A stretch of DNA of 64,000 nt, taken from NCBI GenBank assembly GCA_963775425.1, contig CAVZJB010000003.1, positions 416,001 to 480,000 of the forward strand, read 5' to 3'. Below the pieces are notes generated by a model that was not told the origin of the DNA, ran no database searches, and worked only from the letters and a program-made list of their open reading frames with translations. This DNA is from an uncultured delta proteobacterium (lineage in GTDB: Bacteria > Myxococcota > UBA727 > VGSZ01). Shown here in pieces: positions 1 to 64,000 of the stretch. How positions within the stretch are numbered: the stretch's first letter is position 1; each line of letters starts with the position of its first letter. A program made the translations under genes and the position numbers.

Positions 1-2
1 TC

Positions 3-437
3 GCCCACAACGACGCGTCCCGCGCCCTCGTCGTCGACCGCTACGCCCTCGACGTCGCCGTGGCCGGCGCGCGGAGGCTCGGCGACGAGCTCGGCGTGCC
101 CGTGCTCGATCACACCCGCGCGCTCGCGGTGTGGAAGTGCAAGCTCGACGAGGACCCGCGGATGGCCGCGCGCGCGCGCCTCGACGACCTCGTCAACCGC
201 GCCGATCTCAACCCCTGCCGCGCGCCCTGGGAGGTGGTGTGCGTGGAGCCCAACGGCGACGTGAAGCCGCTGTCGTTCCACCACCCCGCCGCGGGCAACC
301 TCGTCGGCGACGACCTGCTCGCGCTGTGGCGCGGTGCGCCGGGCTTCGTCGAGGCGCGGCGCACCGCGCGCGCCACGCGGCTGTGCGGGGCGGGGCCGGC
401 CACCTGCCCGCGTGACCCGGGCCCCGCGGCGTGGTGA
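3..437 (+). CDS. C-terminal part of a radical SAM/SPASM-domain protein (5' end outside window)
   Basis: Frame is open from the window edge. CRAPWEVVCVEPNGDVKP...GNL...LLALW matches the SPASM/twitch pattern. Stop overlaps the next start (GTGA). Confidence 0.65.
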   Translation, partial: AHNDASRALVVDRYALDVAVAGARRLGDELGVPVLDHTRALAVWKCKLDEDPRMAARARLDDLVNRADLNPCRAPWEVVCVEPNGDVKPLSFHHPAAGNLVGDDLLALWRGAPGFVEARRTARATRLCGAGPATCPRDPGPAAW

Positions 438-2173
438 GGGACGGCGCGCGCGTGGCGACGGAGATCGTCTACGAGGGGCGCCCCGGGGCCCGCGTCGAGG
501 TCGCCGGCGACCTGCCCGACTGGCGCGTGCCGCACGCGCTCCTCGAGGAGCGGCCGGGCCTGTACCGAAGGACCTTCGCGCTCGGGCCCGGCGTGTATCG
601 CTACAAGCTGCTCGTCGACGGCGCCTGGACCCTCGACCCGCGCTGCCCGCACGTCGACCGGAGCGAGGGCGTCGACAACAACCTGCTGGTCGTGGGCGCG
701 CCCGAGGGGCTCCCGCCCGGCGTGTTCTTCGCGCCCGACCGCCGCCACGTCGCCGCGCTGCCCGGCGGCGGCGCGCGCGTCCACGTCGAGGTCGATCTCT
801 CGCGAACGGGGGGCGTCCGGCCGGCGTCCCTCGACCTCGGCGGCGCGCGTGTGCCGCTCGTCGAGGTGCTGCGCCGCGGGGATCGCGCGTTTCTCTCGGG
901 CGTCGCTGCGGCGGCGGACGGGCCGCCGTCCTCGCGCGCTCCCGCGTGGCTCGAGGGCGCGGTGCTGTACGGGATCTTCCTCGACCGGTGGCGGCGCGGG
1001 CGCGCGTCCCCGCCCGAGCGGCGCATGCTCGCGCCCACGACGCCGTCGACGCCCTTCGTGTTCTACGGCGGCGACCTCGACGGCGTGCGCGAGCACCTGG
1101 GGTACGTCGCCGACCTCGGCGTCACCGCGGTCGCCCTCACGCCCGTCGCGCTGTCGCCGTCGCCGCACCGCTACGACGCCCAGGACCTGTTCGTCGTCGA
1201 CCCCGCCGTCGGCGGCGAGCGCGCCCTCGCCGCCCTCGTCGAGGCATCTCACCGGCGCGGGCTGAAGCTCGTGCTCGACGCGTCACTCACCCACGTGTCC
1301 GAGAAGCACCCGGCCTTCCGCGATCTGCTTGACAGGCAGCAGGCGTCGCCGACCGCGCCCTGGTTTCGCGTCAAGCGTTTCCCCGTCGTCGCGCGCGACG
1401 CGGCCACGGTCGAGCTCTACTTCAACTGCAAAGACCAGCCGTGGCTCGACCTCGCCGGCCCCGCCGCCGAGCACGCGCTCGAGGCCGCGGTCCGCCTCGT
1501 CGAGCACGGCGTCGACGGGCTCCGGCTCGACGCCATGGACGACGCGCCGCCCGCGTTCTGGGCCGCCCTGCGCGCCCGCGTCCGCGCCACCCGCGACGAC
1601 GTCCTGCTGCTCGGTGAGACCGTCACCGACGCCCTCTGGCAGCGCGCGAGCGATGTCGACGTCGTCACCGACTTCCGCATCCGTGACGCCCTCGTCGCCT
1701 TCGTCGCCCGGCGCGCCGTCGACGCGCGCGGGTTCGCCGACGCCTGGGCCTTCGCCGCGTTCCGCACCGGCCCCACCGATCCGAGCTACCGGCTCGGCTT
1801 CGTCGACAACCACGACACCGCGCGCTTCCTCTCGCTGTGCGGCGGCGACACGCGCAAGCTCCGGATCGCGCTCGCGATCCTGTTGTTCTCCGAGGAGACC
1901 GCGTGGCTGACGTACGGCACCGAGGCCCACCTCGCCGCCCACGCCGGCGAGCGCGCGCTCGACAACGCCTGGCGCGAGCGCATCGCGATGCCCGACCCCG
2001 CGTCCGTCGATACGCCCACGCGCGCGTGGGTCCGCGCCCTCTGCGCCGCGCGCCGGGAGCTCCGCGGCCGGCCCGTGCGCGTCGTGAGCGCGGACGGCGC
2101 GCGCCTGGTGCTCGAGCGCGGCTCGAGGCGGCTGCTCGTGGACGTGGACGGCGGCGAGCCGGTGCTGTCCTAG
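434..2173 (+). CDS. GH13 alpha-amylase family glycosidase (neopullulanase/maltodextrin glucosidase-like) with N-terminal CBM48/AMPK-type glycogen-binding domain
   Basis: N-terminal VEVAGD..W..LGPGVYRYKLLVDGAW; FYGGDLDGV, HRYD; catalytic motifs GLRLDA, LGET and FVDNHD. Confidence 0.9.
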   Translation: MRDGARVATEIVYEGRPGARVEVAGDLPDWRVPHALLEERPGLYRRTFALGPGVYRYKLLVDGAWTLDPRCPHVDRSEGVDNNLLVVGAPEGLPPGVFFAPDRRHVAALPGGGARVHVEVDLSRTGGVRPASLDLGGARVPLVEVLRRGDRAFLSGVAAAADGPPSSRAPAWLEGAVLYGIFLDRWRRGRASPPERRMLAPTTPSTPFVFYGGDLDGVREHLGYVADLGVTAVALTPVALSPSPHRYDAQDLFVVDPAVGGERALAALVEASHRRGLKLVLDASLTHVSEKHPAFRDLLDRQQASPTAPWFRVKRFPVVARDAATVELYFNCKDQPWLDLAGPAAEHALEAAVRLVEHGVDGLRLDAMDDAPPAFWAALRARVRATRDDVLLLGETVTDALWQRASDVDVVTDFRIRDALVAFVARRAVDARGFADAWAFAAFRTGPTDPSYRLGFVDNHDTARFLSLCGGDTRKLRIALAILLFSEETAWLTYGTEAHLAAHAGERALDNAWRERIAMPDPASVDTPTRAWVRALCAARRELRGRPVRVVSADGARLVLERGSRRLLVDVDGGEPVLS

Positions 2174-2796
2174 ACGGCGACCCAGGAGAGGTCGCCCGCG
2201 CCCTCGCGCACGACGACGGGGTAGGGGCCCGTGAGGTCCACCACCGACGACGGCGGCCGATCGATGTGGTCGGCGTCGACGATGAGGTCGAGGCCGTGGC
2301 CCATGTGCAGGTTGATCTCGTCGGCGTTGAGCAACGTCTTGTTGTTCACCGTGGTCGACGTGGACACGATGGGCTTGGCGAACGCTCGCGCCAACGCCAG
2401 CGTCACGGGATGATCGGGGACGCGGATGCCCACGGTCTTGCGCTTGCTCTGCAGCATGCGCGGCACCTCGGGCGTGGCCCGCAGGATGAACGTGTACGGG
2501 CCCGGCAGGAGCCGCTTCATGATGCGGTAGGCCTCGTTCTCGACGAGGGCATAGCGCGCGATGTCCGAGAGGTCCGGGCACACGAAGCTCAGCAGGTGGT
2601 CGCGCTTGAGGCCCTTCAGCAAGTAGATGCGGTCGATGGCGCGCTTGTCGAAGATGCTGCAGCCGATGCCGTAGGTGGTGTCGGTCGGGTACGCGATCAC
2701 GCCCCCCCGCTCGAGCGTTTCGACGGCGCGCTGGATCTTTCGCGGCTCGGGAAAGTCTTTGTTGACGACGAGCCGGAGACAGGTGCTGTGGGCCAT
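2170..2796 (-). CDS. YrdC/Sua5/YciO family (L-threonylcarbamoyladenylate synthase-like) protein
   Basis: GGVIAYPTDTTYGIGC, LPGPYTFIL, TVGIRVPDHP, PSSVVDLT and VVREGAG motifs. Start placed at ATG 2796. Confidence 0.9.
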   Translation of the reverse strand: MAHSTCLRLVVNKDFPEPRKIQRAVETLERGGVIAYPTDTTYGIGCSIFDKRAIDRIYLLKGLKRDHLLSFVCPDLSDIARYALVENEAYRIMKRLLPGPYTFILRATPEVPRMLQSKRKTVGIRVPDHPVTLALARAFAKPIVSTSTTVNNKTLLNADEINLHMGHGLDLIVDADHIDRPPSSVVDLTGPYPVVVREGAGDLSWVAV

Positions 2797-2939
2797 GAGT
2801 CCGCTCGCTTGCCATCCCGCAGAATGCGGCGCAACCCCGTGTGGCATCATGGTGCCCCCGCGCGGCGCCGCGGATCCCCGCGCGCCGGGTGGTGTTGCCT
2901 CGCCCGCCTGCGCGACTACGCTGCGCTTGAGGTGCATCG

Positions 2940-3518
2940 ATGTCCGAGGAGCCCCGCGAGCCCGACGAGGTCGAAAGCGGCGACGACGCCGGGAACGACG
3001 GCGAGAAGAAGGCGCGCTTCAACCTCGAGGTGGCGGGGGAGAACGCGTCCGAGGCCGTCGCCAAGCTGAAGAAGAACGTGCAGTACTGGGTGGAGCGCGG
3101 GCGCTTCAACAAGGTGCGCATCAAGCGCGCCGGCAAGCCGGTGCTCCCGGACATCCCCGTGGGGGCGCTGGTGGCCTTCGAGGCGGCCACGTTCTTCTGG
3201 ACCGGCCTGTTGCGCGCGGCCATCGTCAACGTCGTCGGCCGCGTGTTCTTCGAGGTCGAGCTCATCAACGAGGCCGACGAGCACTACAAAAAGGGCGTGG
3301 AGCACTTCCTCGCCGGCGATCTCGCCGAGGCGGAGACGCACCTCGAAAAGGCCCTGCGCGTCGACGACCGCCACGCCAAGGCCCACCTGCAGATGGGCGT
3401 GCTGCGCAAGGTGCAGGGCAGGCGCGACGTCGCCCGCACCCACTTCGAGCGCGCGCGCGCGCTGGCCCCGCGGACCGACGTCGCCCGCGAGGCCGAGGTG
3501 CACCTCAAGAAGATGTAG
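2940..3518 (+). CDS. TPR protein with DUF4342-like N-terminal domain
   Basis: KVRIKRAGKPVLPDIPV plus a hydrophobic stretch, then TPR helices (AETHLEKALRVD..HAKAHLQMG; ARTHFERARALAP). Typical GC3 codon bias. Confidence 0.75.
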   Translation: MSEEPREPDEVESGDDAGNDGEKKARFNLEVAGENASEAVAKLKKNVQYWVERGRFNKVRIKRAGKPVLPDIPVGALVAFEAATFFWTGLLRAAIVNVVGRVFFEVELINEADEHYKKGVEHFLAGDLAEAETHLEKALRVDDRHAKAHLQMGVLRKVQGRRDVARTHFERARALAPRTDVAREAEVHLKKM

Positions 3519-3522
3519 GGCG

Positions 3523-3566
3523 CGTTACGGCGAGCCCCGTTACGGCGAGCCCCGTTACGGCGAGCC
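3523..3566. repeat. 15-bp tandem repeat CGTTACGGCGAGCCC x3 between convergent genes
   Basis: Copies start at 3523, 3538 and 3553. The last copy contains the TAA stop of the minus-strand gene ending at 3555. Confidence 0.9.
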
Positions 3567-4196
3567 GGGCCCGGTCTTCACCTGGAACAGGGGAAGGCGG
3601 CCGACCTCTTTGCCGTCGAGGTCCACGACATAGAAGTAGGGCCCGGCGAGGTTGAACATGGGCGCCGGGTACTCGAGCACGTGATCGATCTTGTCGCGGC
3701 CGCGGAAGTCGATGACGTCCTCGGCGCTGGCGACGCGGACGTTGCGTGCGTCGACGATGGCGATGTGCATGTTCATCTCGCGGCCGGCCTTGGACGCCAG
3801 CGTGAGGCAGACCTCGAACGGCTTGCCCTTGGCGGGGACGTCGTCGAAGTCCCACTCGACCACCTTCTTCTTGTCGCGGCCGGCGGGCTGGCAGCCGCGC
3901 TTCCTGTCCTGGTTGATGTGCTCGGCTGCGAACACCCCGAGGAGCTTCACGGGCGCGTTCTTGTCGACCTTGTCGACCTTCTCGGAGAGGCCCTTGCCCG
4001 CCGACGTCTTCGCCGACATCCCGTCGGTGGCCTTCTTCATGGCGTCGAGGTTGGTGGGCTTGGGAGGCGCGCCGAAGAGGTCGTCGAAGTCCGACTTGTC
4101 CCCCTTGTTCTTGTCGTCGGCGAGGGCCGGCAGGGCACCGAGGGACAGCGTCAGGAAGAGTGCGAGAATGCGCATGGGCGACTCCGTCGTCACCAT
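3555..4196 (-). CDS. Secreted hypothetical protein (beta-rich C-terminal domain)
   Basis: Signal peptide MRILALFLTLSLGALPALA (alternative start 4175). Lys/Asp-rich composition and normal codon bias. Confidence 0.75.
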   Translation of the reverse strand: MVTTESPMRILALFLTLSLGALPALADDKNKGDKSDFDDLFGAPPKPTNLDAMKKATDGMSAKTSAGKGLSEKVDKVDKNAPVKLLGVFAAEHINQDRKRGCQPAGRDKKKVVEWDFDDVPAKGKPFEVCLTLASKAGREMNMHIAIVDARNVRVASAEDVIDFRGRDKIDHVLEYPAPMFNLAGPYFYVVDLDGKEVGRLPLFQVKTGPGSP

Positions 4197-4237
4197 ATCA
4201 GACGCCGGGGACCGCGGCCGCCTTCAGCCACCGGCGC

Positions 4238-4690
4238 TCAGGGCCGCGGGACGCCGGGGTTGGTGACGGCGCGGCGGCGGTCCAGCGTGTTGCGGAGCCG
4301 GCGGGTCAGGACCTTGATGATGCCCTGCGCGATCTCGGCCTTCTCGGCGAGGATCTCGTGGAAGTCGTCCCGGTGGATCTTCAGCAGCGTGACGTTCACC
4401 TGGGCCGACGCCGACGCCGACCGCGGCTCGCTGTCGAGCAGCGCCATCTCGCCGAAGACCTGCCGCTCGCCGAGGATGGCGAGGTCTTCGCCGGCGGTGT
4501 GGATGCGCACCTTGCCGTCGATGACGAAGTAGAGCGTGTCGCCGGGATCCCCCTCGTGGAAGATCTCGTCGCCCTCCTCGTACTGCACCTCGTCGGTGAT
4601 GAGGGCGATCTGGGAAAGGTCCTCACCGGGGATCTGCGAGAACAGATCGATGCTCTTGAGGAAGAGGACCTTCTCGACCGTGGAAATCAC
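4238..4690 (-). CDS. Stand-alone cyclic nucleotide-binding domain protein
   Basis: IFHEGDPGDTLYFVIDGKV...FGEMALLDSEPRSASA phosphate-binding cassette. GTGA overlap with the upstream transporter. Confidence 0.92.
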   Translation of the reverse strand: MISTVEKVLFLKSIDLFSQIPGEDLSQIALITDEVQYEEGDEIFHEGDPGDTLYFVIDGKVRIHTAGEDLAILGERQVFGEMALLDSEPRSASASAQVNVTLLKIHRDDFHEILAEKAEIAQGIIKVLTRRLRNTLDRRRAVTNPGVPRP

Positions 4691-7599
4691 GCGGTCGCAG
4701 CATCCGGCGGCCTCGACTGTGCGTCAAGCATCGGCCGGACCTGGCTCTGCAGCCAGTCGATGGTCTTCCTCACGACGCGGTCGCGGTCGTCGTCGAGCTC
4801 GACGCAGCGTTCGTAGAGCTCGGCCGGCGGCGCCATCACGGCGAAGGTGCGCAGCGCGGTCTCGCGCACGATGGCCTCGGGGTGGCGCAGGTGCGCCGAG
4901 ACGATGTGCTTGAAGCGATTGAGGCCGAGCTCGCCGGTGACGTGCAGGGCGACGATGACGAGCCAGGGATCGCGGCCGGTGAGGTACCCCTCGATCCAGT
5001 CCTGCGGCGCCTTGCGCGCGAGCTTGTACAGCTCGGAGCCGCGCGCGAGGACGCGCTCGCGCGGGCCGTCCTCGACGAGCGGGAGCACCCGCCGCTTCTC
5101 CTCGGCGTCCAGCAGGTTGTCGAGCACCTCGACGGCGTTGGAGCGGGTGGTGGCCTGCGTGCTCTTGAGGTTGGCGTGGATGAGCTCGATGGCCTTGAGC
5201 GGGTAGACGATGGCGAGCAGCCGGAAGACGCGGTCGAGGCTGCGCGCGAGCCGCTCCTCGATGGCGTCGCGCAGGAGGTTCGGCCCGTCGTGGCCGGCGA
5301 TGGGCTGGAGGTCTTCGAGCGCGGCGAGGTTCTGGTAGTGCTCACGGATCTCTTCGTCGACGAGCGTGCGCACCCTCGCCTCGTCGATGCGCGAGCCCAG
5401 CCGGTCGCGCAGGCGCGCGGCCGCGCGCGCGGCCTCCCGCCGCGTGTCGGGGTCGCGCACGGAGAGGCTCGTCATGAGGACGTCGAGGCACCTCTGTGTC
5501 CCGATGCGCTCGAGGATGCGCGGGACCTGCCGCCGCAGCGTGGGCTCCTCGCGCTCCTGCGCCAGCACCTTGCCGAGCACGTCCACGACGGGCTCGCCGT
5601 AGCTGGCGAGGGCGAGGGACGCGGCGCGGGCGGTGTCGCGCTGGCCGAGCTTGTAGACCAGCGCGGGGATGAGCTCGGGGGAGCACATGGCGGCGGCGGC
5701 GGCGATGGCGGCGTTTTGCACGCGCGCGCTCGGGTCGCGCATGAGCGCGAGCGCAGGCTGATAGAAATTCTTCACGCCGATGTCGCGCAGGACGCCTGCG
5801 GCGGCGAAGCGCACCGCCTCCTCCGGCGAGGTCTGCATCTCCTTGAGGTGCTCCGCGGACAAGAGGATTCCCTCGAGGCCGCCGTGCTTGATGAGCGACG
5901 CCACGGCGGCTCCCCGCACCTGCGGCGCGTCGCTCTTCAACATGTCCTTCACCACCCGCAGCGCGGGCTCGCCGACGATGGCGCAGAAGGCGCGGACGGC
6001 GGCGGCGCGCACCTCGTCGTCCGGGTCGGAGAACAGCGCGTGGATCCGCTCGGAGGCGCCGATGGAGGAGCTGATGGCCAGGATCTCGAGCGCGCGCACG
6101 CGCAGGTCCGGATCCTTGTGCCCGAGGAGCCGGACGACGTCGGCGGTGAGGTCGTGGCCCTGCACGCGCCGCGCGAGCTCCACGGCGTTCCTCACCTCCG
6201 CGGGGTTCTGGCTCTTCAGCGTGCGGCGCAGCACCGCCACCGTGGCCTCGTCGCCGATCACGAGCGTCTTCTCCGAGAAGTCGAGCCGGCGCTTGCGCAG
6301 CGTGTTCAACAGCTCGGTGACGTACTCGCGGCGAATCAGGAGGATCAGGGCGATCCACAGGCCCGTGAGCGCCGCCGCCACGAACGCCAACGCGGTGAGC
6401 GGCAGGCCGAGCGGCCCCACGAGCGCCACCATGGCGCCGCCGGCGATCCCGCCCGAGACCGGTTTGACGATGCCGTCTATGAAGGTCTTGGCCCGCCCGC
6501 GCACGTGTCCCGGGACCGGCGTGTAGATGACTTGCATGGTGGCGTCGTAGATCGAGTAGCGGAACGAGTTCTCGCAGCCCTTGGTGTACACGGCCCACAC
6601 GAACGCCGTGCCGACGACGGTGGTGATCATCCCGCTCAGGCCCAGGAGCAGCATGGCAGGCAACACGAGCAGCGACACCACGACGCCGAACCGCTCGAGG
6701 ATGCGGCCGGTGAGGCCGAGCTGCATCACCGCTGCGACGACGCCGGTGACGGCGGAGAACGCGCCCATGAACGCCGACAGCGCGTCGGTGTGGACGGCGT
6801 GGGTGACGGCGTCGGTGAAGTGCACCTTGGCCAACACCTTGAACTGGTAGTCGATGAGCGGGACGGTGATGAAGGTGGCCACCGTCATGCCGGCGATGAT
6901 GCGCAGGTGCTTGCTGGCGAAGACGTCCACCACCTGGCTCGTCACCTGGAACTTCTGGACCTTCTTGCCTGCGCCCTGCTTCTGGATCACGGCTTCGCGC
7001 AGCCGCGTCTTCTCGAGGGCGCCGAGGCGCGCGACGACGGCCGCGCAGCCACCGATGAGAACGATCATCACCCACAGGAGGTTCTCGGTGCCGATGACCT
7101 TGACGAGCCCGGAGACGCCGGCGCCGCAGACGATGCCGGCGAAGACGCCGCCGGCGCCGATGAACGGAAAGAGCCGCTTGGCCTCGCGCGAGCTGAACAT
7201 GTCGCCCGCGAACGTCCAGAATTGCAGCATCAGGAAGATGCCGATGACCTCGACGTAGTTGTAGAGCACCACGTAGCCGACCTTGGGGGCGAGCATGACG
7301 AGGATGCGGCAGGAGAGCAGGCCGACGGCGATGAGCCCGAGGGTGCCGAGGATGAGCTTGTCGCGGCGGAAGCGGTCGGCGATCCGCGCGTACAGATATG
7401 CCGGCAGCGGCAGCACCACCGCCACCGAGATGTACATGTAGGCGAGCACGTCCTTGGAGAAGACGGTGAGGAAGAGCGAGTCGCGCGCGATGCGCCCCAT
7501 GATGAACGCCGACACCGCCAGCAGGAGGTACCCGGCCATCAGGAAGACCTTGCCGGCCTCGCCGGGGCGGATCTTGAGCGCCTGAAGGATCGCGTTCAC
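4687..7599 (-). CDS. Npt1/TLC-family nucleotide transporter fused to HEAT repeats
   Basis: About 12 TM segments with RDSLFL, QFW..AGDMFSSREAKRLFP, DYQFK and RGRAK.FID motifs. C-terminal HEAT repeats (DPDDEVRAAAVRA). Confidence 0.88.
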   Translation of the reverse strand: MNAILQALKIRPGEAGKVFLMAGYLLLAVSAFIMGRIARDSLFLTVFSKDVLAYMYISVAVVLPLPAYLYARIADRFRRDKLILGTLGLIAVGLLSCRILVMLAPKVGYVVLYNYVEVIGIFLMLQFWTFAGDMFSSREAKRLFPFIGAGGVFAGIVCGAGVSGLVKVIGTENLLWVMIVLIGGCAAVVARLGALEKTRLREAVIQKQGAGKKVQKFQVTSQVVDVFASKHLRIIAGMTVATFITVPLIDYQFKVLAKVHFTDAVTHAVHTDALSAFMGAFSAVTGVVAAVMQLGLTGRILERFGVVVSLLVLPAMLLLGLSGMITTVVGTAFVWAVYTKGCENSFRYSIYDATMQVIYTPVPGHVRGRAKTFIDGIVKPVSGGIAGGAMVALVGPLGLPLTALAFVAAALTGLWIALILLIRREYVTELLNTLRKRRLDFSEKTLVIGDEATVAVLRRTLKSQNPAEVRNAVELARRVQGHDLTADVVRLLGHKDPDLRVRALEILAISSSIGASERIHALFSDPDDEVRAAAVRAFCAIVGEPALRVVKDMLKSDAPQVRGAAVASLIKHGGLEGILLSAEHLKEMQTSPEEAVRFAAAGVLRDIGVKNFYQPALALMRDPSARVQNAAIAAAAAMCSPELIPALVYKLGQRDTARAASLALASYGEPVVDVLGKVLAQEREEPTLRRQVPRILERIGTQRCLDVLMTSLSVRDPDTRREAARAAARLRDRLGSRIDEARVRTLVDEEIREHYQNLAALEDLQPIAGHDGPNLLRDAIEERLARSLDRVFRLLAIVYPLKAIELIHANLKSTQATTRSNAVEVLDNLLDAEEKRRVLPLVEDGPRERVLARGSELYKLARKAPQDWIEGYLTGRDPWLVIVALHVTGELGLNRFKHIVSAHLRHPEAIVRETALRTFAVMAPPAELYERCVELDDDRDRVVRKTIDWLQSQVRPMLDAQSRPPDAATA

Positions 7600-7705
7600 G
7601 GCAGGACTCTACAGCGACGCGCCGTCGCCCGAGCCCTTGCGCTTGTCTGGTGCGACCGCGCCGGTTTTTTGCGCCCACCGGGGCAGTTGCGCTACCGATG
7701 GAGCC

Positions 7706-8663
7706 ATGCAGCGCCCCCCGCTCGCCGGCCTCGCTCTCGTCGTCGCGGCCGCCGGTGTGGTCGCCGGCGCCGCCGGGTGCGCGACCACGGCTCCGGCCGC
7801 GACGGCCCCCGCGGCCGCCGCCGCCCACGCGCGCGAGGACGACGTCAGCGTCCTCAAGGAGCGCGTCTCCCGCCTCGAGCGGCGCCTCGCCGACGTCGAC
7901 ACCAAGCTCGCGCTCCTGCTGGCGCAGCGCCGCGCGCGCGCCGACGACCACGCCGTCGCGCGGCGCCCGGTGGACCTCGGGCCCCGCGATTCTGATCGTC
8001 GATGAGCCCGCGCCCGAAGAGGCGTCCCTCGGGGCGCGCTCGAGCAGATCGGCGCCCGAAGGGATCGGCCGCGCGGGCTCGCGGTCCATCGACCTCGCCA
8101 CGCACCCGTCGCCGTACGCGGACGCGCCGGAGCCCGCCGTCGACGACGCCTACACCGGGGCGGGGCAGGCCGACGACGGACCGCCCATCGTCATCAAGAT
8201 CAACGGCGACGCCCCCCGCGACAGCGTGGTGCGTCCGAGCCGCGGCTCGAGCGGCGGGCTCGACCTCGGCACATCGAGCGGGCTGCCCGTCAAGGAGCGC
8301 TACGACGAGGCCATGGCGGAGATGAAGGCGGGCCGCACCCTCGAGGCCATCGCGGTCTTCGAGGACATCGCCGCCCGCCACCCCAAGCACGACCTCGCCG
8401 ACAACGCCGTGTATTGGACGGGCTTCTGCCACCAGACGCGCGGCGACCACAAGCTCGCCATCGACGTCTGGCAGAAGCTGCCGATGAAGTACCCCCGCAG
8501 CGCCAAGATCCCCGACGCGCTCTTCGGGATGGCGGTCTCCGAGGAGGCGCTCGGCGAGCCGGCGGTGGCCGAGACGCTCTACGCCCAGATCGTCAGCCGG
8601 TACCCGAGGGCGGAGAAGGTGCGAGAGGCGCGAAAGGCCCTCGAGCGCCTGCGGCCGAGATGA
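7706..8663 (+). pseudogene. cpoB: CpoB/YbgF tol-pal-associated lipoprotein interrupted by a +1 frameshift near 7990 (pseudogene or sequencing error)
   Basis: First frame gives lipobox AAGC and a coiled coil, stopping at 8005. Second frame gives the YbgF TPR (HDLADNAVYW, YPRSAKIPDAL). Removing one T at 7990-7991 joins them as GPRDLIVDEP. Confidence 0.75.
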
Positions 8664-8728
8664 CGGACAAAAATTTGGGTGGGGCGCGGGCGACGCTTAG
8701 TCTCGGGGTGATCCCGTAGGGGTAATGC

Positions 8729-9877
8729 ATGCGACGTCTGCTTCCGCTCCTGGCTCTCACGATCGCCCCGCTCGTCCACGCACAGGACGAGGGCGGCGAC
8801 CAGCCCGCGACCGACGAAAACGCCGGCGCCGAGGAAGGAGAGAGCACCGACGAAGGCGCCAAGGCCGACACGTTCGGCGGCGGCAACGACACCGGCAACA
8901 AAGAGGAGAAGGCCCTCAAGGTCGACGAGAGCGAGACGCCGTCGTCCGCGCCGGAGCAATATACGGTGCAACCCGGCGACACCCTGTGGGGGCTGTCCCA
9001 GCGCTTCCTCAACAACCCTTGGTACTGGCCGAAGATCTGGTCCTACAACCAGACCATCGACAACCCGAACTGGATCCACCCCGGCACGGTCTTGCGCTTC
9101 TACCCCGGTGAGACGCCGGTCGAGCAGGTGCAGGACCAGGACGAGGAGCCCGACTTCGAAAACATCGACGAAGGCGGCGGGTTCGAGGTGAGCCAGCCCA
9201 TCGACACGCACCTCAACGAGGGCTCGGACACGCGGCGGCGCGAGTTCTTCATCCCGTCCGAGCGGCTCGAGGACTCGGGCGAGATCGAGAACTCGCCCGA
9301 GGAAAAAGAGATGCTCGTCACCGCCGATCGCGTCTACGTCAAGCTCAAGAAGGGCGGGCCCGGGGACGTCTTCCAGATCTTCCGCAAGGAGCGCGAGCTG
9401 CGGCACCCCGTCACGGGCGCCACGGTCGGCACCATCGTCACCGAGGTCGGCGAGGTCCGCATCGACCAGACGGGCAGGGAGGAGAGCCTCGGCACCGTCG
9501 TCACCGCCTGGGATCCCATCGAGCGCGGCTATTACGTGGCCAACCTCCCGGTGCGCACCGACCCGGTGAAGCGCGTCGAGAACTCCAAGAACGTGAAGGG
9601 TTACGTCGTCGACGCCGCGCCGGCGCCGCTGTCGTTCATGGGCGAGAGCTACATAGCGGTCGTCGACAAGGGCAGCCGTGACGGCGTGCAGGTGGGCAAC
9701 ACCTTCACCATCGTGCGCGCCGGCGACCCCTACACCAAGGAGTACTCGGGCATGGCGGACGAGGACATCGGCGAGATCATCGTCGTCGAGGTCTTCGACA
9801 ACGCCTCCACCGGCCTGTTGCTCGCGGCGTCCCGGGTGATCGTCCCCGGCGACCGCGTCGAGATGCGCACCAAATAG
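8729..9877 (+). CDS. LysM peptidoglycan-binding protein, TsaP-like (type IV pilus secretin-associated)
   Basis: Signal peptide; LysM YTVQPGDTLWGLS; TsaP-type NPWYWPKIWSYN..IDNPNWIHPG; C-terminal VDKGSRDGVQVG. Confidence 0.85.
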   Translation: MRRLLPLLALTIAPLVHAQDEGGDQPATDENAGAEEGESTDEGAKADTFGGGNDTGNKEEKALKVDESETPSSAPEQYTVQPGDTLWGLSQRFLNNPWYWPKIWSYNQTIDNPNWIHPGTVLRFYPGETPVEQVQDQDEEPDFENIDEGGGFEVSQPIDTHLNEGSDTRRREFFIPSERLEDSGEIENSPEEKEMLVTADRVYVKLKKGGPGDVFQIFRKERELRHPVTGATVGTIVTEVGEVRIDQTGREESLGTVVTAWDPIERGYYVANLPVRTDPVKRVENSKNVKGYVVDAAPAPLSFMGESYIAVVDKGSRDGVQVGNTFTIVRAGDPYTKEYSGMADEDIGEIIVVEVFDNASTGLLLAASRVIVPGDRVEMRTK

Positions 9878-9961
9878 CCGACGCTCCGCGTCGTGACGCG
9901 GTCGGATTCCAGCTCTACGCCCGCGCGGCATGGACGCCGAGCGGGCTGCTACACTGCCTGG

Positions 9962-10507
9962 GTGCTGGTGCGGCTTCGCGTCGGTGGCATCACCCTCGAC
10001 CCTCGTGACGGACGGGCCGTGATCCTTCTCGTGGACACGAACGGTGCCGCGTCCCCGCGCGTCTTCCCCCTGTGGGTGAGCGACGACGAGGCCGCGGCGG
10101 TGGCGCGCGCGGTCCAGGGCCGCGGCCACTCGTCCTCGACGGACACGCACGGCCTCCTCGCGGCGACCGTGCGCGCGCTGGGGGCCACGGTGGAGCGCGT
10201 CGAGTTCACGGGCCTGGTGTCGTCGGTGGTGACGGCGTCCGTCGTCCTCGGCGACGCCGACGGCCCGATGTCGCTGCCCGCGCGCCCCTCCGACGCCGTG
10301 GCGCTCGCTTTGAGGAGCGGCGCCGCCATCCTCGTCCCCGAGGAGCTCCTGGCCCACGTCGCCGCGCGCGTCGCCGACGCCGAGGCCCGCACCGGCCCGC
10401 GCAACGCCGCGGCCGCGGAGCCCGTGTACATGTCGCAAGCCGAGCGTTGGAACCAGCTCCTCGCGCACCTGTCGACGCAGCGCTCGCCCAAGCCCTTCGA
10501 GGGCTAG
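9962..10507 (+). CDS. Bifunctional nuclease family protein (DUF151)
   Basis: LDP..AVILL, FPLWV..EA, THGLL and ARPSDAVALALR motifs. GTG start at 9962 chosen from the domain boundary. Confidence 0.85.
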   Translation: MLVRLRVGGITLDPRDGRAVILLVDTNGAASPRVFPLWVSDDEAAAVARAVQGRGHSSSTDTHGLLAATVRALGATVERVEFTGLVSSVVTASVVLGDADGPMSLPARPSDAVALALRSGAAILVPEELLAHVAARVADAEARTGPRNAAAAEPVYMSQAERWNQLLAHLSTQRSPKPFEG

Positions 10508-10511
10508 CAGC

Positions 10512-10877
10512 TCAGCGGGCGGAGGAGGGCGCTCGTCGCCGCAGCCACGCCGCGGCGACGGTGACGGCGAGGGCGGCGCCGAGGGCGTCGGCGACGAGGT
10601 CGAGGCCGCTGCAGCTCCTCCCCGGCACGTAGCTTTGGTGGATCTCGTCGACGACGCCGTAGCCGACGGCCATGAACCACGCCGTCCACGGGTTGCGGGC
10701 GGCGACGAACGCGAGGGTGGCGAGGCCGCCGTAGGCGATGCCGTGGAGCAGCTTGTCGCTGTTCCAGAACTCGAGCACGTCCGGGATGGGCGGGCGGGAC
10801 ATCGACGACACCAGCCAGAAGGCGACGGTGCCCGCGAGGAACGGCAGGGAGCGGACGAGGGAGCCGGCGGCGCGCAT
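10512..10877 (-). CDS. VanZ family membrane protein
   Basis: DKLLHGIAYG, DEIHQSYVPGR and DLVADALG motifs. Confidence 0.88.
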   Translation of the reverse strand: MRAAGSLVRSLPFLAGTVAFWLVSSMSRPPIPDVLEFWNSDKLLHGIAYGGLATLAFVAARNPWTAWFMAVGYGVVDEIHQSYVPGRSCSGLDLVADALGAALAVTVAAAWLRRRAPSSAR

Positions 10878-10892
10878 GGGAAGCGATCGCGC

Positions 10893-11870
10893 TCAGCTCC
10901 CCATGAGCTTGCGGCCGACGATGCGCTTGAGGTCCTGGTGCTCCTGAGAGACGCGCTGCAGCTCTTTTTCCATCTGTGCGACGCGCTCGGTGAGCCGGTG
11001 GTGGAGCACGGCGAGGTTCTGGAACTCCTGAAGCCCGATGGCCTCGCGCGAGGGCATCGGCGCCTGGCCCTCCTCTGCGTTGTTCACCACGGCCGCGATC
11101 TGGTTGGCGAGGCCGGGCGCCGGCGGCTGGGAGATCTGTGACATCGGCGTGCGCGCCGAGAAGCCGCCCGAGCTGGGCGGCCGCGGCAACGACGAGCCCG
11201 AGCTCGGCGTGGGGGCCGGTGCGGGTGTCGCGCGCTGGGTCTGCTGCACGGGCGCGGGCTTCTGCGCGCCGTTGATGCCCGCGAGCCCGCCGTCGCGCAC
11301 GTGCTTGAACACGGTCAGCGTGATGGCCTTGAGAGTCTCGACGACGCCGGTGCCGCGAAACGCGGACGCCGAGAACGTGGGCACGCGGCGCTCGTTCAAC
11401 GCGGCGTCGAGGTCTGCGACGTCGAGGATGTCCGGGAGGTCGCGCTTGTTGTACTGAATGATGAGCGGCATCGTGTAGTAGTCGAGGCCGTTCAGCTTCA
11501 GGTTGCGCTTGAGGTCCATCAAGCTGTCTTTGTTCTGGTCGAGCATGTAGCGCTGGCTGTCGGCGACGAAGACGACGCCGTCGGCGCCCTGCAACACCAT
11601 CTTGCGCGTCTCGCCGTAGTAGGGCTGCCCGGGGACCGTGAAGCTCCTGACGACGAAGTCGAAGCCCGCGATCTTGCCGAGCTTCACGGGCAAGAAGTCG
11701 AAGTAGATGGTGCGGTCCGTCTCCGTGGCGACGGAGACGAGCTCCGTCTTCATCTGCGGGCGCATGAGCTCATGCACCTTCTGCAGATTCGTCGTTTTTC
11801 CGCACATGCCGGGACCGTAGTAGACGATCTTGGCCGTGATTTCCTTGGTCGCCGGGCTGAAGTAGACCAT
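10893..11870 (-). CDS. MglA/SofG-family small GTPase with Pro-rich and coiled-coil C-terminal extension
   Basis: KIVYYGPGMCGKTTN (G1), DRTIYFDF, TVPGQ (G3), GADGVVFVADSQ, NKRD (G4). Start placed at ATG 11870. Confidence 0.9.
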   Translation of the reverse strand: MVYFSPATKEITAKIVYYGPGMCGKTTNLQKVHELMRPQMKTELVSVATETDRTIYFDFLPVKLGKIAGFDFVVRSFTVPGQPYYGETRKMVLQGADGVVFVADSQRYMLDQNKDSLMDLKRNLKLNGLDYYTMPLIIQYNKRDLPDILDVADLDAALNERRVPTFSASAFRGTGVVETLKAITLTVFKHVRDGGLAGINGAQKPAPVQQTQRATPAPAPTPSSGSSLPRPPSSGGFSARTPMSQISQPPAPGLANQIAAVVNNAEEGQAPMPSREAIGLQEFQNLAVLHHRLTERVAQMEKELQRVSQEHQDLKRIVGRKLMGS

Positions 11871-11955
11871 TCCGCCGCGGAGCATATCCGCGGTCCGCCG
11901 GCAAAGAGAACTTTCCGTCGCGCTCTCCGTTTCGAAAGACACACACGGAGAAGCC

Positions 11956-13086
11956 ATGCGACGCCTCGCTATCCCCCTTTTGCTTACATCACTCCTGCCG
12001 ACGCTCGCTCACGCCGAGAGCCTCGTGCCCACTGTCCGAAAGCCGAAGGTGGAGATCGTGTTCGCCCTCGACACCACGGGCTCCATGGGCGGCCTCATCG
12101 ACGGCGCCAAGCGGAAGATCTGGTCCATCGCCAACGAGGTGCAGAAGGCGCAGCAGAAGCCGGAGCTGCGCATCGGCCTCGTCGCCTTCCGCGACCACGG
12201 CGACGAGTACGTGACCCGCACCACGCCGCTCACCACCGACCTCGACAAGATCTACTCGACGCTGATGGCGCTGTCCGCCGACGGCGGCGGTGACACGCCC
12301 GAGGACGTCAACGCCGCCCTCGACGCGGCGGTGAGCCAGATGCACTGGAGCGACGACAAGGACACGCTGAAGATGGTGTTCCTCGTCGGCGACGCGCCGC
12401 CGCACATGGACTACCCGCAGCAGGTGCGTTGGCAGCGCACGGCGCAAAAGGCGGTGCGCCGGAACATCTACATCAACACCGTGCAGTGCGGCGCCGACGC
12501 CGAGACGCGCACGGCCTGGAAGGGCATCGCGCACGCCGCCGAGGGCCGCTACGCGGCGATCGCGCAAGACGGCGGCGTCGCCGTCGCCGTCGCCACGCCG
12601 TATGACGACGAGCTCAAGCGCCTCGCCACCGAGCTCGACGGCACCTACCTCGAGTACGGCTCGCGCTCGTTCCGCAGCGAGCGCTCGGCCACCCGCACGC
12701 ACGCGGCCGCGCTGGCGGCCCGGGAAGCCCCGGCGCCGGTGGCCGCGGATCGCGCGGTGGCCAAGGCGGCGGCCGCGCCCCGCGCCGCCGAGGACCTCGT
12801 CGATCTCGCCAAGGACAAGGGCGGCGCGGGCGCCGCGCTCGGCGCGGTCTCGAGCGCCGAGCTCCCCGACGAGCTCAAGGGCAAGAGCGCCGACGAGCAA
12901 CAGAAGATCATCCGCGACCTCGCCGCGAGGCGCGCGAAGATCACGTCCCGCATCGCGGAGCTGAACAAGAAGCGCGCCGCGCACCTCGAAAAGACCAAGA
13001 AGCCCGCGCCCGCCGACGCCTTCGACGACGAGATCGTCGACACCCTCCACACCGAGGCCGCCGCCAGCGGGGTGCTCACCTACTGA
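11956..13086 (+). CDS. Secreted VWA-domain protein
   Basis: Signal peptide; MIDAS DTTGSM; GLVAFRD, GGGDTPE and LVGDAPPH motifs. Confidence 0.88.
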   Translation: MRRLAIPLLLTSLLPTLAHAESLVPTVRKPKVEIVFALDTTGSMGGLIDGAKRKIWSIANEVQKAQQKPELRIGLVAFRDHGDEYVTRTTPLTTDLDKIYSTLMALSADGGGDTPEDVNAALDAAVSQMHWSDDKDTLKMVFLVGDAPPHMDYPQQVRWQRTAQKAVRRNIYINTVQCGADAETRTAWKGIAHAAEGRYAAIAQDGGVAVAVATPYDDELKRLATELDGTYLEYGSRSFRSERSATRTHAAALAAREAPAPVAADRAVAKAAAAPRAAEDLVDLAKDKGGAGAALGAVSSAELPDELKGKSADEQQKIIRDLAARRAKITSRIAELNKKRAAHLEKTKKPAPADAFDDEIVDTLHTEAAASGVLTY

Positions 13087-13114
13087 GCGCCGCGCCCGTC
13101 TATGCCCGGCCCGG

Positions 13115-14506
13115 TCAACCCGTGGCCGTCGCCGCGGGGGGCGCGCCGGCTTCGGGCGCCACGGAGGCGGCGGCGGGGAGGCGGACGCGGAACACCGTGC
13201 CGCCACCGGTGTTGTCGTCGACGACGATGCTCCCGCCGTAGGCGTCGACCACGCGGCGGACTGTGGCGAGGCCGATGCCGGTGCCCGGCGTGGCGGCGCC
13301 GGGCACCCGGAAGAACGGCTCGAAGATCCGATCGCGCGCGGAGACGGGGATGCCGGGGCCGGTGTCGGCGACGAACAGCTCGATCTCGTCCCCGGCGCGG
13401 CGCCCGCCGACCCGCACCTGCCGCACGTCGTGCCCGGCCACGAACTTCACGGCGTTGCCGACGAGGTTCAACAGCAGCACGTGAAGGAGCGCCGGCGTGC
13501 ACCCCGCCGCGAGCTCGCCGTCGACGTCGACGGTGATGGCGGCGTCGGCGCGCTCGCGGACCGGCTCCACCTCCTCGAGCACGGCCTTCATCACCTCGTC
13601 GACGTGGGCGCGCGCGGGGCCGGACGGGGTGCCGGCGCGCGCGAACGCGAGCAAGCCCTCGAGCAGGTCGACGGCGCGCCGGCTCGAACGCTCGATGCGG
13701 TCGGCGAGCGTGGGAAGCCGTGAGCCCGCGTCGGGCTTTCGCAGCATCGGGACCACGAGCTGCAACGGCGAAAGCGCGTTTTTCAAGTCGTGGGCCACGC
13801 GGCCGGCGAACGCCTCGAGATCGCGGTTGGCCTGCTCGATGCGCCCGATGTGCTCCGCGACGCGCCGGCGCTGTTGTCCGAGGAGGCGGAACACACCGCC
13901 GGCGATGAGGAGCGTGGCGAGGAAGAGCGCGGCGAACGTGAGGGCCTCCACGCGCCGGTACGCGATCATCTCGTGCTCGGACTCGTTGAGCGCGCGGGCG
14001 ACCGTGGTGTCGCCGCGCTCGGCGAAGGCGTCCATCTGATCCGCGAGCTCGTCGGCGGCGCTGCCGACGGCGTCGAGCGTGCGCTCGGCGTCATCGCGCC
14101 GGCCGGCGCCGATCTCGGAGAGCGCTCGCGCGAGCACGCCGCGCAGCGCGGCCACCCGCGGCGCGAGCGACCTCCAGTCCTGCGCCTCCTCGGGCGTCAT
14201 GGAGGCCGGCAGCGCCGCGAGGTCGGCGTCGAGGCGCGCGTTCAGCTCATCGACGGATGTCACGAGCGAGCCGACGGAGTCGTCGGGCTCGGTGAGGATC
14301 TCGAGGGTCTGCGCGCGGACGCGGGCGAGCCCGCGGCCGATGTGGCCGATGACGAACGCGGAGCGCGACGCCCGTTCGGTGAGGGAGCGCGTGCTCTCCT
14401 GCAGTTGGTGGCTGTCGTAGGACGAGTACGCCCACACCCCGGCGATCAACACCAGGACGATGGCGAAGCCGAACAGAAGTGTCGCGCCCTCGTGGTTGCG
14501 TCGCAT
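13115..14506 (-). CDS. Membrane sensor histidine kinase (four-helix periplasmic sensor, HisKA, HATPase)
   Basis: Two TM segments; H-box VAHDLKNAL; NLVGNAVKF; DTGPGI; FEPFF; GTGIGL. Start MRRNHEG at 14506. Confidence 0.9.
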   Translation of the reverse strand: MRRNHEGATLLFGFAIVLVLIAGVWAYSSYDSHQLQESTRSLTERASRSAFVIGHIGRGLARVRAQTLEILTEPDDSVGSLVTSVDELNARLDADLAALPASMTPEEAQDWRSLAPRVAALRGVLARALSEIGAGRRDDAERTLDAVGSAADELADQMDAFAERGDTTVARALNESEHEMIAYRRVEALTFAALFLATLLIAGGVFRLLGQQRRRVAEHIGRIEQANRDLEAFAGRVAHDLKNALSPLQLVVPMLRKPDAGSRLPTLADRIERSSRRAVDLLEGLLAFARAGTPSGPARAHVDEVMKAVLEEVEPVRERADAAITVDVDGELAAGCTPALLHVLLLNLVGNAVKFVAGHDVRQVRVGGRRAGDEIELFVADTGPGIPVSARDRIFEPFFRVPGAATPGTGIGLATVRRVVDAYGGSIVVDDNTGGGTVFRVRLPAAASVAPEAGAPPAATATG

Positions 14507-14557
14507 GACTCGCCGCTCCCCGCCCCTGGGATGTATTCGGTCTATGCTCCCGGCGCT

Positions 14558-16759
14558 ATGGCCGACGTTGTCGCGCTCCCCCGTGGGGGCCTGTGGGTGG
14601 ACACACCGGCGGGACCCATCCAGCTCGGCGCTCCCGCCGAGACCATCAAGGACACCTTGCAGCGGGAGGGCGGCGTGCCCCGCACGGTGATCCTCCCGAG
14701 GACGTTGGTCGACGTCCGCCGCGGCCGCTCCCTCGCCGACGTCGAGTTCCCCATCTACTTCAACCTGTTCGCCAGGAGCCGGCCCCTCACGGTCGTCGGC
14801 ACGCCCGCGCAGGAGGAGCGCATCCGCGCGGCGATCCAGGAGAGTCTCCTGGGCCCGGAAGAGCTCGACGTCGCCCAGGACGTGGTGGAGGGCGCGCGCG
14901 TCCCCGACCTGCGACGCGAGCAGGCGCACTTCCGCAAAGGCCGGTACACGAGCGGGCGGCTCGAGCTGGAGGACGCGCTCGACTTCCGCGCGTTTCATGG
15001 CGAGCCCATCGACCTCGGCTCGGGCGTCGTGCTCACCGCCGACGACGACGGCTGGGTCGTGCGCGTGAACGACGCCGAGCACGCGCGCTTGCCGGCGCAG
15101 CCGCCGGCGCTGCCGGCGCGGCCGGTGCAGCCGTCGGTGCGGCCGCCGTTCGTTCCGCCGCGCTTCGGCGTCACCGTGCTCGGGCGCAGCCACGGCTTCG
15201 ACCCGGATCCCAACGAACGCACCAGCGGTTTCGTCCTCTGGGTCGGCGGGCGCGGGCTCATGGTGGACCCGCCCGTGCGGTCCACGGAGATCCTCGCCGC
15301 CGCCGACGTCGACCTCAAGCTCATCGACGGCGTGCTCTTGACGCACTGCCACGCCGACCACGACGCAGGCACGCTCGAGAAGGCGGTGGAGGCCGGCAGG
15401 GTCACGCTCTACACCACGCCGACAATCTTCCACTCGTACCAGCGCAAGTGGTCGGCGCTGTCGGGCATCCCGGCCGACGAGCTCACCAGGCTCTTCGACT
15501 TCCGCCCCGTGAAGATCGGCGCGCCGTTCGACATCCACGGCGCCAAGTTCCTCTTCCGCTTCACGCTGCACTCCATCCCCACCATCGCCTTCGAGGCGCA
15601 CCTCGACGGGCGCAGCTTCAACTACTCGAGCGATACGCTGAACGACCCGCGACAGATCGAGGGCATCTTCGCGGCGGGGCACATGGAGCGGGAGCGGCGC
15701 GACGAGCTCCTGCACTTCAACTGGCGCCACGACCTCATCTTCCACGAGGCCGGCGTGCCGCCGCTGCACACGCCGCTCGCGTGCCTCGAGGCGCTGCCCG
15801 TCGACGTGCGTGCGCGGACGTATGTCCTGCACACCACGCCGTCGCGCTTGTCGCCGACCTCGGGCCTGCAGCTCGCGCCCACCGGCACCATCGATCTGCG
15901 GGTGGAGGCGCCGGCGGAGTCGCGCGTCATCCGCAACCTCGCGCTGCTCGGGCGCGCGCGGCTGTTCTCGACGCTGCCGCTGGAGCGGGCGGCGGAGCTG
16001 CTGGCCGCGTCCAAGGAGATCAAGGTGCCGGCGGGCCGGCGCTTCATCGTGGCCGGCGACGAGCTCACGGAGCGCGGCGGCGACACGCTCTACGTCGTCA
16101 CCGGCGGGCGCGCGTCGGTGCGCCGCGGTGATCGCGAGCTCAAGGTGTACGGCCTCGGCGACTACCTCGGCGAGACGGCGGTCTTCCTCGGGCGGCCGCG
16201 CAACGCCGACGTCGTCGCGCTCACCGATCTCGAGCTCCTCGCCGTGGACGGGGCCACGGCGCGGCGCGCCTGCGACGGCACCGACATCCCCGATCTGGTG
16301 AAGCGCCACGCCAAGGTGCGCGAGTGGGACGCGTGGAGCGTGCTCGAGGAGACCGAGCTGTTCGCGGGGCTCACCACCACCCAGAAGAACGAGCTCGAGA
16401 CCTTCCTTCACCCGACGAGCCTGCGCCACGGGAGCGTCGTCGTGCGCGACGGCGCGCGGGCGCGCGACCTCTTCCTCGTCCACAGCGGGCAGGTGGACAG
16501 CACGGGCGACGGCGCCGGCGTCCTCGAGCGCGGCGCCGTCGTCGGCGACGCCCAGGCGGTGCTGTCGGGCGCCATCCAGCCCAGGGGCGGCAAGGCGCGC
16601 GGGCCCGTGCGCGGCTTCCGGATCGGCAAGAGCGATCTCGCCGGGTTCCTCGACCGAAACCCCTCGATCATGGTGCGCGTGCAGCCCTGGAGCGCGCCCG
16701 ACGCCACGTCGTCGCCGGCGGCGTGGTCGCTCATGCAGATGCTCGAGGACTACCTCTGA
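14558..16759 (+). CDS. Metallo-beta-lactamase-fold cyclic nucleotide phosphodiesterase with two cNMP-binding domains
   Basis: EFPIYFNLF, LGRSHGFDP, LMVDPP, THCHADHDAG, LHSIPT and HEAGVPPLHTP motifs; C-terminal GE...RNADV cNMP domains. Confidence 0.85.
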   Translation: MADVVALPRGGLWVDTPAGPIQLGAPAETIKDTLQREGGVPRTVILPRTLVDVRRGRSLADVEFPIYFNLFARSRPLTVVGTPAQEERIRAAIQESLLGPEELDVAQDVVEGARVPDLRREQAHFRKGRYTSGRLELEDALDFRAFHGEPIDLGSGVVLTADDDGWVVRVNDAEHARLPAQPPALPARPVQPSVRPPFVPPRFGVTVLGRSHGFDPDPNERTSGFVLWVGGRGLMVDPPVRSTEILAAADVDLKLIDGVLLTHCHADHDAGTLEKAVEAGRVTLYTTPTIFHSYQRKWSALSGIPADELTRLFDFRPVKIGAPFDIHGAKFLFRFTLHSIPTIAFEAHLDGRSFNYSSDTLNDPRQIEGIFAAGHMERERRDELLHFNWRHDLIFHEAGVPPLHTPLACLEALPVDVRARTYVLHTTPSRLSPTSGLQLAPTGTIDLRVEAPAESRVIRNLALLGRARLFSTLPLERAAELLAASKEIKVPAGRRFIVAGDELTERGGDTLYVVTGGRASVRRGDRELKVYGLGDYLGETAVFLGRPRNADVVALTDLELLAVDGATARRACDGTDIPDLVKRHAKVREWDAWSVLEETELFAGLTTTQKNELETFLHPTSLRHGSVVVRDGARARDLFLVHSGQVDSTGDGAGVLERGAVVGDAQAVLSGAIQPRGGKARGPVRGFRIGKSDLAGFLDRNPSIMVRVQPWSAPDATSSPAAWSLMQMLEDYL

Positions 16760-16775
16760 CCCCCCGGCTCGCGGG

Positions 16776-16899
16776 GCGCGCCTGCGGCGTCTTGCGCGCC
16801 TGCGGCGTCTTGCGCGCCTGCGGCGTCTCGCGCGCCTGCGGCGTCTTGCGCGCCTGCGGCGTCTTGCGCGCCTGCGTCGTCTTGCGCGCCTGCGTCGTC
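16776..16899. repeat. Intergenic 18-bp tandem repeat GCGCGCCTGCGGCGTCTT x7
   Basis: Copies start at 16776, 16794, 16812, 16830, 16848, 16866 and 16884, with a few substitutions. Confidence 0.92.
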
Positions 16900-16934
16900 G
16901 TCGTGCAGGGCGCCCCCGTGGCGCGCGCGTCGCC

Positions 16935-17624
16935 GTGAGCCGCTTTCGCGTCGTCTACGACGATCGCGACGTCGTCGTCGTGGACAAAGCGCCAGGGGTG
17001 CTGACTGTGCCCACCGCGAAGCGGGAGCGCAGCACGCTCGTGGACATGCTCTCGGCGCACCTGCGCCGCGAGGTCTTCGTCGTGCACCGGCTCGACCGCG
17101 ACACCTCCGGGCTGCTCGTCTTCGCCAAGGACCGCCGCGCCGCCCGCGCCCTCGCCGACACGTGGGCCGAGCACGAGCGCCTCTATGACGCCCTCGTACA
17201 CGGCGTCGTCCGCGTCGACGCCGGCGTCGTCGAGTCACGCCTGATCACCGGCAAGAACCTCGACCGCCGCTCGACGCGCGATCCGCGAGCGTCGGGGGCG
17301 CCGGCGTTCGATCGAGGCGAGCGGGCCGTCACGCGCTATCGCGTCGTCGAGCGGGTGCGCGCCGCCACGCTCGTCGAGTGCGCCCTCGAGACCGGCCGGC
17401 GAAACCGAATCCGCGTGCACATGAAGGACCTCGGGCACCGGCTCCTCGGCGACGCCCGCTACGCCCGCGACGTCCGCCCGCACCCGCTCTGGCGCGGGGG
17501 CCTCGCGCTGCACGCGCGCGTGCTCGCGTTCATCCACCCCGTCACCGGCGCGCGGCTGCGCTTCGACGCGGGCATGCGCGCGGACTTCGCGGCGTTCCTC
17601 GCCGCCGCGCGCCGCTCGACGTGA
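16935..17624 (+). CDS. RluA-family pseudouridine synthase
   Basis: VVDKAPG, catalytic VHRLDRDTSGL, ETGR..RIRVH, GD..Y and LHA motifs. Confidence 0.88.
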   Translation: MSRFRVVYDDRDVVVVDKAPGVLTVPTAKRERSTLVDMLSAHLRREVFVVHRLDRDTSGLLVFAKDRRAARALADTWAEHERLYDALVHGVVRVDAGVVESRLITGKNLDRRSTRDPRASGAPAFDRGERAVTRYRVVERVRAATLVECALETGRRNRIRVHMKDLGHRLLGDARYARDVRPHPLWRGGLALHARVLAFIHPVTGARLRFDAGMRADFAAFLAAARRST

Positions 17625-17636
17625 TAGACCGCGAGC

Positions 17637-19445
17637 GTGCTCGCACGACTCGCGTTGGCTCTCGCGCGCGGAATGGCGCCGGACACCGTCCGCTCCCTCG
17701 CCGACGTCGTCTTCGTCCGCACCAGGAAGGAGCTCGCGCGCGCCGCCGCCGACCCCCGCGCGGCCCAGGAGCGGCGCCTGCGCGCCATCCTCGACGCCGC
17801 CGCCGACACCGAGGTCGGCCGGCGCTACGGCTTTCGCGACCTCGCCGGCCTCGACGAGTACCGCGCTCGCGTGCCGCTCTCCACGTGGGACGACGTCGAG
17901 CCGTACGTGAACCGGATGCTTGCGGGCGAGCGCGGGCTCATCGTGGCGGAAGACCCGTACTTCTACGCCACCACGTCGGGCACCACCGGCAGGCGCAAGC
18001 TCATCCCGGTGACCTCGTCGTTCGTGGAGGAGTGCCGCGTCACCAACAAGGTGCTGTACCGCACCACGCTGCAGAGCCTGCCGCAACTGTTGAAGGGCAA
18101 GCGGCTCAGCATGCGCTCGCCGAAGACCGAGCGCTTGAACGAGCGCGCCGTCGCCGGCTCCATCACCGTCGCCCTCGGCGGCTTCGGCGAAGAGGACGGC
18201 CTCCTCGACGCCGTCCCCGCCGACGTCTTCTTCGTCGACGACTTCGAGGCGAAGTACTTCCTCGCGCTGCGCTTCGCCCTCGAGCAGAACGTCACGGTGT
18301 GCTCCGCCGTGAACCCGTCCACGCTCCTGTTGTTCGCGCGTGCGCTGGCCGAGCGCGGCGACGAGCTGGCGCTGGCGCTCGAAAACGGCGTCGTCGGCGT
18401 CGACCTCAAGGGCATCGTCGACGACGCACGCCGGGAGCGGCTCGAGTCGCGCGCGAGCACCGACGAGGAGGCGGCGGCGCGCATCCGCAAGAGCACGGAG
18501 GCGCACAAGCGGGCGCGCATGCGCGACGTCTTCCCGCAGCTCGCGGGCCTCGTGTGCTGGAAGGGCGGGAGCGCGCCCTGGTACCTCGACAAGCTCAAGG
18601 AGAGCTACGGCGACGTGCCCGTCCTGGACTACGGCTACTGCGCCTCCGAGGGCATGTTCGGCGCGCCGCTGTCGACGGAGGGCGCCGCCAGCGTGTTGTT
18701 GCCGCACGGCCACGTCGTCGAGCTCCTCCCCGTGGACGCCACCCCGGCGCCGTCGCAGCCAAGGACGGTGCTCCTCGACGAGGCGGAGCTCGGCAAGCGC
18801 TACTTCGTGGTGGTGACGACAGGCGCGGGGCTGTACCGCTACCAGATGAACGACGTCGTCGAGATCGTCGGCCGCTTCGACAACGCGCCGCTCGCGGTGT
18901 TCCTGCACAAGGGCGGGGCCATGGCGTCGGTGACCGGGGAGAAGCTCTCCGAGAGCCACGTGGTGAACGCCATGGCCACGGCCACCCGCGGCACCGGCGT
19001 GTCTCCCCAGGGCTTCGTCGCCGCTCCCGTCCTGCCCGAGGGCGAGGCGTCGCCGTACTACCTGCTCGCCGTCGACGGTGACGACGTCGACGAGGCCGGG
19101 CTCCTCGCGCTCGCGCGCGCGTTCGACGAGGCCCTGCGCCGGGAGAACGAGGAGTACGACGCCAAGCGCAAGAGCCTGCGCCTCGACGCCGTCGTCGCCG
19201 CGCGCCTGCCGGCGGCCGCGATCGCGCGCTTCCGCGAGCGCCGCGTGCAGGGCGGCGCCCCCGACGCGCACGTCAAGGTGCCGCACGTGAGCGCCGACGG
19301 CGCGCTCCTGCTCGAGCTCGGCCTCGACGAGACCGCGCCGGCGCTCGCCGCGCGCCTGCCGTGCCGGGCGCGGCCCGCCGCCCCCGCCGCGGTGACGGAC
19401 GCGGTGACGGGCACGACGACGGACGCGCCCGGCGCGGCGCCATGA
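17637..19445 (+). CDS. GH3-family acyl-adenylate/amido synthetase
   Basis: TTSGTTG..KLIP, YGYCASEG, GLYRYQMNDVV and GEKLSE motifs. Confidence 0.88.
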   Translation: MLARLALALARGMAPDTVRSLADVVFVRTRKELARAAADPRAAQERRLRAILDAAADTEVGRRYGFRDLAGLDEYRARVPLSTWDDVEPYVNRMLAGERGLIVAEDPYFYATTSGTTGRRKLIPVTSSFVEECRVTNKVLYRTTLQSLPQLLKGKRLSMRSPKTERLNERAVAGSITVALGGFGEEDGLLDAVPADVFFVDDFEAKYFLALRFALEQNVTVCSAVNPSTLLLFARALAERGDELALALENGVVGVDLKGIVDDARRERLESRASTDEEAAARIRKSTEAHKRARMRDVFPQLAGLVCWKGGSAPWYLDKLKESYGDVPVLDYGYCASEGMFGAPLSTEGAASVLLPHGHVVELLPVDATPAPSQPRTVLLDEAELGKRYFVVVTTGAGLYRYQMNDVVEIVGRFDNAPLAVFLHKGGAMASVTGEKLSESHVVNAMATATRGTGVSPQGFVAAPVLPEGEASPYYLLAVDGDDVDEAGLLALARAFDEALRRENEEYDAKRKSLRLDAVVAARLPAAAIARFRERRVQGGAPDAHVKVPHVSADGALLLELGLDETAPALAARLPCRARPAAPAAVTDAVTGTTTDAPGAAP

Positions 19446-20110
19446 GCGGCGCGGTGCGAGGGGTCAGCTTCGACGTCGACGGCACGCTCTATTCGCCCCG
19501 CGCCCTCGGCTGGACGTTCTTCCTGCGCTCGTTTTCCCACCGCGGCCTCCTGCGCACGCTGCGCGTCGGGCGGGCGGTGCGCGAGGAGCTGCGCGGGCGC
19601 GCCTTCGACACCGGCGCCGCGCTCCTGGCCGAGGAGGCGCGCATCGCCGGGGAGCGCCTCGACGTCATGCCCGGCGAGGCGCGCCGGCGCCTCGACGACG
19701 CCTTCGATCGCGTGCTGTGCGAGGTGCTCGAAGACAAGGTGCGACCGACGGCGGGCGCGCGGGCGGTGCGCGCCGCGCTCGAGGGCCTCGTGGGGCACGG
19801 CCTGGGCATCGCCGCCGTCAGCGATCGCCGCGTCGACGACAAGCTCGCCGCGCTCGGGCTCGGAGATCTTCCCTGGGCCGCGCGCGTCAGCGCGGACGAC
19901 ACCGGCGTCCTCAAACCCGATCCCGCGCCTTTCCTCGCCGCCTGCCGGGCCCTCGGCGCGCCGCCTGCGCAGTGCGTCCACGTCGGGGATCGCGACGACA
20001 GCGACGGCGCCGGCAGCCGCGCGGCCGGGATGCGCTACGTGCGCGTCGCCGGCCCCGAGGCGCTGCCGCGCGCGGTGGCGGAGATTCTTCGCGGTGCCCC
20101 CGCGCCGTAG
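19442..20110 (+). CDS. HAD-superfamily hydrolase
   Basis: Motif I FDVDGTLY, KPDP and HVGDR.DSDG motifs. ATGA overlap with the GH3 gene. Confidence 0.85.
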   Translation: MSGAVRGVSFDVDGTLYSPRALGWTFFLRSFSHRGLLRTLRVGRAVREELRGRAFDTGAALLAEEARIAGERLDVMPGEARRRLDDAFDRVLCEVLEDKVRPTAGARAVRAALEGLVGHGLGIAAVSDRRVDDKLAALGLGDLPWAARVSADDTGVLKPDPAPFLAACRALGAPPAQCVHVGDRDDSDGAGSRAAGMRYVRVAGPEALPRAVAEILRGAPAP

Positions 20111-20175
20111 CGCGCGGCCGCTTCCTGGTGCCCCCGCGGCGCAGGGCGCGTCGCGGGGGATCCTCGACGCAGTCC

Positions 20176-20205
20176 TTGACGAGCCCGGGGGGAAGTCGTC
20201 ATAAC
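20176..20205 (+). promoter_or_regulatory. Candidate sigma70 promoter TTGACG-N18-CATAAC
   Basis: Near-consensus -35 and -10 boxes ending about 43 bp upstream of the aminotransferase start. Confidence 0.45.
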
Positions 20206-20247
20206 GCAGTGCGCCGCCTCGCCGTCGAGGTCCGCGTCGTCGAGGTC

Positions 20248-21408
20248 ATGATGAAGTACCGCCTGCTCTCCCCCGGCCCCACCCCCGTCCCCGAGCGCGT
20301 GCTCACGGCGATGGCCAACCCCATCTGGCACCACAGGACGCCGGCCTTCGAGGCCACGTTCGAGAAGTGCCGCACCGGGCTCAAGTGGCTCATGCAGACC
20401 AAGCAGGAGGTGCTCACGGTGTCGTCGTCGGGCACGGGCGCCTTCGAGGCCTCGTTCCAGTCGCTGTTCTCCCCGGGCGAGACGGTCATCACCGTCGCCG
20501 GCGGAAAGTTCGGCGAGCGCTGGGGAAAGATGGCCGAGGCGTTCGGCCTGAAGGCCGTGGTCATCCCCTGCGAGTGGGGCGAGCCCGCCGACGCAAACCG
20601 CGTCGCCGACGCCCTGAAGGCGCACCCCGAGGCCAAGGGCGTCGTCGTCGTCGCTTCGGAGACCTCCACGGGCGTGCGCCACCCCTACGAGGCCATCGCC
20701 AAGCTCGTGAAGGCGAAGGACGACTGCCTGATGATGGTCGACGGCATCACCGCCGTCGGCGTCTGGGACATCAGCCCCGAGCGCGACGACATCGACGTCC
20801 TCGTCACCGGCTCGCAGAAGGCGCTGATGCTGCCCCCGGGGCTCGGCTTCGTGACGCTCTCGGACAAGGCCTGGGAGCGCAACAAGACCGCCAAGCTGCC
20901 GCGCTACTACTTCGACCTCGGCAAGGAGCGAAAGAGCCAGGTCAACAACCAGACGGCGTTCACGCCGGCGGTCTCCCTCGTCGAGGGCCTGCTCGAGTCC
21001 TTGCGGCTGATGCAGGAGGAGGGGCTGCCGTCGATCTTCGCGCGCCACAAGCGCCTCGCCGCCGCCACCCGCGCCGGCGTCAAGGCGCTCGGCCTCGAGC
21101 TGTTCGCCAAGGCGCCCGCCGACAGCGTCACCAGCGTCATCCAGCCCGCGTCGCTCAAGCCGGACGCCGTCTACAAGGGCCTGATGAACCGCGCCAACCT
21201 CACCATCGCCGGTGGCCAGGAGGCCGTGAAGGGAAAGATCTTCCGCGTCGCCCACCTCGGCTACTACGACGAGCTCGACATCATCACCGTGCTCGGCGCC
21301 ATCGAGATCATCCTGCGCCAGGAGGGCTTCGCGAGCTTCACGCCGGGCGTCGGCGTGGGCGCCGCGAGCGAGATCTTGAAGGACGGCTTCGTGAAGAAGG
21401 GTGGGTGA
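20248..21408 (+). CDS. Class V PLP aminotransferase (serine-pyruvate/alanine-glyoxylate type; likely phosphoserine aminotransferase role)
   Basis: LLSPGPTPVP, SGTGAFEA, ETSTGV, PLP-lysine motif TGSQKALMLPPGL, FRVAHLG. Adjacent to serA. Confidence 0.9.
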   Translation: MMKYRLLSPGPTPVPERVLTAMANPIWHHRTPAFEATFEKCRTGLKWLMQTKQEVLTVSSSGTGAFEASFQSLFSPGETVITVAGGKFGERWGKMAEAFGLKAVVIPCEWGEPADANRVADALKAHPEAKGVVVVASETSTGVRHPYEAIAKLVKAKDDCLMMVDGITAVGVWDISPERDDIDVLVTGSQKALMLPPGLGFVTLSDKAWERNKTAKLPRYYFDLGKERKSQVNNQTAFTPAVSLVEGLLESLRLMQEEGLPSIFARHKRLAAATRAGVKALGLELFAKAPADSVTSVIQPASLKPDAVYKGLMNRANLTIAGGQEAVKGKIFRVAHLGYYDELDIITVLGAIEIILRQEGFASFTPGVGVGAASEILKDGFVKKGG

Positions 21409-21412
21409 GCGC

Positions 21413-22357
21413 GTGGCCAAGGTCCTCGTCAGCGACAAGCTCGACCCCAAGGGCGTCGCCCTGCTGCAGGCGGCGGACGGCGTCGACGTCGACAACAAGC
21501 CCGGCCTCAAGCCCGAGGAGCAGCGCGAGATCATCGGCGCCTACGACGGGCTCATCGTGCGCTCCGCCACCAAGGTCACGCCGGCGTTCCTCGAGCGCGC
21601 GGACAAGCTGCGCATCGTCATCCGCGCGGGCATCGGCGTCGACAACATCGACATCGCGGCCTGCAAGGAGCGCGGCATCGTCGTCGAGAACACGCCGCGC
21701 GGAAACGTGCTCAGCGCGGCGGAGCACGCCATCGCGCTGATGATGTCGCTGGCGCGGCAGGTGCCGGCGGCCACGGCGTCCATGAAGGGCGGCAAGTGGG
21801 ACAAGAGCCGGTTCATGGGCACCGAGATCACCGGGAAGACCCTCGGCATCATCGGCACCGGCAACATCGGCGCCGTCGTCGTCGACCGGGCCCTCGGCTT
21901 GAAGATGAAGGTGCTCGCGTTCGACCCCATCCTGACGCCGGAGAAGGCCCGGGAGATGGGCGTGGAGCTCACCACCAACGTCGACGACGTGTTCACGCGC
22001 GCGGACGTCATCACGCTGCACACGCCCTTGCTCCCGTCGACGAGGCACATCGTGAACGACGCCGCGTTCGCCAAGATGAAGCCCGGCGTCCTCCTCATCA
22101 ACGCCGCCCGCGGCGGCCTCGTCGACGAGGACGCGCTCCTGCGCGCCATCGAGTCCAAGAAGGTGCGCGGCGCCGCCCTCGACGTGTTCAGCGTGGAGCC
22201 CGTGTCGCCGGATCACCCGCTTTTGAAGCGCGACGAGGTGGTGGTCACGCCGCACCTCGGCGCGTCCACCTTCGAGGCGCAGGTGAACGTCGCCGTGGAG
22301 GCCGCGGAGCAGATGGTGGCATTCTTCAAGGACGGCACCACCACGAACGTGATCTGA
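21413..22357 (+). CDS. serA: D-3-phosphoglycerate dehydrogenase, short form without regulatory domains
   Basis: VRSATKV, RAGIGVDNID, SAAEH, GIIGTGNIG, INAARGG, DVF..EP and TPHLGASTFEAQ motifs. Confidence 0.82.
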   Translation: MAKVLVSDKLDPKGVALLQAADGVDVDNKPGLKPEEQREIIGAYDGLIVRSATKVTPAFLERADKLRIVIRAGIGVDNIDIAACKERGIVVENTPRGNVLSAAEHAIALMMSLARQVPAATASMKGGKWDKSRFMGTEITGKTLGIIGTGNIGAVVVDRALGLKMKVLAFDPILTPEKAREMGVELTTNVDDVFTRADVITLHTPLLPSTRHIVNDAAFAKMKPGVLLINAARGGLVDEDALLRAIESKKVRGAALDVFSVEPVSPDHPLLKRDEVVVTPHLGASTFEAQVNVAVEAAEQMVAFFKDGTTTNVI

Positions 22358-22438
22358 TCGCTGCCGTCGTCGTCGGCGCGGCTCCCTGGCGCCGCGCGGC
22401 GCCACCACGTCGGCGACGCCGGCGTGTATGCTGCGGAC

Positions 22439-23953
22439 ATGGCCGCCCGAGGACAGCCGGAGTTTTCCATCTCCCCGGCAACGCAGGTGCAGACGTCGGG
22501 GTTGAACCTCGACCTCGGCTTCACCGAGCGGCGCTGCCAGCTCACGGTCCTGTCCGGCGCGCAGACGGGCAAGAGCATCGAGGTCAACAAGCCCGAGTTC
22601 ACCGTCGGCAAGGGCGACGAGTGCGACCTCGTCATCGCCGACCCCACGGTGAGCCGGCAGCACTTCACCATCGAGCAGCAGCAGGGCGCCTACGTCATCC
22701 GCGACAACGCCTCCACCAACGGCACCTGGATCGACCAGTTCCGCATCCGCGAGGCCTACCTGCGGCCGGGCGTGGTCGTGCGCGCCGGCCAGGTGCAGCT
22801 CAAGCTCGAGCCGCTGTTCAAGCCCATCGACATCGCGCCTTCGTCGGACGACCGCTTCGGGTCGCTGGTGGGGCACTCGGTGCGCATGCGGCAGATCTTC
22901 ACCATGCTCGAGCGCGTGGCAAAGACCGACGCCACCGTCGTCATCTTCGGCGAGACGGGCACCGGCAAGAGCGCCATCGCGCAGGCCATCCACGAGGCGA
23001 GCGCGCGCAAGACCGGGCCCTTCATCACCGTCGACTGCGGTGCCATCGCCGAAAACCTCATCGAGAGCGAGCTGTTCGGCCACGAGAAGGGCGCGTTCAC
23101 CGGGGCGTCCGCGCTGCGCAAGGGCGCCCTCGAGCGCGCCCACGGCGGCACGCTCTTCATCGACGAGCTCGTCGACCTGCGGCTCGATCTCCAGCCCCGC
23201 CTGTTGCGCGTCCTCGAGGAGCGCGAGGTGCGGCGCGTCGGCGGCAACGACGCCATCAAGCTCGACGTCCGCATCATCGCGGCCTCGCGCTTCGACCTGT
23301 GGCGCGAGGTGGAGGCCAAGCGCTTCCGCGAGGACCTCTACTTCCGGCTGGCGGTGTTCACCCTGCCGCTGCCGTCGCTGCGGGAGCGCGCCGAGGACAT
23401 CCCGCTGCTGGCGCAGGCGTTCGCGCGCTCGCTGAGCGGCAGCGAGCGCCTCCTGGAGCGCATGACGCCGTCGGTGCTGGAGCGCCTGAAGAAGCACCCG
23501 TTCCCCGGCAACGTGCGCGAGCTCAGGAACGTCATCGAGCGCGCCAACTACCTCGACAGCGACCCGACGGAGATGCTCGGGCCGCTCGGGGGCATCCCCT
23601 CGGGCGTCCTGGCATCGATCCCGGGCGCCGACCCGGGGGTGCCGCCGCCGGTCGCCGAGCCGCCCGTCCCCGAGGCCGTCGCCCTCGCCGAGGAGACCGC
23701 ACCGGTGCCGTTGGCCGCAGACGGCGCCGTCCCGCTGCTCGCCGACTGCACGCTGCCGTTCAAGGACGCCAAGGAGAAGCTGCTCGAGCAGTTCGAGGCC
23801 GAGTACTTCCGGCGCCTGTTGCAGCGCGCCGGCGGGAACGCCTCGGCCATCGCGCGCACGGCGGGCATCGACAGGAAGCACGTGTACACGCTGGCCAAGA
23901 AGCACGGGCTCGACCTCAGGGCCCGCGGCAGCAAGGACAGCGACGACGATTGA
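22439..23953 (+). CDS. FHA-domain sigma54 enhancer-binding protein
   Basis: FHA motifs (VSRQH, STNGT), Walker A GETGTGKS, GAFTGA, FREDLYFRL, FPGNVRELRN and a C-terminal Fis HTH. Confidence 0.93.
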   Translation: MAARGQPEFSISPATQVQTSGLNLDLGFTERRCQLTVLSGAQTGKSIEVNKPEFTVGKGDECDLVIADPTVSRQHFTIEQQQGAYVIRDNASTNGTWIDQFRIREAYLRPGVVVRAGQVQLKLEPLFKPIDIAPSSDDRFGSLVGHSVRMRQIFTMLERVAKTDATVVIFGETGTGKSAIAQAIHEASARKTGPFITVDCGAIAENLIESELFGHEKGAFTGASALRKGALERAHGGTLFIDELVDLRLDLQPRLLRVLEEREVRRVGGNDAIKLDVRIIAASRFDLWREVEAKRFREDLYFRLAVFTLPLPSLRERAEDIPLLAQAFARSLSGSERLLERMTPSVLERLKKHPFPGNVRELRNVIERANYLDSDPTEMLGPLGGIPSGVLASIPGADPGVPPPVAEPPVPEAVALAEETAPVPLAADGAVPLLADCTLPFKDAKEKLLEQFEAEYFRRLLQRAGGNASAIARTAGIDRKHVYTLAKKHGLDLRARGSKDSDDD

Positions 23954-24045
23954 GCCGCTCACGCGTGGGCCGCGCCGGCGACGTCAGCCGCGCGCCGTAG
24001 ACGTCCGTCGACGCGACCCAATCGAAGCCGGCGGGCCGCCGCGGG

Positions 24046-24840
24046 CTACTCGCCCTCGCCTTCGCCTTCGCCTTCGCCCTCTCCTTCGCCTTCGCCTTCG
24101 CCCTCGCCTTCGCCCTCTCCTTCGCCTTCGCCCTCGCCCTCGCCCTCGCCTTCGCCCTCACCCTCGCCCTCGCCCTCGCCCTCGCCCTCGCCCTCGCCCT
24201 CGCCGCCGTGGCAGACGGGGTCGACGTTGCAGTCGGCGTCGGCGCAGTCGATGTCGCCGTCGCCGTCGTTGTCGATGCCGTCGGCGCAGTCGCGCTCGGC
24301 GCAGGTGGCGTCGTCGGCCGCGAGGAAGGGCAGGGTGCTCACGGGGATGGTGAGCGTCGGGGTCTTGGCGGCATCGCTCTTGATGACGAGGTTGGCGAAG
24401 CTCGCCGCGGCCGGGTCGGCGGTGGTGTACTTGAACGCGAGCGACGCCACGTCGTCCTTGAACAGCTCGGACTGATCGAACGCGGCATCGCTGAAGGCGT
24501 CGACGCCGCCACCCTGGTCGGACTCGGTGAAGGACACGTCCGTGATGGTGACCTTGTCGTCGCCGACGTTGCGCACGGAGAAGCTCTCCACCGCGGTCGC
24601 GACCGGCGTCTCGCAGAAGAAGCCGGTGCGGCAGCCCTGGAGCGTGCACTGGTTGGCCGCGCCGCACGTGGCCGTGACGGCGTCGCTGCCCGCGGCGGGG
24701 TTGCACGACGTCAGCGACGGCGGGAGCGCGATCTCCTGCAACAGCGGCCGGAGCTCGCCCGGCGAGGACGCGGGGCAGGCGCAGGGGAAGACGGCGGCGA
24801 CGGCGAGAAGCCCGAGGCGGTGGAGTCTCATGTTGTTCAT
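24046..24840 (-). CDS. Lipoprotein with Ig-like domain, Cys/Asp Ca-binding repeat and C-terminal (GE)26 tail
   Basis: Hydrophobic signal ending PCAC; VRNVGD..VTITDV; CADGIDNDGDGDIDCADADC; GE tail running to the stop. Alternative start 24831. Confidence 0.8.
   Translation of the reverse strand: MNNMRLHRLGLLAVAAVFPCACPASSPGELRPLLQEIALPPSLTSCNPAAGSDAVTATCGAANQCTLQGCRTGFFCETPVATAVESFSVRNVGDDKVTITDVSFTESDQGGGVDAFSDAAFDQSELFKDDVASLAFKYTTADPAAASFANLVIKSDAAKTPTLTIPVSTLPFLAADDATCAERDCADGIDNDGDGDIDCADADCNVDPVCHGGEGEGEGEGEGEGEGEGEGEGEGEGEGEGEGEGEGEGEGEGEGEGEGEGEGE
24049..24204 (-). repeat. Coding hexanucleotide repeat encoding (Gly-Glu)26
   Basis: 156 nt of GGC/GGA/GGT-GAG/GAA codons ending directly at the stop. 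Confidence 0.95.
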
Positions 24841-24844
24841 CTCT

Positions 24845-27106
24845 TCAGCCGTTCTGGCAGAAATCCTGGCCGGTGTCACAGTTCGCGGGACATCCGCACG
24901 TGATGGTGGCCGTGATCGTGTATGTCATGTCGAGGTCGAAGTCATTGATGCCGTTGTCCACGACCTCGATGTACAGGGGCGCGTCGACGTTCACGCTCCC
25001 GCCGGCGGACACGATGCACTCGTCGGGTCCGTCGCCGAAGTCCACCGTGTGGGCGGGGTTGCTGTCGCCGTCGGTCCAGCAGCGCGAGTCCACGCACACG
25101 GAACCGGGCGCGCACGCGTTCTGCCCGCCCTCCTGCTCGCTGCACCCGCCGGTCTGGGTGGCCTCGAGGGTGCTGCCGGCGAGCGCGCTGCCGTTGTCGC
25201 CGTGCACGAACACCGCGAGCTCCACCGGGGTGGTGCGGTCGATGGTGTAGTTGACGTTGATCCCCCAGTACGCGCCCGAGGGGAAGTGATCGAGCTTGAA
25301 GAAGTCGCGGTCGCCCTCGTACGACAGCCTGCCGCTGAAGGTGCGCGAGACCGACCCCGCGGCGGGATCGCCGCAATTGGCCTCGTTGGCGGGGAAGTTG
25401 AAGCCCACCGGGTTCGGCACCGCCTCGACGTCGATGCACGTGGGATCCTGGTCGTCCGCCGGCAGGTTCTGGTCGATGGTCGTCGGGGGCGCGGCGCAGA
25501 GCGGTTGATAGCCCGTGTCCACCACGCGCGCCCGCTGCTTGCTCTGCTCGCGCTGCCGGGCGCGCTCGGCTTCGGCGGCGGTGACGTTGTTGCCGGTGTC
25601 GGCGAAGCCGGCGAACTCCAGGTTCGGGATGAGGAAGTCGTCGCCGTGCTCGTTGGTGTCGGGGTCCGGCACCACCTGGAACTGGATGGTGTAGCCGCCG
25701 GTCTCCTGGAAGGCGTCGTCGTTGAGCTCGTTGACGCTGACGAACACGGGCTCCGCGGTGCGCAGCGGGAACGCGGTCTTGAACGGCGAGGTCTTGATGA
25801 AGCGCTGCAGCATCTCGGTGCCGCACTTGTTGTCGTAGCAGACATGGGTGTGGTTGGTGGCGGGGTCTACGCCGACGCACTGGTTGGGCGCCTGGGCGCA
25901 CGCTACCGGGGCGCCGTCCTCGGGATCGGCCGTGATCATGGCGAGCTGCGGCTGGAAGTCGGGCGACAGCGTCCCGTCGAAGGTCACGGTCACCACGAGC
26001 ACCTGGGGCGTGTTGCGGCTCGTGCCCCCGGGCGGGGTGACGCGATAGACGTCCTGATCGGCGAACGACGCCAGCGACGCCGTCACCGTCTGGCCTGAGG
26101 TCACGGTGGTGGCGGTGTCGACGGACTCGTTGCCGCCGGCGCCCTCGTTGGCGTCGGGATCGGCGAGGACGGAGACGTTGACCGTGTATTGGCCGAGCGC
26201 GGGATCGAGCTGGGCGTCGGTGGCGGCGGTGTCGCCGCCGGCCTGGACGAGCAGGAGGTACGGCCCGGCGGGATCGGTGCTGGCGGCCTTGCGCAGCCGC
26301 ACGGTCTCCTTGGTGGCGTCGGCGGGATCGGCGGCGAGCGGCGCCGTCTGGAGCACCGTGAGCGCGTCGGGCAACAACAGCGTGGCGACGTGCTGCACGC
26401 CGCTGCCGGCGGGGACGTCGATGGTGACGTCGATGATCTGCGCCGCGGCGGAGACCTCGATGGCGTAGTAGTCGAGGTCGCCCGAGGTGGCGATGATGCC
26501 GTTGATGGGCGTGCCCGGCGTGACCGGCGTGGCCTGGTCGGGGAGGTTGTTCGGCTCGTTGGCGTCGGGGTCGGGGACCACGTCGACGACGAGGGTGTAC
26601 TCGTTCACGTTGTCGAAGCCGTCGTCGAGCCCTTCGAAGTCGCGCACGTCGACGATGTAGTCGGCGGTGTCGTCCACGCGGTGCGCGCTGGTGAAGTTGG
26701 TGACGTGCCCCTGGGTGTCGTTGGGGTCGCCGTCGAAGATGCCGAGCGGGTCCATGGTGCCGTCGCCGTTGTCCTTGAACAGGCCGTAGGCCGGGCTGAC
26801 GTTGGTGAAGTTCGTGCCCATGGACAGCGTGACGACGAGGACGTCGCCTGCGTTGGCGTGGACGCGGTAGCCGTCGTCGTCACGCGCGGGGCACAGGGTG
26901 CCGGTGATGGGCGTGGACGCCTCGAGGTCCACCGCGCTGGTGGCGTCGCGGGTGGGGAAGTTGGTGTCCACCTGGCAGCCCTCCACCGGCGGCGGCGGTG
27001 GCGGCTTGACCTCGGGCGGCGGCGGGCATGCGGTGAGTGCGGCGCAGGCGGCGAGCGCGACCGGCGCCACGCGGAAGAAGGCATCGCGGGTCATGGGCTT
27101 CCTCAT
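24845..27106 (-). CDS. Acidic lipoprotein with PPC-like repeats (MtsF-like position in the mts locus)
   Basis: Lipobox LTAC; repeated DPDANE..N..A and D.DYY/DQDVY/DRDFF motifs; Cys-rich segments. ATGA overlap with the upstream VWA gene. Confidence 0.75.
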   Translation of the reverse strand: MRKPMTRDAFFRVAPVALAACAALTACPPPPEVKPPPPPPVEGCQVDTNFPTRDATSAVDLEASTPITGTLCPARDDDGYRVHANAGDVLVVTLSMGTNFTNVSPAYGLFKDNGDGTMDPLGIFDGDPNDTQGHVTNFTSAHRVDDTADYIVDVRDFEGLDDGFDNVNEYTLVVDVVPDPDANEPNNLPDQATPVTPGTPINGIIATSGDLDYYAIEVSAAAQIIDVTIDVPAGSGVQHVATLLLPDALTVLQTAPLAADPADATKETVRLRKAASTDPAGPYLLLVQAGGDTAATDAQLDPALGQYTVNVSVLADPDANEGAGGNESVDTATTVTSGQTVTASLASFADQDVYRVTPPGGTSRNTPQVLVVTVTFDGTLSPDFQPQLAMITADPEDGAPVACAQAPNQCVGVDPATNHTHVCYDNKCGTEMLQRFIKTSPFKTAFPLRTAEPVFVSVNELNDDAFQETGGYTIQFQVVPDPDTNEHGDDFLIPNLEFAGFADTGNNVTAAEAERARQREQSKQRARVVDTGYQPLCAAPPTTIDQNLPADDQDPTCIDVEAVPNPVGFNFPANEANCGDPAAGSVSRTFSGRLSYEGDRDFFKLDHFPSGAYWGINVNYTIDRTTPVELAVFVHGDNGSALAGSTLEATQTGGCSEQEGGQNACAPGSVCVDSRCWTDGDSNPAHTVDFGDGPDECIVSAGGSVNVDAPLYIEVVDNGINDFDLDMTYTITATITCGCPANCDTGQDFCQNG

Positions 27107-28914
27107 GGATCGACGCAGTCGACTGCGGGATCGAATTCATTGGCGGGCTTGAAGGCCTCGCGGGGCAAGGTGATCTCGCCGTTGGCGGGATCCTTGAGGC
27201 GCTTGTCGGCGTCGAAGCGCGCGCGGGCGCAGGCGAGCCGCGCCGTGCCCGGCTCGTCGGGAGCGTCGAACGGCGCCTCGGTGACCTCGAAGATGATGCG
27301 GTTTTCGCCGGGCAGCATCTCGCCGGCGCCGAGACCCGGCGAGGGCGTGGTGCCGTTGGGCGCGTCGAGCGGCGCGTCCGCGCCCTTGGTGCTCGCGAGC
27401 GCGATGTTGTCGACCTTGAAGTCGTAGCAGATGGACGCGCCCTCGATGCCGCGCTGCACGATCTTGTAGCGGTAGGCGTGCTCCGAGAGGTCGGAGACGT
27501 CGTCGGTGTCGACCCGAGAGTGCGCGCGCATCTCCGCCGCGTTGCCGACGCCGTCGAAGTCGATGTCGAGCAGCGTGTCCGCGAGGCCGGGGTTGCTGCC
27601 GTAGAGCACCTCGATGCCGTCCCCGAAGCCGTCGTTGTCGCTGTCGTAGAACAGCGAGCTGGTGCCGAAGAACAGCTCCTCGCAGTTGCGCAGGCCGTCG
27701 CCGTCGTCGTCGAAGCGATCGCGGTCGCCCTTGCAGTCGGCGTCGGTGGGATTGAGCGGGTCGAAGCCCGACGACTCGAGGCTGTGTTCGAGCAGGTCGG
27801 AGAAGCCGTCGTTGTCCGTGTCTGTGAGGAACGGGTCCGTGCCGATGAGGTTCTCCACCTGATCGGACAGGCCGTCGCCGTCGCTGTCGATGATGCCCTT
27901 GGCGAGCGTGGGGTCGTCGGAGCGCACGCGGGGATCCACGCCGAGCGCGGCCGAGAACGGGCGCGCGTTGATGTTGTCGGCGGTGAAGTTCTTCATGGCG
28001 AACACGCGCTTGAACGAGGTGAAGTCCACGAAGAGGAAGTTGATGGCCTCCCCCGACGAGAAGTCGCGGAACACGCCGTTGCCGCGCTTGGCCATGGCGC
28101 GCATGAACGTGGAGCCGCACTGCTTGATCTGGGTGTCGGTCTGGGGCGCGGCGGCGAAGGCCGAGTTGAAGCTCAGCTCGCGGATGTTGTACTGGCGGGC
28201 GAGCTCGTTGATCTGGCCGATGAGCAGGTCCGACTGATCGACGACGTCGACGGCGTTGGGCGGCGCGCGCCCCGTCTGCTCCCACAAGGACGCGTCCTCA
28301 CAGGTCTGCGTGATGTCGAAGCGGCTGTCGGTGTCGGGGATGCCGTCCGAGAGGAACATGATCACGTAGCGCGCGTTCTGGAGGTCGAGCGGGTCGGAGA
28401 TGGCCATGTCGGTGGCGAGGGTGCCGACGGCGGTCTCGAGCGCGTTCAGGAAGTCCGTGGTGCCGCCCGCCTGCGCCACGGCGCCCGCCGCCGTGAGCGC
28501 CTCTTCGGGCGGGGCGAAGCCGAGCGTGCAGTTGGTGCGCGTGGTGTAGTCGTCGCAGTGGTCGGTGACGACGGAGGTGCTGGCGCCGAACACCTCGATG
28601 GCGATCTCCACGCCCGGGATGTCCTTGACGGCGTCGATGACGTCGAGGACGGCGGCGACTCGGGTGAAGCCCGGATCGGTGACCACCATCGACTGGCTGG
28701 TGTCGATGATGAACATGATCTTCACGGGGAACGAGAGATCGTCCGGGTCCGTGGTGCAGAAGCTGCCGTTCACCGAGAGCTTGTTGTCCGCGCGCTCGTT
28801 GAGCGGGGGCGGGATGGGCTCGAGCGAGCCGTCGTAGCAGCCGGCGGCGACGGCGAGCGCGAAGGCGAGGGTGGCGCCGACGACGGCGCCCGTGGTTGTC
28901 GGGCGCGGCATCAC
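27103..28914 (-). CDS. VWA + thrombospondin-3/Ca-binding repeat lipoprotein (MtsD/MtsE/CglB family)
   Basis: Lipobox AAGC; GSFCT..FPVKIMFIIDTSQSM; YVIMFLSDG.P; DSDGDGL repeats; EAPFDAP. Paralog of the next gene. Confidence 0.82.
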   Translation of the reverse strand: MMPRPTTTGAVVGATLAFALAVAAGCYDGSLEPIPPPLNERADNKLSVNGSFCTTDPDDLSFPVKIMFIIDTSQSMVVTDPGFTRVAAVLDVIDAVKDIPGVEIAIEVFGASTSVVTDHCDDYTTRTNCTLGFAPPEEALTAAGAVAQAGGTTDFLNALETAVGTLATDMAISDPLDLQNARYVIMFLSDGIPDTDSRFDITQTCEDASLWEQTGRAPPNAVDVVDQSDLLIGQINELARQYNIRELSFNSAFAAAPQTDTQIKQCGSTFMRAMAKRGNGVFRDFSSGEAINFLFVDFTSFKRVFAMKNFTADNINARPFSAALGVDPRVRSDDPTLAKGIIDSDGDGLSDQVENLIGTDPFLTDTDNDGFSDLLEHSLESSGFDPLNPTDADCKGDRDRFDDDGDGLRNCEELFFGTSSLFYDSDNDGFGDGIEVLYGSNPGLADTLLDIDFDGVGNAAEMRAHSRVDTDDVSDLSEHAYRYKIVQRGIEGASICYDFKVDNIALASTKGADAPLDAPNGTTPSPGLGAGEMLPGENRIIFEVTEAPFDAPDEPGTARLACARARFDADKRLKDPANGEITLPREAFKPANEFDPAVDCVDP

Positions 28915-30950
28915 TTCACCTCCAGGCCTTCGCAGATGTCGAGACCGTTTTGGAGCGCGTCGATGACCGTCGGGTTCGACAGGTCCTTGAAGTGGCAGGC
29001 CAGCGGATCCTGCGCACAGGCGGCTTCGTCCTCGACGATGCTCACCTTGCCCTGGGCGGGGTCCTTGAAGTTCGGTTTCACGTACTGCACGCGCGCGCAG
29101 CCGACGCGCATGTCGATGCGGCCGAGCGGGTTGTCGATGGGGGCCTCGGCGATGAAGAAGAGCACGTCGTTGAAGCCGCGCCGGCCGCCGACGAAGCGCG
29201 GCTGCGTGGTGGCGAGGTGGATGCCGCGCGCCTTCTCCGTGTAACAGGTGCGGCCGTCCTCGGTGTGGCCGTTCTCGATGAGCTCGTAGCGGATGGATTG
29301 CTGCTCGCGATCGCTGTCCGGCAGGAGCGGGTCACGCCCCTTGCGGACCTCCTCGAGGTTGGGCGTGCCGTCGAAGTCGTCGTCGCGGTTGTCTTCGGCG
29401 CGCGTGGGGTCGAGGCCGATGCGCACCTCGATGCCGTCGGGGATGGTGTCGCCGTCGGTGTCGGCGAGCTTGGGGTTGGTGCCGAGGATGTTCTCCTCGC
29501 AGCCGTTCAAGCCGTCGCCGTCGAGGTCGGTGCGGTCGACGCCGTCGAATTGCGGCGTGGCCGGACAGGCCTTGATGGGCCGCCGCTGGAACCGCGGATC
29601 GAAGCCGACGTCGGTGCGGTCCTCCTCGAACTTGTCGTCGAAGCCGTCGCCCCACGTGGCCGGGTCCTGGAGGATCTGCGGCGGCACGCCGGCGGGCAAT
29701 TGGTCGACCTGTTTGTCGGAGTCGGCCACGGCGGCGTCGGTGCCGAGGTTGAACTCGAGGTCGTCGTCGAGGCCGTCGCCGTCGGAGTCCGGGCGGAAGT
29801 CGACGACGGACGGGTCGCCGCCGGGCGGCAGGGCGTTTTTGTTGTGCGCGTACGCGTCGATGAGCGTGAAGCCCTGCTTGAGCGACGTGAAGTTGAACGA
29901 GAGGAAGTCGATCTCGCCGGAATTCTCGAAGTCGCGGAACTGGCCGTGGCCGATGTTGGCCATGCTCTGCAGCAGCGACGCCGCGCGGCACTTGTTCAGG
30001 CGGAAGATCTGCTTCACGTCGTCGCCGAGGCCGCTGTCGAAGAGCAGCGCGGTGTTGAGCTGGATCTCGCCGACGCCGAACTGTGCGCCGAGATCCATGA
30101 TGTCCTGCACCAGCCCTTCGATCTGGTAGCTGCGGTTGTAGTTGCTGTCGATCTCGAGGTCGTTGAGCGCGGTGAGCGTGCCTGCGCCGAAGTTGGGGGT
30201 GCCGTTGCCGGCGAAGGCCTGGTCCGCGCCGTCGCGGAAGAAGTCGAGGCGATCGTTGTCGTTGCAGAAGACGGACTCCTCGGCGTCCTCGCAGTAGCGG
30301 CCGGAGGGGGTGAGCGCGCCGGCCTCCCACGCCTCGGGCGCGCAGCCGTAGGGGTCGCCGCCGTACGCGCCGACGGTCTCGTCGGCGTTGATGCAGCACT
30401 TGGGATCGGGGGAGCCGTCGGAGAAGAAGACGATGACGTACTTGGTGCGCGCGAGCTCCGCGGGATCGGCGCGCAGCATGTCGAGCAGCAGGAGCTGCTT
30501 GGCGGCGTTGAGGGCGCCCTGGTAGTCGGTGGTGACGTCCTTGAGCGTGAGGAAGCTCGGCTCCTGCCAGTTGGCGGCGGAGATGAAGATGGGATCGTCG
30601 GGGTTGTTGATCTGCGGCTCGAGGTAGACGTTGCTGCCGAAGCCCATGGTGGACACGAACACGTTTTGCTGCGGCCGCAGCGTGTTCATGAGCTGGCGCA
30701 CCGCGTTGACGCGCAGGCCGGGCTGATCGGTGAACTGCATCGAGCCCGACGTGTCGACGACGAGGAGCAGCTTCACGGGGAACGCCACGTCGGCCGCCGG
30801 CCGCGTGCAGAACTGCGCATCGAGCTCGAGCAGATCGTCGACGACTGGCGGCTCGCCGTTGGTGATGGGCACGAGCTTCTGATTCGTACACCCGAGGCCG
30901 ATGATCGAGGCGAGCACCAGGCCGAGTGCGGGAGTTCGCGCGATGTTCAT
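28911..30950 (-). CDS. mtsD: VWA + thrombospondin-3 repeat lipoprotein, MtsD-like cell-cell cohesion protein
   Basis: Lipobox GLGC; FCT..FPVKLLLVVDTSGSM; RTKYVIVFFSDGSPDPKC; DSDGDGL/DTDGD repeats. Lies directly downstream of mtsC. Start 30950. Confidence 0.7.
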   Translation of the reverse strand: MNIARTPALGLVLASIIGLGCTNQKLVPITNGEPPVVDDLLELDAQFCTRPAADVAFPVKLLLVVDTSGSMQFTDQPGLRVNAVRQLMNTLRPQQNVFVSTMGFGSNVYLEPQINNPDDPIFISAANWQEPSFLTLKDVTTDYQGALNAAKQLLLLDMLRADPAELARTKYVIVFFSDGSPDPKCCINADETVGAYGGDPYGCAPEAWEAGALTPSGRYCEDAEESVFCNDNDRLDFFRDGADQAFAGNGTPNFGAGTLTALNDLEIDSNYNRSYQIEGLVQDIMDLGAQFGVGEIQLNTALLFDSGLGDDVKQIFRLNKCRAASLLQSMANIGHGQFRDFENSGEIDFLSFNFTSLKQGFTLIDAYAHNKNALPPGGDPSVVDFRPDSDGDGLDDDLEFNLGTDAAVADSDKQVDQLPAGVPPQILQDPATWGDGFDDKFEEDRTDVGFDPRFQRRPIKACPATPQFDGVDRTDLDGDGLNGCEENILGTNPKLADTDGDTIPDGIEVRIGLDPTRAEDNRDDDFDGTPNLEEVRKGRDPLLPDSDREQQSIRYELIENGHTEDGRTCYTEKARGIHLATTQPRFVGGRRGFNDVLFFIAEAPIDNPLGRIDMRVGCARVQYVKPNFKDPAQGKVSIVEDEAACAQDPLACHFKDLSNPTVIDALQNGLDICEGLEVK

Positions 30951-31032
30951 CCGTCCTCCGTCGAGCCCCGAGAGTGTACCACGATCCACGTCGTCAAACC
31001 TGTCTGCACGATCCGATCCCGCCGACCGGAGG

Positions 31033-31195
31033 GAGGCGCGCACTCTGACCGAGCGAAGCGAGGGAAGGCGTGCGGAACAAAGAATGCTGAGGCGCGCACT
31101 CTGACCGAGCGAAGCGAGGGAAGGCGTGCGGAACAAAAAAACGCTGAGCGCACTCTGATCGAGCGAGCGAGGGAAGGCGTGCGGAACAAAAAAAA
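31033..31195. repeat. Three tandem ~55-bp REP-like hairpin repeats (core CGCACTCTGACCGAGCGAAGCGAGGGAAGGCGTGCGGAACAAA)
   Basis: Copies start at about 31033, 31089 and 31146. The first two cores are identical; the third has one substitution and one deletion. Confidence 0.9.
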
Positions 31196-31227
31196 GACGA
31201 CGCCCCCGATTTCTCGGGGGCGTCGTC
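31188..31227 (-). terminator. Intrinsic terminator after mtsC
   Basis: Perfect 14-bp stem GACGACGCCCCCGA/TCGGGGGCGTCGTC with a 4-nt loop, followed by T8 on the minus strand, 20 bp after the stop. Confidence 0.85.
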
Positions 31228-31246
31228 CGGAGGAAACCGACTCTGA

Positions 31247-32572
31247 CTACTTCCCGTTGCGACGGCGGCGGCGCACGAGGAACAGCAGGCCGAGGAGGGC
31301 GGCCGCCGGAGCCGTGCTGCCCGGGGCGGCGGCGCAGAAGGTCTGCACGGGCTCGCCACCGACGTTGATGGTGACTTCCGCCTCGGAGGTCTTGCTGTCC
31401 GGGTAGGCGTCGTCCTCGGGGTGCACGAGCTCGGCGAGGAGCTTGAGGGTGTACTTGCCGGGCACGGTGGTGCTGAAGCGCGCCTCGTGGTCGGGCTCGT
31501 AGAGGTACTCAATCTCCTGCGACACGCTCACGCTGCCCTGCGGGTTGGTGATGGTGTAGGCGTTCTGGCCGTCGGCGGGCGTCGAGACCACGGTCCAGGT
31601 GTAGCGGATGGCGCGGCTCTCGCGGTTGGCGAAGATGTGCAGGAGCTTGGCGTCAGCCGTGGTCTGGGTGTCGATGGTCGGGCCCGCGTGCACGGCGAAG
31701 GGCGCGGCCGGGTCGAGGCAGCTCGCCTCGTCGGTGACCACGAAGCAGAGGAACGGGTCACACGCGTCGCCGAGGCCGTCGTGATCGATGTCCTTCTGGT
31801 CGAGGTTGGGCACGTTCAAGCAGTTGTCGAACGTGTTGTCGAGGCCGTCGTTGTCGAGGTCGTGGTCGCAGAGGTCGCCGATGCCGTCGTTGTCGTTGTC
31901 GGCCTGGTCGACGTTGGGCAGCGCGATGCAGTTGTCGAGCGCGTCGTCGATGAGGTCGGCGTCCTGGTCGGAGAAGCACGCGTTCGGCACGATGGCGTTG
32001 ACGTCGTGGCAGTCGGTGATCGGCGAACCGCCGGCGCCCGGGGCGAGCAGCGGGCAGTTGTCGACCGCGTCGGGGCAGTCGTCGTTGTCGTCGTTGCTGT
32101 CACAGGCGTTGCCGAGGACGTCGCCGTCGGCGTTCTCCTGGCCCGGGTTCGGGACGAAGGCGCAGTTGTCGACCGCGTTCAAGATGGTGTCGTTGTCGGC
32201 GTCGGGATCGCAGAGATCGCCGATGCCGTCCGCGTCCACGTCGCTGAGGTCGAAGTTGGCGGCGTTCGGGCAGTTGTCGCAGCCGTCGCCGCGGCCGTCG
32301 CCGTCGGTGTCGAGCTGGTCGGGGTTGAACGCGAAGGCGCAGTTGTCGAAGTCGTCCTCGATGCCGTCGTCATCGAAGTCGTCGGCGTACTGATAGGTAT
32401 CGCCCTGGTCGGTGAACGCGATCAGGATGGAGCAACCGCAGCCGCAGCCGCAGCCGCCACCGCTCTCGTTCGGGGTTCCGCAGAACCCGCTGTCACACTC
32501 ACCCCCGGGGGTCTGCGCGAGCGCGCTTGTCGCGCAGAGAGCAAAGGCAACGATGGGCAGAAACTTCAACAT
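31247..32572 (-). CDS. mtsC: MtsC-like thrombospondin type-3 repeat protein with MYXO-CTERM tail
   Basis: SD AGGAGG; signal peptide; GGGCGCGCG..TD.GDT motif; many DNC..PN.DQ.D.D.DG.GD.CD repeats; C-terminal Cys, TM segment and RRRRR. Confidence 0.78.
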   Translation of the reverse strand: MLKFLPIVAFALCATSALAQTPGGECDSGFCGTPNESGGGCGCGCGCSILIAFTDQGDTYQYADDFDDDGIEDDFDNCAFAFNPDQLDTDGDGRGDGCDNCPNAANFDLSDVDADGIGDLCDPDADNDTILNAVDNCAFVPNPGQENADGDVLGNACDSNDDNDDCPDAVDNCPLLAPGAGGSPITDCHDVNAIVPNACFSDQDADLIDDALDNCIALPNVDQADNDNDGIGDLCDHDLDNDGLDNTFDNCLNVPNLDQKDIDHDGLGDACDPFLCFVVTDEASCLDPAAPFAVHAGPTIDTQTTADAKLLHIFANRESRAIRYTWTVVSTPADGQNAYTITNPQGSVSVSQEIEYLYEPDHEARFSTTVPGKYTLKLLAELVHPEDDAYPDSKTSEAEVTINVGGEPVQTFCAAAPGSTAPAAALLGLLFLVRRRRRNGK

Positions 32573-32599
32573 GGCTTCCTCCTTGGCCGCGTGCTCCAA

Positions 32600-32615
32600 A
32601 GCGAGAACCGGGCCA
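32600..32615 (-). promoter_or_regulatory. Candidate sigma54 promoter TGGCCCG-GTTC-TCGCT for mtsC
   Basis: GG-N10-GC spacing with near-consensus flanks, ending about 28 bp upstream of the ATG. Confidence 0.55.
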
Positions 32616-32680
32616 GCCCGCCCGGCGCCGCCATTCCGCGTGAAATCGCGGACTTGGCTCGATGGACGCCGGGGGGTGTG

Positions 32681-32757
32681 TGGACTCGAGTCACCAACCT
32701 GCCTCTCGCTTGGGGACTCGAGTCTACGCGCAAGCGGGATTGGGGAGTGAAGTCCAC
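32681..32757. promoter_or_regulatory. Three phased palindromic sites (GACTCGAGTC x2 plus a variant), candidate activator-binding sites
   Basis: GACTCGAGTC at 32683 and 32715; variant GAGTGAAGTC at 32745; spacing 32 and 30 bp. Confidence 0.5.
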
Positions 32758-32893
32758 AGGATCGCGAGACAGTCCCACCTTGGCTCCCTCGGGCGGCGTC
32801 GGGGACGTCCCGCCTCCCCGCGCCGGGCGTCCGGCGCGCGTCCGCAGGGCGGGGCGCGCGGGCGGGTGCCCGCGAGTTGCATGGTAAACAGCC

Positions 32894-34360
32894 ATGATGA
32901 CCAAGCACGCCATCGTCGCCTCTTCGCTCGTGGGGCTGCTCGTTGGACTGTCCGTCGCGGCGGGCGCCGGCTGTCCCGCCGAGGGAGAGGGAGAGGGCGA
33001 GGGCGAGGGCGAAGGCGAGGGCGAGGGCGACACCAGCGACATCGTCCTCGACACCGCCGTGAACGTCACCGCCGACGCCACGGTCGATCCGTTCGCCACG
33101 CAGATCGGCTCCGGGCTCGCGGTCACGGCGAGGAGCGACGGCCGCTACGCGTTCGTCTTCGCCACCGACGGCGACGGCAGCACCGTCACCTGCCAGACCT
33201 TCTCGGGCGTCACGCCGCCGCCGGCGCCGCTGTCGAAGATCGTCGTGGTCGACGAGCAGCCCGACGGCACCCCGCGCACCCGCGTCGTCGACGACGTGCC
33301 GCCGCTGTTCGACGACTCCCTCGACATCACCGTCGATCCCGTGAGCGACGCGCTCGTGGTCGCGTACATGGGCGGGGACATCGCCGTCGGCTACTGCGGC
33401 GCCTCCGACCTCATGGTGGCCGTCGAGAGCGGCGACAGCTTCGTGAAGACGTCGGTGGCGGCGTCGTCGGGCGACGGCAGCGGCCCGTGCCGCACCACGC
33501 AGAACGTGTGCGCCCAGGGCGACGTCGTCGGGCGCTTCCCGGGCCTCGCGCTCGACGGCACGCGCTCGGTGATCGCGTACCTCGATCTGCACTTCGGCTT
33601 CGCCGCCGACGACATCTTCGGCTCCGACCTCGAGATCGGCCTCGCCGACGCCGAGACCCCCACGGCGCCGGACATCCTCACCGCGTGCGGCGACGCCGCC
33701 GCCGGCTACGACCTCGGCGTGACGCTCACCTCGGACGGCAAGGCGGTGGTCGCGCACAACGTCATCGCCAGCAACAACCTCGGCGCGGTGACGGGCTCGT
33801 ACGTCCCGTGCCCCGCCGTCGGCCCCGACGTCGGCATCCTGCACAAGGGCATCTACGCGGAGACCGAGCAGGACGACGGCACCTTCCAGGAGGTGCAGCT
33901 CGTGGAAAACGGCGAGGTGAGCTCGCACATCTCGGTGGCGCAGCAGGACGGGCAGGGGATCTTCGTGCTGTTCCGCGAGGACGGCACCAAGCAGCTCGTG
34001 CTCGCCCGCTCCGTCGACGACGGCGCGACGTTCACGCTGGAGTTCCCCGAGAAGCTCGGCATCACCGGCTTGTCGCCCAACATCGGCTTCCTCTCCGACG
34101 GCACCCAGATCCTCGGCTACGGCCACTGCAGCGACGACGGCGGCGACGTCGCGTGCAACCCGCATCAGGACGGCGTACGCATCGCGTGGCGCGAGGTCGG
34201 CGAGACCGCGTTCCACAAGAAGACCTTCACCGGCGACGACGAAGACCTCGACGGCACCAAGACCGACATGGTGATCGGCGCCGACGACACCGTCCTCGTC
34301 GCCTCGTACAACGTGTCCCAGGACCAGTTCGTCATCCAACGCTTCAAGAAGTCGCCATGA
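32894..34360 (+). CDS. Acidic lipoprotein with (EG)8 linker and beta-rich (propeller-like) body
   Basis: Lipobox GAGC, EG repeat at 32981-33028, Asp-box-like ARSVDDGATF. Confidence 0.78.
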   Translation: MMTKHAIVASSLVGLLVGLSVAAGAGCPAEGEGEGEGEGEGEGEGDTSDIVLDTAVNVTADATVDPFATQIGSGLAVTARSDGRYAFVFATDGDGSTVTCQTFSGVTPPPAPLSKIVVVDEQPDGTPRTRVVDDVPPLFDDSLDITVDPVSDALVVAYMGGDIAVGYCGASDLMVAVESGDSFVKTSVAASSGDGSGPCRTTQNVCAQGDVVGRFPGLALDGTRSVIAYLDLHFGFAADDIFGSDLEIGLADAETPTAPDILTACGDAAAGYDLGVTLTSDGKAVVAHNVIASNNLGAVTGSYVPCPAVGPDVGILHKGIYAETEQDDGTFQEVQLVENGEVSSHISVAQQDGQGIFVLFREDGTKQLVLARSVDDGATFTLEFPEKLGITGLSPNIGFLSDGTQILGYGHCSDDGGDVACNPHQDGVRIAWREVGETAFHKKTFTGDDEDLDGTKTDMVIGADDTVLVASYNVSQDQFVIQRFKKSP

Positions 34361-34839
34361 CAAGCACCCGTCTCCTCTTCGCCGCCGCTTCGCTGTTCGC
34401 CCTCGCCGCCGGCTGCGGCAACCCGCCGAACTTCCTCGACGGCTCCATCAAGGAGTCGCACGACCTCACCTTCGACGCGGTGGAGCTGCGCTTCCTGACG
34501 GACCAGAGCGTCTTTCAGCTCAGCTACTTCAACAGCCTCGACACCGAGGACCCGAGCGCGGGCAAGGACACCGTCGCCAAGCTGACCTTCAACGAGCCCG
34601 ACGGCGGCGCGGTCGTCGACAAGAAGATCGATCTCACCGCGGACACGGCGGGGGCGCGGGTCGAGCGCGTGACGGCCAGGAACGACCCGTTCCCCTCGGC
34701 GTTCACCAAGGGCGAGGTCACCTTCCACACCAAGCCCGCCGACAAAAAGACCGTGGACGGCGACTTCGCCATCACCTTCGACAACGGCAAGACCCTCGAC
34801 GGCGGCTTCGAGGCCCCCCTCGAAGACGTGTCGTTCTGA
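34357..34839 (+). CDS. Hypothetical lipoprotein
   Basis: MTSTRLLFAAASLFALAAGC lipobox. ATGA overlap with the upstream gene. Confidence 0.8.
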   Translation: MTSTRLLFAAASLFALAAGCGNPPNFLDGSIKESHDLTFDAVELRFLTDQSVFQLSYFNSLDTEDPSAGKDTVAKLTFNEPDGGAVVDKKIDLTADTAGARVERVTARNDPFPSAFTKGEVTFHTKPADKKTVDGDFAITFDNGKTLDGGFEAPLEDVSF

Positions 34840-34861
34840 GGCCGACCGTCGGCGTCGGGGC

Positions 34862-37537
34862 TCAGCGGCGGCGCTTGCGGAAGGCCAGCAGCGCCAGCGC
34901 GAAGCCGAGCGCGCCGAAGGAGCCGGCGTCGGTCCCGCGGCAGCCGCAGGGCTGATCGGCGCCCGGCGGCGGCGGCGTCTCGGCGGGCGAGCAGTCGAGG
35001 TCGGTGGCGACGTTGTCGACGCTGATGTTCGACAACACCGCGCTCGCGTCGGGGGCGACGATGTCGACGATGAAGGTGCGCGCGTCGCAGCCCGAGTCGA
35101 GCGTCTGGGTGAACGTGGCCGCGGACACGCCGTTGCCGTCGGCGCCGCCGATGGCGGCCTGGCTGGCGGCGTCGGTGGCGTCGAACGCGATCTCGTCGCC
35201 GTTTTCGTCGTGCGGCACGGCCTGTGAGCCGCCGTTTCCTTCGTAGCTCCACTGGATGTGGCTGTCCTCGCTGCCGGTGATCTCGTGCACCAGCACGCTC
35301 ATCGGCGCCGGGGACCCGCCGCCGAGGCCGAGGCCGCCGGCCTGCTCCGACCACGACAGCGTGAAGCCGCCCGACTTGGGCGGCACCTGCACCTTCATCT
35401 GCAGGAGCGCCGGCGCGTAGTTCGCCAGGCCCACGTCGCCCTTGCCGGGCTGGAAGAGCTGGTCCTTGGCGTTGACGTCGATGTCCGTGCCGTCGGCGTT
35501 GAGCGTGGACAGCGGCCAGACGCGAACACAGGCGGACAGCCCGCGGGTGTCGAGCTGCTGCTGGGCGAAGTCCGCCACCGTCTGCCCGAGAAGGGGTTCG
35601 GCCGCGACGGCGTCGACGAGGTTGGCGCTGGCGGCGGCGAAGTCTTCGTTGTCGCCGGAGGCCGCGACCGCGGTGAGCACCGCGCGCTCGAAGGCCTTGA
35701 TCTTGGCGGCGTCGCCGCCGAGGGAGTCGTGCACGGCCCACAGCGCGCCGGCCCAGGGCTCGCTGTCGCCGTGGACCTCGCCGATCAGGTCGTCGGGGCA
35801 CTTCTTGTCGTTGTTGTTGTCGCGCAGGCCCGTCTCGCCCGCGGGCGCGAGCTGGTCGCTCGCGTACTCGCCCACCGACGAGTTGCCCGCGAACATCGAC
35901 GACATGATGTCGGCCCAGCCCTCGTTGAGCGCGCCCGGCTCCACGTGCGTGCCGTACTCGTCGACGCCGTTGACGGCGAGGTTGGGGTTGAGCGCGTGGA
36001 CCACGCCGTGGGTGAACTCGTGGTGCACGACGTCGCCGTCGTAGGCGAAGTCACGGAAGCCCTGGAAGTAGATGTTGCTGTCGAAGGGCCGGTTGAACAG
36101 CGCCGCCAGCACCTGGAGCTCCGGCGGGATGTTGATGGGGCCGCCCGAGAGCGCGGGCACGAACGCCGCGTTGGGGATGCGCTGGTAGTCGCTGATGACG
36201 ACGGGGTTCTCGGCGCTGGCGCCCTTGCCCTGGAAGATCTGCTGGCCGATGTCCGCGAGGTTGAGCTGCGGGAACAGCACGTTGGTGGTGATGTGGAACG
36301 GGTGCACCGGCAGCCCGTTCGCGTCCACGACGGAGTCGCCGTTTGCGTCGCACTGCATGGAGTTGGGGCCGAGGCAGAACGAGTCGTCCTCGAGGACGTC
36401 GCGGACGTGCTGAAAGAACACGTACGTGGAGTGGTAGACCTCGATCTCCGCGAAGGCGTCTTCCTCGGAGGCCTTGCCCGCGAGGTCGTCCTCGCTGCGG
36501 TCCTTGTCCACGGGCGTCTCGAACCAGCCGTCGGGGTCGGCGCCCGCGGCGGCGCGGCTCGCCACGCGGGGGAGCTCCGCGCAGAACGCGACGCGCGCGA
36601 ACAGCGTGTCGCCGACGCCGGGGAGCTGAACGGGGAGGATGTTGGACGGCACGGCGAGGTCGACGGTGCTGACGTTGGCGTCGGGCGTGTCGCTCTCGGC
36701 GCACGTGGCCACCGTGTCGGCCAGGGTATCCGCGGGGAGGTTGGCCAGGCAGTCGGCGCTGCCGTCGTTGCAGATGAAGTGCTTGCAGCAGTTGAACGTC
36801 TCGAAGTGGAAGCCCTGCAGGTGGGCCCCGACGTCGTTTGGCACCAGCTCCTCGAGCTGCGCGTCCTCGAGCTCGGACGACAGGTCCGCGTCGGGGCTCG
36901 AGGGCTGATCGTTGTGGAAGACGCGCGCGGCGGTGGGCGCGTCGACGAACGTGATGGCGGGGCGGGTCAGGAGGACGTGGCCGTCGGCGGCGTCGACGTA
37001 CACGTCGCGGGTGTCGCGCAGATCGAGCGTGGGAACGCGCACCTTCCACGCGGCGTGGACGCCGTCGTTGCGCGCGAGCCACACGCGGGCGCCGAAGCCG
37101 TGCAGGCGCTCGACGGTGGTGTCGGTGAAGAGGCACCCGACGACGGCGCCGCACGCGGCGTCGATGGCGCGCGCCTCGTCGAGGTCGAAGCTGCCGTGGG
37201 GCGCCAGGGGGGCAAGGTGCCTCGCGCGCGTGATGCGGTCCTGCGCGAGGAAGAGGACGCGGTCGGCGCCTTCGACGGGGACGCCGTCGATGATGGGCGT
37301 CGCGCGCGCGATGACGCGCCGGCCGAGCCGGTGTGCGACCACGGAGACGTCGTCGGCGGCGGCCATGGCGGGGTCCTGCGCGAGCCACGACGGATCGAGG
37401 AGCGCCACCCGGGCGGCGTCCTCGAGCGCGGCGCGCGCCGCCGGTGCGGTGGCTTGCGCGGCCGCCGGCGGGGCCGGGACGGGCGCGGAGACGGCGGGGG
37501 CGGCGGCGAGGGCGACGGTGGCGACGAGGGCGAGCAT
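34862..37537 (-). CDS. Secreted M4/M36-type zinc metallopeptidase with propeptide and MYXO-CTERM tail
   Basis: FTP/PepSY-like N-terminus (IDGVPVEG, YVDAADG); HEFTH and LNEGWAD; GEVH; C-terminal CGC, TM segment and RKRRR. Confidence 0.85.
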   Translation of the reverse strand: MLALVATVALAAAPAVSAPVPAPPAAAQATAPAARAALEDAARVALLDPSWLAQDPAMAAADDVSVVAHRLGRRVIARATPIIDGVPVEGADRVLFLAQDRITRARHLAPLAPHGSFDLDEARAIDAACGAVVGCLFTDTTVERLHGFGARVWLARNDGVHAAWKVRVPTLDLRDTRDVYVDAADGHVLLTRPAITFVDAPTAARVFHNDQPSSPDADLSSELEDAQLEELVPNDVGAHLQGFHFETFNCCKHFICNDGSADCLANLPADTLADTVATCAESDTPDANVSTVDLAVPSNILPVQLPGVGDTLFARVAFCAELPRVASRAAAGADPDGWFETPVDKDRSEDDLAGKASEEDAFAEIEVYHSTYVFFQHVRDVLEDDSFCLGPNSMQCDANGDSVVDANGLPVHPFHITTNVLFPQLNLADIGQQIFQGKGASAENPVVISDYQRIPNAAFVPALSGGPINIPPELQVLAALFNRPFDSNIYFQGFRDFAYDGDVVHHEFTHGVVHALNPNLAVNGVDEYGTHVEPGALNEGWADIMSSMFAGNSSVGEYASDQLAPAGETGLRDNNNDKKCPDDLIGEVHGDSEPWAGALWAVHDSLGGDAAKIKAFERAVLTAVAASGDNEDFAAASANLVDAVAAEPLLGQTVADFAQQQLDTRGLSACVRVWPLSTLNADGTDIDVNAKDQLFQPGKGDVGLANYAPALLQMKVQVPPKSGGFTLSWSEQAGGLGLGGGSPAPMSVLVHEITGSEDSHIQWSYEGNGGSQAVPHDENGDEIAFDATDAASQAAIGGADGNGVSAATFTQTLDSGCDARTFIVDIVAPDASAVLSNISVDNVATDLDCSPAETPPPPGADQPCGCRGTDAGSFGALGFALALLAFRKRRR

Positions 37538-37661
37538 GCGGCGGACTGTAGCGCTCCGGTCCGCTGAATCCAGACCGGATCGGGGACGTCGGAATTGTCA
37601 GGCTCGACTTGCGCGGGAAAACGCCCGGCAACTACATTGGCCCCCCCGACGAGGTTTGTTG

Positions 37662-38294
37662 ATGCTGGCTCCGATCGTTCTCGCCGTCGCAACCCACTTC
37701 TCCGGTGCCGTCGACATGACGGAAGACGAGTACCGCCTGTACTGCGGTTACCTCGACGCCATCGAGAAGCCCGAGATCGCCCGGTACCATGGCAAGACGC
37801 GCGACAAGAAGGTCGCGCATCTGGCCCACGTGCGGCCCAAGGTGCTCATGTCCGCCGTCGACAAAGGGGGCAAGTACGGCGCCACGTGCGACGAGATCGG
37901 CAAGAAGGCCGAGGCCGACGCCCGCGCCGTGCTCGACGGCGCCTTCCCCGGGCGCATCTCCGTGTTCAAGCTCGACTACTCCGACCCGTCCCACGTGGTC
38001 GCCCTGGTGACCTGGCTCGGCCTCGATCGCAAGAAGGTCGTCGAGGAGGCCTCCACCATCGTCGCGTCCGTCGTCGAGGGCGCCAAGATCACAAAGACCA
38101 TCGCCGTGCGCGCCGTGGATCCCGCGGCGCCGGACAAGACGGCCGACAGCGCGATGTGGTGGGAGGCCAAGATCACGCACACGCAGGCCACGCGCATCGA
38201 CAAGAGCAAGGTCGCCGACTACGCCACCACCCGCTACCTGCGCCTGTTTGACGGCTGCAAGACCGTCATCGACGGCGCCTGTCAGGTGAAATAG
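37662..38294 (+). CDS. Hypothetical protein, possibly exported
   Basis: ATG 37662 after GAGG; hydrophobic N-terminus; normal codon bias; four Cys. Confidence 0.7.
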   Translation: MLAPIVLAVATHFSGAVDMTEDEYRLYCGYLDAIEKPEIARYHGKTRDKKVAHLAHVRPKVLMSAVDKGGKYGATCDEIGKKAEADARAVLDGAFPGRISVFKLDYSDPSHVVALVTWLGLDRKKVVEEASTIVASVVEGAKITKTIAVRAVDPAAPDKTADSAMWWEAKITHTQATRIDKSKVADYATTRYLRLFDGCKTVIDGACQVK

Positions 38295-38303
38295 CCTCGA
38301 CGC

Positions 38304-39827
38304 GTGACCACCGTTCGCGGAAAGGGGCCCGTGAAGCGGGGGCGCCGTCCTCTCGCGGACGGCGCGCTCCCGAAGAACGCGCCGGGCGTGAAGCGTGAGC
38401 ACCCCGCGCGCGCCAAGACGACGCCGGTGCCCTCAGGCGTAGACGCCCTCCAGCGCTTCGTCGCCGCCGATGTCCACGGCGCGGTGGACCCGGTCGTCCT
38501 GCGCTCCCACGCCGTCGACGAGTCGCTCGACAGCGTCTTTCGCAAGCACATGGTGGACTTCCGCACGTCCTTCGACGAGATGCGCAAGCAGCCGCCGTCG
38601 GTGGTGTTCTTCGGCGGCGCGCGGCTCAAACCGGGGGAGCCGCACTACGCGCTCGCCGAGGCCTTCGGGCGCGTGCTCGCCGAGCGCGGCATCCCGCCCA
38701 AGACGGGCCGCGGCCCCGGCGCCATGGAGGCGGTGCCCGCCGAGTTCATCGAGGCGCGCGACCACCGCACCGCGAAGGTGGTGCAGTCCGTGGTCGGCGG
38801 CGTCTCGCGGCTCGCGCACCTCGACGATCAGCGCACGCTCGGCTTCAACATCATCCTCCCCAAGGAGCAGGCGCCGAGCCCGGCCATCGAAAACGGCGGC
38901 GAGATCCAGAACTTCGCGTTCCGCAAGTTCGCGCTCTACGAGAACGTCCGCGGCGTCGTCGTGCTGCCCGGCGGCTTCGGCACCATGGACGAGCTCATGG
39001 AGGTCCTCGTCCTCAAGAAGAACGGCCGCACCCACGACCCCGTCGTGCTCGCAGGCACCGACTACTGGCAGCCCATCCTCGATGCCTGGAGGACGGCGGC
39101 CCAAAGGAACGGGGCGGACCTGCTCGCGGGGCTCCTCGACGAGGTGCTCGTCACCGACAATCCGCACGTCGCGCTCGACTACATCGAGGGGCAAAAGGGC
39201 GTGCGCTCCTTCGAGGAGGATCCCGACGTCCTCTACAAGCGCATGGTCCGGGAGATCAAGCTCGCGCGCTACGTCGCCGTTCGCCAGGACAAGGCCGTCA
39301 CCGTCCTCGGCGGCAACCGCCTGCGTCACGACGATCCCGCGCTCTCGCTCATCGCGGACCTCGCCGGCCGCATCGATCAGGCGGGCGAGCCGCTGCGCGT
39401 CGGCGAGGAGGGCCAGGTGGAGCGAGCGGTGGTGGCGGCGGCGGGCGACGTGCAGCGCGTCCTGTGGAGCGAGGACCCGTCGGTGCACAAGCGCAGCGAC
39501 GTCGACGTCGACGACGTTCGCTTCCACGAGCGTGTGCCGCAAAAGGAGGTCCTGCTGCGCAACGCCTCCGCCTACGTCGTCCTGCCCGACGCCGCGCGCG
39601 GCAAGGACGAGCTGTGCACCGTGCTGTGTCAGATCCAGACGGGCAAGCTGCCGAAGCGGCCCATCGTCCTCGTCGACAGCGCCTTTTGGAAGCCCATCGT
39701 CGACGCCTGGACCGCCCAGATGCTCGGCCCCGATCACGCGTACATCGCTCCCGACGACGTCAGCCTCATCAGCTACGCGGACACGGCCGACCAGGCCTTC
39801 GATGCCCTCGCGTCCGTGCTGCCGTAG
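38304..39827 (+). CDS. LOG-family nucleotide monophosphate phosphoribohydrolase with tandem LOG domains
   Basis: VVFFGGAR, TGRGPGAMEA, F.FRK and LPGGFGTMDEL motifs. The second copy is degenerate (LPDAARGKDEL..IQTGK..PIVL..FW). Confidence 0.85.
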   Translation: MTTVRGKGPVKRGRRPLADGALPKNAPGVKREHPARAKTTPVPSGVDALQRFVAADVHGAVDPVVLRSHAVDESLDSVFRKHMVDFRTSFDEMRKQPPSVVFFGGARLKPGEPHYALAEAFGRVLAERGIPPKTGRGPGAMEAVPAEFIEARDHRTAKVVQSVVGGVSRLAHLDDQRTLGFNIILPKEQAPSPAIENGGEIQNFAFRKFALYENVRGVVVLPGGFGTMDELMEVLVLKKNGRTHDPVVLAGTDYWQPILDAWRTAAQRNGADLLAGLLDEVLVTDNPHVALDYIEGQKGVRSFEEDPDVLYKRMVREIKLARYVAVRQDKAVTVLGGNRLRHDDPALSLIADLAGRIDQAGEPLRVGEEGQVERAVVAAAGDVQRVLWSEDPSVHKRSDVDVDDVRFHERVPQKEVLLRNASAYVVLPDAARGKDELCTVLCQIQTGKLPKRPIVLVDSAFWKPIVDAWTAQMLGPDHAYIAPDDVSLISYADTADQAFDALASVLP

Positions 39828-39845
39828 GGCTCGCTGCCCGAGGCG

Positions 39846-40538
39846 TTATGCCAGGACGCGCGCGCGCGCGAGCATGGCCTCGTAGACCGGCCGCGCTTCC
39901 ATGAACGTCTCGATGGGCGACGAGAACGAGAGGATCATCAGCAGGGCTTCGTCCCCGCGCTTGACCGCGCCGCGCCAGGAGAGCGTGCGGCGGCCGGTGC
40001 CGTCGGTGGAGAGGTAGAGCTCCTCGGCGCCCTTCTCCGTCGCCTGCAGCGCGGCGAGCGCGTCCTTGGAGTCCGGGCCCCAGCCGTCGAGGAGGATGCC
40101 GTCGGCGTCGCCGAGCTTCATGCGCTTGTGGCCCTGAAGGCGGCCGAGGCGCACGAGCTCCTCCACCTCCTCGAGGTAGGGCGCGAGGAACTTCTCGAGG
40201 GGCGTGTCCTCGGCGAGGCGCCACGAGGAGACGTCGATGCTGTGGCCGTCGGCGGTCCCGTCGTGGTTGAAGCTCAACGACCGCCCGTCGAGCTGGAGGC
40301 CGAGGAAGCGCCAACCCTCCGGCACCAGGAGCTCCACGCCGCGCTTGGCGAGCCAGCGGCGCGCGTCGGGGACGGCGGGGGGCGCGAGCTTCTGCGGGTC
40401 GAGCGAGCCCGGGCCGGCGAGCGCCTTGTCGTCGAGCCCGGCCTTGTTGATGATGTGTGCGCGGTCGCCGACGGGGCTCGACGCCGTCGCCGCCGTGCCT
40501 TCGCCGGCCTTCTGTCGCTTCGGGTCGGGTTTCGCCAC
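39846..40538 (-). CDS. Hypothetical protein, PsbP/DcrB-like pattern
   Basis: VELLVPEGW...KLGDADG...LSFSS..F....YEAML pattern. GTG start at 40538 is inferred. Confidence 0.6.
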   Translation of the reverse strand: MAKPDPKRQKAGEGTAATASSPVGDRAHIINKAGLDDKALAGPGSLDPQKLAPPAVPDARRWLAKRGVELLVPEGWRFLGLQLDGRSLSFNHDGTADGHSIDVSSWRLAEDTPLEKFLAPYLEEVEELVRLGRLQGHKRMKLGDADGILLDGWGPDSKDALAALQATEKGAEELYLSTDGTGRRTLSWRGAVKRGDEALLMILSFSSPIETFMEARPVYEAMLARARVLA

Positions 40539-40596
40539 GGCGCCGACTGTAGCATGCAGGCGGGTGGCGCAATCGCCCCGGCGCCGAGGAGGACCC

Positions 40597-41121
40597 ATGC
40601 CTGGAACCATCCTGATGTTGTGCGGCCCCGACTACGAAGACCTCGAGGTCTGGTACCCCAAGCTCCGGCTCGAGGAGGCCGGCTACACCGTCAAGGTCGC
40701 CGGCCTCGGCGCGGCCGAGTACACGGGGAAGTGGGGCTATCCGGTGAAGACCGACGGGCAGGTCAAGGACTTCCCCGCCGACACCCTCGTCGGCCTCATC
40801 GCCCCCGGCGGCTGGGCGCCGGACAAGCTCCGGCGTGACGACGAGGTCAAAGCGCGCGTGCGCGAGGTCCATGCGCAGGGCAAGCTCGTCGCCACCATCT
40901 GCCACGGCGGGTGGGTGCTCATCTCGGCCGGCATCGTGAAGGGCAAGCGCATCACCGGCACCACCGCGATCAAGGACGACCTCGAAAACGCCGGCGCCAC
41001 GTGGGTGGACGAGCCCGTCGTCGTCGACGGCAACATCGTCAGCTCCCGCGTGCCCAAGGACCTGCCGCGCTTCGGCGCCGCGCTCGTCGAGGTGCTCGCG
41101 CGCCAGCGCTCGTCATCGTGA
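40597..41121 (+). CDS. PfpI/DJ-1 family protein
   Basis: SD GGAGG; YEDLE, PGG.APDKLR, nucleophile ICHG, VVVDGNIVSSR.PKDL. Confidence 0.92.
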   Translation: MPGTILMLCGPDYEDLEVWYPKLRLEEAGYTVKVAGLGAAEYTGKWGYPVKTDGQVKDFPADTLVGLIAPGGWAPDKLRRDDEVKARVREVHAQGKLVATICHGGWVLISAGIVKGKRITGTTAIKDDLENAGATWVDEPVVVDGNIVSSRVPKDLPRFGAALVEVLARQRSSS

Positions 41122-41151
41122 TGAGCGACCGGAGCGAGCGGCCGCGCTTAC

Positions 41152-42408
41152 TCAGCGCGCGGGCAGCGCGAGCTCGATGGCGGCCCCGGCGGCGCCCGGC
41201 ACGATCCGCCAGCTCCCGCCGCTCGCGGTGACGACGGCGTCGACGATGCGGAAGCCGAGGCCGCTGCCGCCGGTCTTGGTGGTGCCGCTCGGCCGCGCGG
41301 AGAGGCCCGGGCCGTCGTCGACCACGCGCACGCCGCCGGCGGCGGGCTCCACGCGGATGCGCGAGGCCCCCCGCGTGCCGTCCCCCTCGCACGCGTTCAA
41401 AAGGAGGTTGAGCGCCACGCGCTCGAGCGCGATCGCCCCGCCGGCGACGCGGGCGAAGGCGCTCACCTCGACGTCGATCGCGACGTCGGGGAAGCGCGCG
41501 GCCACCACGCGCGCGGCGCGGGTGAACGCGCTGGCGACGTCGACGTCGTCGACGACCTCCAGGGCGGCGGCCTCGGCGAGGGCGTCGGCGCGCAGCGAGC
41601 GCAGCACGCGTTGGGCGGCGCCCAGGTCTTCGCGGAGGCGATCGGCGTGCACGCGGTGGCCGGCGTCGAGCGCGCCGCGCTCGTCGAGCTCGCGCGCCAT
41701 CAGCTCGGCGTTCAACAGCGCCGAGCCGAGCGTGCTCTTCAAGTCATGGTGCTCCTCGATGACGGTCTCGAGGCCGCGCCGCGCGCGGTCGGCGCGCACC
41801 GACGAGGTGGCCGCGTCCTCGGCCATGGACCGCGCCCGGCGCGCCACGGCGATGGCCGTCGCCGACGTGAAGGCGACGCACATGACGATGATGAGGGGCG
41901 TGCCCTGCGTGGTGTGGAGCTGCCCCGGGACCAGCAGGTGGTCCAGCGCGATGAGCGCGGCCAGCGAAGCGGCGTTCAGGATCGATCCGGCGACCGCCAC
42001 AGGCGTGGAGAGCCGGAAGCCCGCGACGGTGATCATGAGGAACAGCACCGCGACGTCGGGGTGCCCGAGCACGCCGCGGTAGACCGCCGCCGGCCACAAC
42101 ACGTTGGACGCGAGCGCCAGGAAGCACACGGCGGCGTCGATGCTCACCGACGCATAGAGGAGCCCCCGGGGAAAGGCGGGCCGGCGCGTGCGCCGCACGA
42201 TCCAGATCGAAAACGCGGCCGTGACCGCCACCGCGGGCACCATGACGAGGGCGCCGGTGGGCACGCGATCGCCGTCCCAGAGCCCGCCGAAGGACGCGCG
42301 GCGGACGATCGCGGCGACGCAGAACACCGCGCGCGCGCTGGAGATCCAGCGCTCGCTGGCGCGGGTGCTCCCATCGACGATGGAGGCGACAGCGGCGTCC
42401 ACGATCAC
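41152..42408 (-). CDS. Multi-TM sensor histidine kinase
   Basis: 5-6 TM segments; HDLKSTL H-box; NLLLNA; DDGPG; GSGLGF. Divergent from a response regulator. Confidence 0.75.
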   Translation of the reverse strand: MIVDAAVASIVDGSTRASERWISSARAVFCVAAIVRRASFGGLWDGDRVPTGALVMVPAVAVTAAFSIWIVRRTRRPAFPRGLLYASVSIDAAVCFLALASNVLWPAAVYRGVLGHPDVAVLFLMITVAGFRLSTPVAVAGSILNAASLAALIALDHLLVPGQLHTTQGTPLIIVMCVAFTSATAIAVARRARSMAEDAATSSVRADRARRGLETVIEEHHDLKSTLGSALLNAELMARELDERGALDAGHRVHADRLREDLGAAQRVLRSLRADALAEAAALEVVDDVDVASAFTRAARVVAARFPDVAIDVEVSAFARVAGGAIALERVALNLLLNACEGDGTRGASRIRVEPAAGGVRVVDDGPGLSARPSGTTKTGGSGLGFRIVDAVVTASGGSWRIVPGAAGAAIELALPAR

Positions 42409-42474
42409 TCTGTGTCACCGGTGGGCTGTCTCATGCAAGGCGCGGCGCGGCGGATCCGGGCTAGCGTCGCAGCC

Positions 42475-43035
42475 ATGAGCCGGCCCGTATCCCGCATCCT
42501 CGTCGTCGATGACCACGAGAGCCTGCGCGGCCAGCTCATGCGCGCCCTGGTGCGGCGCGCCGACGACGTGATCGGCGCCGGGACCGTCGCCGAGGCCCGG
42601 GACGCGCTCGCGGCCCCGCCCCCGCCCGATCTGGTCCTCCTCGACGTGGCCCTCCCCGACGGAGACGCGTTCGACGTCCTCGCGGCCATCGACGGGCTCA
42701 CGCCCGCCCCGGTCGTCGTCGGGATGAGCGGCAGCGCCACCAATTCCCAGGCGTTCGCGCTCGCCACCCGCGGCGTGCGCGCGTTCATCGGAAAGCCACT
42801 CGAGCTCGACGAGCTCTACGCGGTGATCGACGCGGCGCTCGACGCGGCGCCGCCGTTCGCCCCCACGGTGCGCGCGGCCGTGGGGCACACCTCGCTCGAC
42901 GACGTCGAGGAGGACGTGCGCGCGCTGATGGTCAAGGAGGCGCTCGCGCTCTCCGGCGGCAACCGTCGCGCCGCCGCGCGCATGCTCTCGATCACCCGCC
43001 AGCGCCTTCAGTACATCCTGCGCTCCGCCGATTGA
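42475..43035 (+). CDS. Response regulator (REC + Fis-type HTH, RegA/PrrA-like)
   Basis: ILVVDD, LLDVALPDG, FIGKP and GGNRRAAARMLSITRQRL motifs. Start 42475. Confidence 0.88.
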   Translation: MSRPVSRILVVDDHESLRGQLMRALVRRADDVIGAGTVAEARDALAAPPPPDLVLLDVALPDGDAFDVLAAIDGLTPAPVVVGMSGSATNSQAFALATRGVRAFIGKPLELDELYAVIDAALDAAPPFAPTVRAAVGHTSLDDVEEDVRALMVKEALALSGGNRRAAARMLSITRQRLQYILRSAD

Positions 43036-43068
43036 GCTGCGCGGCGTCACGCGCTCGCGCTCTTCGGC

Positions 43069-44046
43069 TCAGGCGCCGACGGCGGGCGTGGAGGTCACGC
43101 GCGTGAAGCCGAAGCGCCGCACGAGGCCGACGCGCCCGTCCACGACGGCTAGCGGGCGCTCGAGCCGCAACACGCCGTCGCCGCCGAGGACGCCGTCGGA
43201 CATGCCGGCGGCGCCGCCGAACGCCGTGCACGCCTCGCCCGCCGGCGCCGGCGCGCGCACGAGGCCCGAGAGGTGGAGCACGCGCGCGAGCGGAAGCGGG
43301 GCCCCGGCCACGATCCCGCCCGCGGCACGGTCCAGCGCGGGGGAAAACAGCGTGACCGTGTCGCCGGCGCGCGCGGGGACGCCGTCGACGACGCCACCCA
43401 GCTCCCGCCAGCCAGCGGTGGCGTCGTCGTCGAAGAGGAGCGCCCGGGGCGCGCGCTCCTCGAGCGCGCCCCACAACAGGCGCGCCTTCGCGCCGTCGCC
43501 CGCGCCTGCCGGGCGCGCGCCGTCGCCGGCGACGGCGGCGAGGAAGCCGGCGTGAACGCGGGGCAGGGCGGTGGCGTCGACGAGGTCGAGGAGCGCGTGC
43601 AGCTCGCGCGCGCCGAGGGACGCGCCGTCGCCCGCGAGGGAGAGCGCCGGCATGTCGTCGCCGGGCAGCTCCCCCTCGAACAGCAGGTCGCGCCCGAGGC
43701 TCTCCCGGAGCGCCGCCGGTCCGTCGGCCGGCACCACCGTCACGGCGCGGCGCACGCCGCACGCGTGCAGCACGTGGAGGTCGCGCGCCGCGTCGCCGGT
43801 GGCGCGGCCGGCGACGACGATGGCGAGGTCGGCGCCGCGGGAACGCCCGACGCGCGCGCGCAGCGGGAGCTCGGCCGGCAGCTCCTCGAGGAGCAGCTCG
43901 TACAGCTCCGTCTCGACGAGCACGACGTCACCGGGGCTCCCCGCGGGGGCAGGTTTCGTGCGGGCCCCCGCGGCGAGGGCGCGCGCGAACGACGGCCGCG
44001 GGCGCGCGCGGGCATCGACGAGCACGGCCCGGATACGCGGCTTCAC
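43069..44046 (-). CDS. Degenerate EF-Tu-like protein (three-domain layout, G motifs lost)
   Basis: Colinear EF-Tu-like segments KPRIR, GADLAIVVA, GRDLL..ELPGDDMP, ARAGDTV and LERPLAVVDG. GTG start overlaps the GNAT stop (GTGA). Confidence 0.6.
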   Translation of the reverse strand: MKPRIRAVLVDARARPRPSFARALAAGARTKPAPAGSPGDVVLVETELYELLLEELPAELPLRARVGRSRGADLAIVVAGRATGDAARDLHVLHACGVRRAVTVVPADGPAALRESLGRDLLFEGELPGDDMPALSLAGDGASLGARELHALLDLVDATALPRVHAGFLAAVAGDGARPAGAGDGAKARLLWGALEERAPRALLFDDDATAGWRELGGVVDGVPARAGDTVTLFSPALDRAAGGIVAGAPLPLARVLHLSGLVRAPAPAGEACTAFGGAAGMSDGVLGGDGVLRLERPLAVVDGRVGLVRRFGFTRVTSTPAVGA

Positions 44047-44480
44047 GTGTGCCACACGAGGCGCGACAGGCGGGGCTCGCGCGAGGGGACCACGACGAAG
44101 CCGAGCTTCTTTGCGCACGCGATGGCGGCGCCGGCGCGCGGGGGGACGTGCACGCTCATGGGGACGTCGGCGCGGATGGCCTCGTCGATGAGCTCGCGCC
44201 CGAGCGCGAGCCCCACGCCGCGACGCCGAAACGGGGGAGCGACGACGAGCTCCGCGATGTGGACCTCGTGGCGCGGTCGCAGCACGCGCATGAACGCGGC
44301 GACCTCCTCGCCCTCGACGAGGACGACGTGGGCGCCGGCCTCGAACGCCGCGCGCCACGCGCGCTCGTCGAGGAGCGGGTGGTCGGGCTCCACCACGGCG
44401 GCGAACGCGTCGCGCGTGAGCGTCCACAACACGCCGGCGTCGCGGGCGGTGGAGGCGCGGCGGCCGAGCCGGAGCTTCAT
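44043..44480 (-). CDS. GNAT-family N-acetyltransferase
   Basis: HIAELVVAPPFRRRGVG acetyl-CoA motif A and KKLGF. ATGA/GTGA coupling on both sides. Confidence 0.8.
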   Translation of the reverse strand: MKLRLGRRASTARDAGVLWTLTRDAFAAVVEPDHPLLDERAWRAAFEAGAHVVLVEGEEVAAFMRVLRPRHEVHIAELVVAPPFRRRGVGLALGRELIDEAIRADVPMSVHVPPRAGAAIACAKKLGFVVVPSREPRLSRLVWHT

Positions 44481-45271
44481 CGGCGCACCCTGCGCACCGC
44501 GACGACGTCGTTTTCCTCGTCGAGCCACGCGACGCGTTTGGCGGGCGGCGGCAGGCAGCGCGCGGCGAGGCGCACGGGGCCGTGGGCGTCGCCCTGGCGC
44601 GCGCCGACGACGCAGCGGCCCGTGAACAGCGTGGCGCGGGCGCGCGCCGTGGGCCGCGCGCCCGGGGGGCCGCCTCCGTCGCGGGCCGCCGGCGGCGCGC
44701 CCTCGAGGGAGAGCGCGTCGGTGAGCGGGCCCGTCGGCAGCGCCCGCGGCCGGGCGGCGGCGACGAGCGCGGAGAGCGGCGCGGCGAGGCGCTCGAGGTC
44801 GTCGTCGTCGAACCCGGGCGCGGGCCGGACCACCGCGGCGCCGTCGCCGTCGAGGCCCCACTGCGCGATGAGCCCGCGCAGGCGTCGCTCGGCGTCGTCG
44901 TCGCCGGCGACGAGGGCGACCGCGGGGACGGCGGCGACCGCCGCGAGCTTCAGCACGTGCCGCGCGCGCGCCGGCAGCGGTTCGAGGAGCACGAGGAGCG
45001 ACGCGCGGGCGAGCGCCTCCGCCCAGGCGGCGAGGGTGGCGCCGCCGCCGGGATCGCGGACGAGGGCGACGTCGATGTCCTCGGCGACGGCCCACGGCCG
45101 CGCGGCCAACGCCTCGGCGGGCGCGTCGAGGGCGAGGCCCGCGCCGCCGACGACGGCGACGCGCACCGGCGGGCGTGAGCCGCTCCACACGAGCCAGCCG
45201 CCGGCGGTCTCGCCGACGACGAGCGCGTCCTCGGGCAGGTCCTCGGTCTTCGACACGGCCCGCTCAGACAC
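44477..45271 (-). CDS. Degenerate, shortened EF-Tu G-domain-like protein
   Basis: RPPVRVAVVG, RDPG, PLPARARHVLKLAAVAAVP and ERRLRGLIAQWGLDGDGAAVVR parallel EF-Tu G-domain segments. Overlaps both neighbours. Confidence 0.5.
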   Translation of the reverse strand: MSERAVSKTEDLPEDALVVGETAGGWLVWSGSRPPVRVAVVGGAGLALDAPAEALAARPWAVAEDIDVALVRDPGGGATLAAWAEALARASLLVLLEPLPARARHVLKLAAVAAVPAVALVAGDDDAERRLRGLIAQWGLDGDGAAVVRPAPGFDDDDLERLAAPLSALVAAARPRALPTGPLTDALSLEGAPPAARDGGGPPGARPTARARATLFTGRCVVGARQGDAHGPVRLAARCLPPPAKRVAWLDEENDVVAVRRVRR

Positions 45272-46208
45272 CGAGGCCCCCCTCGGTCCGGGTGGAGCGT
45301 ACGTGCAGGACGCGCACGGGGCCGAGCCCGGCCCCCTTGAGGAGCACCACGCCGACGCGCCCCTGGTTCGGGCAGATGGGGCGGTCGACCTCGACGACGC
45401 CGCCGCCGAAGCGCGCGTGGCCGAAGCCGCCGTTTCCCCCGAACGCGATGCAGGGCTCGATTCCGACCGACGCGCCGTCGGGCTCGACGACGAAGCGGCG
45501 CGCCGAGGGCAGGGGCTCGCTGGCGATCACGAGCTCGTCGCCGTTTTCGAACGGATGATCCCCAAGGTCGAACGACGTGAAGCGCTCGCCGTGCGTGACC
45601 ACCACGCTCCTGCGCAGGAAGCCTTCCGGCCACAGCACGTGCGCCTCCGCGCGCGCGGGCATGGGCCCATGAATGACCCGGCCCCAAAACGGCGCGGGTG
45701 CGCGCCGCGCGCCGGCGACGCGCGCGACGGCGAGGAAGCCGTCGTGGAAGATCGGCGCCGCCGCGCGGGCGACGAGGTCCGCGACGGAGTCCTCCGTCGA
45801 TCCCGACAGCGCGTCGTCGCCGCCGGCGAGGTCGGCGCCGAGGCCGGTGACGAGATAGCGCGCGCTGCGCTCGTCGACGTCGCGGCAGCCGGGCGGGACC
45901 GCGATCACCGCGGCGCGTGCGCCGGCGGCGACTGCGATGCGCGCGGCGCGGGCGACCGCGGAGACGTGGGGGCCGGCGACGACGACGACGACGTCGGCGC
46001 CGCGGGCGGCTTCGATCATCTCGCGGGTGCCGCGCGCCGGGAGCGTGACGAAGCGGACGTCGGCCTGCGCGCTCGCGACCGTGGTGCTGCGCGCCCCGTG
46101 CGCGCGCGGGGCGCCGGCGGGCAGCGAGGCGAGCGGCGCGTCGCTCGCGCGCGCGTCGAGGACGACCGCGGACAGGGTCGGTACCGGGCGCGCGCCGCTC
46201 ACGGTCAT
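45264..46208 (-). CDS. Degenerate EF-Tu-like protein, paralog of 43069-44046
   Basis: Shares DARA, RGAD..VVAG, H.GFLA, PLP.AR, C.AFGG and RP...GRVG with the paralog. EMIEAARGAD and WGRVIHG resemble EF-Tu NMITGAAQMD and TGRVERG. Confidence 0.55.
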   Translation of the reverse strand: MTVSGARPVPTLSAVVLDARASDAPLASLPAGAPRAHGARSTTVASAQADVRFVTLPARGTREMIEAARGADVVVVVAGPHVSAVARAARIAVAAGARAAVIAVPPGCRDVDERSARYLVTGLGADLAGGDDALSGSTEDSVADLVARAAAPIFHDGFLAVARVAGARRAPAPFWGRVIHGPMPARAEAHVLWPEGFLRRSVVVTHGERFTSFDLGDHPFENGDELVIASEPLPSARRFVVEPDGASVGIEPCIAFGGNGGFGHARFGGGVVEVDRPICPNQGRVGVVLLKGAGLGPVRVLHVRSTRTEGGLGV

Positions 46209-46262
46209 CGCCCGGACAATCGCACGACGCGCCGACCGCGGGGAGCGGCCGCGCTCAGCGCG

Positions 46263-49003
<2,741 letters not shown>

Positions 49004-49004
<1 letters not shown>

Positions 49005-50002
49005 CAGAGTGAGTCCGCGGCGAAGTGCGCAGCGCCGAGGAGCGGCGCCTTGTCGTTGAGGGCGACGTGCACGGGCACCTGGCGCAGGAGCTCCGCGAAG
49101 CGGCCCTTGTCGACGAAGGCCTTCATGAACGCCCCGCGCTGCAGGATGGGCAGCAGCTTGGGCGCGATGCCGCCGCCGATGAAGAGCCCGCCGGTGGCGA
49201 GGAACTTGAGCGCGACGTTGCCCGCCTCGGCGCCGTACAGGTGCGCGAACAGGTCGGCCGCGGCGGCGCACAGCCTGTCGGTGCCGTTGACGGCCTCGAC
49301 GCCGACGACGGCGCCCTTGTCACCGGTGGCCTTGATCTTGGCGGCGACGGCGGGGCTCTCCTCGTGCACGCCCTTGTGCTTGAGGAAGTCGTAGAGGTTG
49401 CCGATGCCCATGCCCGACACCACGCGCTCCCAGGACACGTGCTGCTCGTCGCTGCCGAGGCGGCGCGCCACGAAGGTGCGCAGCTCGAACTCGAGCGGGG
49501 TGGCGGGCGAGAAGGAGGCGTGGCCGCCCTCGGACGCCACGGGGCGGTGGCCGTCGCCGGTGTCGACGAGGAGGCCCTCGCCGAGGCCGGTGCCGGCGGC
49601 GATGACGGCGATGTTCCCCCGGCGGGGCCCGCTCTTGCCCGGGTTCAGCACGGACAGCTCGCTCTCGCCGAGGTGGAGCATGCCGTAGCCCGCCGCTTGC
49701 AGGTCGTTCAGCAGCCGCGCGCGGGGGACCTTCAAGGTCTCAGCGAGGGGGCCCTCGGCGAGGGTCCAGGGAAGGTTGGTGGTCTTGCACGCGCCGTCGA
49801 CGACGGCGCCCGGCACGCCGAAGCAGGCCATGCGCACGAGCACGTCGGGCGAGCCCTCCATGAAGGCGAGACAGAGGGCCTCGAGCGACGGGAAGTCGCG
49901 GCTGGCGTACGTCTGCTCGCGCACCTTCTCGAGCGTGCCGACCCCGCTCTCGTACAGAGCGAGCACGGTCTTGGTTCCTCCGACGTCACCGGCCAACAAC
50001 AT
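49004..50002 (-). CDS. glk: Glucokinase
   Basis: [40 protein letters not shown] and F.DKGRF motifs. Confidence 0.93.
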
Positions 50003-50051
50003 GGGACACCTCGCGAAGGGGCCCCCTTATCTGTCGTCGGGACCCTCGTCG

Positions 50052-50456
50052 TCAACCCGCGACGAGCGCGAGGAGCTGGACCACGTTTTTGGGGCAATCG
50101 AGGCCCTCCGGGCCGTCGAAGAAGCCGTGCTCCGTGAATTCCTCGTTGGGCACCACCTCGCCATCGACGTCGGCGACGAAGCAGAAGTTCATGTGCAGGC
50201 CCTTGCTGCCGGCGTCGTGCTCCTCGTAGGCGAGGAGGCCGGGCGGGGCGCCGTCGACGGCGCCCGGGCGCGCGTTGAACCGCCCCTCGAGGCCGGTCTC
50301 CTCGAACAGCTCGCGCCGGGCGGCCTCGAGCGGGGTCTCCCCGGGCTCGATCTCACCGCCCACGGGGAGCCAGGTGCCGAGGCGCTTGTGCTTGATGAGC
50401 AGCACCCGGCCGGTCGGGTCGCGGGCGAAGATGGCGACGGAGAAGGCGCGACGCAT
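50052..50456 (-). CDS. NUDIX hydrolase
   Basis: Nudix box GGEIEPGETPLEAARRELFEETG. Confidence 0.9.
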   Translation of the reverse strand: MRRAFSVAIFARDPTGRVLLIKHKRLGTWLPVGGEIEPGETPLEAARRELFEETGLEGRFNARPGAVDGAPPGLLAYEEHDAGSKGLHMNFCFVADVDGEVVPNEEFTEHGFFDGPEGLDCPKNVVQLLALVAG

Positions 50457-50470
50457 GGTAGCGTGACCCT

Positions 50471-50953
50471 ATGCGCAAACTCTTCGCCTTCGCCATCGTC
50501 GTCGCCGCGGCCTGCGGCTGCACCTCGAGCGCGGACGCGCCCGACCAGCAGTGGGCGCTCGTGCAAAACCACTTCTACATCGACCACGCGCCCCGCGATG
50601 AGCGCGACATGGTGAAGCAGCTCGCGTACATCACGCACGAAGGCCAAAACGTCGGCGTGCGCGGCCAGTCGTCGAGGTTCCGCTTCTTCGTCGACGTCCT
50701 CACCTGGCAGCGCCAGGGCAACACGCTGCGCTCCACGGTGCTCCAGACCAACAAGAAGCTCCAGACCACCTTCCGCGCGTGGCGCTGCCAGGGCAAGGCG
50801 CCCCGGCCCTTCGAGCTCTGCCTCGAGCTCAAGGAGGGCGACCGCGTCCGCCACTACTTCAGCCGCAACGACTGGATCATCGAGAGCGCCGCCGACGCCT
50901 CCGCCCTCGCCGCGCGCGTCGACATCGATCCGTCCGCGTCCGCGGGCGACTGA
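50471..50953 (+). CDS. Hypothetical lipoprotein
   Basis: MRKLFAFAIVVAAACGC signal/lipobox and normal codon bias. Confidence 0.7.
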   Translation: MRKLFAFAIVVAAACGCTSSADAPDQQWALVQNHFYIDHAPRDERDMVKQLAYITHEGQNVGVRGQSSRFRFFVDVLTWQRQGNTLRSTVLQTNKKLQTTFRAWRCQGKAPRPFELCLELKEGDRVRHYFSRNDWIIESAADASALAARVDIDPSASAGD

Positions 50954-50971
50954 GGGAGCGGCCGCGCTTGA

Positions 50972-52897
50972 TCAGCGCGCGGCGACGGTCCGCACCGGCG
51001 CCTTGTCGAAGAGGTCCGCGGCCTGTGTGCGCTCGTCTGCGTGCGGGCCGTGCGCGCTGCGTCGCAGCAGCCTGGCGGCGTCGGCGAGCGTGAGCCCCTC
51101 GGCGTACTTGCTGCCACGCAGGATCTCGGCGCCGAGCGCCATCCCGAGCGCCGCCTTGGCGTCGTCGTCGAGGTCGGCCACGCGCGCGGCCCACGCGCTC
51201 GGGCCGACGTCCACCGCGAGCTCCGTCGCGTGCTCGTGGCGCGGGACCTTGTGGCGGACGCGCACCGTGGCGAGCTTCCCCGCGGGCGCGTGCCCAGGGT
51301 CCACGCGCTCGATCTCGTACAGCGCCGTGACGGCGTGACCGGCCCCGATCTCGCCGGCGTCCTTCTTGTCGTTCCTGAAGTCCTTGTCGGCGATGTCGCG
51401 GTTTTCGTAGCCGAGCAAGCGGTAGCTCCGCACCACTTCGGGGTTCCACTCCACCTGGATCTTCGCGTCCTGCGCGATCACCTCGAGCGTGCTGGTGAGC
51501 TCGTCGACAAAGTAGCGCCGCAGCGTCTGCCGAGAGTCGATGTACGTGTAGTTGCCGTTGCCGGCGTCGGCGAGCTGCTCCATGAGGTTGTCGTTGTAGT
51601 TGCCGCCGCCGAAGCCCATCGTCGACATCGTCACGCCCTCGCTCACGTAGCCGCGCACGGACTTCAGGATGTCCGCGTAGGAGGTGCGGCCGATGTTGGC
51701 GTCGCCGTCGGACAGCACCACCACGCGCGCGCTCCGATCACTGCCGAGCTCCTTGCCGGCCTCGCGATACGCGAGCTCCATGCCCGAGCCCATGTCCGTG
51801 CCGCCGCCGGATATGAGCCCGGCGACGGCCTGATGGATCTCTGCGCGCTTTGACGCCGGCGTCGCAGGCAGCACGAGGCGGGTGGCGCCGGCGTAGGTGA
51901 CGATGGCGACGGTGTCGTCGTCGCGCAGCGCGTCCACCGCCATGTCGATGCCGTCCTTGGCCCACGGCAGCTTGTCCGGCTGCTGCATGGAGCCGGAGAC
52001 ATCGACGAGGAACGTGACGTGCGCGGGCTTTCTCTGCGCGGCGGTGAGCCGCTTGCCCTGGATGGCCACGCGCACGACGTCGCGGTCGCGGGTGAACGGC
52101 GAGGGCGCGGCGTCCACGTGCACGGCGAACGCGCTGCCGTCGCGCGGGCCGGCGTAGTCGTAGTGGAGCGCGTTCACGAGCTCCTCCACGCGAACGGCCG
52201 CGGGCACCGGCGCCCGCCCCATGCGCAGGAACCGGCGCGTGTACATCCAGCTCCCGCTGTCGACGTCGATGGAGAAGGTCGACAGCGGATCTTCACGGAC
52301 GTCGACGATCGGGTTCGTGCCCGCATGGACGAAGGTGCCGCCGGCCTGGGGCGGCGGCTCCGGCGCGAGCGCTCGAGTGCCGCCGGACAAGCGCGCCGCG
52401 CCGCTGCCGATGCTGACGGCGATGCCGCCGCCGCCCTTGCCGGACCAGCGCAGCGCGCCGCTGCCGTAGGCGCCGGCGCCGCCGCCGCCGGCGCCGTAGC
52501 CGGCGGCGCCATAGCCGGCGGCGCCTCGCCCTTCGGCCTTTCCCTGGCCGAGGCTCCCCACGACGGAGTCGCCGAGGGCGATGCCGGCGAGGCCGCCGAC
52601 GTCAGCGCCGCCGCGCGCGCGCCGGGCCACGCTGGCGTGCAGCGGGCGCTCGTGCGTCGCGGGCGCCGCCGTCGTGGCCGTCTTCGGCGCCGCCGGCACG
52701 GCCGTCTTCGTCGCCGCCGGGGGGGCCGTCTGCGTCGGCGCCGAGGGGGGCGGCGGCGTCGCGGCCGCGATCCGCCGGGGCGCCACGTTGTCGACGACGA
52801 CGGGCGCGGCGCCGGTGGGGGCGGGGTCGTCGCAGGCACAGACGGCGACGACGGCGGCGAGCGGCACGAGCCGCGCCGCGAGGGTGATGAATCGCAT
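50972..52897 (-). CDS. YfbK-like VWA lipoprotein
   Basis: Lipobox VCAC; PLSTFSIDVD, VRVEE, DVSGSM, LSDGDANIG, YRLLGYENR and DAGEIGAGH.VTALYEI motifs. Confidence 0.9.
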   Translation of the reverse strand: MRFITLAARLVPLAAVVAVCACDDPAPTGAAPVVVDNVAPRRIAAATPPPPSAPTQTAPPAATKTAVPAAPKTATTAAPATHERPLHASVARRARGGADVGGLAGIALGDSVVGSLGQGKAEGRGAAGYGAAGYGAGGGGAGAYGSGALRWSGKGGGGIAVSIGSGAARLSGGTRALAPEPPPQAGGTFVHAGTNPIVDVREDPLSTFSIDVDSGSWMYTRRFLRMGRAPVPAAVRVEELVNALHYDYAGPRDGSAFAVHVDAAPSPFTRDRDVVRVAIQGKRLTAAQRKPAHVTFLVDVSGSMQQPDKLPWAKDGIDMAVDALRDDDTVAIVTYAGATRLVLPATPASKRAEIHQAVAGLISGGGTDMGSGMELAYREAGKELGSDRSARVVVLSDGDANIGRTSYADILKSVRGYVSEGVTMSTMGFGGGNYNDNLMEQLADAGNGNYTYIDSRQTLRRYFVDELTSTLEVIAQDAKIQVEWNPEVVRSYRLLGYENRDIADKDFRNDKKDAGEIGAGHAVTALYEIERVDPGHAPAGKLATVRVRHKVPRHEHATELAVDVGPSAWAARVADLDDDAKAALGMALGAEILRGSKYAEGLTLADAARLLRRSAHGPHADERTQAADLFDKAPVRTVAAR

Positions 52898-52980
52898 GGG
52901 CTCCTCGTTGGTTGTTCGAGGGACAGCGCCGCGGCGGCGCCGGTTCCGGCGCGGCGGCGTGGTGGAGGTATGCTCGGGTC

Positions 52981-53433
52981 ATGAACAGAGCGCTGTGCCT
53001 CGTCGTCGCCTCCCTCGCGCTCGGCGGGTGCCACAAGCACGAGAGCCCGGAGGAGCAGATCCGCAAGGTCCTCGACGACGGCGCCGCCGCGCTCGAGGCG
53101 CGCGACGCCAAGAAGGCCGCGGAGGTGCTGTCCGACGCGTACAAGGACGACGCCGGCCGCGACAAACAGAAGGTCAAGGGGCTCGCGTTCTTCGCGCTCC
53201 AGCAAGGGCCGGTGCTCGTCTCGTTGCAGAAGGTCGACATCAAGGTCGACGGCGATCACGCCGCCGTCGCCCTCAAGGTGCTGGCCGTGCAGGGCAACCC
53301 CACGCTCAAGACCGCCGCCGACCTCTTGCCGTCCAACGCGCGCGCCTTCGACCTCACGCTGTCGCTCGCCCACGAAGACGACGGCTGGCGGGTCACGGCC
53401 ATCGACGGCCTCCACGCCGGCGGCCTCGAGTGA
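52981..53433 (+). CDS. NTF2/SnoaL-like lipoprotein
   Basis: Lipobox LGGC; SPEEQIRKVL, LSDAYKD, IKVDGDHA and DGWRVT motifs. Confidence 0.72.
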   Translation: MNRALCLVVASLALGGCHKHESPEEQIRKVLDDGAAALEARDAKKAAEVLSDAYKDDAGRDKQKVKGLAFFALQQGPVLVSLQKVDIKVDGDHAAVALKVLAVQGNPTLKTAADLLPSNARAFDLTLSLAHEDDGWRVTAIDGLHAGGLE

Positions 53434-53461
53434 CCACCGGCTGCTGAGCTACGATCCCCGC

Positions 53462-55033
53462 GTGGACGCAGACGCGCTCATCGGGCGCACCTTCGGTGGC
53501 CGCTGGAAGGTCGACAAGAAGCTGTCCTCCGGCGGCATGGGGGCGCTGTATGTCGCCAGCCACGCCGACAGCGGGCGCAAGGCCGCGCTCAAGGTCATCC
53601 GCCCTCGCGCGGCGCCGATGGAGGGCTTGTCGCAGCGCTTCCGTCACGAGGTGGAGGCGCTCGCTTCCATCACGCACCCGAACATCGTGGCGCTCCTCGA
53701 CAGCGGCGTGGACGAGGGTGATCTCTTCCTCGTCATGGAGCTGCTCGAGGGCCGCTCGCTGCGCCGCGAGCTCAAGCGCAGCGGCCCGATGCCGTGGCGG
53801 CGGGCGCTGCGCATCGGCGCCGACGTCGCCCGCGCGCTCTCGGCCGTCCACAAACGCGGGTTGATCCATCGCGACCTCAAGCCCGACAACGTGTTCCTCA
53901 TGTCGTCGGAGGGGCACAGCGACTTCGTGAAGCTGCTCGACTTCGGCGTCGCCCGCGTCCCCGAAAAGCACGTCACGCGCACCGGCATCGTCGTCGGGAC
54001 GGCGGGGTACATCGCGCCCGAGCAGCTCCGCGATCAGCCGCCCACGCCGGCGTCGGACGTCTACGCGCTCGGCGTCATGCTCTACGAGATGGTGGCAGGC
54101 GAAGCGCCTTTCAAGGCGGCGTCGTTCGAAGCCATGGTGGTGAAGCAAATGGGCGGCAGCGTCGCGCCGCCGAGCGCCCACGCCGACGTCCCCGGCGACG
54201 TCGACGCCATCATCCTGAAGCTCATGGCGCGGGTCCCCGAGGAGCGGCCGCCGGACGCGGAGGCCGCCCTGGCGCTCCTGTGCGACGACAGCGGCGCGCC
54301 GCCGCCCCTGGAAAAGACCGAGAAGCTCGTGCGCATGGTGAAGACGCAGGAGGACGCCGTCGACGTCACGGAGCGGATCATCGCGCCCACCGTCGACGTC
54401 ACCGTGCGCTCGACCGTCGCGCCCCACGACCGGCGGCCGCTCTTCGTCGGGGCGGGCGTCGGCGTCGCCATCGTCGCCGTCGTCGCCGTCGCCGCGTGGG
54501 CCTGGCTGCCCCGCGCGCCTGTGTCCCAGGTGACCGCCGCGGTCGACCCGGCGCCCGCCGCCGGCGTCGATCGAGGGCGGCCACCCGCCGCGGCCGACAA
54601 TCCCGCGCCCGTCGATGCCCCCGCGCCGGCCGTCGCCGAAGACCCGCCCGCCGTCGCCGACGCCACGTCGCGCGCTGTTGCGGACGAGCGCGCGCGCACG
54701 TCCCCGGCGCGCGGTCGACTAGAGGTCCTCGACGCGGTCACCGCCGAGGTCCGCGCGGCGGCTCGTGCGCACGCGTCGTTGTTCGCCGCGTGCGGCGGAG
54801 ACACGTCGCCGCGCCGGCTCGCCGTGGCCGCCTACGCCAACGGCACCATGCGCCCGCTCGGCGCCGCCGCCGACCCGCCGATGGCGTGTGCGCAGCGCGT
54901 GGTGCGCATGCTCCGGGTGCCGCGCTTCAGCGGGCCGCCGGTGCCGGTGCCGCTGTCCGTCGTCGTCGGCAGGGTGAAGCCGCCGCCGCCCCCCAACCTC
55001 CCCGGCATCAACCCGCTGGGGCACGGGCGATGA
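53462..55033 (+). CDS. Hanks-type Ser/Thr protein kinase with TM segment and extracytoplasmic domain
   Basis: GGMG, ALKVI, HPNIV, HRDLKPDN, DFG, GTAGYIAPE and SDVYALG motifs; TM segment after the kinase domain. Confidence 0.93.
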   Translation: MDADALIGRTFGGRWKVDKKLSSGGMGALYVASHADSGRKAALKVIRPRAAPMEGLSQRFRHEVEALASITHPNIVALLDSGVDEGDLFLVMELLEGRSLRRELKRSGPMPWRRALRIGADVARALSAVHKRGLIHRDLKPDNVFLMSSEGHSDFVKLLDFGVARVPEKHVTRTGIVVGTAGYIAPEQLRDQPPTPASDVYALGVMLYEMVAGEAPFKAASFEAMVVKQMGGSVAPPSAHADVPGDVDAIILKLMARVPEERPPDAEAALALLCDDSGAPPPLEKTEKLVRMVKTQEDAVDVTERIIAPTVDVTVRSTVAPHDRRPLFVGAGVGVAIVAVVAVAAWAWLPRAPVSQVTAAVDPAPAAGVDRGRPPAAADNPAPVDAPAPAVAEDPPAVADATSRAVADERARTSPARGRLEVLDAVTAEVRAAARAHASLFAACGGDTSPRRLAVAAYANGTMRPLGAAADPPMACAQRVVRMLRVPRFSGPPVPVPLSVVVGRVKPPPPPNLPGINPLGHGR

Positions 55034-55695
55034 TCGCCGTCGTCGTCGCCGCTGCGCTCGCCGCTTCGGTCACCGCCGAGGAGCACTGGCACGCGGTCGG
55101 CGACGCGGCGCTCGAGTCGGGCGACGCGTGCGAGTCGACCTACTACCGCATGCACCTCTTCGACGAGACGCACAGTGAGGCTGCCGCCTACTACGCATTT
55201 CAGAGCGCCTACGCCGCCGACCTCATGGTGACGGCCGACGCCCTCCTCGCGCACATCCACGATCCGCGCATGCTCGCGGCGCTCGCGGCCAACCGCAAAG
55301 ACCTCGACGAGCGCCGCCGCGTCGGCGCGCTGCGCGACGCCGCGTGCCCCGCACACCGGCCCGTGTGCGGCGACTTCATCGTCGACGAGGGCGAGACCTG
55401 CGACGACGGCAACCGCATCGACGGCGACGACTGCGACAGCCGCTGCATGCGAGAGCCGACGGCGTGGACACCTCCGCGCCCGAGCGAGGCGGCCCCCGCG
55501 CCGCCGCCGCCTTCGAAGCCGCCGCCGCGCGCGCCGCCGCCTGATCCGAAGGCCGCCGCGGCCAAGGCCGCCGCCGACAACCGCGCGCACATGTGCGCCG
55601 GCGCGCCCATCGCGGTCGCCGTGGGCGTCATCGCCGCGCTCATCCCTTGCAGCGTCGTGGTCTTGCTGTCGGGCGCGCCCTGCTGCACGCCGTGA
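55030..55695 (+). CDS. Secreted/membrane protein with Myxococcus cysteine-rich (DUF4215) repeat
   Basis: Signal peptide; CGDFIVDEGETCDDGNRIDGDDCDSRC; Pro-rich linker; C-terminal hydrophobic segment. ATGA overlap with the kinase. Confidence 0.78.
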   Translation: MIAVVVAAALAASVTAEEHWHAVGDAALESGDACESTYYRMHLFDETHSEAAAYYAFQSAYAADLMVTADALLAHIHDPRMLAALAANRKDLDERRRVGALRDAACPAHRPVCGDFIVDEGETCDDGNRIDGDDCDSRCMREPTAWTPPRPSEAAPAPPPPSKPPPRAPPPDPKAAAAKAAADNRAHMCAGAPIAVAVGVIAALIPCSVVVLLSGAPCCTP

Positions 55696-55698
55696 CCG

Positions 55699-57750
55699 CT
55701 ACTCCGTGGGCGGTCCGCTCGGGCCGCGCTGGCGCAGCGGCAGCGGGGGCAGCGGCAACGCGGCGAGGAGCGCGAGGATGGCGAGGACGATCGCCACCTT
55801 GTAGACGGCGACGACGGCGTCGGTGAACGCCTGCTTCAGCGCGTGGTCGACCTTGCCGACGGTCTCGATGGCCATGCCCTCGGCGTGATCAAGCGCGCCG
55901 TTCACCTTCTCGAGCACGCCTGCGACCGCCTGCGCCTCCGCCGCGCTCTCGGCTCCCTTGAGGCCGACCTCGATGCGGCTCTCGATCTGCGCGCGCGCTT
56001 CGGGGCTCTGCAGCGCCGGCGGCGGAATTCGCTTGAGGTTCTCCCGGAGGGGGAGGGGCAGCGACTCGTCGGCGGCGAGCGCGGCCACGGCCTCGGGACC
56101 CTGCTCGATGGCCGCCTTCACGCGCGCGATGGTGGCGTCGAAGCCCGCCTTCACCTGCGCGCCCACGCCTCCGCCCGCCAGGGACCTTTTGAGGCGCTCG
56201 TCGGTGAACGGGCTCGCCTCGAGCTCCTTCACCGCCGCGGGGTCGTTGTCCTTGACGGCCTTTTCGATGGTCACCCTCTGGTGGGCGAAGCCCTCGTGCA
56301 CCCGCTTCTCGACGAGCTCGCGGTCGAAGTAGCCCTGGCGGCCGCCCGCGCCCTGCTGCTGCTGCTTCATCTGCGCGAGCATGGCCGGGGGCACCCCCGC
56401 GGTGGCCACCTTCATCTTGTCCTCGATCTCCGACGACAGGGTGGTGGCGAAGACGGTCCCCATGATGGCGATGCCGATGGTGGCCCCCATCTGGCGCGCG
56501 AACGTGGCCATGGACGACGCCACGCCCACCACCTCGGGCGGCACCGCGTTTTGGATGGCGAGCGCGAACAGCGGGATGGACGGGCCCATGCCCACGCCAA
56601 TCAGGAACATCTTCCACGACGTGGACGCCTTGGTGGCGTCGACGTCGAGCGTGAAGGCGAGGATGGCGAACGCCACGGCGGCGATGACGAGCGAGCCGAC
56701 GATGAAGGGCTTGTACTTGCCGGTCTTGGTGGTGAGCGTGCCCGAGATGATGTTGCTTGTGACGATGCCGAGCGTGAGCGGCATTGTGGTGAGCCCCGCC
56801 CCGGTCGCGTGCTCTCCGACGACGTTTTGCATGAACAGCGGCAGGAACACGATGGCGCCCAGGAACATGAGGCCGGCCACGAACGCGGCGGCGCTGCCGA
56901 TGGCGTAGGCGCGATTCTGGAAGAGCTTGAGGTCGACGATGGGATCGCGCGCCCGCGTCTCGACGAAGACGAACGCGATGGTCCCCGCGACGGCGAGGCC
57001 GAAGAGGGAGAGCTCCTCCCACGAGGTCCACAGGAAGCCGGTCTCACCCTCGTGCACCGTGGCCTTGCCGAGCGACAGCGCCACGAGCAACGGCACGACG
57101 CCGACGGCGAGGGCGACGCTGCCGGCGACGTCGATGCTCAGCTTCTTTTGTTCGCGCGGCAACAGCGGCGGCATGCGCGCGAGGATGAAGGCGGCCGCGA
57201 GGATGCCGAGCGGCACGTTGACGAAGAAGCACCAGTGCCAACCGAGGTTGTCCGTGATGAACCCGCCGACGAGCGGCCCGATGACGCTCGACAGGCCGAA
57301 CACCGCGCCGAAGAAGCCGTTCAGGCGGCCGCGCTCACGCGGCGAGTACATGTCGCCGATGATGGCGAACGCCGAGGTGAACAGGGACGCCGAGCCCACG
57401 CCCTGGACGGCGCGAAACAGGATGAGCTGCGTGGCGCTGCCCGAGACGCCGCACAGCACGGAGCCGAGCAGAAAGATGCCGATGCCCGCGAGCAGCACGC
57501 GGCGCCGGCCGAGGGTGTCCGAGAGCTTCCCCCAGATGGGCACGAGCACCGTCGACGACACCAGGTACGCCGTGGTGATCCAGACGTAGAGCCCCGGGTC
57601 GATCTTGAGGTCTTGCTGGATGGTGGGGCCCGCCGTCGACACGATGGTGTTGTCGAGCGCGGCGAGCAGCATCCCGAGGAGGACGCCGAAGAGGGCGAGC
57701 GTCTTCTGGCGCGGCGGGAGAGCGGTGGCGTCCATTGTGGGGTGCTCCAT
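55699..57750 (-). CDS. DHA2 (EmrB/QacA) MFS efflux transporter with a large loop before the last TM
   Basis: LAALDNTIV, GKLSD.LGRR, FRAVQG.G, GPLVGG and W.WCFFVNVP motifs. Start 57750 or 57735. Confidence 0.92.
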   Translation of the reverse strand: MEHPTMDATALPPRQKTLALFGVLLGMLLAALDNTIVSTAGPTIQQDLKIDPGLYVWITTAYLVSSTVLVPIWGKLSDTLGRRRVLLAGIGIFLLGSVLCGVSGSATQLILFRAVQGVGSASLFTSAFAIIGDMYSPRERGRLNGFFGAVFGLSSVIGPLVGGFITDNLGWHWCFFVNVPLGILAAAFILARMPPLLPREQKKLSIDVAGSVALAVGVVPLLVALSLGKATVHEGETGFLWTSWEELSLFGLAVAGTIAFVFVETRARDPIVDLKLFQNRAYAIGSAAAFVAGLMFLGAIVFLPLFMQNVVGEHATGAGLTTMPLTLGIVTSNIISGTLTTKTGKYKPFIVGSLVIAAVAFAILAFTLDVDATKASTSWKMFLIGVGMGPSIPLFALAIQNAVPPEVVGVASSMATFARQMGATIGIAIMGTVFATTLSSEIEDKMKVATAGVPPAMLAQMKQQQQGAGGRQGYFDRELVEKRVHEGFAHQRVTIEKAVKDNDPAAVKELEASPFTDERLKRSLAGGGVGAQVKAGFDATIARVKAAIEQGPEAVAALAADESLPLPLRENLKRIPPPALQSPEARAQIESRIEVGLKGAESAAEAQAVAGVLEKVNGALDHAEGMAIETVGKVDHALKQAFTDAVVAVYKVAIVLAILALLAALPLPPLPLRQRGPSGPPTE

Positions 57751-57824
57751 GGCATGGCGAGCGCGTCGCGCAACGGGTAGATGCACGCGCGGTCGGAGCG
57801 TTGCCGCCGTCCGGGAGGAGCGGC

Positions 57825-60623
57825 TCAGGGGCGGCGGAGCGTCACGGCAGGATCGATCAGGTAGCCGTCGTCGCGCGTGATGAGCACGCCCGACAGCCCG
57901 CCGCGCCGCAGCCGGCGGATCGACGTGTACACGCGCGTCGCGCCGGACTCCGGGCGCATCTTCTCGCCGGGCCAGCCGCGCGAGAGCACCTCGGTCTGCG
58001 ACAGCCCCACGCCGGGGGACGCCTCGGCGTGATCGACGAGCGCCAGGAGGATGAGCCGCAGCGAGCGTTGCCGCTGGAGGCTCACGCGCTGGCCGTCGAG
58101 CTCGTAAAAGCGCGCGTCGGGGCCGACGATCATCTCCCGCCGCGTCCTGCCGCCGCGCAGGCTCGTCAGCCGCCGCGCCAGCGCGCCCTCCGCGGACTGC
58201 CCGCGCAGGAGCGCGACGGCGCCGCGCGCCTCCTGGTCGGACAGCCGCGCGAGCAACTGCTCCGCCGCGCCGCGCCGCTCGTCGAGGCGCGCGGGCTCGA
58301 GCAGCCCGGCGACGGCCAGCGCGACGACGAGAGGCTTGCCGCCGACGCGCTGAAGGGCGTCGATGGCTTCGTCGATCATCACGCGGGCCCCGCGCTCGTC
58401 GCCGAGCGACGTCAGCAACGCGCGCTCGCACAGGACGGCGCCCGAGAGGATCGCGTCGCGCGCGCTGCCCGCGAGCGCCGCTTCGGCGAGGCCGAGGGCG
58501 GCGCGCGCGCCTTCGATGTCCGCGCCGTCGCTGCGCGCACGGGCGATCTCGACGAGCGCAGCCGCGCGATACGCGGGGTTCTGCACGTGCGCCGCCGCCG
58601 CCAGCGCCTCGTCGAGCACGGTCAGCGCTTCGGCGCCGCGGTCGAGATCGGACAGCGCCGCCGCGCGCTCCACACGCAGCACCGAGCGCAGCCGCGGCCC
58701 ACCCTCGTCTTCGGCGAAGGCGAGCGCCTCGTCGACGAGGTGGAGCGCGTCGGCAGGGCGCCCCGACGCCCGCGCGAGCGCAGCGTGCTCGAGGCCCACC
58801 GACGCCGCGAGCACCCGATCGGCGGGCGCGCCGAGCGCGGTGAGCTCGAGGAGCCGCTGGCCCGCGGGCTCCACCATCCCCAGCCGCCGAAGCGCCTGCG
58901 CGAGCTCCACGAGCGTCTTTTGCCGCAGCCAGCGATCGCGGCTCTGCGAGGCGAGGGTGGCAGCGCGAGACAGCTCCTCCAGCGCCGACGACGTCGAGCC
59001 GCACGCGAAGAGCACGAGGCCCGCGCGGTTGCGCGCGTACGCCTCGCGCACCAGATCGCGGTTGCGGGCGGCGCCGTCGACGGCGGCGCGGATGTCGGCG
59101 AGGCCGCCGTCGACGTCGCCGCGCTCGAAGCGATCCCAGCCGCGGCGCGCCAGCGCAAAGTCGCGGCGCGACTCGTCGCCGAGCTCGGCGGCCACGGTGA
59201 GCGCGCGCCGCTGGCACTCGAGCGCCACGTCGTTGTCTCCGGCCGCGCTCGCGAGCGCCGCGCGGGCTTGCAGGAGGTCGCTCTCCACGTCCTTCTTCCC
59301 GGCGGCGCGGGCGGCGGCGATGCCGCGCACGAGCGACGCTTCGTGGGACGCGCGCGCGCCACGCCGGCGAAACAGCGCCGACAGCGACAGGGCCAACGAC
59401 GCGACGAGCGCGTCGTCGCTCGAGCGCGCGAACGCCACATCGAGGTTCTGGGCGTCGGCCGCGAGGTGGTCGGCGGCGTCGGCGCGTCCCTCGGTGCGCA
59501 GCGGGCGGCCGCGATCGATGCCGGCGTAGTAGTGCGCGTGCCGCGCCTCCACCTCGGCGGGGGCGCCGAGCTGGCCGCCCTCGAGCGCGTCGCGCGCGAC
59601 CTCGCGCACGATCTCGAACATGCCGAAGCGGACGGCGCCGCTCTCGCGTCGGGCCCACAACAGCGATCGCTCGCGCAGCCCTTGCACGGCGTCCATGACG
59701 TCGCCGCGCGAGAGGTCGACCACGGCTTCGATCGCGTCGAGCGAGAACCCGCCCGAAAACACGCTCGCCTGCGCGAGGGTGCGCTGCTCCTTGTCGTCGA
59801 GGAGCCCCCACGACCAGGACACGGCCGCGCGCATCGACGCGTGGCGCGTGTCGCCGCGGACGCTGCCGTCGACGGCGTCGGCGCTTCCGCGGCGGGGGAC
59901 GCTCAGCACGTCGAGGCCGGTCTCGAGCCGGGCGAGGACCTCGACGACGCCGAGCGCGGAGGCGCGGCCGGCGGCGAGCTCGATGGCGAGGGGGATGCCC
60001 TCGACCTGCAGGACGATGCGCTCGGCGGCGGCGCGCTCCTCGTCGGAGAGGGCGCGGCGGCGCGGGCCGCGGGCGCGCTCCTCGAAGAGGGCGACCCCGG
60101 CGGCGACGGACAGGGGCCCGAGCTCGACGACGCGCTCGCCCGCGACGCGCAGCCGCGCGCGCGAGGTGGCGACGAAGCACGCGCGCGGCGCGGCCTCGAG
60201 CCAGCCCGCGACGAGATCGGTCTCGTCGAGGAGCTGCTCGAAGTTGTCGAGCACGACGACGGGGCGCTGCGCGCGGGCGAGGGCGCGCCCGACGGCGGCG
60301 GCGGCGGCCCCGCGCGGCTCGGCCGCGAGGGAGATGCCGAGGCCGGCGGCGACGGCGCACACCAGGCCGTCCCGCGTGCGGTGCGTGGCCAGGTCCACGA
60401 AGGCGACGGGCCCGTCTCTTTCGAGGTCGGCCATCAAGCGGCGCGCGAGGCGGGTCTTGCCGACGCCTGGCGGACCGACCAGCGTCACCAGGCGCCAGCC
60501 GCCGGCGAGCGCGGCCTGCGCTTCGGCGACCTCGTCGGCGCGGCCGAAGAGGCCCGTCGCATCGAGCGCGACGGGGAGCCCGGAGCCCAGAGGGTTTGGT
60601 GGGGTGTGTCCGTCTTGCGACAT
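57825..60623 (-). CDS. STAND (NB-ARC-like) ATPase with TPRs and C-terminal winged-HTH regulator domain
   Basis: LFGR, GPPGVGKT, LDNFE, TSR, GIPLAIELAA and SVFSGGF motifs; TPR region; C-terminal GWPGE..RVYTSIRRLR..DGY. Confidence 0.88.
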   Translation of the reverse strand: MSQDGHTPPNPLGSGLPVALDATGLFGRADEVAEAQAALAGGWRLVTLVGPPGVGKTRLARRLMADLERDGPVAFVDLATHRTRDGLVCAVAAGLGISLAAEPRGAAAAAVGRALARAQRPVVVLDNFEQLLDETDLVAGWLEAAPRACFVATSRARLRVAGERVVELGPLSVAAGVALFEERARGPRRRALSDEERAAAERIVLQVEGIPLAIELAAGRASALGVVEVLARLETGLDVLSVPRRGSADAVDGSVRGDTRHASMRAAVSWSWGLLDDKEQRTLAQASVFSGGFSLDAIEAVVDLSRGDVMDAVQGLRERSLLWARRESGAVRFGMFEIVREVARDALEGGQLGAPAEVEARHAHYYAGIDRGRPLRTEGRADAADHLAADAQNLDVAFARSSDDALVASLALSLSALFRRRGARASHEASLVRGIAAARAAGKKDVESDLLQARAALASAAGDNDVALECQRRALTVAAELGDESRRDFALARRGWDRFERGDVDGGLADIRAAVDGAARNRDLVREAYARNRAGLVLFACGSTSSALEELSRAATLASQSRDRWLRQKTLVELAQALRRLGMVEPAGQRLLELTALGAPADRVLAASVGLEHAALARASGRPADALHLVDEALAFAEDEGGPRLRSVLRVERAAALSDLDRGAEALTVLDEALAAAAHVQNPAYRAAALVEIARARSDGADIEGARAALGLAEAALAGSARDAILSGAVLCERALLTSLGDERGARVMIDEAIDALQRVGGKPLVVALAVAGLLEPARLDERRGAAEQLLARLSDQEARGAVALLRGQSAEGALARRLTSLRGGRTRREMIVGPDARFYELDGQRVSLQRQRSLRLILLALVDHAEASPGVGLSQTEVLSRGWPGEKMRPESGATRVYTSIRRLRRGGLSGVLITRDDGYLIDPAVTLRRP

Positions 60624-60706
60624 GGGACGCACACCGTGCAAGATACGCGCCCGCTCGCCGTCCTCGCGCCTAACACCCCCCGCCGCGGGCGTGCGAGGCT
60701 CGCGGG

Positions 60707-60880
60707 ATGCGCACCCTCCGCTCCGTCGTGGTTTTCCCCGTTTTCGGGCTCGTGGTGCTGCTCCCGAAGATCCAGATCCTGTGGTGGAGCCTCGGCCACG
60801 GGCTCGCCCTGTCCGATCCCGGCGCGCACGGCATCGAGCCGGACATCGACCTTCTGGACGACTACTGCCGCCCGGTCTGA
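60707..60880 (+). CDS. 57-aa small protein (hydrophobic N-half, acidic C-tail ending DLLDDYCRPV), candidate precursor or membrane peptide
   Basis: Read manually: MRTLRSVVVFPVFGLVVLLPKIQILWWSLGHGLALSDPGAHGIEPDIDLLDDYCRPV. Strong GC3 bias, GAGG upstream, stop 20 bp before the next start. Confidence 0.65.
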   Translation: MRTLRSVVVFPVFGLVVLLPKIQILWWSLGHGLALSDPGAHGIEPDIDLLDDYCRPV

Positions 60881-60900
60881 GCCCGCGCTAGCGTCAGCCG

Positions 60901-63849
60901 ATGCCGCGTTGGCAGCTCGCCGTCGACCCCGAGGTCCACCCGGGACCCGCGCTGGTGCACCCGGTCACCGACGCATCGGTGCCGGTGCCGGACGCGTTCC
61001 TCGACGTGCTCCCCTACGCCGCGCGGCCGTTCACCGCCCGTGAGCTGTGCGAGCGGAGCGGGGCGCCGCTGTCGCCGGCGGCGGTGGAGCAGGTGCTCCA
61101 CGAGCTGCGCGTGGCGGGCCTGGTGGTGCCCGCGTCGACCGTCGCCGATCGCGTGGCGCGTGGGGCGCTCAACCCGTGGCGCGTGCTGGGGCTCCCGGCG
61201 GTGGGGCTGCCGCTGCTCGTCGCGTGCGCGCTCGGGGTGGCGCTGCAGCTTCAGTCCGTCCTCTTCTTCGCGCGCGAGGCGCTCCACGGGATGCGTGGCT
61301 CGGTGGTGGTGCCGCTCGTCATCGCCGTGATCGTGGTGCCGGCGGCGCGGGCGCTGTTTCGCGCTCAGGTGCTGCAGGCGACGGCGCGGCGGGCGCGCGT
61401 CCGGCTGCGCGGCGTGATCCCGACATGGGAGCTCGAGCACCCGCTGCCGGCCACGCGGGCGGGGGCGGCGCTGGCGCACCTGTCGGGGTTCCTGTTCGAC
61501 GGCATCGTCATCAACGTCTGCGCGCTGTCGATGCACGCGAAGCCCTTCGAGCTCGGCTACGCCGACGTCGACACGCCGGTGGCGTTTCTCGTCGTGACCA
61601 CGTCGCTGGCGCTCATCGCCGCCAACCCGCTCGCCAAGTACGACGCGTACTTCGCGCTCGAGCAACTGCTCGGCGTCGCCGATCTCCGCGGGCACGCGCG
61701 CGCGCGCCTGTTCCAGTTGCTGTCCCGGCGGCGCTTCGACGCGCCGACGCTGTTGTACGCGCTCTACTTCGTCGCGAGCCTGCTGTACTCGCTCGCCATC
61801 AGCGCGGTCCTGCTGTTCGTGGCGTACGGCTTCGCCTCGGGCCTGTTCCCCGCCGACCGCACGCTGCGCCTCGGCGTGGCCGCGGGGCTCGTGGGCCTGG
61901 TGTTGTGGCGCGCGGTGCGCACGGTGCATCGCCCGGTGGTGCGCGCGCTGGCGGCGCGACGGCGCAAGCTGGAGCCGGTGACGGAGGGGACGTCGCCGCT
62001 GCCGGCGCCGTCGGCGACGTTCACGCCGTCTTTGCACCCGTCGGAGGGCTTTCCGTTTTCGTTCGCGCTCGTCGAGTCCGTCGAGGAGCGCATGCACGAC
62101 TTCTCGTCGCTCGCGCCCAGGATCGACGTCATCGTGGTGCGCGCCGGCGCGGTGGGGGCGGGGCTCGACCTCGACGCGCCCGCCGTGCGCGCGCTGTCGT
62201 CGCGGCTGTTCGCGCAGCCGCCGCGGGCGCTCGGGGAGGTCGAGCGCGAGGCGCTGACGTTGGCGGCGGCGGCGGAGGCGACGTTGCCGCTCGAGCGGTA
62301 CGAGCCGGTGCCGCGGGTGTCGCTCCTCGACGGGACCTTCAAGCACGGGACGCTCGACGTCGCTGCGCGCGTGCGCTCGGCGTCGGAGCTCGACGTGCTG
62401 CGAGGGTTGTTCGCGCCGCTGCGCTCTCGACACGTGGTCGAGCGCGACCGCATCGCGCTGGTGTTCCGCGACAAGGCCACGGATCGCTTCAGCCACTTCG
62501 TCCTCGTCGACGAAAACGACGACGCAGGCCTCCGGCTGCGGCTCGATGGCCTGCGCCGCTGCCTCGAGCGCGCCGGGCCGAGAGGGGCCGTGCCGGCGCG
62601 CTCCGTCGACGCCGCCCCGGGCGCGCCCGCCGCGCTCGACGTCCCCGCCGACGTCACGCTCGCCGGGGTCGCGGCCGACGCGAGCGCCGCGCGCGCCCTG
62701 GTCGCCCGCAGCGCGGGGCGCGCGCCGGCGGCTCGCGCGGCACCCGCGCGCGCCGCGCTCGACGCGCTCGGGCCCGCGCAGGGGGCGTCGTCACCGAAGG
62801 TCGACGGCGCGCTGCGCGTGGCGGCGCAGTTGCGGCGCAGCTCCGCCGAGCTCCTCGCCTTCGCCGGTTGCCGCGCCGTGCTCACGCCCGTCGACGTCGA
62901 CGTCGTGCCCGCCGCCGCGCTGGCGTGGGGCCTCGACGCCGGGCTGTTCTTCCCCGAGACGCGCGACGGAAAGACGCGGCTCGGCTGCCAGATCCGTTGC
63001 CCCACGCTCGTCATCCCCACGGGCCCGCAGGGGGCGCCCACCGGGCTCAAGCTGCGCATGCTCGCCGCCGAGCCGTTCGAGCCCGGGCGCCGCTGGGCCG
63101 CCCCCCTCGCGCGCTACGAGCTGCTCTCGCCGCACAGGAACTTCCTCGGCGGCGCCGACGTCGACGCCGCGGACCTGCCGGTGTGGATCGGCGACGGCGG
63201 GGCGGGCGACAGCGTCTTCGTCTTCGACGGAGAGCTCAAGGCCGCGGCCTGCCGTCACCTCCTCGACCTGCCGTCGCTGTCCACCGGCGGCTTCAACCAC
63301 CCGTTTCAGGCCGCGCTCGCCAAGCACCTCGCCGGCCGCGCCGAGCCGTCCATCAGCTTCGTTCTCGACGACGAGCAGACGGTCTACCGGCGCGGGCGCA
63401 CCGATCAGCTCCTCGACCCCGTCGTGCGCACGCTCCAGCTCGCGTGGCGGACCCGGGCCCTGCGGCCGAGCGCCAGGATCCGCGTCATGCGCGGGCTGTC
63501 GCAGGACGGCACGAAGCTCGATCTCGACGAGGTCGCCGGGCTCGCCGCCGGTCCCCGCGACGAGGCGCTGCGCGCGTTTCGCGGCAACACCGCCGACGCC
63601 GTCGACGCCGGCGCCCTCCTCGACGCCCCCGACGTCGGCCCCTACGTCGAGGCGCTCTGCGCGTTCTCCGATCGCTTCTACGGCGCCCTCGACGAGATCA
63701 AGCGCGCCCGCGCCCGCGGCAGCAGCGCGGAGGTGCGCGCCCTGTCGCGCTCGCTCGTCGAGCTGTACGAAGCGCGCAAGCGCCTCTCGTCGCTCGCCGC
63801 CGCCGCGCGCGACCATGTGCGCAAGGCGCTGCGGACCCGCCGCGCATGA
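60901..63849 (+). CDS. Multidomain membrane protein: wHTH/RRE-like + M50-like membrane domain lacking HExxH + TOPRIM (DUF3854-like) domain
   Basis: TARELC...VEQVLHELRVAGLV; several TM segments with NPLAKYDAYFALEQLLGVADLR; LVIP..GLKLR, FDGELKAAA, FVLDDE and KLDLDE. Confidence 0.6.
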   Translation: MPRWQLAVDPEVHPGPALVHPVTDASVPVPDAFLDVLPYAARPFTARELCERSGAPLSPAAVEQVLHELRVAGLVVPASTVADRVARGALNPWRVLGLPAVGLPLLVACALGVALQLQSVLFFAREALHGMRGSVVVPLVIAVIVVPAARALFRAQVLQATARRARVRLRGVIPTWELEHPLPATRAGAALAHLSGFLFDGIVINVCALSMHAKPFELGYADVDTPVAFLVVTTSLALIAANPLAKYDAYFALEQLLGVADLRGHARARLFQLLSRRRFDAPTLLYALYFVASLLYSLAISAVLLFVAYGFASGLFPADRTLRLGVAAGLVGLVLWRAVRTVHRPVVRALAARRRKLEPVTEGTSPLPAPSATFTPSLHPSEGFPFSFALVESVEERMHDFSSLAPRIDVIVVRAGAVGAGLDLDAPAVRALSSRLFAQPPRALGEVEREALTLAAAAEATLPLERYEPVPRVSLLDGTFKHGTLDVAARVRSASELDVLRGLFAPLRSRHVVERDRIALVFRDKATDRFSHFVLVDENDDAGLRLRLDGLRRCLERAGPRGAVPARSVDAAPGAPAALDVPADVTLAGVAADASAARALVARSAGRAPAARAAPARAALDALGPAQGASSPKVDGALRVAAQLRRSSAELLAFAGCRAVLTPVDVDVVPAAALAWGLDAGLFFPETRDGKTRLGCQIRCPTLVIPTGPQGAPTGLKLRMLAAEPFEPGRRWAAPLARYELLSPHRNFLGGADVDAADLPVWIGDGGAGDSVFVFDGELKAAACRHLLDLPSLSTGGFNHPFQAALAKHLAGRAEPSISFVLDDEQTVYRRGRTDQLLDPVVRTLQLAWRTRALRPSARIRVMRGLSQDGTKLDLDEVAGLAAGPRDEALRAFRGNTADAVDAGALLDAPDVGPYVEALCAFSDRFYGALDEIKRARARGSSAEVRALSRSLVELYEARKRLSSLAAAARDHVRKALRTRRA

Positions 63850-64000
63850 TCGCCTCCGTGACGTGCCTCGTCGTGCTGTCCGCGGGCGTCGCCGCCGCCG
63901 CGCCCGCCTTCCCCCACTGCACGCCGGCCGGCTGCGTAGCCTTCTCCCCGTTCGACGACGTCACGGCGGCCTTCACGGGCACCATCGCGGCGGCCAGGAA
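63846..64000 (+). CDS. N-terminus of a secreted protein, possibly phospholipase D/Nuc-like (runs off window)
   Basis: ATGA overlap; signal-like MIASVTCLVVLSAGVAAA; VAFSPFDDVTAAFTGTIAAAR resembles the start of PLD domains. No HKD motif is visible in the window. Confidence 0.45.
   Translation, partial: MIASVTCLVVLSAGVAAAAPAFPHCTPAGCVAFSPFDDVTAAFTGTIAAAR

Follow-up and report, generated by a model that had tools for sequence, protein, structure and literature searches.

In its closed form, the fold shared by EF-Tu, SelB, eEF1A and a/eIF2-gamma binds the aminoacyl acceptor end, and we know of no characterised EF-Tu-fold factor whose closed shape grips anything other than the acceptor end of an aminoacyl-tRNA or a tRNA-shaped protein. 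In eukaryotes, the pseudo-GTPase Tsr1 occupies the translation-factor site of pre-40S particles. Additionally, aminoacyl-tRNA is the substrate of TacT/AtaT-type GNAT toxins, which acetylate its alpha-amine and yield a product that EF-Tu cannot use. Tsr1, a pre-40S factor, contains EF-Tu/SelB-like domains in which the GTP-binding and hydrolysis residues are absent (PMC4895721), and is a precedent for a pseudo-GTPase in the same superfamily as the family described below; it differs in being eukaryotic, much larger, essential, specific to ribosome biogenesis and without an associated acetyltransferase. Actinomycete paralogs of the actEF-Tu/Tuf3 type are the only distinct EF-Tu-like subfamily mentioned in the excerpts of Atkinson 2015 (PMC4342817), where they are described as condition-specific translation factors and are therefore presumably active GTPases. 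Both they and the proteins studied here are extra EF-Tu-derived bacterial paralogs, but ours are motif-less and far more divergent.

Here we analyse a four-gene operon (Table 1) in a stretch of 64,000 nucleotides, referred to as the window, in which two proteins (ORF1 and ORF4) are, with high confidence, EF-Tu-fold pseudo-GTPases linked to a GNAT acetyltransferase (ORF3). Compared with EF-Tu, which is universal, the proteins of this family are about 70 residues shorter and extremely rare; they come as two paralogs that either adjoin a GNAT or are fused with one. The operon resembles the TacT, AtaT and ItaT systems in its small GNAT and its tightly coupled small genes, and the alpha-amine acetylation carried out by those enzymes is the reaction that, by analogy, we propose below; the partners of the GNAT are nevertheless predicted EF-Tu-fold proteins, not RHH/DUF1778 antitoxins. 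RimI is similar in size to our GNAT and is its best PDB and NCBIfam match, but its operon context is different. As the preliminary description had supposed, no described system of this kind was found in the literature searched.

Table 1. Genes of the operon, with positions in the window
Gene	Position	Strand	Product	Assignment
ORF1 (P0001)	45264-46208	minus	314 aa	ORF1-like paralog, putative EF-Tu-fold pseudo-GTPase family
ORF2 (P0002)	44477-45271	minus	264 aa, GTG start	orphan; possibly degenerate EF-Tu G-domain, then short beta-rich tail
ORF3 (P0003)	44043-44480	minus	145 aa	GNAT, RimI / N-alpha-acetyltransferase-like
ORF4 (P0004)	43069-44046	minus	325 aa	ORF4-like paralog, predicted three-domain EF-Tu fold without nucleotide-binding motifs

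Layout and coding status of the operon

The four genes form a real, translationally coupled operon, which confirms the layout first read from their stop/start overlaps: the ORF1/ORF2 junction is GTGTCTGA (an 8-base overlap), and the ORF2/GNAT and GNAT/ORF4 junctions are ATGA and GTGA, respectively (4 bases each). At the coordinates of Table 1, GC3 is 0.937 (ORF1), 0.962 (ORF2), 0.959 (ORF3) and 0.951 (ORF4), with GC2 of 0.51-0.60. Longer alternative starts for ORF3 (44043-45188) and ORF4 (43069-44427) lower GC3 to 0.75-0.82, and a plus-strand antisense ORF (44049-49394, 1781 aa) has a GC3 of 0.74; therefore, the frames and starts given in Table 1 are the coding ones. The neighbours of the operon (glucokinase, a GH63-like hydrolase, a response regulator and a kinase) share its GC3, which gives no indication that it was imported recently. 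The operon's proteins are rich in alanine, glycine and arginine, and their predicted pI is neutral to acidic (4.9-8.7).

Family, predicted fold and motif loss of the EF-Tu-like proteins

The two EF-Tu-like proteins ORF1 and ORF4 are paralogous, sharing 32% identity across 253 aa (E 1e-12). At E<=1e-10 their family comprises 13 proteins among 1,835,955,588 representatives, two of them from the window and 11 from elsewhere. No Pfam or NCBIfam model covers this family, whose alignment (10 members, 30-40% identity) contains 17 invariant columns. In the tree, ORF1 clusters with P0008 and P0010 (support 100/100), and the ORF1-like and ORF4-like lineages separate with the same 100/100 support; on these sequence grounds, both lineages are old and retained. 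Contigs of equal length suggest, short of proof, that P0010 and P0011 lie on one contig and P0008 and P0014 on another. The family is absent from the 37 other genomes of its class, from about 400 genomes of the phylum and from GTDB-wide pattern scans, and a search for viral-contig relatives of the operon returned none. ORF1 and ORF4 are, in short, anciently duplicated members of a rare family without an earlier model.

The Pfam models for translational GTPases (GTP_EFTU, PF00009, and GTP_EFTU_D2, PF03144) do not detect these proteins: there is no GTP_EFTU-type match at E<=1 for ORF1, ORF2, ORF4 or any of the 10 family members, and none of the 12 matches of PF03144 across the genome (E<=1) falls at the operon. 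Homology to EF-Tu is detectable at the profile level. Each of the best 20 PDB matches of the 10-member profile is an EF-Tu (E from 1.6e-4 to 0.014), in an alignment colinear with EF-Tu residues 58-284, which recovers the RGxD-VVVAG, GRVxxG and RAGD matches noticed earlier by eye. In the six-frame translation of the genome (50,077 ORFs), the same profile gives four matches at E<=10: ORF1 and ORF4 themselves and both tuf genes. Colinear relics are seen in the MAFFT and profile alignments (in the helices and strands of the G-domain and in domains II and III), and ORF4 matches the EF-Tu of its own genome in BLAST (E 1e-5, over the 'RDLLFEGELPGDDMP' segment). The EF-Tu relics claimed in the preliminary description thus exceed chance for ORF4 and for the family, but not for ORF1 taken singly, which gives no direct EF-Tu signal (BLAST E 0.80) and whose score is equalled by 386 of 1000 shuffles; a profile restricted to ORF1-like sequences does not detect EF-Tu in the PDB either. 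For ORF1, the EF-Tu assignment derives from its paralogy with ORF4.

Three EF-Tu-like proteins had been proposed; ORF1 and ORF4 hold, and ORF2 is weakly EF-Tu-like. ORF2 matches its own genome's EF-Tu with a BLAST E of 0.007 (over the 'PLPARARHVL...VVR' segment indicated previously) and is colinear with the family and EF-Tu in MAFFT; an hhalign comparison with the family returns E 0.014 at a probability of 3%. Its score is reached by 9 of 1000 shuffles with the family HMM and by 401 of 1000 when the HMM is built from a single EF-Tu sequence. A protein-language-model look-up returned GTP_EFTU clusters at 0.82-0.84 and a cluster with Tsr1_G-like members at 0.83, matches which the tool itself calls leads only; this weak lead is the whole of the sequence relation found between Tsr1 and the operon. 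Database searches found no homolog of ORF2, and its AF2 model (pLDDT 38) is unusable.

The structure prediction and Foldseek search that had been suggested for the operon recovered the EF-Tu fold in ORF4. The template-free AF2 model (pLDDT 79.3, pTM 0.81), which rests on 10 sequences, predicts a G-like domain followed by two beta-barrels, the three-domain architecture of EF-Tu and SelB in the same order; from its paralogy with ORF4, ORF1 probably has this fold too. All 43 rows listed by Foldseek are EF-Tu chains or SelB (best E 5.7e-13), the best structural matches reach Z 20-21.5 over about 300 residues, and VIA-align superimposes 309 of the 325 residues on GTP-form EF-Tu (4h9g) with Z 21.5 and an rmsd of 4.0 A. 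Foldseek TMq is 0.59-0.67 for GTP-form, ternary-complex and ribosome-bound EF-Tu and 0.39-0.47 for the GDP form, the closed shape being a feature of the predicted model. Sequence identity to these structural matches is 11-18%.

An EF-Tu shape that is kept while its function is lost could also be a decoy or sponge: the pseudo-EF-Tu would bind an antibiotic or protein toxin directed at EF-Tu, and the GNAT would acetylate the captured ligand, giving self-resistance or immunity. Among the best structural matches, many are EF-Tu with a bound antibiotic that recognises the GTP-like form (for example 2c77, 2c78, 1ha3 and 2bvn), which reflects the set of crystallised proteins and is not evidence of binding, and antibiotic-modifying GNATs are common, with some among the weaker PDB matches of ORF3 (AAC(3)-XI and the puromycin, nourseothricin and phosphinothricin acetyltransferases). 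We consider such a device very unlikely: no biosynthetic cluster was seen beside the operon, and at 11-18% identity the antibiotic pockets of EF-Tu are unlikely to be preserved.

Relative to EF-Tu and SelB, the family lacks G1, G4 and G5. The absence of G1 and G4 from ORF1, ORF2 and ORF4, claimed from the outset, extends to eight homologs: none of the 11 proteins has G1 ([AG]xxxxGK[ST]) and none a colinear G4 ([NT]KxD), the single pattern match being at residue 17 of P0012. At the place of the P-loop stands an invariant D-A-R (10 of 10 family members; D11-A12-R13 in ORF4). No conserved DxxG (G3) was found after strand 3 in the family alignment, and only ORF2 keeps a G3-like motif, a DPGG colinear in MAFFT with the DCPG of EF-Tu. 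Additionally, the columns aligned to the 'IEDVF' segment of EF-Tu, which we take to line the aminoacyl pocket, are not conserved within the family, so the canonical amino-acid pocket is not evident.

Decaying pseudogenes or spurious ORFs would be another explanation. In very GC-rich DNA, long ORFs arise by chance (the antisense ORF of 1781 aa is one), and the skewed amino acid composition, the absence of homologs in related genomes and the orphan status of ORF2 are compatible with this. The pattern of GC across codon positions is nevertheless that of coding DNA, 11 homologs elsewhere keep invariant residues at 30-40% identity, two paralog lineages have both been retained, a confident three-domain fold is predicted from family sequences alone, and the GNAT fusion described below recurs. 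We regard this explanation as extremely improbable, and where ORF1, ORF3 and ORF4 are concerned it is already largely refuted.

The acetyltransferase and its fusions

ORF3 is a GNAT, as first proposed: it matches Acetyltransf_1 (PF00583) with E 1.9e-11 and 44.7 bits (cut-off 20.7), and its acetyl-CoA motif RRRGVG (pattern R/QxxGxG/A) is intact, G88, V89 and G90 being invariant in the three aligned GNATs. Its link to the EF-Tu-like proteins was upheld by two homologs, P0010 (467 aa) and P0015 (partial), in which a GNAT is fused at the C-terminus of an ORF1-like protein. The window GNAT aligns end to end with the fused domain of P0015 (31% identity, E 6e-9), and the two are orthologs; at the position held by the Tyr of 'ALY' in both fusion proteins, the window GNAT has a Cys. 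Since this fusion occurs in other organisms, the RimI-like enzyme and the pseudo-EF-Tu belong to the same module. The fusions also show that an ORF1-like protein and the GNAT can be joined with no ORF2 between them.

Among the best 60 of 91 PDB matches of ORF3 (E<=0.1), N-alpha-acetyltransferases of the RimI, Naa50 and ARD1 types are nearest, the closest being RimI 2cnm (E 0.001 for ORF3 alone, 3.1e-9 as a profile), and no TacT, AtaT or ItaT chain occurs. The analogy drawn earlier with TacT/AtaT is therefore not borne out by these relatives. Against the NCBIfam rimI model (TIGR01575), ORF3 scores 30.2 bits, below the equivalog cut-off of 86.4.

This proximity to RimI, the N-terminal acetyltransferase of bS18, and to other protein N-alpha-acetyltransferases raises the possibility of a ribosome-directed module. 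The pseudo-EF-Tu would dock at the factor-binding site and the L7/L12 stalk, either taking the RimI-like enzyme to a ribosomal protein's N-terminus or occupying the site as a regulator, in the manner of Tsr1. The predicted GTP-like shape is consistent with docking (the upper TMq range covers ribosome-bound EF-Tu), Tsr1 mimics the structure of translational GTPases while being inactive (PMC4895721), and the Tsr1_G-like cluster found with ORF2 points the same way, as a lead only. We nevertheless judge it unlikely, given that a factor without GTP hydrolysis has no obvious release step, that the family is far too rare for a housekeeping ribosome modifier, and that the GNAT falls well short of the RimI equivalog score.

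A toxin-antitoxin or defence system, with the GNAT as a translation-poisoning toxin held inactive until a trigger by the pseudo-EF-Tu (antitoxins, sensors or decoys), appears quite unlikely. Small, tightly coupled genes and a patchy, very rare distribution (absent from 37 of 37 other genomes of the class) fit it, GNAT toxins acting on aminoacyl-tRNA are established, and phage defence is known to involve EF-Tu as target or sensor. Nonetheless, none of five proteins (ORF1-4 and P0010) matches any of the 5027 models of PADLOC-DB 2.0 (E<=0.1), and Pfam finds no RHH/DUF1778 antitoxin gene beside the GNAT, which is flanked by ORF2 and ORF4. Furthermore, covalent fusion with an ORF1-like protein, as in two homologs, is not the usual arrangement of a toxin and antitoxin pair, the best 60 of 91 matches place the GNAT no nearer to TacT/AtaT than to RimI, no phage or mobile-element genes were seen adjoining the operon, viral-contig relatives are lacking, and the GC3 shared with the neighbours carries no signature of recent import.

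A possible EF-Tu-derived substrate adaptor

The reading that we favour, tentatively and at appreciably less than an even chance for the whole of it, is by analogy with known factors a pseudo-EF-Tu scaffold that feeds an alpha-amine to the GNAT. ORF1 and ORF4, possibly with ORF2, would form a scaffold that needs no nucleotide and stays in the closed 'GTP-like' shape, acting as the substrate-recognition subunit which offers an alpha-amino group to the N-alpha-acetyltransferase. The amine presented would most likely be that of the aminoacyl moiety of aminoacyl-tRNA, and the product would be N-acetyl-aminoacyl-tRNA, unusable by true EF-Tu. The two paralogs may divide the labour, one carrying the enzyme and the other holding the substrate. 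Against this reading, the pI values do nothing to suggest that RNA is bound, and the 'IEDVF' columns are not conserved. The GNAT, among its best 60 of 91 matches, resembles TacT/AtaT no more than it resembles other GNATs, which also counts against the reading, as do its Cys in place of Tyr and the lack of a direct EF-Tu signal in ORF1. The specific proposal that a heteromeric, nucleotide-free EF-Tu-fold scaffold, permanently 'on', takes up aminoacyl-tRNA without recourse to GTP and passes the alpha-amine on to a dedicated N-alpha-acetyltransferase is offered as a doubtful one.

If true, the operon would represent a new class of bacterial machine, in which an EF-Tu-derived substrate adaptor serves a tRNA-modifying enzyme, and ORF1 and ORF4 would be the first bacterial pseudo-GTPases derived from a translation factor. 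It would also mean that, with no nucleotide bound, the EF-Tu fold can be locked in the state that binds tRNA.

Gene cluster and genomic setting

Between positions 43069 and 46208, the window holds four minus-strand ORFs (ORF1 to ORF4, encoding the proteins P0001 to P0004), and their coupling through overlapping stop and start codons, proposed in the preliminary description, was confirmed when the three junctions were read: GTGTCTGA for ORF1/ORF2, ATGA for ORF2/ORF3 (the GNAT) and GTGA for ORF3/ORF4, with each stop overlapping the next start. In the frames as first drawn, GC3 is 0.937, 0.962, 0.959 and 0.951 for ORF1, ORF2, ORF3 and ORF4, respectively, and GC2 is 0.51-0.60, values which together are the signature of coding DNA in a 72% GC genome. 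Alternative starts that extend ORF3 and ORF4 lower GC3 to 0.75-0.82, and a 1781-aa plus-strand ORF, antisense to ORF1-ORF3 and the GH63 gene, has a GC3 of 0.74 (GC1 0.87); both fit coding sequence more poorly, and the long ORF was rejected as a chance ORF.

Positions and strands of the cluster genes and surrounding features
Feature	Coordinates	Strand	Remark
507-aa protein	38304-39827	+	two stretches of the LOG/'possible lysine decarboxylase' family; long for that family
Histidine kinase	41152-42408	-	beyond the response regulator, on the opposite strand to it
Fis-HTH response regulator	42415-43035	+	downstream of the cluster and convergent; end 33 bases from the ORF4 stop
ORF4 (P0004)	43069-44046	-	
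ORF3 (P0003)	44043-44480	-	GNAT
Antisense ORF	44049-49394	+	chance ORF
ORF2 (P0002)	44477-45271	-	
ORF1 (P0001)	45264-46208	-	
NUDIX - glucokinase - GH63/MGH1-like hydrolase (1002 aa)	46263-50456	-	directly upstream, same strand

The hydrolase gene stops 54 bases ahead of ORF1. Its pairing with glk is kept in related genera (GH63 identity 70-77%), where the four-gene cluster does not follow, and nothing around the pair is conserved beyond it, the wider gene order being scrambled, so that no insertion boundary can be drawn. A scan for promoters and terminators gave nothing exceeding shuffles.

With 78.8% GC, the cluster ranks within the highest 0.18% of the genome's 8217 windows of 3.14 kb (mean 71.9%), as might be expected of an island. 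This hypothesis was rejected, since the cluster and its neighbours have the same GC3 (0.951 vs 0.946) and the excess comes from the amino-acid make-up, not from codon usage: the cluster proteins are rich in Ala, Gly and Arg and poor in Lys, Ile, Asn and Tyr (cluster vs neighbours: Ala 18.5 vs 13.0%, Arg 10.6 vs 6.7%, Lys 1.0 vs 2.7%), ORF1 having a single lysine. The GC content is thus no evidence of recent transfer and, as the wider synteny is also scrambled, we make no claim of such an event.

The pseudo-EF-Tu family and its relationship to EF-Tu

Few proteins are as conserved or as well studied as EF-Tu, whose relatives are defined by a switch driven by GTP. Within the cluster, ORF1 and ORF4 are paralogous to each other (32% identity across 253 residues, E 1e-12); neither they nor ORF2 reached the threshold of any Pfam or NCBIfam family. 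Word-indexed homolog searches with ORF4 returned the query alone, a blank due to the method, since an ORF1+ORF4 profile, run exhaustively by HMMER over 1.84 billion representatives, later recovered 13 proteins with E<=1e-10 throughout: the window's own two and 11 from metagenomes or MAGs, one of them labelled by its source as from a Myxococcota MAG. Because neither Pfam nor NCBIfam has a model of it, the members of the family are currently annotated as 'hypothetical protein', or merely as GNAT where they are fused to one.

The ten full-length members (30-40% identity) share 17 invariant columns, including D-A-R after the first strand, RGxD...V..G, G.R, E...R and FGG..G. In a maximum-likelihood tree, from which the GNAT part of the fused homolog P0010 and three partial proteins were omitted, an ORF1-like lineage (3 rows) separates from an ORF4-like lineage (7 rows) with a support of 100/100, which places the duplication before the divergence of the carriers. 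According to the cluster records, the carrier contigs of the homologs P0010 and P0011 are equally long (10,877), as are those of P0008 and P0014 (3,437), which suggests that each pair lies on one contig, with one member per lineage.

Judged by sequence profiles and a predicted structure, the family is derived from EF-Tu. The 20 best matches of the 10-member profile among all PDB sequences are EF-Tu (E 1.6e-4 to 0.014), in colinear alignments covering EF-Tu residues 58 to 284, with unrelated chains beneath them at E>0.05. When 50,077 six-frame ORFs of the genome (at least 80 aa) were searched with the same profile, four matched at E<=10: the family's own pair and both tuf genes (the latter at E 2.5e-4 and 6.5e-4), with no further GTPase among them; ORF4 itself matches the genome's own EF-Tu in pairwise BLAST (E 1e-5). 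A template-free AlphaFold2 model of ORF4, with the ten family sequences as sole input, has a mean pLDDT of 79.3 and a pTM of 0.81, and the 43 PDB matches listed for it by Foldseek are EF-Tu chains and one SelB only (best E 5.7e-13), in line with the likeness to EF-Tu first seen by eye. By VIA-align the model lies closest to GTP-form EF-Tu 4h9g (Z 21.5, rmsd 4.0 A, 309/325 residues) and to 1eft and the Phe-tRNA ternary complex 1ttt (both Z 21.3), followed by SelB (20.1) and then by eEF1A, aIF2-gamma and eRF3 (18-19). Its TM-scores are higher against GTP-form or ribosome-bound EF-Tu (0.59-0.67) than against GDP-form EF-Tu (0.39-0.47), which indicates a model in the closed arrangement.

Several other results speak against this derivation. 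ORF1, ORF2 and ORF4 as single sequences, and a profile of the ORF1-like members, had no EF-Tu match in the PDB; hhalign of the family with a single EF-Tu sequence gave a probability of just 6% (E 0.006); ORF1 alone aligned with EF-Tu at a BLAST E of 0.80, with 386 of 1000 shuffles scoring equally high; and the Pfam EF-Tu models detected no family member.

The loss of G1 and G4, also claimed in the preliminary description, holds in all proteins examined: the P-loop pattern occurs in 0 of 11, none of which has NKxD or TKxD at the colinear position, and D-A-R stands in every family member in place of the GHVDHGKT of EF-Tu. In the alignments, the family has no conserved DxxG either.

No member of the family turned up in the 10 further genomes of the host's family, in the 37 others of its class or among 400 sampled genomes of the phylum. 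Three marginal matches in that sample (E 7e-4 to 1e-3 per genome), and one in genome G005, were not confirmed by the 10-member profile (E at least 0.08) and were put down to chance. Pattern scans of GTDB contigs with A4 and A5 (genomes of 185,579 species) and of viral contigs did not find the family, and a metagenome scan with A3 gave no relatives. A scan with P0010 gave six loci, matched within its GNAT domain only and with no family gene beside them. The host's class has 38 species genomes only; the host genome is 8.3 Mb in size, and in one family of 21 in this class genomes measure 0.3-3.4 Mb, a striking range within one order.

The acetyltransferase and ORF2

ORF3 is a GNAT (Acetyltransf_1, E 1.9e-11). 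In P0010 (467 aa) and the partial P0015, two homologs from outside the window, an ORF1-like protein is followed by about 10 residues and then by a GNAT domain, with which the window's GNAT aligns end to end (identity 31%, E 6e-9 with P0015; 26%, E 0.024 with P0010). At the level of sequence, the GNAT belongs to the same module as the pseudo-EF-Tu paralogs, and we show in these terms that the two retained paralogs make up a single genetic unit with this RimI-like enzyme.

The closest solved relatives of the window's GNAT are RimI (E 3.1e-9 as profile), Naa50, ARD1 and similar N-alpha-acetyltransferases, and the protein falls short of the RimI equivalog cut-off. TacT and AtaT, named in the preliminary description, are not among the best 60 of 91 PDB matches. 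A toxin-antitoxin or defence pair is one of the less likely rival readings of the cluster. The Tyr of the 'A..LY..LGF' helix is the general acid in many GNATs; here (residue about 122) both fused homologs have Tyr and the window's protein has Cys ('AIACAKKLGF').

All three partners of the GNAT had been described as EF-Tu-like, which stands for ORF4 (profile and fold) and for ORF1 (paralogy with ORF4); for ORF2 the evidence is slender but points in that direction. This protein matches EF-Tu at a BLAST E of 0.007, precisely on the PMPQTREH...PGDD..V.R segment, and the family in hhalign at E 0.014 (probability 3%), with no similarity to ORF1 or ORF4 detectable by BLAST; its score was reached by 9 of 1000 shuffles against the family HMM and by 401 of 1000 against a single-sequence EF-Tu HMM. 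Aligned by MAFFT with the family and EF-Tu, it is colinear through the G domain, with five columns invariant in 12/12 rows and DPGG opposite the DCPG of EF-Tu. A language-model look-up, for which ORF4 behaves alike, returned GTP_EFTU clusters only (0.82-0.84, rated a lead by the tool). On this evidence we lean slightly towards ORF2 being a further-degraded G-domain relic. For this gene only, the rival is a non-functional ORF. Word-indexed searches with the whole protein and with residues 20-180 returned the query alone, and the single-sequence AF2 model was unusable (pLDDT 38.2, pTM 0.24).

Candidate mechanism and biological meaning

In all characterised EF-Tu-fold proteins, to our knowledge, it is the closed form that grips either a tRNA, at its aminoacyl acceptor end, or a protein shaped like a tRNA; the group acetylated by RimI-like enzymes is an alpha-amine. 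Given these two properties, the most economical mechanism would be a GTP-independent capture of aminoacyl-tRNA followed by its N-alpha-acetylation. ORF1, ORF4 and the GNAT would form a complex with the EF-Tu-fold proteins as its recognition part; these would capture aminoacyl-tRNA without GTP, and the GNAT would then N-alpha-acetylate it. Against this mechanism are the pocket residues, which have no visible conservation in the family, and the GNAT, whose 60 best listed PDB matches include no TacT or AtaT. A ribosome-directed acetyltransferase or factor-site mimic would follow the logic of Tsr1, a precedent from eukaryotes for a pseudo-GTPase of the translational kind (PMC4895721); the likeness of the ORF4 model to ribosome-bound EF-Tu suits this alternative. 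A further rival is an EF-Tu decoy paired with a ligand-modifying enzyme, for which the retained EF-Tu shape speaks.

The preliminary description knew of no comparable system, and the literature searched contained nothing relevant on EF-Tu-like or pseudo-GTPase proteins together with acetyltransferases, nor a bacterial family with a whole EF-Tu fold, no nucleotide binding, two ancient paralogs and an acetyltransferase link. In the accessible part of the translational GTPase survey by Atkinson, actEF-Tu is the sole distinct bacterial EF-Tu-like subfamily named (PMC4342817). As far as sequence and model can tell, the family is a pseudo-enzyme of the EF-Tu superfamily, combined with a GNAT in an architecture that is new, and it is a genuine possibility that the mechanism is new as well. 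Should the scaffold bind aminoacyl-tRNA, or the ribosome, in a GTP-free manner, the family would be a bacterial counterpart of eukaryotic pseudo-GTPases such as Tsr1 and a natural experiment on what keeps EF-Tu active-shaped, and there would be a new way of making N-acetyl-aminoacyl-tRNA or of directing N-terminal acetylation to a target.
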